A stretch of 64,000 nt of DNA, taken from the NCBI RefSeq assembly GCF_009914755.1, contig NC_060947.1. One strand, 5' to 3'. Shown piece by piece: positions 1 through 64,000 of this stretch; the first letter of the stretch is position 1, and each line of letters starts with the position of its first letter. The notes under the pieces are model-generated. The model was given only the letters and a program-made list of their open reading frames with translations. It was not told the origin of the DNA and made no database searches. Position numbers and translations under genes: made by a program. The DNA is from the human T2T-CHM13v2.0 reference genome, Homo sapiens.

Positions 1-1288
<1,288 letters not shown>

Positions 1289-1289
1289 C

Positions 1290-1636
1290 CTGCCTGAGAC
1301 TGATTTACAGTTAACTTTAAAAAAAAAAGTAGAAGGAGTACACTCTAAAATAATAATTATAAGTATAGTATAGTAAAGATATAAACCAGTAACATCATCA
1401 TTTATTATCATCATCAAGTATTATGTACTGTTCATAATTGTATGTGCAAGACTTTTCTATGACTGGCAGCACAATAGGTTTGGTTACACCAGCATCATCA
1501 TAAACACATGAGTAATGCATTGCACTATAATGTTACTAGGTGATAGGAATTTTTCAGCTCCATTATAATCTTATGAGTCCACCTTCATATATGTGGTCCA
1601 TCATTTACCAAAATGTAGTTACACAGTGCGTGACTG
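1290..1636 (+). mobile_element. Tigger3/Golem-type DNA transposon, 3' part
   Basis: TAGGTGATAGGAATTTTTCAGCTCCATTATAATCTTATG internal motif and terminal ...GCGTGACTG followed by the TA target. Confidence 0.8.
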
Positions 1637-1638
1637 TA

Positions 1639-2863
1639 TGCATCACCAAGGAACTCATCTCACAGCAAAGGAAGTGTGTAGCAAAGTCCTCATGCCATGG
1701 AAATAACTGCTCTTATGACACAATCCAGAAGCAGCTGGTCTAACTGAAAGGTGAAATTGGTTACTGAACACTCAGTTACAACACCAAATGGGAGAAAACA
1801 CCTTGCGAGGATGGGATTCAGTCTCACAGGATGTAGTTTTTGCTTTAAATCAGAGCAGAATTATCTGGTGCTGTTTCCCCCATAGCCAGATCACATAGTT
1901 CCAGAAATTAAGGTGTAGAAGTGGGAATAACTCCTGTCACTATTACAACTAATAACTAACTCACAGCATTTTTGCCTCCCATTCCAGCAACTTGGAGCTC
2001 TGTTGGATTGGCGATCACATGCTTCCACCAAGAGAGACAAAATAGTTACACTGAATTGGAAGTTGAGACTATACTGCCTGAATATATAGGGCTTCTCATA
2101 CCACTGAACTAACAGGAGAAAAAGGGGTTACTGACTGGAGAGATTGATCCAGATTATCAAGAGGAAATCTGTTTGCTGCTATACAATGCAATCAAGAATT
2201 ACTATATCTGGAATCCAGGAGATTCTCTGAGGTGCTTCTTGATACTTCTATGTCCAATAGTAAAGGTTAATGGAAAACTATAGCACCCCCACCCAAAGCA
2301 AGATGACTGAGTAATCATACCCTTTAGGAATAAAAGTTTGGAGCACTCTGCCATGTAAAAAAAACTAAGAGCAGCTGAAGTTCTGGCTGAGGGCAAAGTA
2401 AATAGAAATTTTTTCAACTACTAGTTGAAGAAAATGGCCATAGATATCAACTACAACCATGTGAACAATTAGAGAAACAAGAATTGTGGTAGCTTTTCAT
2501 ATTTTCTCTTTACTTGATATGTACATGTGTTAATCTGTATATACTAACCATTTTTTCTCCTCTTTCTTTTTTCCTATCTTTGTTCTTATATACACATTAT
2601 TGGAGCCTAGTTCTATAGCTTAGTGTTTAAATAACAGCATATTCAGTGAGACTGTGACTGAGTTTGAGGAATAATTCTCACTCAATATATCTATGGATAT
2701 AATGACTTCAGACTGCATGTCTTTTCATTTTGCAAAAGGACGAGAACACTTCTAAGGATGTTAGTGGTATTTTCTTATGTCAAAATGTAAACAGTTTAGA
2801 TTATGAGGCAATTTAAATGTGTGTAGAGGGTGCATATGGAAGCTTAGTAGCCAAAGGGTGGAC
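1639..2863 (+). mobile_element. ERVL-class internal fragment (degenerate integrase and dUTPase, polypurine tract)
   Basis: About 2135-2190 reads GEIDPDYQEEICLLLYN, resembling the ERV-L dUTPase motif. Ends in CCAAAGGGTGGAC directly before the LTR TG. Confidence 0.8.
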
Positions 2864-4007
<1,144 letters not shown>

Positions 4008-4287
4008 AGAAAAGTCTAGCCAGTTTGACTGGGGGAGAAAAAAAACAGAGAAGATAAAAATCATCAATATCAGGAGTGAAAGAAGGGAAATCATAAATTA
4101 TACAGTGAAGCATTATATATAACATAACATATTCCAGCAAACTATCTGCTTCTTTCTAGGGTTTTTCACTAGTTTTTCTGCTTCTCTTTTATTTCTAAAC
4201 AATGGAGTGCCCAGGGCTTCAGCCTTGAGACTCTATCCACCCTTACCCAGGTCGTGATTTAATCTGCTGTCATGGCTTAAATATTAT

Positions 4288-4380
4288 TTATCTATCTACA
4301 CAGACACACATGTACATGTGTGCATGTATACATATGTGTATGTATGTATGTATGTATATGTGTACATATACATGTACATA
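4288..4380. repeat. (TACA/TATG)n-like low-complexity repeat
   Basis: Alternating purine-pyrimidine run visible in the sequence. Confidence 0.8.
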
Positions 4381-6294
4381 AGCATTTAGCAACCTAGCAT
4401 AATACCTGACACATAGTAACTGATTAAAAAATGGTATTTGTTTCTGCGTAAATAGTAGTTATTATCACAGATAAGGTACCTGCCTCAAAATAGGTGCCAG
4501 AAAGTTCCTTCCCTTCTTTCTTGTTCTTAGGTTGGCTCCCATGCACATATGACTTCCTTCCCTGCTTGTACTCATGAATTGCCCTCCTTTGTCTCTGGGG
4601 CATCCTCCAACCACTCCCTCTCACTCTCATCTCATAACTGGGACCTTAGGCTTCCTACTAAAGATGGGGAACAGGCATACATCTTTGTATCTGCCTTCTG
4701 GGCTAATTATTTGACTCTGTTCACAAATGATGCTCTATGATCAGCTCTTTGCAAACCTCACCTGGCCTAATCCAGCATCTGTCACAGTTGGCTGGATGAC
4801 CATTGGCCCACAGAGGCTCAGCTCTGTCCTAGTTCTGACAAGGATTTCACGGAAATAATTCCCTAGGGAATTCAGGCTAATGCATCCCTTTCTCTGGGAG
4901 ACAGGGATGAAAAGGAGCTGGCTAGCTCAATCTGATATCACCAAAAGGGAAAATTCAGCCACTTCAAAACGGTTTCTATCAAAATTATTCAGGACTACCC
5001 ATGGCTACATAAGCATTAAATGCGGAGAAAGCAAAAATCATATGAAAGTCCCAGTCCTCACATGGTTGCCTTTCTGAGCTGAACTCAGCTCTGGATCTAA
5101 GTGCTGGGACCTATCTAAGATACAACTCTATTTCTGAACATCAAACCTCTCTTCCTATCATGGAATCATGAGCTACTACAAAGGAGGGGATGGGCGGTGA
5201 GAGCACTTTTCGTGTTACTTAACTGTATGTTGCATAAGATGTCAACTTGCACTTGGGCAGGGAAGTTCATTCTCTTGGAGGCAGAGCGCCTGAATTATCT
5301 CCCTCAATAACTGTCAAAAGAATAAGCGTAAATTGAAACTGTCATTCATGGGCAATTTTGTCGCCAAGAATGACATCTAATCTTTTGACCTAGAAACCAC
5401 TTACCATCATAAGATCTCAATGAATGAGTGATTACAAAGTTTCTGAGAGAAACAGTAGCTCACTACAGCATTAAAAGGCAGGCTCTGACCTTTTCTAAGT
5501 AACAACTAAACCTGCTTTTATATAATGATATGTGCTATCTGGAGAGCAAAGCATATGTCTTTTTAATTAATTGATTAGAAACAGTCGTATGAAAGGAAAT
5601 GGAAACACCAGCTGGTAATAGTCCTCCTTTATGGCATAATAATTCTTTTATTAACCTCAACTCTTGACACTTGAGGGAAATCTTTAGTGCTGCCATGGTG
5701 CTCTCAAGGAACTGGCTTTGTACTGAAGATCACGTGCCAGGATGATAAGAGACCTCAGCTGGGCACCCAAGGATGCCTGAGTTCTAGCTGTGTACCTAAC
5801 AGACCTATGACTTTGACCTCTGTTTCCCTAAACACTGAAGGACTTGGACAAGATGACCCCTAAAGTCTCTTTGAGTTTAAACGTTCTATAATACTAGTGT
5901 TTTAAATACAAAGAATCATCCTGCTCCCTTTCATTTGATTTTCATCAGAGGGTCTTTGTTAGAGGATCAGTTAGATTTACCAAAGGATTCTAGTCATGAA
6001 CACTTTTGTCCATTGTGTTTTGTCCATTGGTGGCAACATTCAAACAGCTGCAACTAGCTACAGCTAGTTTCTTCTCTAAGACTCCTTGCTGGTTCCTGAT
6101 TCACCTGTACTTCTAAACATTGGAGTACCCAGAGCTCAAACCTCGGGCCTCTTCTCCATCTTTCTTAACCCCTGTAGTGACCTCATCTGTTCTCATGGTT
6201 TAAATACCATCTGAACAGTGATGACTCCATAATATATATCCTCAGCCCAGCCCTCTCCTTTGTATTACAGTCATATATACCCAACTGCCTACAG

Positions 6295-6736
6295 TGTGGA
6301 ATCCAAATTAGGGAAGAGGAGTCAGTCTGGAGGGACCAGGGGAAAGCAAAAAGAAAAAGCAGATAAGCTATAAGTCTGCCTTTCTTTGTGATCCAGGACA
6401 CATAGCCCTCCTGCGCAAATAACTCACAATCTTCCTGCACCCAACTTATCCCTAGACCCTCAACTGATAGAAAAATGCAAGTTAGCTCCATGCAACCTTG
6501 GCATTATCACTATTGCACAAAGCCCCCTTTAGCACACAGCAACATTCTATAAAATCCCCAGCAAGCCTTTGTCTCCTTGCAGTCAGCTTCTCTCTTGCTG
6601 GTCTGCCTGTTGTTCCCTTGAAACATATTTTCATACTTCCTCTAATAAATCTACCTTTCTTTACCTACAATTGTCTTAGTAAAGTCTTCTTACCCCCACG
6701 CCACCGAACTCAGATAGTCGCTGCTCTCCCATGACA
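6295..6736 (+). mobile_element. Solo ERV1-class LTR (LTR23-like)
   Basis: TG...CA ends, TATA-like CTATAAAA (about 6547), AATAAA (about 6644), near-TSD TACA on both flanks, and L2 resumes on both sides. Confidence 0.75.
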
Positions 6737-7924
6737 TACAAGACATCTCTTCTTGGGAGCTTAATAGGCACCTCACACTTAACATGTCCAAAAAAAGCAT
6801 CCTCATTTTTAATTTATTTGTTTATATTTTTTTACCTAAAATAACTCTTCCACCAATCTTTCCATCTTCGGAGATGGCAACCACCTAATTTCAGTTGCTC
6901 AGGCCAAAATCTTGCAGTTATTTTTGACTTCTCTTTCTCTCACACCCTCTACCCAATCTATTAACAAATCCTGCAATTTCTGTCTATAAAATATATATAG
7001 AATGCCACCACTTCTCACCATGCCCACTGCTTGATCCTTGATGGAAACCATCATCATCTCTCACCTAGATTGCAGTAGCCTCCTGTATTCCTGCTTCTGA
7101 TCTTACTGCCTGTATTCCTGCTTCTGATCTTACTGCCTTCTACACAATTCTCTATGTAACAGAGGATTCTGTTAAAATGTAAGATTATATCAGTCCAAAG
7201 CCCTTACAGTGGCCTATACAAACCTAAACAATAGCTCTGCCCATTGGCAATGCAAGTTCATCTTTTATTCTTCTTCCCCTCTCTCACTCCATTCCAGACA
7301 CAGGGCTTCTTGTCTGTTTCTCAAACACACCCAGACATTCTCCTGCCTCAGGGTCTTTGCATTTGTTATTCCCCCTGCCCTGGATAGCTCTTTTCCAGGT
7401 ATCCACAGAGCATACTGATTCCCTCACTTTCTTCAGATTGTGGTTGAAATGCCATCTTATCAGTAAGACCTTCCTCAATAATCTTATTTAAAATTACACA
7501 CATCTCTTGCCAAGTATGCCTTTCCCTCCTTCTCTTATCTATCTTTTGTATAACACTTTTTATCCTGTTACACATCATGTATTTTACTTCCTTATTTGTT
7601 TATTGTCTGTGTGGAAGCCACAGGCTCTTGGCCCCCTAAAGGTTTGCTAAAAATCACCGACATGAAATGGATTGATTTATAGGAGAGAAAGCACATACAT
7701 TTATTTAATGTGCATACATGGGAGCCTTCAGAATGAAGATCCAACTTTCCAGTGAGTTACAGAAACTTATATACCATTTTGAAATTACAGAAAGAATGGG
7801 GGTTAGATTCTGGTAAAAAGTTTATGGAAAGGAGAGAAGAGGCTTGGCTAGCAAAGGTGGCCTTGTTATGCTGATGAAGCCTCCCTCAGAGAGAACAGAT
7901 GGTAAATGTTTCTTTTCAGACTTT

Positions 7925-9564
<1,640 letters not shown>

Positions 9565-9654
9565 TTCTTTTCAGACTTTTAAAGGTGTCAGACTCTAAAT
9601 CTCTCCTGGATCCAGGGAAAGGCAGAGAAAGGGGAGGGGGCATGGCTGCATTAA

Positions 9655-10068
<414 letters not shown>

Positions 10069-11774
10069 GGGATAAAATATTTTAATTTCCTTCAACTGTC
10101 TTTTCTCTTTAGCAGGTAAGCTCCTCTAAAACAGGGATTCTTGTCTGTTTTCCTAGTGCCTAGAAGAGTGCCTGGTACATAATAGGTTCTCAGTAAATAT
10201 TTGTTTCATAAATAAATGAACTGTCTTCACTAACCAGATGCCTCAGAGATTCACCTCCCTCTTGTTAGAAAATGATAAAATGGCTTTGTAGAGTGAATTA
10301 GACTGTGAACAATATGTGAAAAATACTTTGTAGATGCAGAAATGATTATTTCATTATCTGACCAACGTACAAGGGACACATACAAATTGTTCTAATCTCA
10401 GAGTGAAAGAGTAATGAACAATGGGTTCTTGAATAAGTGCAGGAAGAAAATAATGAATTGTAGTTTAAATGAAATTATAACTCAATGGCCTGCATCACAG
10501 GCTTGCTTTATCTATTCTTTGAGCGCTGTCATTTGAGGGAAATGTCCTTTAGAGACAGAAAAAAAATGAGTCAAAGAGACTGGCCAAGTGAAGAAATAGG
10601 CCCAGCACTTGCATTCAGTAGGTCAGTATTTAAATGCCTTTCATTGTGGATCTTTTACTTCCCAGACATAATTTTCTAAGTAATATTCAACAATGAATCA
10701 AGTGAATATTTGCTCCTTTGCCTTGAAAACAAATTTTCTCTTATTCAGAGAATTCACTGACAGCAACTGAAAATTCTGGCTACCTCTGATCAGATACCTT
10801 CTTCATCCAAATAAAATCAACTGAACAATAATTAGTAATGATGACTGTGTTTTCCAAGGGAGGTTTTCATTTAGAGTAGGTCTACAAAATATGGTTTCTA
10901 TTTTCCTGGAGGCATTTTAGCTGCTAGATGTAGAATAGAACATTAGGCAGGTAGATGCCATTGCTAAAGAGAAGGCCTCTCATCTAGGTCTTCACAGGGT
11001 TCAGTGCCAAATGATAATTTCTAGTTAGGCATATGTGGAAGGTCTTACCTTAATTGAGCAAGATGCTGGATTACATTTGTACAATCATATATTCAAGACA
11101 ATGAGACAATGGTAGAGCAAAAACAGAATATCTAGTCTTACTATAGTATATTACAGTTTTAGAGTCTTCATACCAAAAAAAGCACTTGAGCCCTGAGGAG
11201 GTTGGAGGCCATGACTTTTAAAAGAATAAATGAAGAATTGTCCATCACACATGCCATTCATGTTAGGATTCTTATATGTATATTTCTTTGCTAGGCATCC
11301 TATTCCTGCTTATACCTGTGACATAGAGCAGGAAATAACATTTTGTTACAAAGACAAGAAAAATCTACAGAATCCAAAGTCATGACACAGAAAGACACAC
11401 ATTTTCCCTCAGCAGGTCTCAGTGCCTTTATGTGAAAGTCAGACAGAGAACTCAATAATTTCCACCCCTATCAGCAGCAGGGTTTTTTTAATGGTTACCA
11501 ATTCAAATCACAATGGGAAATAGATACATATTCTTTACGTTGACCACTATGCATATCTGTTTAAAACATTAAAATAGCAAAGAGGTCACTTCTATAAATA
11601 TGAATAAATTTACGTACTACTAATTCGGAAGTTCCATTAATATTTCTAATAGCCTCTCCTCTCAAATCTGTTACAAGGTAATGTGATGTGTTTCTTTTTT
11701 CCTGATTTTCATCATTTAAAGATGTTCTCTGGTAAACAGTGTACGTGGACACAGCATGATTACTAAATGTTTCA

Positions 11775-12292
11775 GTGTCAGTTGCCTATTGCTGTGTAAC
11801 AAACAACCCTAAAACTCCACAGCTTAGAACAGTATCAATTTCTTAATTTCTTATGCTGTGTTGATTGACTGGGTGGTTCTACTTTGTGTGGTGTTGCCTA
11901 GGTCCCTGGGATGGCTGGAAGATCCAAAGTGGCTTTCTTCCCAGGGCTGGCAATTGGTGCTGGCTCCTGGTTGGGAGCTTGGCTGAGGCTGTTGGTTGGG
12001 GGCCTCAGTTTTCCTCCATGTGGGCCTGTCTATGGGGCTTCTTGGGTTTTATCATGGTGTGGTGGCTGGACTCCAAGAAGAAGCATTCCAAACAGAAAGG
12101 CAGAAACTGAAGATCACTCAAGGTTCAACCTTGGAAAATACACTGTCACTTCCACCACATTCTGCTGGTCAAAACAGGTCACAGGGCCAGTCCAAATTTA
12201 CCTCTCAGTGGGAGGAATGGCAAAAGCACATTGCAAAAGAGCATGTGGGATGGGAGTTCATGCTGCAACCAGCTTTAGTAACATATTCCACC
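11775..12292 (-). mobile_element. MaLR LTR (MLT1J/K-like)
   Basis: TATTGCTGTGTAACAAAC..CCTAAAAC at the start and CACATTCTGCTGGTCAAAACAGGTCACAGGGCCAG, typical of old MLT1 antisense. Confidence 0.7.
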
Positions 12293-12589
12293 ACAATCCT
12301 GAAATTTGCTTTTTACTTTCCCCTTTGCTGCTTTACTTCTCATTTTCTCCATATATTGGATTTTTAATCAGATCAGGTAGATGAACCAGATTAGAATATA
12401 TTAAGTGCACAAGATGTTGTGCTCTTAGTTTGCAAACTATGTCAGTATAGATCAATCACGGGGAATGGAACCAGGCAATATCTATCTGAGGATTTTAAGG
12501 AGTTCAAGGGAGAAATTGTGGTGCTGTTTGTTAAAATGTATAGTCTGTGATTCTAGAAATTTATTCTGCAAAAAAGAGCCCAAATTTTC

Positions 12590-12965
12590 TAGTGTCTATG
12601 TGCGAGGCACCATTATAAATATTTTATATTATTAATCACCTTATTTAATTTTCACAGCATTTTGAGGTGTATTTTATTGTCTCCATTCTCTAGATGAGGA
12701 AATTGGGGTCCAGAAAATTAGATTAACTTGCCCAACTTATCACACCTAATAAACAGGTGGAGGCCGGGTGTGGTGGTGTGTGCCTGTGGTCCCAGCTACT
12801 CAGGAGGCTGTGGCCAGAGGATTGCTTAAGCTTGGGAGCTCAAGGCTGCAGTGAGCTATGATCACACCACTGCACTCTTGCCTGGGCAACACAGTGAGAC
12901 CCTGTCTCATAAATAAATAAATAAGTGGACCTTCAAATTCAGTTATGTCCAACTCCAACTCCTTT
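12590..12965 (-). mobile_element. MIR, interrupted by an Alu monomer
   Basis: MIR core antisense CCATTCTCTAGATGAGGAAATTGGGGTCCAGA...AACTTGCCCAA. Confidence 0.65.
12762..12925 (+). mobile_element. Alu right monomer (FRAM/FAM-like)
   Basis: Single right-arm monomer with (TAAA)n tail; flanks end in GTGGA on both sides. Confidence 0.85.
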
Positions 12966-13610
12966 GCCTGATGGGGCCAGAGGCGGTCCTCTAAGGTACA
13001 AGAACCAGGGTAGGGGTCCTGATGGCTGATGTCTAAGGGAAGTAAGGATTTACAGATCTACAGTAAAAGTTGGAAGGGAGGAGCAGCAGCTGGAATCATA
13101 CAGTCTGCTCAAAATCAGGCTAGTTAGAAAAATTTGTAAAGGGCTACAATGAGCCAGAGATTAAATGTAACCTGCTTGTGAACAACAATATGGTTTGTTG
13201 GAGAAGAATTAAACAAGTTATTTTGTGAGATAACAGAGGATATGGATTCAATACATTTCTGTGTACCTACTATGAGAACTTATAACTGTCCAGAGGAATA
13301 GTCTGAAAGTGAGAAGTAACAAAACAAGAAGCTACCTACACTGAGTCCTATGACAGCTGAAGGCCCTTGCAGCCACTGCTCCAGGGCAGCTGGAGGGGTT
13401 GATATGAGAAGTTTGTTCAAAGTCCACATCCTTCAACAAAGTGGGGAGCAAAATTCCACTGAGCTACAAATGGAAAGCTATTGAGGTGTGATGGAAGGAG
13501 TCTTCACTTTTACATCAGGCACATTCTATTTGGAATCTTGATCTCAAACATACAACCGGTATGACCTTTGGGAACCCGTGTAACCTAGTTGAAGCTCAGT
13601 TTCCATATCA

Positions 13611-14280
<670 letters not shown>

Positions 14281-15529
14281 TACTTAAACATTATGTTAAG
14301 CTGCAATTTCTGAAGTCTCCGTCATTAAAACCTTCTAATGATTTATCCAAACAGAAGGATTTTGTATTTTATTTTCCCCCATTAAATTTGAACTTCTGCA
14401 AGCTATTTTGATGCAGGAGGCACTATTAGCTGGCAGCATGTTCAGAAACACTGCAGCAAGTTACCTTGTCTCCCAGGGCAAATTTTCCTAGGTACCATTG
14501 CTAAATAAATAGAGGTGGGGCCCTGGAGCCTCAGAGCCTGCCCCCTACCCACCCCACACTCCACGATGTTGCCTGGATGCATCTTCAGCCCACACATCCC
14601 ATTTTGTGTCTGCAGGCTGGGTCAAGGAGGTTGACAGAGTTTTCATTCTTTACAAGGTTGTCATTAAGGACATACATTTTTATTTCTCTCCATTAAATTG
14701 TTGATTCCATTCTATAAAAGCTAAAATGTAGTCTCCAAGTGTGGGACAAAGTAGGCGGCTTGCCATGCATCTGACTTTCTATTTAATTTAGATAGAAAGG
14801 GGTTGAGAGATCACAGTGCATGATTTAGCCTTATACCTTTCCATGCACCAGAAACTACCACTTCATAGGAAAGTAATACAAAGCCAGAATGCACCTTGCT
14901 CCTTGATATAGGATTATGCCTAGTGGAGAAATAAAAGAATGACTTGCAGAGCAAGGTGTTAGGACTAGGCCAGTCCAGTTCAGGGCTAATAAGGATTTAC
15001 TTTGACTCAGTTTGTTCTGTCGGGGAGTTGATCATTTAATGAACAAGAAACTGTCACTCTTGGGTATGTTCTGCTTCACTGCCTTTCTCACCCAGTTCCC
15101 TTGCACCATCCAGAGCAGACTGACCCCTATCTACTTGTCTTTCTCCTTGGAAATTCCCAACATGGAGGGGGCATTGTTCAGCCAAGACAGATGAAGAAAG
15201 GACATAAGGGAGAGGGCACCTGCCTGTCATTGCCTGGGGCAGGAGAGGGAGGAGGGAGTCTTTCAATTTCCCGTTACAGCTTTTCAGTATTCTCCTTCCC
15301 ACTGCTGGAAGTACTGAGCTTTGGTTCCACTAATACCCTTTCCATGCTCTGGGGAGATGCCAGGTTTGAGAAAGAGCTGCAATAACTGTCTGGTTTTCCT
15401 TTTCTGAATCTCATGGGGCCTAACCCTCAAATTTGAACCTTGAAGAAAAAAAAATCCTAAATATAACCAGTCAGCCCTCATAAACTAGTTTCCTTTCCTT
15501 CACTCCTTCCTCTGTTTGTGTCTATTAGA

Positions 15530-15735
15530 GAGATAGTACTGCATCGGGGTTACTGCATACACCTTGGGGAAGACTGATATTACTTAACTATCTGAATCTC
15601 AACTGCCTCATTCATATAATGCAGAAAAGAATAAAACCTACATCCCTAGTGTTTTTGTGAGAATTTGAAACATATAAAACATTTAGAAAAATATCCAGCA
15701 CAAAGTAAGTGCTATGTAAGTGCTAGCTATTATTA
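15530..15735 (+). mobile_element. MIR
   Basis: TTACTTAACTATCTGAATCTC...AAGTGCTAGCTATTATTAT 3' end. Confidence 0.6.
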
Positions 15736-16062
15736 TGTCATGAAGAAGATAGGGATGGATGAAGATGAAAACAAACAGATGCTGTAGAATTTCAGAATTC
15801 TGAAGATGAAAGCTGATCTAGAGATCAGCTGGTTTATGTCACTCATTTTACAGATAAGGAAACCAAGGCCCAGACAGAGGAAATGCTGGATTCCCACATT
15901 AAAACTCTTTCTATAATGTTACATCTCAGCTAATTTTATGCCTAAGGTGGTCCAACTCTGGTTTATCTATTCTTCCAGTCAACACATAGCAAAGGATTGT
16001 CATAATGCACAACTCCAGGAAGTTGTGCAATATAGTGGCTCTATGTCTAGGTGGTGAAATAC

Positions 16063-16880
<818 letters not shown>

Positions 16881-16881
16881 A

Positions 16882-17085
16882 GGTGAAGGGATTTAAGGAA
16901 GGGAGGTGGTATAGAACAGGGTTGTGGTATAGAAACATTTATCTTGGCTAATTGGAAGAAAAAAATCAGAGGGGATGAGACTGGTAACAGGGAAATCAAT
17001 TAGGAAACTATTGTAGTGGTCCAGGAGAAGCCCGAGAGATAGCTGAGCTGGGGTAGTAGAAATAGAAATGGATGCCATAAATGAT
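16882..17085 (-). mobile_element. L2 fragment
   Basis: GGGAAATCAATTAGGAAACTATTGTAGTGGTCCAGG, an antisense L2 motif. Confidence 0.6.
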
Positions 17086-17984
17086 TAAGCAGATATATCA
17101 TGTTCTTCTTGTTTAGAACAATAACAAACAAAAGCAAAACACCACGTGATAAACAGATCCTTTTGGTTACCTGTACATACCTTTATCAGATAATAAGGCC
17201 ACTTGATCACCTGGAGTTAAAGCACATGGTGGTCCCCAGCTCTCACTGTAAACTAGTGAAAAACTTACTGCCTTGGCTGTTTTCTTTCTGGTATGCAATT
17301 TCAAGGAAGCATTTCAAGATATTCATTTGTCCACAATAGTGCTTAGAATGACTTTGCCCAGAGAGCCAGAGTAATTATTTATTTATGAAAATTTTAAAAA
17401 GCAACCTGAGGTAAATGATTTGTTATGATGGCACTGGAGTCAGGGACAACATACTGTACTTACAACTCAGTCACACCTTCAGGCCAAGAATTCTAGTATG
17501 GAAGGTATGAATCCCCTGCTACCAGATTGCTCAGCAAACAAATCTTCCTCCCCCACAGGGCCCCAACAGGGCTGCAGATTGGTGTTTCTTCACCCATCAA
17601 AGCTGGAGCTTTGTGATAGCCTGGCTCATTAGCACACCGCTACAGATGAAGTCTAGCACCGCAACAGAACAAAAATTGCCAAGTTTATGAAGTTTTTCTT
17701 CTGTGTACTTTCTATCTACCATCCTCTCTATTGCCTCCACTTTCTTTATCCACATCCCTACTTTGTCTTTTTTAATCAGTCTGAAACTCAGAATTCTCAT
17801 GCTATTCTGAATCATGCTACTAGGCAGAGAGATGTATATTATCTCGCTCCCTACATCTATATGTGATTATGTTAATCTATACATGATGCACCTATATTAT
17901 TTACAGATTAACTCACATTAAGGTGCCTATGACTTTAAGTTTGCTCCTTGGCATGTGAAAAAAAAGCTAAATATCAAGTCGATG

Positions 17985-18113
17985 ACTTAATTATAAATTA
18001 GCTGGTATGTGGTCATTTCAAAATCTAGACATATATTAAAACATCATGTTGTACAATGTAGATATATTCCATTTTTAATTGTCAATCATTCCACAGTAAA
18101 GCTGGCGGGGGAA
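17985..18113 (+). mobile_element. Old L1M 3' terminal fragment
   Basis: AAAACATCATGTTGTACA...TTTAATTGTCAATCATTCCACAGTAAAGCTGG, typical of L1M 3' ends. Confidence 0.6.
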
Positions 18114-18114
18114 A

Positions 18115-19440
18115 GAGTAGCAGATCTCCAGAGGACGTTGAATCCTCAACCACAGCAAGTCTTGTATGCTAAGGTCAGGGCCCTGGTTAGGAAGGAGTAG
18201 GATGCTGAGACTTCGGCTGGTAGATCTGGGTTGATGCACTCAAAAATCTCGATTCTCCAATTCCTCTAAACCCTCTAGGCTTGTAGAAGTGGCCCACTCC
18301 TCCCTGTGAAAAACTAGTGTACCTCCTCCCTTGCTTGCAGACAACAAAAAGGCCTTTGTCTTATAAGACAACCTGCATTACTGAAACAGCCCTTTAACCC
18401 CTAGAAAAATGGTGAATTAAAATACTCTGGATAAATGGCAGGGATCAGTGTCACCTTTAGACGCCTAAATGATGTAGGGGTTGTTGTATCCATCATATTC
18501 CCATTTAATTCGCCAGATTGAACACTACAAAAAAAGCTGACATATTCTGAAGAATGACAACAGAATACTCTAAACTCAACCAAGTAGTACCCCTAATTGT
18601 TCCTGCTGTGCCAGATACAGTATCTTTTCTAGAGTAAATTAACACAGCCTCAGGTTGATGGTATGTGGTCATTGAGATCAGAAAAATACTACTTTTCTTT
18701 TCCACCCCAGTCAGGAAAGATTACCAGAGGCAGTTCATATTCACATGTAACTGACAAGACAATAGCATCCTTTTTTTTTTTTTTTTGAGATGGAGTCTCG
18801 CTCTGCCACCCAGGCTGAAGTACAGTGGCGTGATCTCAGCTCACTGCAACCTCTGCCTCTCAGGTTCAAGTGATTCTCCTGCTTCAGCCTCCTGAGTAGC
18901 TGGGATTAAAGGTGTGCACCACCATGCCCAGCTAATTTTTGTATTTTTTATTATTTTTAAGTAGAGATGTGTTTTCACCATGTTGGCCAGGCTGGTCTTG
19001 AACTCCTGACCTCAAGTGATCCACCTGCCTCAGTGTCCCAAAGTGCTGGGATTCAGGCATAAGCCACGACGTCCAGCCAATAGCATACATTTATGATCTT
19101 GTTCCAAGGCTATATTAACTTTCCAGGCCTCTATCTCAACATAGTCCAAAGGGATCTGGACATACCTTGAAACATCACTCAGTGGGCTATAGTGATGACG
19201 TCATGCTAATTGGACCAGATAAGGAAGAAGTAGTAAGTGCATTGGAGACCTTGGTAAAACACATACATATCCGAAGGGTAGACAAAAAACACAATGAAGA
19301 TTCAGAGAACATGCCACATCAGTGAAGTTTCTAGATACTCAGTGATTTGTAGCATGCCAGGATATCCTCTCTAAAGTGAAGGGCATATTATTTGTACCTC
19401 CTGCCACCAGGAAGGAAGCACAACACCTAGGCAGCCTGTC
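18115..19440 (+). mobile_element. ERVL-class internal fragment (gag-like piece joined to degenerate RT)
   Basis: LNPQPQQVLYAKVRALVRKE (ERV-L gag-like) at the end of ORF 18009-18200; RT-like KLNQVVPLIVPAVPD at about 18570; GATGACGTCATGCTAATTGGA (DDVMLIG) at about 19194. Confidence 0.75.
18771..19078 (-). mobile_element. Alu (AluS-like)
   Basis: Antisense dimer; TSD AATAGCAT. Confidence 0.95.
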
Positions 19441-19519
19441 TCTCTGTAATGGGTACAGTGGGTGGTAGGTCAGTGGTTGTTTCACTTCTCTCCAAAGTTC
19501 CTTTATGCTTCCTAAATTT

Positions 19520-19715
19520 AAAGGGTGAGAGAAGAGGAGAGGATAAGAAAGGGAAAGGGAAAGGAGAAAAGAGAATGGGGAGGGGAGGGGATGAGAGGGC
19601 AATGGGGATAATAGAAAAAGAGAGAAAGGAGAGATATGGAAAGAAAAAAGGAAAGAGAAAGAAAATGAAAGGAGATAAACTAAAAGAGGTGAGAAACATG
19701 GATAAAGAACAATTA
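19520..19715. repeat. GA-rich low-complexity tract
   Basis: Strong purine strand bias, which explains the overlapping low-complexity ORFs. Confidence 0.85.
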
Positions 19716-19845
19716 GGCTAGGCACAGTGGCTCACGCCTGTAATCTCAACACTTCAGGAGGCCAAGGTGGGAGGATTGCTTGAACCCAGGAGTTTGAGAC
19801 CCGCCTAGGCAATATAGTGAGACCCCACTCAACAAAAAATAAAAA
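19716..19845 (+). mobile_element. Alu left monomer (FLAM-like)
   Basis: Left arm only, followed by an A-rich tail. Confidence 0.85.
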
Positions 19846-20031
19846 AGAGAGAAGAAAATTATATGGAAGAGAAAAATGAAAGACAGCAAAGAAAAACAGG
19901 AGACAGTGGGTATATTGAAGAAAAGGAATACAAACAGGAGGGAGATAAGCAATTTCTGGTTTCCTAAATTGAAATTAAAAATTGGAGTGAAGGAGTAAAA
20001 CTATGTCAAATCATTTTAAAGAACTAATATC

Positions 20032-20342
20032 GGTTAGGCACGGAGGCTCATGCCTGTAGTCCCAGCACACTGGGAGGCTGAGGCAGGAGGATTGCTTGAG
20101 GACAGGGATTCAAGAACAGCCTGGGCAACATAGGCTGGTGTATGAGCTCCTATGTTTGAGACTCCATCTCTACAAAAAACTTTCTAAAAAATAAGCTGGG
20201 TGTGGTGGTGCACATCTGTGGTCCCAGCTACTCCAGAGGCTGAGGTGAGAGGATCACTTGATTGCAGGAATTCAATGCTGTATTGAGCTATGATCACACC
20301 ACTGCACTCCAGCCTGGGTGACAGATCGATGTCTCTTTAAAA
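20032..20342 (+). mobile_element. Alu (AluJ-like) with an internal insertion of about 24 bp
   Basis: Dimer with extra bases at about 20134-20156. Confidence 0.9.
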
Positions 20343-20383
20343 CAATTATTATCATGGTGAAAATAAATGCAAAGAAGACCTTA

Positions 20384-20599
20384 CAGATACTCCTTGACTT
20401 AAGACAGGATCATATTTAATACACTTAACTTACCAAACATGATAGCTTGGCCTAGCCTACCTTAAACATGATCAAAACCCATACATTAGCCTATAGTTGG
20501 GCAAAATCATCCAAAACAAAAGCTAATGTGTATCATTTTCACAACATCCTAAAGTTGAATCATCATAAGTCAAAACATCGTTAAGTTGGGAACTGTCTG
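20384..20599 (+). mobile_element. Tigger4a (MER46/Zombi) DNA transposon
   Basis: TA|CAGATACTCCTTGACTTAA...TTAAGTTGGGAACTGTCTG|TA: terminal inverted repeats and TA TSD. Confidence 0.85.
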
Positions 20600-20999
20600 T
20601 ACTTGTGTTTAACGTTATTTACCACATTTTCCCCGAGATGTGGAACCAAAGCCTCTCTCAAGCAAATAACTAATGAGTAGAAACGTAATAAACTGCTGCC
20701 ACTTCCTCCTCTAGAACAAAATGGAATAAAGATGAGAAAAGAGTCGTCTGCAGAACCACGTTAGTGTACATTAGTAGAGGAGAGGAAAAATAGAACCCCA
20801 ACTTTGTAACCCCTGACGTTGTTCATGGTGTACGATGCCACTGTTGGAAATCAGAACAGTTTGGTCAGATCTGGGGTGATTTCTATACACATCTTTTCAC
20901 CTGAATTGTCTGAAAGCCAGGTCTTCAGAACGTACATGGAGGATCTGTCTGCAAGGCCATACCTTGCCCAGGGATAGAGGGAAAGAAGGCAAATATCTC

Positions 21000-21313
<314 letters not shown>

Positions 21314-21481
21314 AAGGCAAAGATCTTAAGGGGCTAACTCCACCTCTCAACACAATCAGCATATTAGGAAAAGCCTAACTTTTAATGTTCCTGCTAACAC
21401 AACAATAGCACACCGTAGGAGTCTTTAAAACAAAACTAACTCCAAGACCTACACAAAAACAGAAACTTCATAGTGCAGTTC

Positions 21482-21797
21482 TATTTTTTATTTATTTTTA
21501 ACAGGTTATTTATTGAGACAAGGTCTCACTCGGTCATCCAGGCAGGAGTGCAGTGGTGCAATCTTGGCTCACTGCAGCCTTGACTGCCCAGGCTCAAACA
21601 ATCGTCCCGTCCTGGCCTCCTGAGTAACTGGAACTATAGGTGCATGCCACTACACTCGGCTAATTGAAAAAAAAAACTGTAGAGATGGGGTCTTGCTTTG
21701 TTGCCTAGGCTGGTCTCAAACTCCTGGGCTCAAGCAATCCTCCTGTTTCAGCCTCCCAAAGTGCTGGGATTACAGGTGTGAGCCACCACGCTCAGCC
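21482..21797 (-). mobile_element. Alu (AluJ-like)
   Basis: Antisense dimer. Confidence 0.93.
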
Positions 21798-21799
21798 TA

Positions 21800-22418
21800 T
21801 TTTTATTTTTAATTGTGGTTAAAAAAAATAGCAAACTTTACCATCTTGACCATTTTTAAGTGTAGAGTTCAATAGTGTTAAGTCTGTTCACATTGTTGTG
21901 CAGCAAATTTTTTCATCTTATGAAACTGAAACTCTATACCCCTTGAACAACAACTCCCCATTTCTCCCTTCTCCCAGCCCCTGGCAATCACCACTCTACA
22001 TTCTGTTTCTATAAATTAGACTACTTTAGATACCTCATATACATGGAATCATACAGTGTTTGTCTTTTTGTGACTGACATTTCATTTAACAAAATGTCCT
22101 CAAAGTTCATTCACATTGTAGCATGTGATAGCCTTTTTAAAGACTGAATCATATTCTATTGTATGTATATGACACATTTTGTTTATCCATTCATCCATGG
22201 ATGGAGGTTTAATTTGTTTCTACCTCTTGGCCATTGTGAATAATGCTTCCATGAACATATGTGTGCAAACATCTCTGAGATCCTGCTTTCAATTCTTTTG
22301 GATAGATACCCAGCAGTGGGATTGCTGGATCACATTGTAATTCTATTTTAAAAGTTTTGAGGAACCTCCTTTCTGTTATCCACAGTGGCTGTGCCATTTT
22401 ACATTCCCATCAACAGTG
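21800..22418 (-). mobile_element. L1MB-like 3' end
   Basis: ORF 22209-22397 (DPAIPLLGIYPKELK) and an old L1 3'UTR. Confidence 0.88.
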
Positions 22419-23701
22419 ATAGTGTAGCTATATTAAACCAAAATAACTATTGGACCAAACTGCAGAGATAGCCAGGGATAAAGATAGCTAGAGTCAGCAT
22501 GCGGGGGTTCTCTAATAAGGTATCTTTGTTAAAGATCGCTAGTAGTAGAGCACTCACTCATCAAATCAAGAACATACAAAATACCCAGAAGAGGTCACCT
22601 AGTATTTACACAATCATTAATGTCTTTGATCTATCAGATTTCCATGGGCACAGGCACTGGGAACTTAAGGAACCACATAAAACAAGACATTTTAATGAAA
22701 GTCCATTGTAGGGATCTTCTGCTGAATGGAAGTTTTCTGATTTTGGTATTGCTCTATATGCTTTGCAGAGCAAGAAGAAATCAAAATGCTTTAAAAATCA
22801 TTGGCGTATTTTCATATGCATTTTAAGACTCTATGCTAGCCTGAAAAGCAGTGTATAATATTTCTCTCCCGTGGATGTCAGAGACATATTCCAGACAGAA
22901 TTTGTACTTCATCTATGTTGTAGCTGCTGCTTTAGACCCCCTTAGTATTCCTAGTCATGCATTTGGCTTTACATCTTGGTATTTCCTCTGCATGCTTCCA
23001 AAGCCCACAGAGAACAGCAAATGGCACTCTGAAGCTAACCCTCTACTGTTTTCCAGGGTGTCATGTCATTTCCAGCAGTTAACTGAAGCCACATGGATGG
23101 CTGTGATCAACTACAAAGAAAACCTATCTGAGTACTCCCCCTTCCCCAGTTCAGTCCCCTGTCCCAAAGGTAAGATGAATAAGTGGGTTTGGGTAATATT
23201 GCATGGCTACCTACAAGTTAAATATACACTGAAAATACAGGCACAGACAAAGATATAGGCATGAGGCGAGAGAGGGAGGGAGAAAAGAAAGGAGGGAGGC
23301 AGAGGCAGACAAAGACAGAAACAGAGAGAAATAGAACAGCCTCCACTCTTGGAGAGTTTTTGAAACAAGAAAAACCCTTGAAACACTCTTGGAAGGCAGG
23401 TAAGAGGATACTGGTTCTGCCTTGCTTGGATCAGAGGTGCAATGCCCCATTGTCCCTCTTTTCTTTGACATTTGTCACTGTAGTGACTCTTACCTGGTTT
23501 CTATGAGTAAATGGTTACAGTCAAGTTAGCATTTCTCTTAAACTTCGTATCTTTCTCTTCTATCTGTTCTTCCCCAGCACAGGTATGGCCTGAATACAAT
23601 GGATCTCATTAAGGCCTACTGGCAACCAGGTGATACTGCCCACTGATGCCACATTCTACTCCACTGATACCATACTGTCACATTTTCCTTTACCAAAATG
23701 A

Positions 23702-24146
<445 letters not shown>

Positions 24147-24362
24147 TCAGGCCGTTTTGGTTTTCCTCCTTCTTTTCCAATCATTAACTCTCTACTGTGA
24201 CTGTAGGTGCTTTCCTGTCCAGGTATCTTGCTTTGGGAATCTTCATCCAGGGACGCTTAAAGAATTTTTTAAATGATGTTTTCTTTTTCTTTTTATGAGA
24301 ATATTTATAAAGGGAGGGTATTTGGCCTCGCAAATACTTGCCTTCAATGTGTCATCTTTAAT

Positions 24363-24383
24363 GAGAGACAGACAGACAGACAG

Positions 24384-24440
<57 letters not shown>
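24363..24440. repeat. Compound microsatellite (GACA)n(CA)n(GA)n
   Basis: Visible directly. Confidence 0.95.
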
Positions 24441-24924
24441 TTGGCTGATTCCAAGGCCTTACTACTGGAGATAAAGGGAGAAGGGTGAAATGTAGAGTTC
24501 AAGGGTGAGAAATCACCTCTGTACTTCTTTTCATAGGAAATAGCCTGAGGCTGTCGCAGCCCCAATTCCATCATGCTGGTAATGCCTAGGACAGAGAGGA
24601 GTATCTATTCGGGGAGGTAGTGGTATTTGAGGTAGTGGAAGATAGGAGAGAGACAAGTTTGAAAGAGAAATATTTTGGTTCTCCCTATTACCATAGGCTG
24701 TGTAAGACTTTAAAATGGTTGTGCCAGCAGCAAACTAGATGTGGGAGCTGTCAAGAGGAAGAGCTAGGGGTGGCAGTTTCAGGGTGCCAGGAAGTATTGA
24801 AGGGGACTGAAAAGCTGCTTTCAAAGAATATTAAGTGCCATCCCAGCACCAGGATCCTCCCAATAGGCCCCTGGCTGGCAAAAAGGTGTAGCCTGGCTCA
24901 AAACAGCCCCATGATCACGATGGT

Positions 24925-25450
24925 CAGCATCATTATGATCACAGCTATATCTTGATAAGAGTTATGTTCCCAGTGCTGCACATGCATTAATTTACTTTTT
25001 CACTATCCCATGAAGTAGTCCTGTTACTACCCCATTGAAAAGTGCTGAAACAGAGACTCAAAGACTTTAAGAAATCTTCCCGAGGGTGCACACCTAGCAA
25101 TGGCTAAAGCCGGGAAGAAAACCCAAAATGGTTTCATTCTGAGGCCTGTGGGTCTTGACTTACTTCCTCCTCTATTGCTTCCCAAACAATAACAGCAAAA
25201 GGAAATGTAACTGTAGGGGTTGTTTCCCAAAGTTTTTTAAATTAAAAAGTGTATAAGTGGCTTTTAGAAAGATGTCAACAAAACAGAGGCAATGTAGTAC
25301 AGGTGCTGACCGTGAAATCAGAAGACCTAGGCTGTTGTTTCAGCTTTGCGTTAAGAACTAAGTACCACTAACTCCATTTTGGCTTTAGTTTCCCTGTCTG
25401 TGAAATGAAGAGCTGGAGACAATCTTGACAAAGACCCCCAGCTCTCTGAG
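24925..25450. mobile_element. Two MIR fragments (about 24925-25165 minus, about 25285-25450 plus)
   Basis: MIR core-like motifs, e.g. TTTAGTTTCCCTGTCTGTGAAATG. Confidence 0.55.
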
Positions 25451-25514
25451 GCAAACAGTGTGCAATTATTTTAAAGGTGGGAGAACAGAAACAACTCTTA
25501 AAAATGCCAAAACA

Positions 25515-25803
25515 GGCGGGGTGCGGTGGCTCACGCCTGCAAACCCAATGCTTTGGGAGGCAGAGGCAAGAGAATTGCTTGAGCCCAGGAGTTCAAGACC
25601 AGACTGGGCAACATAGTGAAATTCCGTCTCTACAAAAAATACAAAAATTAGCCAGGTAGTATGGCATGCACCTGGTTTCAGCTACTTGGGAAGCTGAGGT
25701 GGGAGGATCGCTTGAGCCTGGAGATTGAGACTGCAGTGAACCATGATCACACCACTGCACTCCAGTGTGAGCAACAGAGCAAGACCCTGTCTCAAAAAAA
25801 AAC
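25515..25803 (+). mobile_element. Alu (AluJ-like)
   Basis: Dimer; TSD GCCAAAACA. Confidence 0.94.
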
Positions 25804-26538
25804 AGAAAGCCAAAACACTAAGTATTAATATCAGTCAGGTGTAAACACTAGTCTTAGACCCATTCACAAAACTGATTATGCAGCAGAGCCTCCCCCCATC
25901 CATGAGCACTGGATGCTCTCTGCAGGAAACAATGTTCAGATGCTATTTAATCACTCACGCTCTCCTCACATGCCTAAGTGCTGCAGACAAATAGAGTTTC
26001 ACTCTGGCTGCTCAAATCTCTTCAGACTGCCAGTATGCTTCCAGTACTTCCAAATATATCTTAAATATTATATATTTTAAAAGAAATCTTGAATTCTCCA
26101 ATGGCCTGGTCCACTTTTGCATATAAACATCAAGAAAACTTCTTGGGTTTTCCTTGAGTTTTACTAATCTTATTTCTATTCCTTTTTGCTTATTTGCTTA
26201 TATAACTTATACTTTTCACCTATTGACACAAGACCATCCAGGATATTCTAATTTTCTCTTTTCAGAATTTTAAACAGTTTTGTGGCAATCTTCCAATCAT
26301 GTTTAGTGATAAAGGTAACAGATATTCCTGTCATTTCTGCTTTTCTGGAACACCACACTCAGTGGACCTATTATTCAATGTTCTGGGGGAAGTCATAGAT
26401 GAGTGTGACATTATGAACAATACGAACTTGGGGTGCTAGACTGGTAGCAATCAGTATTGTCACTTTTCCTTTTTTAGAGTACTTTAATGCTTACCCTCCT
26501 TTCTCTGTTCTCTATTGCCATAAAGAAATTGTCTTGGT

Positions 26539-26832
26539 GGCCACATGTGGTGGTTCATACCTATAAACCTAGTACTTTGGAAGTCTGAGGCAGGTGGATC
26601 GCTTGAACCCAGGAGTTTGAGACTAGCATGGGCAACATGGCGAGACCTCCATCTCTACAAAAAGTCAAAAAACTTAGCCAGGCATGGTGATGCACACCTG
26701 TAGTGCAAGCTACTCAGGAGGCTGAGGTGGGAGGATTGCCTGAGCCTAAGAGTTAGAAGCTGCAGTGAGCCAAGATCGTGCCACTACACTCCAGCCTGGG
26801 TGACAGAATGAGACTGTGTCTCAAAAAAAGAA
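26539..26832 (+). mobile_element. Alu (AluJ-like)
   Basis: Dimer; TSD AAGAAATTGTCTTGGT / AAGATATTGTCCTGGT. Confidence 0.94.
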
Positions 26833-27445
26833 GAAAGATATTGTCCTGGTATGCCTGGGTCACTCAGATCACTTGGGAAATAATCAGAAACAACTTTTTT
26901 GCTGACAAACATGATGACTTTGTATTTGGGAGATATGTTCTCTAGGAGTATTTGGCTAAAAGATTATTTCCCTTCACCTGTGGTAACAATTATATTTTGT
27001 TTCACTGTGTTTGCATCAACTAGGTCCAAAGTACATATATATGTATATGAGTTTGTACTTATACAGTGCATATATAGTTATATAGCACACACATTTTGGA
27101 TCATATATACATATATATGTGTGAATATATGTATATTCATAAGGCTCTTATAAGTAAGATTGTGCAAGTCAATGGATAGGGTCTGGCCAAGCTGTACTTC
27201 CCCTAAGAGTCTGTTTGTCTGTCTGTCTGAACATACATCTAATACAATTTGCATTATCTGGCATTAAAATCCATGCCTAGCATCTTATATGCTTTGTATA
27301 AGATCAAGTAAATCAGGTTTTCAGGTTGACAGAGTTATTCATTTACAGATCATCCAGTCTTTCAAGAATTTCAACACTGATTTCTATACCTTTGATAAAG
27401 TCTTGAATTTTTCCCTCTCTGTTTCCATCACCACATATACAAATG

Positions 27446-27446
<1 letters not shown>

Positions 27447-27478
<32 letters not shown>

Positions 27479-27762
27479 AGTCAGGGTCTTGCTGTGTTTC
27501 CCAGGCTGGAGTACAGTGGCGTGATCATAGCTCACTGCAACCTCGAACTCCTGGGCTCAAGCCATCCTCCTGCCTCAGCCTTCTGAATAGCCAGGACTAC
27601 ATGCAGGTTTGACCATGCCCGCCTAATTAAAATAAATGTTTTTTGTAGAGATGGGGTTTCACCATGTTGCCCAGGCTGGTCTCTAACTCCTGGCACCCAA
27701 GTGATTCTCCCACCTCAGCCTCCCATAGTGCTGGGATTGCAGGCATGAGCTTCTGTGCCCAC
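27447..27762 (-). mobile_element. Alu (AluJ-like)
   Basis: Long poly(T) followed by an antisense dimer. Confidence 0.94.
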
Positions 27763-27789
27763 CTATGCAAACACTTTTAAGGCTATCAT

Positions 27790-28232
27790 GTGTCCTCTAG
27801 CTCGGATCTTTGTCCCCACCAAACCTCATGCTGAAATGTGATCTCCAGTGTTAGAGGTGGGGCCTAATGGGAGGTGTTTGGGTCATGGAGGCTGTTCCCT
27901 CATGAGTAGATTCATGTCCTCTCTGGCAGGTGGCTGGGGTGAGTGAGTTCTCACTCTATTGATTCCCACAAAAGCTGGTTGTGATAAACAGCTTGGCACC
28001 TCTCTTCTCCCTCTCTCTTGCTTCCTCTCTTACCATGTGATCTCTGTACACACTGACTCCCCCTTGCCTTCCACCATAAGTGGAAGTAGCCTGGAGCCCT
28101 CACCAGAAGCAGACATTGGTGCAATGCTTCTTGTACAGCCTACAGAACTGTGGGTCAAATAAACCTCTTTTCATTATAAATCACCGAGCTTCAGGTATTC
28201 CTTTACAGCAACACAAATGGAATAGGACAAGA
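27790..28232 (+). mobile_element. MaLR LTR (MST family)
   Basis: GAGGTGGGGCCTAATGGGAGGTGTTTGGGTCATGG...AATAAACCTCTTTTC...GGACAAGAC. Confidence 0.85.
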
Positions 28233-28245
28233 CGAATAGTTAGAG

Positions 28246-28470
28246 CAGTGGTGTCCAATCTTTTGGCTTCCTTGGGCCACAGTGGAAGAAGAAGAATTGT
28301 CTTGGGCCACACATAAAATACATTAACACTAATGATAGCTGATGAGCTACAAAAAGCAATTGCAAAAAAATCTCTTAATGTTTTAAGGAAGCTTACAAAT
28401 TTGTGTTGGGCCGCATTCAACACTATCCTGGGTCGCATGAGGCCCATGGGCCACAGGTGGAACAAGCTTG
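28246..28470 (+). mobile_element. MER30 (hAT-Charlie) DNA transposon
   Basis: GGTGTCCAATCTTTTGGCTTCCTTGGGCCAC...GGAACAAGCTTG. Confidence 0.85.
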
Positions 28471-28711
28471 ATTTAGAACATTCAGCCTCTTTTTGAAGAG
28501 CTAATACTCTAGTAGGTGTAAGAACTACAATGCCAAGCCCATTCCTTTTCTCATTTAAGGAAAATGAGTCTAGGCATTGTACAAGACAGTGTCTTCTCTC
28601 TTCCAGTTTGGTAATCATAACATCTATTGACTGAAGAACTATTGGTTATATCTGTGACAGAGTTGGAGTTGGCATTAGAAACATGCCTTTTTGTGTTTTT
28701 CATAACCTCAG

Positions 28712-29020
28712 GGCTGGGCGTGGTGGCTCATGCCTGTAATCCCAGCACTTTGGGAGGCCAAGGTGGGCAGATCACCTGAGGTCAGGAGTTCAAGATCAGC
28801 CTGGCCAACATGGTGAAACCCCATCTCTACTAAAATTACAAAAATTAGCTGGACATGGCGGGTGCCTGTAATCCCAGCTACTTGGGAGGCTGAGGCAGGA
28901 GAATAGCTTGAACCTGGGAGACGGAGGTTGCAGTGAGCCAAGACCGCGGCCACTGCACTCCAGCCTGGGCAACAAGAGCAACACTCCATCTCAAAAAATA
29001 AAGAAAGAAATAAAAAATAA
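28712..29020 (+). mobile_element. Alu (AluSq-like)
   Basis: Dimer; TSD ATAACCTCAGG / ATAACTTCAGG. Confidence 0.95.
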
Positions 29021-29406
29021 ATAACTTCAGGATAAAACTTAGACATCATAAAATTTGCAAGTGAGATGGGATGAGACCTTTTTCACCATCTTTCAAGTCT
29101 TCACACATTACATTACACTTTTCCTATCTCCAGTTGTCTGCTTGCACTTATGACATTGGACTTACTGCTGACTATACATAAACATTTCTACTAATCTGAG
29201 GTAAATCTGCCCACTTTTGTTTTTCCCACTATATAATATGTGCTAGAATTTGGACCCATACTATCCATGGCTGATTTTCTATAACAATGTTGTAGTCTTT
29301 GTTAAATTTTTTACAACAGAAAGTGGGAATGCAACAGTACCAACACTGGATTCTGAATTGTAGTTTTATTCTAGTTTTTAATAACAATATTGTCTAACAT
29401 TGTTTA

Positions 29407-29737
<331 letters not shown>

Positions 29738-30122
29738 TTATTGAGATATCATGGAACATCTAAAAAATTCATTCGTTTAAAGTCTACATTTTAGTGGTTT
29801 TTAGCACATTACTAAATTGTGAAATGATCACCAATATTTAATTTTAAAACATTTCCATCACTCTCAAAACAAATCCTGTACTCATTAGCAGTCACTCCCT
29901 AGTTCCCTTTCCACCCAGGTTCTAGTAACCACTAATCTATTTGGTGACTGTAACATTCATCTATACTGGAAATTTTATATAAATGGAGTCATATAGTATG
30001 TGGTCTCTACTGACTTGCTTCTTTCACTTAGCATTGATATTTTCAGTGTTCATCCATGTTGTAACATGTATTTGTACTTCATTTCTTTTTATGGTCAAAT
30101 AATAATCCATTGTGTACATATA

Positions 30123-30486
30123 CAGTTGACCTTTTAACAATGTGGGGGCTAGGGGAACTGACCTCCTGTGCAGTAAAAAGTTCAAGTATAGGCTGGGCAT
30201 GATGGCTCACGCCTGTAATCCCAGCACTTTGAGAAGCTCAGGCAGGAGGATTGCTTGAGCCCTGGAATTTGAGACCAGCCTAGGCCAACATGGTGAAACT
30301 CCATCTTTACTAAAGATACAAAAATCAGCCAGGCATGGAGGTGCATGCCTGTACTCCCCAGCCATTTGGGAGGCTGTGAGGTGGGAGGATTGCTTGAGCC
30401 AGGGAGTTCAAGGCTGCAGTGAGCCTTGATTGCATCACTGCACTCTAGCCTGGACAACAGAGTGAGAATCTGCCAAAAGAAAGAAA

Positions 30487-30563
<77 letters not shown>

Positions 30564-30993
30564 AAATATAATTTTTGACTCCCCTAAAACTTAACTGTTA
30601 ATAGCCTACTGTTGACCAGCAGCCTTACCAATAACATAAACAGTTGATTGTCACAGATTTTGTATGTGATGTGTAAGCTAGAGAAAAGAAAATGTTATTA
30701 AGAAAATCATAAGTAAGAGAAAAGACATTTACTATTCATTAAATGGAAATGGATCATCATAAAGGCCTTCATCCTCATTGTCTTCACATTGAGTAGGCTG
30801 AGGAGGAGGAGGAAGAGGAAGAGGAAGAGTTGGTTTTGCTGTCTCAGGGGTGGCAGAGGCAGAAATGGAGGAGGTGGAAGAGGTAACAAGAGAGGCAGGC
30901 ACATTCAGTGTAAATTTTATTGAAAAAAAAAATCACGTATAAGTGGACCCATGCAGTTCAAACCCATGTCGTTCAAGGTTCAAGGGTCAACTG
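30123..30993 (+). mobile_element. Tigger2-derived element (Tigger2a/MER28-like)
   Basis: TIRs TA|CAGTTGACCTTTTAAC and TTCAAGGGTCAACTG; interrupted by an Alu. Confidence 0.85.
30191..30565 (+). mobile_element. Alu (AluJ-like) with (GAAA)n microsatellite tail
   Basis: Dimer; about 90 bp of GAAA repeat at 30476-30565. Confidence 0.94.
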
Positions 30994-31711
30994 CACCACA
31001 TATTCATTATCCATTCATCAGTTGAGGGGCATTTAGGTTCCTTCTATTTTTTAGCTATTAGGAATAATGCTGCTGTAAAACGTTTGTGCACAAGTTGTGT
31101 AGACAGGTTTTTCAATTTGCTGGTGTATATACCAAGGAGTGGAACTGCTAGATCATTTTGTAGCTATATGTTTAACTTTGTGAGGAGTTACCACGCTGTT
31201 TTTCAAAGTGGTTGCACCATTTTACAATTCCAGCAGAAGCTATGAAGGTTCTACTTTCTCCATATCCTTATTAGCACTTTTCTAGTCTGCTTCTGATTTT
31301 AGCTATCCTACTGGGTTTGAAGTAGTATCTCATTGTGCTTTTGATTTGCTTTTCCCTAATGACTAATGAAGTTGAGAGTCTTATGTGTTTATTGGCCATT
31401 TATATATCTTCCTTGGATACAAGTCTATTCAGATACTTTGCTCATTCTTTTAATAGCAACCAACCTTGTTTCCTGGAAATTTGCTGAATTCACCTATTAC
31501 TTCTTCCTTCATGTATAAAGGCTGTACTTTCCTGTTTCTCTGTGTGCCCTATAATTTTGTTGAAAACTCAATGTTTAAAATAATATGGCAACTCTGGAAA
31601 TCAGATTCTCCCCCAGGGTTTGTTGTTTCTCTTTGTTGTTCTTGTTGCTGCTGCTGTTTGTTTGTTTAATAACCTTTCAGAATTAATTATGTTATGTCTA
31701 TAATTTTTTCT

Positions 31712-32000
31712 AATTTTTGAAACAGGGTCTCACTCTGTTGTCCAAACTGGAGTGTAGTGGTGCAATCATGGTCCATTATCCCCTTGACCTCCCAGGCTCA
31801 AGCAAACCTTCTACCTCAGCTTCCCAAGTAGCTGGGACCAGAGGCACATGCCACCACACCCAGCTAATTTTTATATTTTTTTGAAGAGATGGGGTTTCCC
31901 CATGTTGCCCAGGCTGGTCTTAACTCCTGGGCTCAAGCAATCCTCCCACCTTGGCCTCCCAAAGTGCTGGGATTACAGGCATGAGCCACCATGCCCATCC
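31712..32000 (-). mobile_element. Alu (AluJ-like)
   Basis: Antisense dimer; TSD TGTCTATAATTTT / TGTCTGTAATTTT. Confidence 0.93.
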
Positions 32001-32146
32001 TGTCTGTAATTTTTATTGTGTGTGGCCACCGAAGTCTCTGCTTGCTTAACCTAGTGGTCAGCTAATAATTGGACAGAGATCTCCTTTAATACCTTCAACC
32101 ACTAAGTCTCTCAGTCTTTGCTGAAGGTTTCATTTTATGGTTTGTC

Positions 32147-32314
32147 TTTTTTTTTTTTTTTTTTTTGAGACAGGGTCTTGCTCTGTCACCCAAGCTGGAG
32201 TGTAGTGGCAGGATCATAGCTCACAGCAGCCTCAAACTCTTGGGCTCAAGCAATCCTCCTGCCTCAGCTTCCCAAGTAGCTATGACTAGAGGCACAAGCA
32301 CCACTATGCTCAGC

Positions 32315-32347
<33 letters not shown>

Positions 32348-32465
32348 TTGAGGGAGACAAGTCTTATTATGTTGCCTAGACTGGTCTTGAACTCATGGCC
32401 TCAAACAATCTTCCTGCCTCAGCCTCTGAAAGTACTGGGATTACAGGCATGAGCCACCCTACCTG
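32147..32465 (-). mobile_element. Alu (AluJ-like) with expanded middle A tract
   Basis: Antisense dimer; about 27 T in the linker. Confidence 0.92.
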
Positions 32466-32933
32466 TCCCTTTGTTGAAGGTTTCTTCATGTGGATTGCGG
32501 CATAGCTTCAACACTCTGCCAGGCAGTTAGCAATTCTGCTTTAGCATTCATCTCCTGCATGTGCATAGCCTTAAGATCAGCCAGAGATGAGAGATTAGGG
32601 CCTTTATAGGACTTTCTTTGGCATGTGCACAAGTCTTGCATATGTCAGTGGATTTCTATGTCCCAAGAATATACTGGAGCTTTTCAAAGACCCTTTTGGG
32701 CATCTCATTCCCCAGTTTTTCCTTTTAACTTTCTTGGTCAGCCTCTTGTTAACCCCAACTGGTAACACCACCTCCAATGACTATGATACTAAGCCATCAT
32801 CACTTTTTTTTTCCCCACAAATGACCTAGGGATAAGACTGTTCACACAGAGTAACCTCTAAGCCAGATTAAATGAAGACAAATTCCGAGAATGGAGCTTT
32901 CCTGGGAACTGGCAGATGGGTCAAATAGTGATA

Positions 32934-33437
<504 letters not shown>

Positions 33438-33440
<3 letters not shown>

Positions 33441-33562
33441 TGGCCTCTACTCACTATATACTGGTAACACTCTCCCAATTATGATCACCAAAACTATGTG
33501 CAGACATTGTCAAAATCACCTGGGGAGCAAAGTCAGTCAGCCTAGGTAAGAACCATTTCCCT
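33438..33562 (+). mobile_element. MER20 3' half
   Basis: TGGCCTCTACTCACTA...CAGACATTGTCAAA...AAGAACCA motif. Confidence 0.65.
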
Positions 33563-33812
33563 GGAGTTACAGTCCAGCAAAGTAGGGCTGGAAACAGGGC
33601 TGATTCTCAGGATAATTGTAGATTAGCAGTGGGTTAAATGCTAAAAGCCTCAAGACTTAAAGGATTGACACTCTGACACTGAAATTTCCAGCTCTAGGTG
33701 GCCTTGAACCATGGTAACTATATATCCTCCTTCCCTCCCACCCTCCAAAAGTCTTGATTTCTCATCAGTTTATTCCTCTGGTGATATTGATTTGTGAAAC
33801 ATAGAAAATTGC

Positions 33813-34105
<293 letters not shown>

Positions 34106-34467
34106 TTAAAACTTGCTATTTCTATTACATATCTGGTACTCTTATTTTAACATAATCATGAACCAGAAGAAATGATCCCTTGGAAAACTATGTACCTTAA
34201 TTCTTGGTTGGAAATAAGTTATCTTGGGCTTCAAGGTCCTTGCTAAGCCTCAATGTGCTTTAATCCCATGTATTCAGGCCATCTGGGAGAGGGAATATTT
34301 TACCAGTGGCCTTTTAAAGATATCGTGCAGGTAGTGAGAGCTCCCCAAACCTTTTTATTGATCTCCTTGGATTATTTTCTATATCACACTGCCAGGCCAA
34401 CTCTTCTATCCTCTTCTGAAATGTTCAATCTTTTCCTTAATCAAATAGATTATGTTACCTCCATCTT

Positions 34468-34960
34468 TCATTCAATTCACTCTTTGGATATATATTTATT
34501 GAGGGCCTACTATGTGTCAGGCATTATGCTAAGTACTATTGATATAATAATTAAATAAAAATGACAAACTGGTTGGGCACAGAGGCTCATGCATGTAATC
34601 CCAGCACTTTGGGAGGCTGAGACAGGAAGACTACCTGAGTCCAGAAGTTCTGACACTGTCTCTTCAAAACAAAACAAAACAAAACAAAACTATTCCATGA
34701 CTTTATGGAATTTTTGTTCTAGGAATGTAATCAAGAGAAACCAATAATCTCATAAATGAAACAATTACAAAATGAGAGAAGCATATGAAAGAAGAAAAAC
34801 AGGGATTTAGATCGAGAATAGCAGGACATGCTGGTAGGAAGTCCTCTCAGAAAACATGATATGTAAGCTGAGATCTGAAAGATGAGAAGTACCAGCCATA
34901 GGAAAAGTGGAGAAAAACAAGTTCTAGGAAGAGAGACTGGCATGTTCAAGGGCCCTGAGT
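34468..34960 (-). mobile_element. L2 3' end containing a short Alu left-arm fragment (34570-34690, + strand, (CAAAA)n tail)
   Basis: TTCATTCAATTCA...ATTTATTGAGGGCCTACTATGTGTCAGGCA. Confidence 0.75.
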
Positions 34961-34967
34961 TAGCTCT

Positions 34968-35475
34968 TTGCAGTCTATTGCAAAATGGCAACAATCTGTC
35001 TTTTCTTACTCTATCCAGTCCCTTTGCAATGTGACTTTTCAGCTTCTCCCACCAAGAAGTGGAAATTATTTTTACTCCCCTTGAATCTGGGCTGGATTTG
35101 TACCTTGCTCTGGCCAATAGAACATGGCAGAAGTGACAGTGTGCCAATTTGGAACATAGGCCTCAACATGCCCTACACACTTTTTTTTCCCTTGAAACCC
35201 TGCACAGTTATCATGTGAAGAAGCCAGGTTTGGCCCACTGGAGGATGAGAGACCCCAGAATGGAGATGTGCCATTTCAGCTGAGGCAAGTCATCTTAGAC
35301 CAGCTAGCCCACAGCTGATCCAACAGCTGGCCACAGTTGTCAGAGAAAACCCAGCCAAGACCAAGTAAACCACTAAATGATCCCTGCCCAAATTGCCAAC
35401 CCAGGAAATTCTGAACTACATTGTTTTAAGTCACTTATTTTGGGGTAGTTTCTTACACAGCAAAAGTTAACTTGT
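34968..35475 (+). mobile_element. MaLR LTR (MLT1G/H-like)
   Basis: CCCTTTGCAATGTGACTTT...TGGCCAATAGAA...TTGTTTTAAGTCACTTATTTTGGGGTAGTT. Confidence 0.75.
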
Positions 35476-36389
35476 CTACCCTTTAATGAGAACAAGGTAC
35501 TTGCCCTGCTCCAAACGTAAAAAATCTCTGCTTTTAGAATTATTCCATGGTCAAATTTGTTTAAAGCCAGCATGCAGCAATCATTTATAAACTTGGCCCT
35601 TTCAAAGAGCAACTGGCCATGTTATTTGCCTAGTTTCACCTTGAAGGGCTTGCTTAGAATCAACAGAAGCAGAGTGGCCTCACCACAGGCTTCTAGTACA
35701 GAAAGGCAGAAAAGAGCTCAGATGAAAGGCTCGCCTCAGGAAGACATTGGGGAAGGAGACATGCTCAAGGAAATTGTAAAACTTTAAAATCACATGGCAG
35801 AGAAATGCTCCCAAAGATTGGCTTCTTTCTTAAAGGAGAGTTGCAGAAAGGCAGCTTTCCATCAAAAGACAAATTTTATCTTAGAATTCAGACTACTATA
35901 GAAAGGGAAGGCTAGGGACTCTGAAACCACATAGTAAAAAAGATCAGGGACACTTGTGATTGGCTTTCAGCAGGGTGATATGAAATAAAGGGTAAGTTCA
36001 CCTGTGATTATAAGTGAATTCAATTTAATAACTCCCTTTGGAAACACTCTATACATAAAAGCTATAAAAGCCTGTGCAGGGGTGGCCTCATCATCTTGAT
36101 ACCACAATTGATCTGGGAAAACCATAAAGCCAACACAGATCCTGTTCATTGAGCAAGATTCAGCAAATCCCAAGCTGACACATCAAGCACTTTACATCCA
36201 TGGGTCACAGCCACTGGCAGGCTGGTTGACCTGGCTCCAAGTGAATATGTAGCCAGACTGCATACCATGCTGTAAACCTCAGCACATTTCCAAGCAAGCA
36301 AGTTAAATTGCAACCAGGCCACTTCCGGCCTAAAGGAGGTTGCTAATCTAAAGAAATTCTCCTATGGACTGAAGCCTTTTAACCTGGGC

Positions 36390-36578
36390 AAATGGTTCCA
36401 AAAGTGTCATTCCCAGACTAGCACACCAGCATTACTTAGAAAGTTGTTAGAAATACAAATTGTGGGGCCCCATCCAAGATCTATTGAGTTGGAAACTGTG
36501 GTTGGGGCCCAGCAATCTATTTTAGTAAGCCCTCCAGGCGATTCAGATGCAGGCTTAAGTCTGAGAACCACTGTTGTA
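36390..36578. mobile_element. MER5A DNA transposon
   Basis: TGGTTCCAAAAGTGT...GTTAGAAATACAAAT...CTGAGAACCACTG. Confidence 0.8.
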
Positions 36579-36627
36579 GGTGGTTGTGGTTGGCCCCGTT
36601 CTTAGAGTAGAATTCTGGGTCTTTAAA

Positions 36628-36766
36628 ATGTATTTGTTTATTTCATTTTAGAGATGGGGGTCTTGCCATGTTGCCCAGGCTGGTCTCAAACTCCTGGGCT
36701 CAAGCATCCTCCCACCTCAGTCTCCCAAATTGCTGGGATTACAGGCGTGAGCCACCACACCTGGCT
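36628..36766 (-). mobile_element. Alu left monomer (FLAM_C-like)
   Basis: Monomer with a perfect 19-bp TSD AGAATTCTGGGTCTTTAAA. Confidence 0.92.
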
Positions 36767-37076
36767 GAAGAATTCTGGGTCTTTAAATGGCCAGTCAGAG
36801 CAAGCTTAGCACTCCTTACAGTGAGCAGGGTTCTCCTCCTTCCCTGAACAACCTTACTGGATAACTATATTTGAAAGTTGAGCCATAGCCATAGGAAATA
36901 TTTCTCCAGTAACACAGTTTGTATTTAATAATCATTCAGTAACAAAATACAGAAACAAAAGGTCATGGCACCCTAGTTTCTCAGGATTAGAAGACTGCAA
37001 AGATCATGTCACGTACTGCTTCTCAAACTTTAATGTGCATAGAAATATTTGGGAATTTTTTTAAAATACAGGTTCT

Positions 37077-37365
37077 GGCCGGGCATAGTGGCTCACGCCT
37101 GCAGTCCCAGCACTTTGAGAGGCCACACTGGGAGAATTGCTTGAGCCCAGGAGTTTGAGACCCAACTTAGGCAGCATGGTGGAACCCTGTCTCTACAAAA
37201 ACTTAAAATTTAGCTGGGCATGGTAATGCATGCACCTGTAGTTCCTGCTACTCAGGAGGCTGAGGCAGGAGGATCCCTTGAGCCCAGGAGGTCGAGGCTG
37301 CAGTGAGCCATGATTGCACCTCTACACTCCAGTCTGGGTGAAAGAGTGAGACCCTGCCTCCAAAA

Positions 37366-37399
<34 letters not shown>

Positions 37400-37415
37400 T
37401 AAATATATATAAATT
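37077..37415 (+). mobile_element. Alu (AluJ-like) with poly(A)-(TA)n tail
   Basis: Dimer; TSD AAATACAGGTTCTG / AAATGCAAGTTCTG. Confidence 0.94.
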
Positions 37416-37484
37416 AAATGCAAGTTCTGATTCAGGAGGTCTAGGGTGAGGCCTTAGGGTCTTTGTTCCTTAAAAGCTTCCAGG

Positions 37485-38052
37485 ATGCACTGCGTGGTAT
37501 CTGCACTCAGCAGTTTACTCCTGCTAGGGTGTTCAAAGGTCAGTGCCATAGAAATCCAGTATCTGGTTTCATTGGTTTTCTTGGCTTTGTGCTTGTTAAA
37601 CCTGGTATTTCTATTGATACAGCATTTGTATAGGTTTCTCATACTCTTCAGTTTGATATATTCTAAGAGTAAGCAATGCTTTTCTTTTTCTAAGGTGTCA
37701 AATTGAGAATGAAGCAGATCCTCCTACTGTGAAAATGACCCTAAAGTAAATTGGTTGAAGAAATTAGATCCCAAAGATTCTTGGTGAATTCTGATGCCTT
37801 CATCAGTATATTCATATTAAAAAGAGATGAAAGAAACCAAAATAAAAGAATTACGGGCTGACAGGACAACTGGATTAAGCATCAGTTCTATTAAAAAGGG
37901 CTAACTTGAAGATATTAATAAATCTCTTGAAGACAAATTTTGACTCCAGCTCTTTAGAGGATCCAAAGTGACCTTGATGGACAGTAGAAGGGATTACAAC
38001 ATAAAATTCCTTGAATAAAAATGTATTGATTTAAAAACAAAACAAAACAAAA
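37485..38052 (+). pseudogene. Processed retrocopy: snoRNA, downstream intron remnant, spliced 3' exons of the host gene (TAF1D-like) and poly(A)
   Basis: TSD AAAAGCTTCCAGG (37472-84) / AAAGGCTTCCAGG (38053-65); acceptor TTTTCTTTTTCTAAG|G at 37694; AATAAA 38014-19; A-rich tail from 38033. TAF1D identity is from recall. Confidence 0.82.
37486..37624 (+). ncRNA. SNORA8: H/ACA snoRNA retrocopy, SNORA8 (ACA8) family
   Basis: Matches my recall of SNORA8 (TGCACTGC.TGGTATCTGCACTCAGCAGTTTAC...). Stem GCACTG/CAGTGC (37487-92, 37541-46), H box ATAGAA 37548-53, second stem CAGTA/TATTG, ACA at 37619-21, 3 nt before the inferred end. Confidence 0.85.
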
Positions 38053-38610
38053 AAAGGCTTCCAGGTGATACCAATGCTGTTTGTCTATGGACCACACATT
38101 GAGTTGTAGGCCTCTAGTCCAAATCTGATGCTTGAATCCCCTACCTGGAACTTCCCCAACCTGGCTTTGCCTCAGAATCACCCAAGGAGCTTTGAAATGC
38201 AGACCCTTGAGTTCCACTCCAAATTTCTTGAGTCAGATTCTCTTGTAGGCTGCATATCTAGATTTTTTAAAAAGCTCCCCAGGTGATGTTGATACAACCA
38301 GATTTTCAGCTGTCTGATTTGGCATTTGTTAGCCACTAGCCTACACTGCATTCCTACCAAGTTACCTGGTCTTGCAGCTTCTGCTTAAGCCTTTCCAGGG
38401 AAAGAGTAAACTCCCTTGGGGGTGCTGAATGCATTTACAGAGAAGCACTAATCATAGTTCTTATATTTAGGTCTTTGACCCATTTTGAGTTAATTTTTGT
38501 ATATGGTATAAGGTATGGGTCCAATTTCTTTCTTTTGCATGTGGATATTCCATTTTCCCAGTGCCATTTGTTGAAAGAACTGTCTTTCTCCATTGAGTGG
38601 TCTTGGCACC

Positions 38611-38965
38611 TGATATGGTTTGGCTGTGTCCCCACCCAAATCTCACCCTGAATTGTAACATTCCCCATGCGTCCAGGGCAGGGCCAAGTGGAGATAATTG
38701 AATCACGGAGGTGTTTCCCCTATACTGTTCTCGTGGTAGTGAATAAGTCTCACGAGATCTGATGGTTTTATACAGGGGAGTTCCCCTGCACAAGCTCTCT
38801 TGCCTGCTGCCATGTAAGATGTGACTTTGCTCCTCATTTGCCTTCTGCCATGATTATAAGGCTTCCCCAGCCATGTGAAACTGTGAGTCCATTAAACTTC
38901 TTTCTTTTATAAATTACTCAATCTCGGGTATGTCTTTATTAGCAGCATGAGAACAGATTAATACA
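38611..38965 (+). mobile_element. THE1 solo LTR (MaLR)
   Basis: TGATATGGTTTGGCTGTGTCCCCACCCAAATCTC...AATACA; perfect 5-bp TSD GCACC. Confidence 0.95.
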
Positions 38966-39128
38966 GCACCATACTGCTGAAAATAATTTAACCATATATG
39001 TGAAGGTTTATTTCTGGACCTCTATTCTATTTCATTGGTCTATATGTCTGTTTTTATTCCAGTATCATACTGTTTTGATTACCATAGCTTTGTAGTAAGA
39101 TTTCAAATTGGAAAAGGTCAGTTCCCAA

Positions 39129-39152
39129 TTTTTTTCTTTTTTTTTCTTTCTT

Positions 39153-39190
<38 letters not shown>

Positions 39191-39474
39191 AGATGAGACA
39201 GGGTTTCACTCTGTCACCCAGACTGGAGTACAGTGGCATGATCACAGCTCACCACAGCCTCGACCTCCTGAGCTCAGGTGATCCTCCTACCTCAGCCTCT
39301 TCAGTAGCTGGGATTATAGGTGCATGCCACCAAGCCCAGTTAATTTTTGTATTTTTTGTAGAAACAGTGTTTTCCCATGTTGCCCAGCTGGTCTCAAACT
39401 CCTGGGGTCAAGCAGTCTGCCAGCCTTGGCCTCCCAAAGTGCTGGGATTACAGGCATGAACTACTGTGCTTGGT
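39129..39474 (-). mobile_element. Alu (AluJ-like) with a long T-rich tail
   Basis: About 60-nt T-rich run and an antisense dimer. Confidence 0.94.
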
Positions 39475-40175
39475 CAATTTTATTTTCTTAAGCTTATTTT
39501 GGCTATTTGAGGTCCCTTGACATTCTATATGAATTTTAAGATGTATTTTTGTATTTCTGCAAAAAATTGGGATTTTGACAGGGATTGCATGAAATCTGTA
39601 GATTGTTTTGGGTAGTATGGACATTTTAACAATATTGGGTCTTCCAATTCATGAACACATGATGCCTTCTTATTTTTGTCTTTATTTCATCAATGGTTTA
39701 TAGTTTTCACTGTATATCTTTCACCTCCTTGGTTAAGTTTATTTCGAAGTATTTTATTATTTTGATGCTATTGTAAAAGGAATTTTCTTAATTTTCTTTT
39801 CAGATTCCTTGTTAGCACATAGAAACACAACTGATTTTTTTCTGTTTTTATCTTGTATCCTGAAATTGTGCTGAGTTCATTTATTGTAAGAAATGTTCTG
39901 GAATCTTTAAGGTTTTCTACACATAAGATCATACCATCTGTGAACAGAGATAATTTTACTTCTTTTTTTCCCCCAATTTGAAGGTCTTTCATTTCTTTTT
40001 CTTGTCTAATTGTTTCAACTAGAACTTGCAATATTATGTTGAATAGAAGTGGCAAATGCAGACATCCCTCTATTTTTCCTGATCTTAGAGGGAAAGCTTT
40101 CAGTCTTTTACCATTGAGTATGACATTAGTTGTGGGCTTTTCATATATAGCCTTTATTATGTTGAGGAAGTTTTC

Positions 40176-40524
<349 letters not shown>

Positions 40525-41205
40525 TGAATTTTGTCAAATGCTTTTTCTATATCCATTGAAATGATAATATGGGTTTTTTTTCATTGTGTTAACATAGTAT
40601 AATATATTGATTGATTTTCATATGTTGAACCATCCTTGTACTCCAGAAATAAATCCCACTTGGTCATGGTATATAATCATTTTAATATGCTGCTGAATTT
40701 AGTTTGCTAGTATTTTCTTGAGGATTTTTGCATCAATATTTATAAGAGATATTAGGTTTTTTTTTTTCTTGTAGTGTCTTTGTCTGGCTTTGATGTCAGA
40801 GTAATGCTGGCCTCATAGAATGAGTTAGAAAGTGTTACTCCTCTTGAATTTCTTGGAAGAGTTTAAGAAGGACTGGAGTTAGTTCTTCTTGTAATTCATA
40901 GAATTCACCAGTGAAACCATCTCATCCAGGCATGTTTTTAGTGGGAGGCTTTTGACTACTGAGTCAATCTCCGAACTAGTTGTGGGTTTATTTAGATTTT
41001 CTGTTTCTTCATCATTCAGTCTTGGCAGGTCGTGTCTTTCTACAAATTTGTTCATTTCATCCAGGTTATCCAATTTGTTGGCATACAGATGTTCACAGTA
41101 CTCTCTTATAATCCTTTTTATCTTTCTAAAATCATTACTAATGTCCCGGTTTCATTTCTGATTTTAGTAATTTTAAAATATTTTTCTGCCTTCTGCAAAC
41201 AAATA

Positions 41206-41384
41206 TTTTTTTTATATTATACTTTAAGTTCTAGGGTGCATATGCACAACGTGCAGGTTACATATGTATACATGTGCCGTGTTGGTTTGCTGCACCCATT
41301 AACTCATCATTTACATTAGGTATTTCTCCTAATGCTATCCCTCCCCCATCCCCCCACCCCACAACGGGCCCCAGTGTGTGATGT
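41206..41384 (-). mobile_element. Short L1PA 3' tip (about 180 bp)
   Basis: TATTATACTTTAAGTTCTAGGGT... antisense L1PA end; TSD TGCAAACAAATA / TGCAAACACATA. Confidence 0.92.
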
Positions 41385-41399
41385 TGCAAACACATAATT

Positions 41400-41690
41400 T
41401 CTTTTTGAGACAGAGTGTGCTCTGTTGCCCAGGCTGGAGTGCAGTGGCGTGATCATAGCTCACTGCAACCTCAACTTCCCAGGCTCAAATGATCCTTCCA
41501 CCTTACTGTCCCAAGTAATTGGGACTACAGGTGCACAACACCATGCCCTGCTATTTAAAAAAATTTTTTTGTAGAGACAGAGTCTCACTATGTTGCCCAG
41601 ACTGCTCTCAAACTCCTGGGCTAAAGTGATCCTCCTGCCTCAGCCTCCCAAAGTGCTGGGATTACAGGCATGAGACACTGCACCCAGCCC
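41400..41690 (-). mobile_element. Alu (AluJ-like)
   Basis: Antisense dimer; TSD AACACATAATTT / AACATATAATTT. Confidence 0.93.
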
Positions 41691-44298
41691 CAACATATAA
41701 TTTTTACCAAATTTTTTTCTTAGTTAATCTAGCTAAAGGTTTGTCAATTTTGCTGATCTTTTTGAAGAATCAAATTATGGTTTGTCATTCTTCTCTACTG
41801 TTTTTCTATTCTCTACTTTATTTATTGCTGTTTTAAACTTTATTGATTATTTTCTTATGCTAGCGTTAGGGTTCTTCTTTTTCTATTTCCTTAAGGTATA
41901 AAGTTGGGTTGTTGATTTGAGACCATTATTCCTTTTTAATGTAAGCATTTAGTTATAAATTTCTCTTTTAGCATTGCTTTTGCTGCGTTCCAAAATTTTT
42001 GGCATGTTGTATTTCATTTTCATTTGTCTCAAGATATGCTCTCTCTTGTGATTTCTTATTTGACACATTGGTTATTTAAGAGCGTGTTTTTTAATATCCA
42101 TGTATTCATGAATTTTCCAGTTTTCCTTCTGCTGATTTCTATTTTCATTCCATTGTGATCAGAAAAGACACTCTGTCTGATTTCAGTCCTTTAAACTTTA
42201 TTAAGGCTTGTTTTGTGGCCTAACATATGGTCTATCCTGGAAAATACTCCAAGTATATTTGAGAAAAATGTGTATTCTGCTGTTGTTGTGTGGAGTGTTC
42301 TACATATGTCTGTTATATCCAGTTGGTTTGTAGTGTTTTTCAAGTTCTCTCATTACTTGTTGATCTTCTGTTTGGTTGTTCTATCCATTATTTAAAGTGG
42401 GATATTTGGGGTATTGAAATATCCAACTTTCATTGTAGAGTTGTCTATTTCTCCCTTCAGTTCTGTCAATGTTTGCTTCATATATTTTTGAGCTCTGGTG
42501 TTTGGTACATACATGTTTATAATTGTTATTTCTTCTTCATGAATTAACCTTCTAAACAACATATAATGTCCTTTTTTTATCTCTTATAATAGTTTTTGAC
42601 TTAAATTCCATTTTGTCTGATGTTAATAGAGCCACTTCTGCTCTCTTCTGGTTACTATTTGCATGGAGTATCTTCTTTCAGCCTTTCATTTTCAGTCTAT
42701 TTGGGTCCTTATGTCTAAAGTGAGTCTCTTGTTGGCAATATATAGTTAGATCATGTTTTTTAAAAACCTGTTCTGTTTTCCATACGTCTCAGAGCTTTCT
42801 TTGTCCCTCATTCCCTTCATTACTGCCTTTTTCGTGTGTCTATGTAATTTTTTGTAATGACATATCTTGATTCCCTTCCCATTTCCTTTTGTGTGTATTC
42901 TATAAATATTTCATCTGTGGTTACCATGAGACTACATATAATACGGTAATGTTATAAAAATTTACTTTGAGTTGATACGCACTTAACCTAACTTGCATAC
43001 AAAAACTCTATTCCTATACAGCTCTATCCCCTCATACTGTTCATGTTATTGATATCACAAATTATATCTTTATAGATTGTGTACCCACTAGCATAAATTT
43101 ATAATTTTTTGCAAGTGTCTTTTACATTCCATAGAAAATGTAAAGTGGAGTTACTAACCAAAATTACAATAAAAAATGACTTTTCATATTTGCCCATGTA
43201 TTTGCCTTTATTGGAGATCTTTATATCTTCATGTGGCTATGAGTAACTGTCTAACATCCTTTTATTTCATTCTGAAGGAGTCCCTTAAGCATTTCTTATA
43301 GCGAAGTTCTAGTGGTAATGAACTTTTTAAGCTTTTGTTTATCTGAGAATATCCACTAAGTTCATTATTCTTAAATAACTCTTCAACAAGGGGATTACAT
43401 AGATAAAATTCTATATCAAATAGATATATTTTTATAGATACATTTTTTTATATCTAGATAAAATTCTAAATAAAAATTCCTGATGGGGATTGCTGGCAAG
43501 ATGGCTGAATAGGAACAGCTCCGGTCTGCAGCTCTCAGCGAGATCGATGCACAAGGCAGGTGATTTCTGCATTTCCAACTGAGGTACCCGGTTCATCTCA
43601 TTGGGACTGGTTGGACAGTGGGTGCAGCCCACAGAGGGCAAGCCGAAGCAGGCTGGGGTGCCACCTCACGTGGGAAGCACAAGGGGTTGGGAAAGTTTCT
43701 CCCCTACCCAAGGGAAGCCGTGAGGGACTAAGCCTGAGGAACTCCAGCACAGATACTATGCTTGTCCCACGGTCTTCGCAACCCACAAATGAGGATAATC
43801 CCTCCCGTGCCCACCCCACCAGGGCCCTGGGTTTCAAGCACAAAACTGGGCGGCCATTTGGGCAGACACCCAACTAGCTGCAGGAGTTTTTTCCATACCC
43901 CAGTGGCACCCCAGCGAGACATAACCGTTCATTCCCCTGGAAAGGGGTACTGAAGCTAGGGAGCCAAGTGGTCTGGCTTGGCAGGGCCCACCCCCACAGA
44001 GCCCAGCAAACTAAGATCCACTGGCTTGAAATTCCCACTGCCAGCACAGCAGCAGTCTGAGATCAACCCAGGGAATTCAAACTTGGTGGGGGAAGGCGTG
44101 TCCGCCATTGCTGAGGCTTGAGTAGGTGGCTTTATGTTCACAGTGTAAACAAAGCCACTGGGAAGTTCAAACTGGGTGAAGTCCACTGCAGCTCGGCAAG
44201 GCTGCTGTGGCCAGACTGCCAGATTTCTCTTCTCTGGGCAGGGCCTCTGTGAAAAAAAGGCAGCAGCCCCATTCAGGGACTTATAGATAAAACTCCCA

Positions 44299-44602
<304 letters not shown>

Positions 44603-45103
44603 CCTCCCATCTCCCTGGGACAAAGCACCTGGGGAAAGGGGTGGCTGTGGGCAAAGCTTCAGCAGACTTAAACGTACCTGCCTGACAGCTCTGAAGAGAG
44701 CAACAGACCTCCCAGCACAGCATTCGAGCTCTGCTAAGGGTCAGACTGCCTCCTCAAGTGGGTCGCTGACCCCCATGTATCCTGACTGGGAGACACCTCC
44801 CAGTAGGGGCCAACAGATACCTCACACAGGAGAGCTCTGGTTGGCATCTGGCAGGTGCCCCTCTGCGATGAAGCTTCCAGATGAAAGATCAGGCAGCAAT
44901 CATTGCTGTTCTGCAGCCTCCACTGGCGATACCCAGGCAAACAGGGTCAGGAGTGGACCTCCAGAAAACTCCAGCAAACTGGCAGTAGAAGGGACTGACT
45001 GTCAGAAGGAAAACTAACAAACAGAAAGGAATAGCACATCCACTCAAAGACCCTATCCAAAGGTCACCAACCTCAAAGACCAAAGGTAGATAAATCCACA
45101 AAG

Positions 45104-46120
45104 ATTGGGAGAAACCAGCAGAAAAAGGCTGAAAATTCCAAAAACCAGAATGCTTCTTCTCCTCCAAAGGATCACAACTCTTCACCAGCAAAGGAACAAA
45201 ACTGGACGGAGAATGAGTTTGACAAATTGACAGAAGTAGGCTTCAGAAGGTAGGTAATAACAAACTCCTCTAAGCTAAAGGTGCATGTTCTAAACCAAAG
45301 CAAGGAAGCTAAAAACCTAGAAAAAAGGCTAGAGGAATTGCTAACTAGAATAAGCAGTTCAGAGAAGAACATGAATGACCTGATGGAGCTGAAAAACACA
45401 GGACGAAAACTTCGTGAAGCATACACAAGTTTCAATAGCCAAATCAATCAAGCAGAAGAAAGGATATCAGTGATTGAAGATCAACTTGATGAAATAAAGA
45501 CAGAAGACAAGATTAGAGAAAAAAGAATAAAAAGGAATGAACAAAGCCTCCAAGAAATACGGGACTATGTAAAAAGACCAAACCTAAGTTTGATTGGTGT
45601 ACATGAAAGAGACGAGGAGAATGGAACCAAATTGGAAAACACTCTTCAGGATATTACCTAGGAGAACTTCCCCAACTTAGCAAGACAGGCCAATATTCAA
45701 ATTCAGGAAATAGAACACCACAAAGATACTCCTCGAGAAGAGCAAACCCAAGACATAATCGTCAGATTCACCAAGGTTGAAATGAAGGAAAAAATGTTAA
45801 GGGCAGCCAGAGAGAAAGGTCGGGGTATCCATAAAGGGAAGCCCATCAGACTAACAGTGGATCTCTCTGCAGAAACCCTACAAGCCAGAAGAGAGTGAGG
45901 GCTAATATTCAACATTCTTAAAGAAAAGAATTTTCAACCCAGAATTTCATATCCAGCCAAACTAAGCTTCACAAGCGAAGGAGAAATAAAATCCTTTACA
46001 GACAAGCACATGAGAGATTTTGTTACCACCAGGCCTGCCTTACAAGAGCTCCTAAAGGAAGCACTAAACATGGAAAGAAAAAACCAGTACCAGACACTGC
46101 AAAAACATACCAAATTGTAA
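45104..46120 (+). pseudogene. L1 ORF1 (disrupted)
   Basis: ORF 45281-45661 coiled-coil peptide (...EQSLQEIRDYVKRPNL); start codon appears mutated (AAGATTGGGAGA); in-frame stops. Confidence 0.9.
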
Positions 46121-46183
46121 AGAACATTGACACTATGAAGAAACTGCATCAACTAACTGGCAAAACAACCAGCTAGCATCATA

Positions 46184-49100
46184 ACGACAGTATCAAATTC
46201 ACACATAATAATATTAACCTTAAATGTAAATGGGCTAAATGCCCCAATTAAAAGACACTGACTGGCAAACTGGATAAAGAGTCAAGACCTATCGGTGTGC
46301 TGTATTCAGGAGACCCATCTCACATGCAAAGACACACATAGACTCAAAATAAAGGGATGGAGGAATATTTACCAAGCAAATGGAAAGCAAAACAAAACAA
46401 AACAAAACAAAAAACAAAAACATTAGTTGCAATCCTAATTTCTGATAAAAGAGACTTTAAACCAAAAAAGATCAAAAAGACAAAGAACAGAATTACATAA
46501 TGCTAAAGGGATCAATGCAGCAAGAAGAGCTAACTATCATAAATGTATATGCACCCAATACAGGAGCACCCATATTCAAAAAGCAAGTTCTTAGAGACCT
46601 ACAAAGAGACTTACGCTCCCACACAATTACAGTGGGAGACTTTAACACCCCACTGTCAATATTAGACAGATCAACAAGACAGAAAATTAACAAGGATATT
46701 CTGGACTTGAACTCAGCTCTGGACCAAATGGACCTAATAGACATCCACAGAACTCTCCACCTCAAATCAACAGAATATACATTCTTCTCAGCACCTCATC
46801 GCACTTATTCTAAAACTGACCACATAATTGGAAGTAAAATACTCCTCAGCAAATGCAAAAGAACAGAAATCATAACAAACAGTCTCTCAGATCACAGTGC
46901 AATCAAATTAGAACTCAGGATTAAGAAACTCACTCAAAACAGCACAACTACATGGAAACTGAACAACCTGCTCCTGAATGACTACTGGGTAAATAACAAA
47001 ATTAAGGCAGAAATAAAGATGTTCTTTGAAACCAATGAGAACGAAGACACAACGAACCAGAATCTGTGGGACACATTTAAAGCAGTGTGTAGAGGGAAAT
47101 TTACGGCACTAAATGCCCACAAGAGAAAGCAGGAAACATCTAAAATGGACACCCTAACATCACAATTAAAAGAACTAGAGAAGCAAGAGCAAACAAATTC
47201 AAAATCTAGCAGAAGACAAGAAATAACTAAGATCAGAGCAGAACTGAAAGAGATAGAGACACGAAAAACCCTTCAAAAAAAATTAATGAATCCAGGAGCT
47301 GGTTTTTTGAAAAGATCAACAAAAGAGATAGACCACTAGCCAGACTAATAAAGAAGAAAAGAGAGAAGAATCAAATAGATGCAATAAAAAATGATATAGG
47401 GGATATCACCACTGATCACACAGAAATACAAACTACCATCAGAGAATACTATAAACACTTCTACACAAATAAGCTAGAAAATCTACAAGAAATGGATAAA
47501 TTCCTGGAAACATACACCCTTCCAAGTGTAAACCAGGAAGAAATCGAATCCCTGAATAAACCAATAACAAGTTCTGAAATTGAGGCAGTAATTAATAGCC
47601 TACCAACCAAAAAAAGTTCAGGACCAGACGGATTCACAGCTGAATTCTACCAGGGGTACAAAGAAGAGCTGATATCATTCCTTCTGAAACTATTCCAATC
47701 AATAGAAAAAGAGGGAATCCTCCCTAACTCATTTTATGAGGCCAACATCATCCTGATTCCAAAACCTGGCAGAGACACAACAAAAAAAGAAAATTTCAGG
47801 CTAATATCCTTGAAGAACATCGATGTGAATATCCTCAATAAAATACTGGCAAGCCAAATTCAGTAGCACATCAAAAAGCTTATCCAACACAATCAAGTCG
47901 GCTTCATCCCTGGGATGCAAGGCTTGTTCAACATATGCAAATCAATAAACGTAATCCATCACATAAACAGAACCAATGACAAAACCACATGATTATCTCA
48001 ATAGATGCAGAAAAGGCCTTAGACAAAATTCAACACCCCTTCATGATAAAAACTCTCAATAAAGTAGGTATCGATGGAACATATCTCAAAATAATAAGAG
48101 CTATTTATGACAAACCCATAGCCAATATCATACTGAATGGGCAAAAACTGGAAGCATTCCCTTTGAAAACTGGCACAAGACAAGGATGCCCTCTCTCACC
48201 ACTCCTATTCAACATAGTGTTGGAAGTTCTGACCAGGGCAGTCAGGGAATAGAAAGAAATAAAGGTATTCAAATAGGAAGAGAGGAAGTCAAATTGTCTC
48301 TGTTTGCAGAGGGCATGATTGTATGTTTAAAAAACCCCATCATCTCATCCCAAAATCTCCTTAAGCTGATAAGCAACTTCAGCAAAGTCTCGGGATACAA
48401 AATCAATGTGGAAAAATTACAAGCATTCTTACACACCAATAACAGAAAAACAGAGAGCCAAATCATGAGTGAACTCCCATTCACAATTGCTACAAAGAGA
48501 ATAAAATACCTAGGAATACAATTTACAAGGGACATGAAGGACCTCTTCAAGGAGAACTACAAACCACTGCTCAAGGAAATCAGAGAGGACACAAACAAAT
48601 GGAAAAACATTCCATGCTCATGGATAGGAAGAATCAATATCGTGAAAATGGCCATACTGCCCAAAGTAATTTGTAGATTCAATGTTATCCTCATCAAGCT
48701 ACCATTGACTTTCTTCACAGAATTGGAAAAAACTACTTAAACTTCATATGGAACCAAAAAAGAGCCCGCATAGCCAAGAAAATCCTGGGCAAGAAGAACA
48801 AAGCTGGAGGCATCATGCTACCTGACTTCAAACTATACTACAAGGCTACAGTAACCAAAACAGCATGGTACTGGTACCAAAACAGATATATAGACCAATG
48901 GAACAGAACAGAGGCCTTGGAAATAAAATCACACATCTACAACCATCTGATCTTTGAGAAACCTGACACAAACAAGCAATGGGGAAAAGATTCCCTATAT
49001 AATAAATGGTGTTGGGAAAACTGGCTAGCCATATGCAGAAAACTGAAACTGGACCCCTTCCTTATACCTTATACAAAAATCAACTCAAGATAGCTCATAT

Positions 49101-51115
49101 TCTTAAACGTAAGACCTAGGACCATAAAAATCCTAGAAGAAAACCTGGGCAATACCATTCAGGACATAGGCATATACAAAGACTTCATATCTAAAACAAC
49201 AAAAGCAATGGCAATAAAAGCCAAAATTGACACATGGGATCTAATTAAACTAAAGAGCTTCTGCACAGCAAAAGAAACTATCATCAGAGTCATCGGGGGA
49301 CCTGCCCCGATAATCACGTAGGTTCTTTTCTATTTTTCCTAAGCGTCGGCTGGCTTGAGAAATAAAGGGACAGAGTACAAAAGAGAGAAATTTTAAAGCT
49401 GGGCATCCGGGGGAGACATCACACGTTGGTAGGATCCGTGATGCCCCACAAGCCACGAAAACCAGCAAGTTTTTATTAGAGATTTTCAAAAGGGGAGGGA
49501 GTGTGCGAATAGATGTGGGTGACAGACATCAAGTACTTAACAGGGTAATAGAATATCACAAAGCAAGTGGAGGCGGGGCGAGATCACAGGACCACAGGAC
49601 TGAGGTGAAATTAAAATTGCTAATGAAGTTTCAGGCACCATGGTCATTGATAACATCTTATCAGGAGACAGGGTTTTGAGATCAACCAGTCTGACCAAAA
49701 TTTATTGGGCAGGAATTTCCTCTTCCTAATAAGCCTGGGAGCGCTATGGGAGACTGGAGTCTATTTCATCTCTGCAGCCTCGACCATAAGAGACAGGCTA
49801 CGCCCAGGGGGCCCAGTTCAGAGACCTACCTGCAGGTGCACATTCTCTTTCTCAGGGATGTTTCATGCTGAGAAAAAGAATTCAGCGATATTTCTCCCAT
49901 TTGCTTTTGAAAGAAGAGAAATATGGCTCTGTTCTGCCCAGCTCACCGGCGGTCAGAGTTTAAGGTTATCTCTCTTGTTTCCTAAACATTGCTGTTATCT
50001 TGTTCTTTTTTCAAAGTGCCCAGAGTTCATATTGTTTAAACACACATGCTGTACAATTTGTGCAGTTAATGCAATTATTACAGGGTCCTGAGGTGATATA
50101 CATCCTCCTCGGCTGACAGGATTAAGAGATTAAAGTAAAGACAGGCATAGGAAATCACAAGGGTATTGATTGGGGAAGTGATAAGTGTCCATGAAATCTT
50201 TACCATTTATGTTTAGAGATTGCAGTAAAGACAGGCATAAGAAATTATAAAAGTATTAATTTGGGGAACCAATAAATGTCCATAAAATCTTCACAATCCA
50301 TGTTCTTCTGCCATGGCTTCAGCCGGTCCCTCCGTTTAGGGTCCCTGACTTCCCCCAACAAGGGTAAACAGGCAACCTACAGAATTCTCCCTACAGGGAG
50401 AAAATTTTTCCAATCTATCCATCTGACAAAGGGCTACTATCCAGAATCTACAAAGAACTTAAACAAATTTACAAGAAAAAAACCAAACAACCCTATCAAA
50501 AAGTGGGCAAATGATATGAACAGACACTTCTCAAAAGAAGACATGTATGCAGCCAACAAACATATGAAAAAATGCTCATCATCACTGGTCATTAGAGAAA
50601 TGCAAATCAAAACCACGAGATACCATCTCACAGCAGTTAGAATGGCGATCATTAAAAAGCCAGGAAACAATAGATGCTGGAAAGGATGTGGAGAAATAGG
50701 AACACTTTTACACTGTTGGTGGGAATGTAAATTAGTTCAACCATTGTGGAAGACAGTGTGGCAATTCCTCAAGGATCTAGAACTAGAAATACCATTTGAC
50801 CCAGCAATCCCATTATTGGGTATATACCCAAAGGATTATAAATCATTCCACTATAAAGACACATGCACATGTATGTTTATTGCAGCACTATTCACAATAG
50901 CAAAGACTTGGAACCAACAAAAATGCCCATCAATAATAGACTGGATAAAGAAAATGTGGCACATATACACCATGGAATACTATGCCGCCATAAAAAAGGA
51001 TGAGTTCATGTCCTTTTCAGGGACACGGATGAAACTGGAAACCATCATTCTCAGCAAACTATCACAAGAACAGAAAACCAAACACCGCATGTTCTCACTC
51101 ATAAGTGGGAGTTGA
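46184..51115 (+). pseudogene. L1 ORF2 (EN-RT-Cys), disrupted
   Basis: Fragments with EN ([17 protein letters not shown]), RT ([10 protein letters not shown]; FADD changed to FAEG) and Cys domain; frameshifts, stops and a MER11 insertion. Confidence 0.93.
49291..50360 (-). mobile_element. MER11 solo LTR (HERV-K11/HML-8; MER11B/C-like)
   Basis: Reverse strand starts TGTTGGGGGAAGTCAGGGACC; internal duplicated unit TAAAGACAGGCATA.GAAAT...; near-TSD AGAGT/AGGGT; L1 ORF2 resumes after it. Confidence 0.92.
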
Positions 51116-52997
51116 ACAATGAGAACACATGGACATTGGGAAGGGAACATCACACACTGGGGCCTGTTAGGGGGTGAGGGGCTAGGGGAGTGATAACATT
51201 AGGAGAAATACCTAATGTAGGTGACGGGTTGATGGGTGCAGCAAACCATCATGGCACATGTATACCTATGTAACAAAACTGCACGTTCTGCACATGTACC
51301 CCGGAACTTAAAGCAAAAACAAACAAACAAACAAAACAAACCAACAAAAATTCCTGATAAAATCTGTGGTGGATACCAAAATAGTTCAAGTATGGTCTTA
51401 CCTTTCTTACAGTGCAGATCAATTGATCATTAAAAATGGCCCCAAAGTATCTCATCTGTAGTTGTCCCTTGGGTGAGCCCTTTAAAATTGTTTTATCAGA
51501 CACAGGATCACAGGATTTTAGGGCTGGAAGGGATGCTAGAGATTTCCACAAAGATATTATTGAAATAAAGTTAAGTATCTATTATTTGCCCTCTTAAAAA
51601 TACTGTCTCAAGAGAACCCTGAACATTACACTTACACCAAAGCATGCTTCCTTATTTGAACATTTGAAAGATATTCTAAATATGTGGGGTTCTTGGATTT
51701 GTGCCCAGGATCTTGTCTTTTAGGATAGAAGTTTAGGATAAGTGACACTTCCAATTATAATTTGTCACTGAAGTGGGCCTCTCTAACTCATTTCAATAAT
51801 AGAGTAGTTACTTCGGGTAGGCAGCCTGGGGGTTTCACAAAAGGCTGAAAATGTGCATAGCTGATAATTAAAGTCCTTGTCCATCTGACCTAAATCTTTC
51901 TTTGGCTTTTGTGAGATTTTTTTCCCTGTACAGGTAGAATCCTATTCTAACAAGCTTCACAAGACACAAAAATTGCTAGTTTTATCCTAATCTCCATAAG
52001 AGGGAAACCTACTGTTACAGGGTATAGAGAAAAGCAAACTATTTGTGGTTTTTATTTTTTTGACATGAAGCAAATGTTTATTATTGTACTTTATTTGCAA
52101 ACAGTACATTTCGCTGGGGATGCTGGGGGTGGGGAGGGTATGTATGTAAGGAAATGGTTTTCCTAGCTGGAGCAAAACTGTTTGAAAAAAAACACAGACT
52201 TGTCTTTCTTCTAAGTGACTGTACAGAATCCCTTGAAATTCTCAAATATCACTGTAGTATGTGATTTTCCTCATAAAAGCTGTGTTTTGTGTAAAAGAAT
52301 CATCACCTTCCTAGACTCCCTTCATTTCTGCTCACTTTCATTGCCAGCACTAGCAGTTGGCTTTCTTTTCAGTTGGCATTTTTTACACTAGGGTGGAAGG
52401 CAAAATTATTTTGTCTTCATAGGAGTTCCGGCTTTAAGCTGTAGACACTGAATGATTGGCTAGGCTCAGCGAGTATAGGTCAACAGGTGTCTCACTCTGT
52501 ATATCAGCCTGGTAGGGAAGGAAGTTCAAATTCGTGCCTCAGCAAAACTGCAAATCACTACATGATGTGGACATCCTGGATTTCTCCTAAAGGGAGAGAT
52601 CTTAAATGTTGTCTGTGAATGCCAAAGACACATTATATTTGAAAATACTTAAATGTTTTCAAAAAGCTGAATTGACATTTTATGAGAATTTAGAAGGAAA
52701 AACTGTTTTAGTGAAGGCACTTGCTTTAGAAATTAGAGACATCTTAGCTAAAGCTGTATGTATCAGAGCAGTAAAGCCAACAGATCTTGGCTTTAGTCAA
52801 TAGGTGGTAAGGATAGGGTAGTGTGACCGATATTGCAAGCCACATTGTTAAAAACTGTAGACAGCTTTAGTGGGTATTGGATAGGTCCTATCTTTTACAA
52901 AGTTCTCAAACTACCTATTTCCAATGTCAATTTTAGCTCTGAGCTCACTATCTCTCTAAAACTCTATACCTGTCATCATTCTTAGTGGAGTTTTTTG

Positions 52998-53312
<315 letters not shown>

Positions 53313-53933
53313 CCATTCTTAGTGGATTTAATATACACATATAGATGATCCTTCCTATACCCTGACCTCTCAATTCCTTGAACCCCTCCCTACCAATTAT
53401 CTTGTCCTCCATGCTGCTTTGGTCTCTCACCCCAGAATCTCATTACCAACACACCCACCAGAAACTCAATTTCAAACCTCCCACTCTGGGCACCATCTCC
53501 TAACTCTCCAGCTCACTTGCCTTAGAATCTCAACTCCAACAATCCCTCAACTTCACAGGGCCCTCAAGTGTAGGGATCTTACCATCTTTTCACTGATTTT
53601 CAGCCCCTCAAATCTTCACTTCCCTTCTGTCATTAAATTATATGGTTTATCTTATAGCATTCCCTTGCTTACACACTCTATTCCCTTATCTCTATCTTCC
53701 TTTGTTATTCTCACCTGACAAAGTCCCAGCTTGGTTAAATCCTCCTCTCCATCAGCACTGGATCTGCACCTGTGCAACCCATTGGACCTGGAGAAAAGCA
53801 TCAAATTCTGCTGACTGCTCCCACTTTACCTTCCAGACCGCAAACCTCCAGTGGACCCAGGGTGCTTCCCAGCATCATGCTGTCTTTCCCCAGGCCAGTT
53901 ACTTTCCCACACTCCCAGATCATGATTTCATAC

Positions 53934-54292
53934 TCTATTAGTCCATTTTCACACTGCTGATAAAGACATACCCAAGACTGCACAATTTACAAAAGAAAGA
54001 GGTTTAATGGACTTACAGTTCCACGTGGCTGGGGAGGCCTCACAATCATGGCAGAAGGTGAAAGGCATGTCTCATATGGCAGCAGACAAGAGAAAAGAGC
54101 TTATGCAGGGAAACTCCCCTTTATAAAACCATCAGATTTCATGACACTTATTCACTATCAAGAGAACAGCATGGGAAAGACCCACCCCTATGATTCAATT
54201 ACCTTCTACCGGGTCCCTCCCAAAACACATAGGAACTGTGGGAGCTACAATTCAAGATGAGATTTGGGTGAGGACACAGCCAAACCATATCA
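53934..54292 (-). mobile_element. THE1B-like solo LTR
   Basis: TATTAGTCCATTTTCACACTGCTGATAAAGACATACCC...CAGCCAAACCATATCA; TSD CATAC/CATAT. Confidence 0.95.
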
Positions 54293-54482
54293 CATATCTT
54301 CTCTGTTCTCAAACTTATTACTCATCCTTACTATTTTCATTCTCTGATGATTGATAACCTTTCTTTCTCTTCTATCAAGAAAATGACAGCAGACAGAAGA
54401 GAACTTCAACATGCTACCACCACCAAATCTACAACACTATCTACAGCTTAACTATATTCCCTATCTTCTCTTCTGTTCCTAT

Positions 54483-55156
54483 TGAAACTGCCTTTGCAAA
54501 AATTATAAGTGAGAAAATTATGGCAGTGAAAGAGATCTGATTTAACACACCTCCCCCACCCCCATCTTGCCTTTCCCTGAATTATTCCTGAGGATTTTGG
54601 TCAAGTTAACTTTGAGAGACATTCAGGTTATAGTTTAAATGATAGTAGCCCCTCCCCAAAACTCAACCACCTTTGCAAAGCTAAGGAAAGGCCACCAGAC
54701 TATGGGGAGGAGAGGAGCCTGATTCTGCTAAGGTGTAGACCTGAATGATTGCCAGCTGTTGCTGCAAATAATATCAGTATTGTAGATGGCCTTTTGAGAT
54801 ACCTTTTCAGGTTTTTGGCCTGTCAGACCCCCATGGCTCCACCTGGACCTGCCAAACCGCTCCTGTTGGCCCCACCCAGGAACGATTCAGCTCAAAAAGG
54901 CAACTTTGACCCCCTATTATTTCATCTCCACCCCAACCAATCAGCAGCAAGAACCCATTGCATTGCAACTCCCACCCCTTTCCCCAAACTGCCTTTGAAA
55001 AACCCCTACCTATGAGCCTTGGATGGGATTGATTTGAGTACTAACTTCATCTGATACGTGGTGTGGCCAGCCTCGTATCTATTAAACTCTTTCTTTACTA
55101 CAATGCCATGGTCTGTTTTTGTGCAGTGAGTAAGAAGAGCTCATCAGGGGGTTACA
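54483..55156 (+). mobile_element. LTR8A-like solo LTR (ERV1)
   Basis: TGAAACTGCCTTTGCAAAAATTATAA...GGTTACA; ATTAAA at about 55081; perfect 4-bp TSD CTAT. Confidence 0.88.
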
Positions 55157-55364
55157 CTATAAGTGAGCTGTGTTCCTATTCGTGACCACTCTTGTGTGCT
55201 AACACATAACACACTTGTGTACTGGATCCCTTCCCAACTCACATACACCATGTCAGTAGGGCAGAATTTTTACCACATCTCTCGTGACTTGATATTTTCC
55301 CTCTCCACTGGATTATCCCATGAGTACACAATCCTGCTATTGTTTCTCCTACCTAATATGCCCC

Positions 55365-56260
55365 CTGGTAGAGTAAATGATAGATGGAGGATGGGAAGGA
55401 TGAAGAGGCCAAAATATACTTTAAGAAGCTTTTGCACAGTTAAGATGGAAAATGAGGTGGGTTGAATTAAGACAGTGGAAATGGGGACTGAATGGGGAAG
55501 ATAGATTCAGGAGACATTTCAGTGAGTCAATCGATAGAATTTGTGGTTCCATTATTTGGGGGTAGCAAGAGAATTGGAGGGAGAAGAGGCAGAGCACTGA
55601 GATGACTCTGCCTAGGTGAAATACAAATAGAAATGTCATCAACTAAGAAATGGGAAAATTGAGTTGAGTCTGGGGCTTGTGTTAGTTTGCTAGGGCTGCC
55701 ATAACAAAGTACCACAGACTGTGTGGCTTATATAACAGAAATTTACTTTCTTGCAGTTCTGGAGGCTCAGTCTGAGATCAAGGTTTTCAGTGGGTTTGGT
55801 TTCTTCTGAGACCTCTTTCCTTGGCTTGTAGTTGGCTGTCTTCTCCCTGTGTCTTCACATGGTCTTCCCTGTGTGTGTGTGTGTGTGTCTGTGTCCTCAT
55901 CTCCTCTTCATATAAGGACATCAGTCATATTCAATTAGGGCCCACCCATGTGAACTCATTTTATTTTAACCACCTCTACAATGACTCTATCTCCAAATCC
56001 AGCCACATTCTAAGGTACGAGGGGTTAGGACTTCAACATATGAATTTTGAGGCGGCACAACTCAACCCACAACAGGTTTTATATTGGTTGGGATGTTTGT
56101 GGGACATCCAGTTGAGATCTCTTATGGCAAATGGGCTAAGGCTTGTGTTGGGAGTCTTCCCCAAAGAGTAAACAGCAGCATCAAGAGAAAGACTACAGAA
56201 GAAGAGAAAAGGGCCAAGGATTGAAACTTGTGGAATGCTTGTATTTGATTGGCACTTAGA
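55365..56260 (-). mobile_element. L2 fragment interrupted by an MLT1 LTR
   Basis: Antisense L2 motifs (AGATTCAGGAGACATTT; TTGGGATGTTTGTGGGACATCCAG). Confidence 0.6.
55678..56073 (-). mobile_element. MLT1A-like MaLR LTR
   Basis: TGTGTTAGTTTGCTAGGGCTGCCATAACAAAGTACCACAGACT...CAACCCACAACA. Confidence 0.88.
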
Positions 56261-57339
56261 GATGAAGCATAGGACGTAGCAATTTTAAAAGGGTATCAGA
56301 GACCAGCTAATGCAAGTAGGAGTAGACTTAACTTCTAAAAGTTAGTAATGGTACATTTTAATAGCTTCCATGTAAGCCCCCTCCATGCCATCTCTCAGAC
56401 TCTGCTATTTCCATCTCAATTATTAAATGTTGGCAGCACTATTTTTTCCCTTCTCTATCACTACCACCCCACCAAATTGCTGAATAGGGCTACATTCCTA
56501 AATTGATTTAGTTCTATTTAAAGAGTATATTATGCAGCTAAATGAAAAACTCACTATAGGTGCTATTTGAAACTCAAAAAGGTGCCATTTGAATACCACT
56601 GGCAGATTAATATTCATGACCCACACATACATACACACACACATACCTGGTTATAATACCCTCATACAGTTCTTGGAGGGGCTCTGAAAGATGTGTGGCC
56701 TTTGCTACTGGCAGGCCACTGACAAATAACCCTGTCTTTGTCTCCAGTGGGTCCATGGCAGCACTCAGAGAGCTGAAGAGTACAGGGACAGAAAATGTTT
56801 TCACACTCATCACTATATTAGTTCCACTTAATAAATATGTATTCAGCAAGGGTGTGCTTTGTGATAATTTTACCTGGACTGCCACTCAGTGGCCATTTGG
56901 AGAAATACCCAGAAGAGAGATGCCACTTCCGTAAACTCTCCAGTGCTTTCTAGGGAGGGCCAAATGCAAATGCTTGAACTATATTTTACATTCTTTGTTT
57001 TTTTAAGTGTGCTGAAATCCATGTTAGTGTTACTAAATTTTAAGCAGTAACAGTCAAGGATAGGATTTAACATTCTCATCATGAGTATTTTCCAAGGTTC
57101 AGAAGGAACTTGAAGGATTCTTCTGCAAGATTTTTCTCTCTCAAGATCCCCAAAACTCCCCTCCCTGTCATTCCACTGTGGGTTCCTTTCTGCCCTTTCC
57201 CTGGGGACAATGTTTCAGTGGTGCACTTCCTGTACTCTTATCAGCCCATCTGTAATCTTCCACTCAGCTTTTTCTAAACATGAGGCAAAGGGAGAGTATA
57301 AGGAGCATTGGAATCAGGAGTAAGTCATAACAAAGGGAA

Positions 57340-57590
57340 AAACTGAGTTGCAGAAGACAATTCTAAAAAGATGACTTGAATGAAAACATTTGATGCAAGG
57401 GGACAAGTCATGAGGCTATAAGGGAAGAGTGTTCCAAGTAGTCCACTCAGTATGGCTAGAACAGGGATGGGTGGTAAGGGGGCAGTAGCAGGAAATGAGA
57501 TCAGAGAGTTAACTAGAAGTCAGACCATGGAGAACCTTGTAAAATATAGTAAGGTATCTGGCTTTTACTCTGAGACAAGAAGCCATTGCA
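57340..57590 (-). mobile_element. L2 fragment
   Basis: GGAAATGAGATCAGAGAG...GGCTTTTACTCTGAG...GAAGCCATTG. Confidence 0.6.
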
Positions 57591-57902
57591 AACAATAAAA
57601 TTATGGATACTGGTTGTAAAATCCACTCTCAGATTTTTGGGAAACTCTTGCAATGAAATAAGCATTAATAGTTTCAATATAAACAAGAAAATATATTTTA
57701 AAAAGCTTTCTTGTAATAAGTGAGTTAAAAACATACTTTAAAAAATTTTCACAAAGGTAAAAATTAAGAGGTTTTCATTTAAGTCATCTTTTTAGAATTG
57801 AAAACCTCTTAATTTCTCAGCAAGGTAACATTTCCTTACCACCTCTTTGAAGGGTAGGTGCCCCATCCCCTATATCTCTCTCCTACTTTTTATCCAGAGA
57901 AC

Positions 57903-57936
57903 TTTTTTTTTTTTTTTTGAGGAGTCTCGCTCTGTC
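57903..57936 (-). mobile_element. Alu 3' tip only
   Basis: Poly(T) plus GAGGAGTCTCGCTCTGTC, then non-Alu sequence. Confidence 0.75.
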
Positions 57937-58044
57937 AAGTGAGTGCATGAACATAGCTAGAAATGAAAATGAAGTTTGGGAAAAATATGAAACTATTTTC
58001 CTTATATATGGATGTTTTCTTCTCTTTTTGCTTAGGAATATAAA

Positions 58045-58435
58045 ACTATGTGATTTCAATAATCAGATGAATCCTTACCATTCTTTGCCTGGTGAACTCC
58101 TATGTAATCTTTAACAAGTCTGACATCTCCCTGACCATCATCTCCCCCAAGATTGAATTAGTCACTTCATCTGTGATCCACTACTACATGTATATGTCTT
58201 GGTTTTTGCATTTATCACACTATAGTCCTATGATAATAATTAGTATTATAATTACATTCTAATTCTTACTAGTGGTAATATTAATTTACATGTGAGGTAC
58301 TCCAGAATCAAAGCTGCCTTATTCATCTCTGCAGCCTCTATGCCTAGTGCAATGCCTGGCACACATGAAGTACTTTAAAAATATTTGGTGAGTGAATGAA
58401 TAAATCATTAAATAAATGAATTCATGAATTGACAA
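58045..58435 (+). mobile_element. L2 3' end
   Basis: GCCTAGTGCAATGCCTGGCACAC...AATATTTGGTGAGTGAATGAAT. Confidence 0.7.
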
Positions 58436-60267
58436 ACAAAGAATTAAATCTTGTTAGTGCCAGGTTCCTATGCACGAGAAACAGCTTCTTAAATATCCAA
58501 AGGACTACCATGCTGGATACTGCCTCTTCAGACTTGCAAATATCAATTTCCTGGACCACCCACTGTACTGGTTTATTACATCCTGTTATCACTAGGAAAT
58601 GTGAATGAATTGTTTTCCCAGTAGCAGGGATAGCTTTGTAAGCAGTAACTGGTAAGTTTTGCTGCTTAGACTATAGTTTAAAAGGAGGCCAGGTTCATGG
58701 GCTTGGTTTTCACCCAGGCTGGTTCAGCTAATTCCGTAGTCCGCCCATAGAATGCATCTCCAACTCTAGCCAGGGAACTTGTCAGTGTGAGCCAGTTGTT
58801 ACAAGAGGCTGTCACATATAAGCCTGGAGAACTTGGTGAAGGCTGTGGATAAAACTGCCCGTCCTGCTGACAGTCTGTCAGGAGTTTCACCTTGGGACAG
58901 GACTCCAAGCCCTCCACATTAGGTCTCCTGGCTCCCTGAGAGTGCCAGGTATAAAGAAAGCTGCCTGGGATGACTGTGAGGCTGAGCATCCTTTGGAGCT
59001 ACTCTCAGCACAGGTAACTGCCACACTCAACTACTTCCACTGCTCTAAAGGGAAGCGCTCAGGCACTATGGATGTGGTGCAGCCACTGGCTACTATGCAG
59101 TTTCTTTTGAACAGACCCATCAGTGGCCTCTCTCATCCACCTGACCTGCCTGGCAAATGATAAAGTCTGTCCCGTGGCTATTTCAATATGGTAGAGATGT
59201 TGCTGCATTAGAATCTGTCACAGATATAAAGTGTAACATCCCAAAGTTAAATTTGGCTGAAACAAACAGATAAGTTTAAAGGTTTTGAACAGCCTTAAAT
59301 GATCATGTCCCAGGGATCAGTCCATCCTCAGCAGAAGGTCATATCACTGAGAGAAAAACGAACCCAGTGCCAACCCCAACTGGTAAGGGATACAAAACAA
59401 GTAGATTCTGAAAAGAAAATCATTCCCTTAAAGTAGAAAGCACCATAATGCCGATAGCAAACTATTCCTGCGCTATCTTTAGACCAACCAGCAGCAACAT
59501 GAATAAATAAACTGCTGTGGGATCTTGCCAGCTTATAACAGGGCTTAAGGTCAGTGAAGCTTTGTCAGACCACAATAGCTAGGAAATCAGAAAGGCATGA
59601 ACTCTTGGAGGAAAGCAACACAGATCCAGTTCCCTATGGCATAAATGTAAAGGATCCAAGCAGAGGAACCCAGTAAAATGTGGGGGTTGTGAAGATGAAT
59701 GAGAGTCAAGCTCACTTAGGACCACAGTCCCAAACAGCTAAGGTTTGTTTCAAATCACGTCTTCTATACACAACTGAGTGAATAATAACTGGAACCTGTA
59801 AACATCAGGGGCCGAACCCAAGAGAGAATAGACTACCCTGTAACAATATATACTAATTAAATTCAACTTGGTGAGGTTTAGTTCTAATATGACTTAATTC
59901 ATATTGTGTCTTGTTATTGATTTGTGGCCGAAGTGAAGCAAAGCTCTCTTTACAGCTAGCACATTTTGAAGTGCCACCCACAAACAGGAAAACATGCAAA
60001 TGCGATGTCTTCTAAAGTGCTGCAGTTCCACTATAGCCATTAAAGATGACAAGTATGTGGACTTTGTTGATCTATGGGAATGTGTATGCACAACAATGTT
60101 AAGTGAAACAGTGTGTGCACATTGATTACAGCCCTGCAGGAACCCAGTCTGTACATCAGCCAAGATCATAAGTGAACATGGAGCAACACAAATAGAATTG
60201 AATATGCATGACATTCTGAGTCCTCTTTTTTTCCAGTAGAGTTGTTTAAGCTCACAATAAAAATAAA

Positions 60268-60391
60268 TGCTACTCAGGAGGCTGAGGTGGGTAGATCTCT
60301 TGAGCCCAGGAGTTCGAGGTTACAGTGAGCTATGATCAATGCCACTGCATTCCAGCCTGGGCAACAGAGAGACGCTGTTTCAAAAAAAAAA
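60268..60391 (+). mobile_element. 5'-truncated Alu right arm
   Basis: GCTACTCAGGAGGCTGAGG... followed by poly(A). Confidence 0.88.
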
Positions 60392-62344
60392 TAGATATAT
60401 AAATTGAAGGGGTGAAAAATATTGCTGCGCTTCTAAACCTGTGTAGTAGTGAAGCATGTACTGAAATCCAAGTCCATCCACTCCAGAAAGAGAGTAAACA
60501 GTGGAAAGATGACATAGTGACACAGCAAACAAAGGGACCTGCTTAGAAACACAATACTGAGGCAGTGATGGGCTAAAGCAGAATTTTAATGATACTGTAG
60601 ATTAGCTGGATGTTTTCAAGCAGTATGCATTCTGTTTGAACAGTACTCCCTTCCCAACAATTAAGGGAGACTATTTACTTTTCATACACCTGCACTTTGA
60701 ATCATGTATGTAATTATCAGTTTTTCAAATGGACCTGAGGAAGCATTGCAATTGCTAGAGAAGTGTTAGGCCAAAATTTTAAGGCCTTAGTTTGTCTCTA
60801 GAGCAGGGAATAGAGGCCCTCTTAGACAGCCATGAGACCAGAGAGACCTGGAGGGCAGGATACTGCAGCAATGCCAAAAACACCGCCTACCTAGACTCCC
60901 TCGCTGGCAGGAGGGGCAATGGCAATGAAGCCTTGGTTTTGCTCCTCACACTGCTGGGACATGTCTGTCCTCTCTGCAAGTAGCTTGGGCAGACATGTGG
61001 CTGTGCCTGTGCATGAGCCATATAGCACCTGCTTATCCGTTTTGCTATTGTTTTCCCCCACCTTTTGGCCATTTACCAAAAGCAAACAGGATGGAGAGGA
61101 AATGCAGTGACCACGTCTGGATTGTAGCTGGTCCTCCCTATTTCATAGCAGTGGCAGTGCCATATGGAGACTTGCACTGCTTGCATAAGTTGGGATAGCA
61201 ATAAGTAAGGTCTATGTGGTTTCTCCAGGGCAGGACTTGCCAGATTCTCTAAGCACTTTATCTGAGGGTTGGATTTCGTCAGTTCAATGGAGAGTTTAGG
61301 GTGGCGTGGGCTAAGTTCATGTCAAATCTACATACCCTCCCCTTGTTTGTGGCTTAGATAATTTCTGCCATTATTTTCTTCCTACTTTTCCCAATTCTCC
61401 AAGGTCACTGTGCTCTGCATCAGAGAGAAGCACTGAAGCACACACACCACTAATAAATAGTCTCCTAGCATCATTGTGTAGTAGGTGTTAAGTACATATC
61501 TCATAGGCAACTGTAAAATTGCCCAGAAGAGTTGCTGCACATCTTCCCAGAGCAGTGTTTGTAGCCTTTGTAAACTTACAGGATAAATTAGAGGCATCTT
61601 CTCTGACCAGCAATGCAGGGAGAGGGGACAAGATTGGGATTTCTGGCATCTTTAGGGGAAAAAGGAAACCAATGTAATATCTCTGCCAAGGCTCTCAATT
61701 ATGGCTTTATACAACAATGTTCTCAGAAATAAAACTCCTCTCCATTGACTGATCAACACAGCATAAAAATCCATCCAGGGAGGTCCCTGATATAATGCCT
61801 GATGGTACTGACAGGCAAAGCCTGACTGTGTGACACTCCCACATTCAGTCTCATCATCATCGGCGAATATGAGCGGGGAGGAGGGAGCCTCAGCCGAGGT
61901 CTTTATTTTATAGACTGTGACTTCAGTGAGTGGCTGACCTGCACTAATCCAAAGACAGAAATAAAAACCAAAAAGGAAACACAGTCACTTGTAATGCATG
62001 TCGATAAAATGCTCATTGAAGCCTCTGAACCAGATGACAATGTGATAGACCCTGTCCAAGGGGACAAAGGCAGGAGAAATGGCCTAGAATAATCATCTGA
62101 CTGGCAGCACAGAGCCAGGCTGTTGCAGAAACCAGTCCTGACATTTACCCTGGCACACCTGTTGATGTTGAAGTGAGAATGCTTTGTTCTATTTTGCTGA
62201 CATGGAGGCTAGCCCCAGGCCTCCAGGCAGACCTTTGCAAAGGCTCTCTGGATGGAGACTTCCTGCAGGAGACATCACCATAGAAGGTTTTATTTAGGTA
62301 GTATAGTATAACCGCTAAGGTTTATTGAGCACTTATGTGCTAAC

Positions 62345-62680
62345 TATGGCAGAAAAGAGAAGGGACATTCAAAACAGGTAAAGAAGGCGAGTTTAATGAG
62401 GAAACTGTTTACAAAGCTATGGATGGGGTTAGGGTAACCGGCAACAGATGGTGAACCTAGCATCAGCTGGGAGCTGTTACCACCCCTAGACTGAGGAAGC
62501 AAAAGAGTGTGGCCTAGGTCATCTGTGCTTAAAAGAAGCTGTGAATCTCCATCTCGGAAAAAAAAAAAGAAGCTGTGAGTGACTGTGGGGAGAGGGATGC
62601 AGCCAAATGCAGCCATGAAATAAGGAGAAAGCCAGGTGAATGAATACCCTGACCTCACTCTTCCAATCTCCCATCTTCAT
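62345..62680 (-). mobile_element. Ancient LTR fragment (LTR67B-like; family uncertain)
   Basis: GAGTTTAATGAGGAAACTGTTTACAAAG and GCTGTTACCACCCCTAG motifs, from recall. Confidence 0.45.
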
Positions 62681-62971
62681 ATGGAGAAGCTTAAAACAAA
62701 GAGTAAACTAAGGGGATAATCTCTTTCCCCATTTCTTTATCTGATGGGCACCTTCTGGGCCTATGCATGTGGTTCAGAAAGCACTGCTACAGGGCTCAAA
62801 ACAAATAGCACAGAGGGAGACTTGAGCATCCCCCTCACCCCCACCACCTGGAAACCCTTTAGGTACCAGGTGAGTGGTTTTATTCTGGTTATGTTTACAT
62901 GGCTTTAAGATGTTTGATTTGATTAAAGAATCACCACCACAATAGAACTGAAAAAATCACATTCTAAGTAC

Positions 62972-62972
<1 letters not shown>

Positions 62973-63003
<31 letters not shown>

Positions 63004-63010
63004 AACACAG
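62973..63010. repeat. (CA)n microsatellite
   Basis: Visible directly. Confidence 0.95.
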
Positions 63011-63024
63011 ATGTTAATCGTAAA

Positions 63025-63250
63025 GTCGAAAACAACCAAAGTGCCCCCAAATAGGGGAGAAATTAAGTAATTTATGGTTCATCAACTTGATGAACAGTCA
63101 TTAAAATGACGGCCATGAAGACAAATGAAGACTAGGTAACACCATGGAAACTTGGGTTTGGCGAAGAAACACAATATGGAAATTGCACACATTATTATTA
63201 TATAAGTAGTCAGAATTTGCTTAGCAAAGTAGACTGGAAGGAAATAAACT
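63025..63250 (+). mobile_element. L1ME-like 3' fragment
   Basis: AAAACAACCAAAGTGCCC...TTAAGTAATTTATGGT...AGACTGGAAGGAAATA. Confidence 0.55.
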
Positions 63251-63259
63251 ATCCATCCA

Positions 63260-63470
63260 ACGAATACTTATTGAGTGCCTATTCTGTGCACCGTTCAGAG
63301 CTAAGCATTTTACACCTTCTCAAATCCACACACTGATATTATGCGACCCCCATTTTACAGATTAAAAACATGAAGGGGAGAAAGATTGATTTACTAAAGC
63401 TAATAAGCGCAGAGCAGAGCTGGGGCTTCAAACTGCTTCACTCTGACTTCAGATCCTGGGCCCCTCCTCT
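63260..63470 (-). mobile_element. MIR
   Basis: TACTTATTGAGTGCCTATTCTGTGC...CCCCATTTTACAGAT...CTCTGACTTCAGA. Confidence 0.7.
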
Positions 63471-64000
63471 ACTGCTCTTTTGCCAAATGATAACAGTGGT
63501 TGTGCTGGGGTTAGATAATTCAGAGGCCTTCTTTCCTTTTCCAGATGTTTGTCACAGTTGTATTTACTTTCAGAATTTGACAAATTGTTTGATTAATTAA
63601 AACCATAATGAAGATTGCCAAGCAGAACCTCAAAGCAATAAAGAAGGCTTTTTAACAATTCTCAAAAGGAAAAACAATAACACAACAACATCTTCTTCAG
63701 AGAAAAGGTAAATTTATTGGCCTTCAGGAAATGAGCAAAAAAGGTAGAAAAATAATTTAAGAAGATGCTGGCTCCAGGCAAGTCCCTCACTCCCCACTGA
63801 GAAAGAAACAGATCAAGCTCATCCAAATCAGATAGCCTACAGGAAAGGAAGATGTCTGCCTGAGGATGCATGCCGTTTACTTGTTTACTTAAGTAAGTGA
63901 TGGTCCCTGGAACCTTGGCAGGGGGATTAGTACTGAAGGTAGCTGTGAGCAAGACCTGCTCATCTACATGGTATAATGTGAAGGTCACTGTATTGGAAAT

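What the first reader, a model, noticed from the sequence alone, without database searches (positions are those of the whole stretch)
37472..38065. Retrotransposed fossil of a snoRNA-led, polyadenylated host-gene RNA (SNORA8, intron tail, spliced TAF1D-like exons)
Seen: a 568-bp insert between 13-bp TSDs at an L1-endonuclease-type TT|AAAA site. It begins within 1 nt of the 5' end of an H/ACA fold, continues about 70 nt to a polypyrimidine/AG acceptor (37694), then about 340 nt to AATAAA and an A tail. Knowledge (recall): SNORA8 lies in a TAF1D intron, further snoRNA-bearing introns lie downstream, and retrocopies of this layout are known as type-2 snoRNA retroposons, so the class is not new. 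Inference: the template was neither mature snoRNA nor mRNA, but an RNA whose 5' end was set by the H/ACA snoRNP, with the host intron's 3' part retained and downstream introns spliced. This resembles 5' snoRNA-capped polyadenylated (SPA) lncRNAs, best known with C/D caps, and implies an H/ACA-capped TAF1D-derived RNA existed in the germline.
Basis: partly seen in the sequence, partly recalled or inferred. Interest (0 to 1): 0.8.

Follow-up and report, generated by a model that had tools for sequence, protein, structure and literature searches.

The report
Known SNORA8-led TAF1D retrocopy fossil
This is an old, dead retrocopy of an RNA that began with the small nucleolar RNA SNORA8 and continued into the spliced, polyadenylated tail of its host gene TAF1D; this kind of element, and this very locus, were described in 2006.

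Summary
Window 37485-38051 is an L1-type insertion. It consists of a complete SNORA8 (37486-37624), the 70-nt remainder of its host intron, five TAF1D exons with four snoRNA-bearing introns removed, AATAAA, and an A tail. It sits between near-identical ~13-bp target-site duplications at a TT|AAAA site.

The parent is TAF1D on chr11. Of 26 exon-bearing TAF1D retrocopies with a resolved 5' boundary, 14 start at nt 1 of SNORA40, SNORA18 or SNORA8. None carries the intron upstream of SNORA8, and none carries TAF1D coding exons.

It is not new. The locus is ACA8b in Luo & Li 2006. Weber already proposed cleavage plus 5'-3' trimming to the snoRNA, with normal downstream splicing and polyadenylation.

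One useful residue remains: a 2024 review still treats H/ACA-capped SPA RNAs as only theoretical, and these fossils name exact TAF1D candidates to look for.

The parts
37470..37484 (+). L1-endonuclease-type target TT|AAAA and 5' target-site duplication AAAAGCTTCCAGG (37472-37484)
   Evidence: Read directly. Repeat search.
37485..37485 (+). One extra base (A) between the duplication and snoRNA nt 1. It is not templated by the parent, whose -1 base is T.
   Evidence: Weber reports 1-10 untemplated nucleotides at such junctions.
37486..37624 (+). Complete SNORA8 copy (H/ACA), 130 of 139 positions identical to the parent
   Evidence: cmscan gives 169.2 bits over model 1-139. Identity. RefSeq LOC124900495 has the same coordinates.
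37625..37694 (+). Retained 3' part of the SNORA8 host intron, down to the polypyrimidine/AG acceptor
   Evidence: Collinear with parent sense 14260-14328, 59 of 67 aligned positions identical.
37695..37736 (+). TAF1D exon A, the exon after the SNORA8 intron
37737..37783 (+). TAF1D exon B. The SNORA1 intron has been removed.
   Evidence: The aligned block (window 37737-37785) is 49 of 49 identical to parent 14821-14869; of this the exon is 47 nt, 37737-37783. GT donor in the parent.
37784..37855 (+). TAF1D exon C. The SNORD6 intron has been removed. The exon runs on to an apparent GC donor in the parent.
37856..37898 (+). TAF1D exon D. The SNORA32 intron has been removed. It carries the '+7' indel state of the oldest copies.
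37899..38035 (+). TAF1D last exon up to the proximal poly(A) site. The SNORA25 intron has been removed. AATAAA lies at 38014-38019.
38033..38051 (+). A-rich tail, interrupted by C. Its boundaries with the cleavage site and with the duplication are ambiguous by a few A's.
38052..38065 (+). 3' target-site duplication AAAAGGCTTCCAGG, with one extra G

Best explanation
This is a Type-3 snoRNA retroposon (snoRT): a non-functional fossil made when L1 machinery reverse-transcribed, in trans, a TAF1D-derived RNA.

The template RNA had three features:
- Its 5' end was the mature 5' end of SNORA8.
- It kept the 70-nt 3' part of the SNORA8 intron.
- Its four downstream snoRNA-bearing introns were spliced out, and it was cleaved and polyadenylated at TAF1D's proximal AATAAA site.

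Shown by sequence: the template's structure, the splice junctions, the poly(A) site, the TT|AAAA nick site, the target-site duplication, and the recurrence of the same 5' end.

Inferred:
- The H/ACA snoRNP assembled on the unspliced intron and blocked a 5'-3' exonuclease after an upstream cut.
- That cut was most plausibly an NMD-type or other endonucleolytic cleavage, giving a cytoplasmic 'cSPA-like' RNA that L1 ORF2p could reach.
- The copy has since decayed neutrally in an intergenic site.
For: Structure and parent:
- Anatomy and parent mapping.
- Reverse transcription runs 3' to 5', so it meets the snoRNA's 3' end first. A copy ending exactly at snoRNA nt 1 therefore marks the RNA's own 5' end, not a structural stop (inference).

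Recurrence of the 5' end:
- cmscan finds full-length leaders on exon-bearing copies: SNORA8 x2 (window, chr17), SNORA40 x8, SNORA18 x3. A fourth SNORA18-led copy is seen by BLAST only.
- Clear duplications abut nt 1 within 0-2 nt in at least 9 copies (read by eye for chr2_135.6 and chr8_134.8).
- 14 of 26 resolved exon-bearing copies start at a snoRNA's nt 1. 7 are truncated inside the leader snoRNA, and 5 start further downstream. Binomial P is 3e-15 or less under uniform truncation.
- A 966-nt query covering the SNORA8 intron's upstream 587 nt found nothing outside the parent for that part. All 16 first-look candidates were scored.
- Pfam TAF1D (PF15333) matches only the parent gene in the whole assembly, with 8 of 8 candidates scored. 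Ordinary mRNA retrocopies of this gene are therefore not detectable.

Independent events:
- The chrX and chr17 SNORA8-led copies carry different indel states of the evolving parent. chrX has the +7 state in exon D, the last-exon duplication, and CCACC. chr17 has +12, no duplication, and CCACCACC. They are independent events from different epochs.

Literature:
- Weber 2006 defines Type 3 and proposes this mechanism.
- Luo & Li 2006 list ACA8b and describe TAF1D (MGC5306) intron-plus-3'-exon retrocopies.
- Zacchini 2022 finds dyskerin-bound cytoplasmic TAF1D transcripts that retain H/ACA introns, and an NMD-dependent 5'-truncated EIF4A1/SNORA67 fragment.
Against: - No RNA data were available, so the snoRNP block, the nuclease and the cellular compartment are all inferred.
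- The EIF4A1 fragment mapped by 5'-RACE in Zacchini 2022 starts at the end of the upstream exon, not at snoRNA nt 1. Living-cell analogues do not yet show the exact end seen in the fossils.
- 12 of the 26 resolved copies do not start at nt 1. This is compatible with ordinary 5' truncation layered on top.
- The window copy's duplication is imperfect. The chr17 copy's duplication is ambiguous, because of an A-rich target and an Alu in its tail.
- Two SNORA40-led copies counted as full length have no identifiable duplication.
Confidence: 0.9

Rival explanations
1. This is an ordinary processed pseudogene of an intron-retaining, capped TAF1D mRNA. L1 reverse transcription happened to stop at the snoRNA's 5' end.
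For: 5'-truncated copies do exist in this family. Examples are chr6_38.6 (starts about nt 36 of SNORA8), chr5_24.1 and chrX_138.2, both with clear duplications inside the snoRNA.
Against: - For SNORA8 alone, 2 of 3 exon-bearing copies start at nt 1 (P about 6e-5). Across the family it is 14 of 26 (P 3e-15 or less).
- No copy anywhere contains the upstream part of the SNORA8 intron.
- No copy anywhere contains TAF1D coding exons.
Confidence: 0.04
2. The template was a capped transcript started at a cryptic intronic promoter right at the SNORA8 5' end.
For: It cannot be excluded from DNA alone for a single copy. One non-templated base sits at the 5' junction (37485).
Against: - The same exact 5' end recurs at four different H/ACA snoRNAs of this gene: SNORA40, 18, 8, and 1 by coordinates.
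- It also recurs at other genes' snoRNAs, for example U70 in RPL10 (Weber).
- The extra base is A, not the G often attributed to a cap (that attribution is recalled).
Confidence: 0.04
3. It is a template-switch chimera (L1 reverse transcriptase jumping from a TAF1D mRNA to a free SNORA8 RNA), or a DNA-level duplication of another copy.
For: Chimeric retrogenes are known. Luo & Li report one H/ACA-Alu chimera.
Against: - The 70-nt intron tail joins the snoRNA and exon collinearly with parent DNA. No jump is needed.
- The flanks, duplication and tail are unique to this locus.
- The only other full SNORA8-led copy (chr17) carries different parent-epoch indel states.
Confidence: 0.01
4. Whatever its origin, the copy is today a working SNORA8 paralogue, as the RefSeq snoRNA annotation implies.
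For: - The Rfam score of 169 bits is close to the parent's 174.6.
- H and ACA boxes are intact.
- Some snoRTs are expressed, according to passages of Weber and of Luo & Li.
Against: - The site is intergenic with no annotated host transcript (hub table).
- The RefSeq model is a cmsearch prediction.
- Luo & Li do not flag ACA8b as having the typical fold (no footnote a).
- The snoRNA part is not significantly better conserved than the rest. chrX vs chr17: 12 of 139 against 52 of 391 mismatches, Fisher P=0.17. chrX vs parent: 9 of 139 against 39 of 372, P=0.23.
Confidence: 0.08

Closest known systems
Type-3 snoRNA retroposons (snoRTs), Weber 2006, PLoS Genet 2:e205 (PMC1687206; passages read)
   Same: - Starts at the mature snoRNA 5' end.
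- Contains the entire downstream intron part, processed 3' exons and a poly(A) tail at the host gene's signal.
- Has a target-site duplication and an L1-type target site.
- Weber's proposed origin is endonucleolytic cleavage plus exonucleolytic trimming to the snoRNA 5' end.
   Different: Nothing essential. In the passages I read, Weber's worked examples are U70/RPL10, U17 and others. ACA8 and MGC5306 do not occur in his main text (0 occurrences). His supplementary figures were not read.
H/ACA retrogenes of Luo & Li 2006, NAR 35:559 (PMC1802619; passages and parts of Table 1 read)
   Same: - The locus itself is listed: ACA8b, intergenic, chrX:132014448, 'Retrogene with poly(A) tail'.
- ACA8c (chr17) and ACA8d/e (chr6) match the paralogues found here.
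- The paper describes retrocopies of 'partially processed, exon-containing hnRNAs' and names MGC5306 (= TAF1D) ACA40 copies with all 3' exons.
   Different: - In the passages read, the paper does not spell out that ACA8b carries spliced TAF1D exons.
- It attributes the copies to processing intermediates without the snoRNP-cap idea.
- It gives 95.0% identity, against 130 of 139 (93.5%) here.
SPA lncRNAs (5' snoRNA-capped, 3' polyadenylated; Wu et al. 2016) and the cytoplasmic NOP56/SNORD86 cSPA (Lykke-Andersen et al. 2018). Both known to me only through the review PMC11028025 and PMC9394076.
   Same: The inferred template has the same architecture: snoRNP-protected 5' end, poly(A) 3' end, and an exonuclease blocked by the snoRNP.
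   Different: - The known natural SPAs are all capped by C/D snoRNAs. H/ACA capping was shown only by swapping in SNORA5C.
- PWS SPAs arise from read-through after an upstream poly(A) cleavage and stay nuclear. Here the RNA comes from within a spliced host gene and must have met L1 proteins.
- Nothing about the RNA itself could be tested here.
Dyskerin-bound cytoplasmic H/ACA snoRNA-retaining transcripts, Zacchini et al. 2022 (PMC9394076; passages and section 7 part 1 read)
   Same: - They include TAF1D isoforms retaining H/ACA introns.
- They are polyadenylated and cytoplasmic.
- There is a dominant NMD-dependent 5'-truncated 3' fragment, shown for EIF4A1/SNORA67.
   Different: - The mapped 5' end lies at the end of the upstream exon, not at snoRNA nt 1.
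- No TAF1D 5' ends are reported in the text read. Additional files were not read.
Ordinary L1-made processed pseudogenes
   Same: Target-site duplication, A tail, TT|AAAA target, spliced exons.
   Different: - Lacks every upstream exon.
- Retains a snoRNA and part of an intron.
- The 5' end is defined, not random.

Membership tests
Type-3 snoRT (Weber 2006) | 5' end coincides with the mature snoRNA 5' end (0-10 untemplated nt allowed) | tested here: met
   The duplication ends at 37484, one extra A follows, and SNORA8 model nt 1 is at 37486.
Type-3 snoRT (Weber 2006) | Entire downstream intron part of the parental host gene is retained | tested here: met
   37625-37694 is collinear with the parent down to its AG acceptor.
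Type-3 snoRT (Weber 2006) | [quoted passage not shown] | tested here: met
   Five exon blocks. The four introns with SNORA1, SNORD6, SNORA32 and SNORA25 are absent. The copy ends at parent sense position 16293 after AATAAA.
Type-3 snoRT (Weber 2006) | Target-site duplication and L1-type insertion site | tested here: met
   13-nt versus 14-nt duplication with one indel, at a TT|AAAA site.
   Spliced exons are present. Definition.
SPA / cSPA lncRNA (as the template RNA) | An RNA whose 5' end is a snoRNP (no m7G cap) and whose 3' end is polyadenylated | not testable with these tools
   Only the DNA fossil is available. The architecture is consistent, but the cap status and snoRNP binding of the RNA cannot be read from DNA.
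SPA lncRNA (PWS type) | Made from read-through downstream of an upstream poly(A) cleavage, and retained in the nucleus | not tested
   By inference this does not apply: the template comes from inside a multi-intron gene and was retrotransposed.
Ordinary processed pseudogene | Copy of the mature, fully spliced mRNA | tested here: not met
   It retains the snoRNA and intron tail and has no upstream exon. PF15333 finds no TAF1D coding retrocopy anywhere.
Functional H/ACA snoRNA gene | H/ACA fold with H and ACA boxes | tested here: met
   169.2 bits against a gathering score of 38. AUAGAA hinge box, and ACA 3 nt from the 3' end.
Functional H/ACA snoRNA gene | Sits in a transcribed host intron in sense orientation, or has its own promoter, and is expressed | not testable with these tools
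   The hub table shows no host gene (intergenic). No expression data were available.

The most novel reading that the evidence does not exclude
H/ACA-capped, polyadenylated TAF1D RNAs, led by SNORA40, SNORA18, SNORA8 or SNORA1, were for tens of millions of years almost the only retro-competent RNA of this gene. At least 26 exon-bearing copies exist, against 0 copies with coding exons.

The same RNAs may still be made today as natural H/ACA 'cSPA-like' species. A 2024 review still calls this class theoretical. Their dyskerin-bound cytoplasmic state may be what gives them privileged access to L1 ORF2p.
Probability: 0.4. Interest if true: 0.45.

Novelty: already known. Interest (0 to 1): 0.2.

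Why it matters
As an element it is ordinary: a catalogued Type-3 snoRNA retroposon.

Its modest value is as a record. Together with its roughly 30 TAF1D-derived relatives, it documents that RNAs beginning exactly at an H/ACA snoRNA and ending in the host gene's poly(A) tail were made repeatedly in the germline. Natural SPA-type RNAs with H/ACA caps have not yet been formally reported (review PMC11028025).

The fossils therefore give exact 5' ends, splice patterns and poly(A) sites to search for in long-read or 5'-monophosphate data. They also preserve successive ancestral states of the TAF1D 3' exons and poly(A) signal.

Tried and rejected
- Searching the genome with the 3.4-kb and 8-kb parent stretches upstream of SNORA40, to look for retrocopies with upstream exons, was uninformative. 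Only 40 of 11,058 and 40 of 35,387 candidates were scored, and nearly all were interspersed repeats (Alu-length matches; about 950-1,300-nt matches of a repeat I did not identify). The Pfam PF15333 search replaced it.
- I tried to locate the TAF1D stop codon by scanning translated retrocopy frames against Pfam, to judge NMD sensitivity. This failed because the frames hold stop codons. I dropped the step, so whether the 3' exons are all UTR is undetermined.
Three were fetched in a smaller request. The remaining seven are known by coordinates only: chr11:110.30, chr17:70.23, chr3:70.30, chr11:113.00, chr11:19.71, chr6:169.85 and chr20:33.10 Mb. They are left out of the 26.
- chr7_101.2 was fetched without enough upstream sequence and is also left out.
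- A test for selection on the snoRNA part of the copy gave no signal.
- Dating by orthologous empty sites was not possible, because no other mammalian genomes are held.
- A search for a paper linking Type-3 snoRTs to SPA RNAs (terms snoRTs, SPA lncRNAs, sno-lncRNAs, retroposons; 2016 onward) returned 30 papers with at least 2 terms. None of the 12 listed holds 'retroposons'. This is only a weak negative.

Full report
**What is there**

The sequence at 37472-38065 reads as follows:
- TT | AAAAGCTTCCAGG, the 5' target-site duplication (TSD), at 37472-37484.
- One extra A at 37485.
- A complete SNORA8 at 37486-37624. Rfam RF00393 matches over model 1-139 at 169.2 bits, E=2.6e-34.
- 70 nt ending in a pyrimidine tract and AG (37625-37694).
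- About 340 nt ending in AATAAA (38014-38019).
- An A-rich tail from about 38033.
- AAAAGGCTTCCAGG at 38052-38065.

The two duplicated copies differ by one inserted G. The longest exact shared word is the 9-mer GCTTCCAGG. The RefSeq snoRNA model in the hub's table has the same coordinates as the Rfam match.

**The parent**

A search of the window's own assembly with 37485-38032 found the source on contig C11 at about 93.6467-93.6489 Mb, minus strand. Rfam on that locus finds, in transcription order: SNORA40, mir-1304, SNORA18, SNORD5, SNORA8, SNORA1, SNORD6 (Rfam snoZ40), SNORA32 and SNORA25. Pfam TAF1D (PF15333) matches two exons just upstream. The parent is therefore TAF1D.

BLAST of the insert against the parent gives one contiguous block and four exon-only blocks:
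- 37486-37721 matches SNORA8 nt 1 through the intron tail into the next exon (89.5% of 238).
- 37737-37785 matches an exon, 49 of 49.
- 37783-37845, 37855-37899 and 37926-38035 match three more exons. The last ends at the parent's proximal poly(A) site.

The parent shows AG acceptors and GT donors at these boundaries; one donor is apparently GC. The four introns that hold SNORA1, SNORD6, SNORA32 and SNORA25 are absent from the copy. A 13-nt stretch that at first looked extra turned out to be the 3' end of exon C, carrying an old indel.

**Are the 5' ends of relatives random?**

No. Own-genome searches, BLAST against the parent and cmscan of 29 loci show a family of TAF1D 3'-part retrocopies, each led by an H/ACA snoRNA.

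Exon-bearing copies with a full-length leader:
- SNORA8: the window and chr17:68.1 Mb.
- SNORA40: 8 copies.
- SNORA18: 3 by cmscan plus 1 by BLAST only (chr6:95.09 Mb).

That is 14 of the 26 exon-bearing copies whose 5' boundary I could resolve. Of the other 12:
- 7 are truncated inside the leader snoRNA. Two of these (chr5_24.1, chrX_138.2) have clear TSDs at the truncation point, and several others are disrupted by later insertions.
- 5 start further downstream.

Eight further copies were left out for lack of sequence. One of them (chr11:19.71 Mb) looks SNORA1-led from its coordinates.

TSDs abut snoRNA nt 1 within 0-2 nt in at least 9 copies. Most SNORA40-led copies begin with the parent's own -1/-2 bases, 'C' or 'AC'.

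Under uniform truncation the 14 of 26 has P of 3e-15 or less. For SNORA8 alone (2 of 3), P is about 6e-5.

No sequence anywhere in the assembly matches the 587 nt of the SNORA8 intron upstream of the snoRNA (16 of 16 candidates scored). No place other than the parent matches the TAF1D coding domain (8 of 8 scored). So this gene has left many snoRNA-led 3' copies and no detectable ordinary mRNA copy.

No copy led by the C/D snoRNAs SNORD5 or SNORD6 was seen with exons. There is one solo SNORD5 copy.

**Independence and age**

The retrocopies preserve successive states of the parent's 3' exons:

| Copy | Exon D | Last-exon tandem duplication | Exon A | Last base of exon A |
|---|---|---|---|---|
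| Window (chrX) | +7 | present | CCACC | T |
| chr17 SNORA8-led | +12 | absent | CCACCACC | T |

The window copy's class is shared with a SNORA40-led copy (chr7), a SNORA18-led copy (chr5:79.7) and chr13:96.5. It appears to be the oldest class. Since the chr17 copy has different states, the two SNORA8-led copies are separate events from different epochs of the gene.

Identity of the window copy to the parent:
- snoRNA: 130 of 139.
- Intron tail: 59 of 67.
- Exon A: 36 of 44.
- Exons B to last: 91.2% of 261.

If the parent snoRNA was constant, about 6.5% of change lies on the copy's own branch. With commonly quoted primate neutral rates (recalled, 1-2.2e-9 per site per year), that means tens of millions of years. 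I could not date it by empty sites.

The snoRNA part is not significantly better kept than the rest (Fisher P=0.17 and 0.23). This gives no sign of selection.

**Mechanism**

Because reverse transcription starts at the poly(A) tail, a copy that ends exactly at snoRNA nt 1 reports the 5' end of the RNA. The template was thus neither mature snoRNA nor mRNA. It was a SNORA8-5'-ended RNA that kept the rest of its intron, was spliced normally downstream, and was polyadenylated at the proximal site.

The most likely route (inferred):
1. The H/ACA snoRNP assembles on the intron.
2. The intron is not removed.
3. An upstream endonucleolytic cut occurs, followed by 5'-3' exonucleolytic trimming up to the snoRNP.
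4. L1 ORF2p uses the polyadenylated RNA in trans at a TT|AAAA site.

A cytoplasmic, NMD-linked version of this route fits Zacchini et al. 2022. They found dyskerin-bound cytoplasmic TAF1D transcripts retaining H/ACA introns, and an NMD-dependent 5'-truncated EIF4A1/SNORA67 fragment. That fragment's mapped end, however, is at the upstream exon's end, not at snoRNA nt 1.

**Comparison with the literature**

Weber 2006 (passages):
- Defines Type 1, 2 and 3 snoRTs. This element meets every Type-3 feature and not the Type-2 definition.

Luo & Li 2006 (passages and Table 1 rows):
- List ACA8b (chrX:132014448, intergenic, retrogene with poly(A) tail).
- Also list ACA8c (chr17), ACA8d/e (chr6), ACA18b-e and ACA40b onward.
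- Describe ACA40 copies carrying the MGC5306 (= TAF1D) intron and all 3' exons.
- The offset between their chrX coordinates and this assembly is similar for ACA8b (about 0.54 Mb) and ACA18e (about 0.60 Mb). There is only one SNORA8 copy on this chrX. The identification is therefore safe.

The 2024 review PMC11028025 (passages) says that the known natural SPAs are C/D-capped, that an H/ACA swap still makes an SPA, and that H/ACA-capped SPAs are expected but not yet found. I found no paper that explicitly ties Type-3 snoRTs to SPAs (a weak negative).

**Verdict**

The element, the locus and the mechanism were all published in 2006. What is left of interest is the precise, testable prediction of natural H/ACA-led polyadenylated TAF1D RNAs, and a tidy fossil series of the gene's 3' end.

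Noticed in passing
L021 about 1725-1735 (parent chr11, sense about 16270-16280), compared with window 38014-38019: Today's TAF1D proximal poly(A) signal reads AATAAC. 18 of 22 aligned retrocopies, including the window, have AATAAA there. The other 4 carry different single changes, and none has AATAAC. The parent's signal therefore appears to have mutated after the retropositions. 7 of the 22 copies use a distal site about 35-55 nt further on.
   Followed up: partly
Loci L025-L054, exon parts (alignments): The retrocopies record stepwise changes in the TAF1D 3' exons: exon D +7, then +12, then 0 nt; loss of a 13-19-nt tandem duplication in the last exon; CCACC to CCACCACC in exon A; and T to G at the last base of exon A. 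Together these give a relative order of insertion.
   Followed up: partly
Whole assembly: Pfam TAF1D (PF15333) matches only the parent gene. The gene thus has about 30 snoRNA-led or 3'-truncated retrocopies and no detectable copy of its coding exons.
   Followed up: yes
G000:C4:186301280-186301413, compared with L021:2597-2732 (-): An isolated 134-nt, 88%-identical match to the 3' part of the SNORD6 intron, ending at the exon C acceptor. No Rfam family fits it at E of 1 or less, apart from noise. The parent stretch folds as a long hairpin with z=-2.3. Its origin is unexplained.
   Followed up: partly
(parent sense 13155-16301): The H/ACA snoRNAs of TAF1D lead exon-bearing retrocopies (SNORA40, 18, 8, and 1), or solo/intron-tail copies (SNORA1, 32, 25). 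The two C/D snoRNAs do not: there is one solo SNORD5 copy at C8:142574834-142574912 and no SNORD6 copy.
   Followed up: partly
L042, L031, L050, L048 (chr3:180.4, chr10:36.5, chr5:79.7, chr13:111.6 Mb): Four copies carry 11-13 extra nt (TTTTTCCA.AG) before exon C. This indicates an alternative upstream acceptor in the source RNA. Some copies also skip the 38-nt exon at parent sense 13496-13533.
   Followed up: no
L047 1461-1506 (chr1:182.56 Mb): This copy holds 46 nt that lie 10 nt after SNORD6's 3' end in the parent, joined directly to exon C. An Alu sits just upstream. It could be odd splicing or a later rearrangement.
   Followed up: no
Window 36649-36765 (-), 37078-37362 (+), 39193-39340 (-); 37362-37412: Alu-type elements (sub-threshold Metazoa_SRP matches) flank the insert. 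The upstream one ends in a long A run followed by a (TA)n/(TATA) microsatellite about 60 nt before the retrocopy's target site.
   Followed up: no
L002 2080-2380 (chr17:68.1 Mb): The chr17 SNORA8-led copy landed in the A tail of an older Alu. A younger Alu was later inserted into its own A tail, so its target-site duplication is ambiguous.
   Followed up: partly
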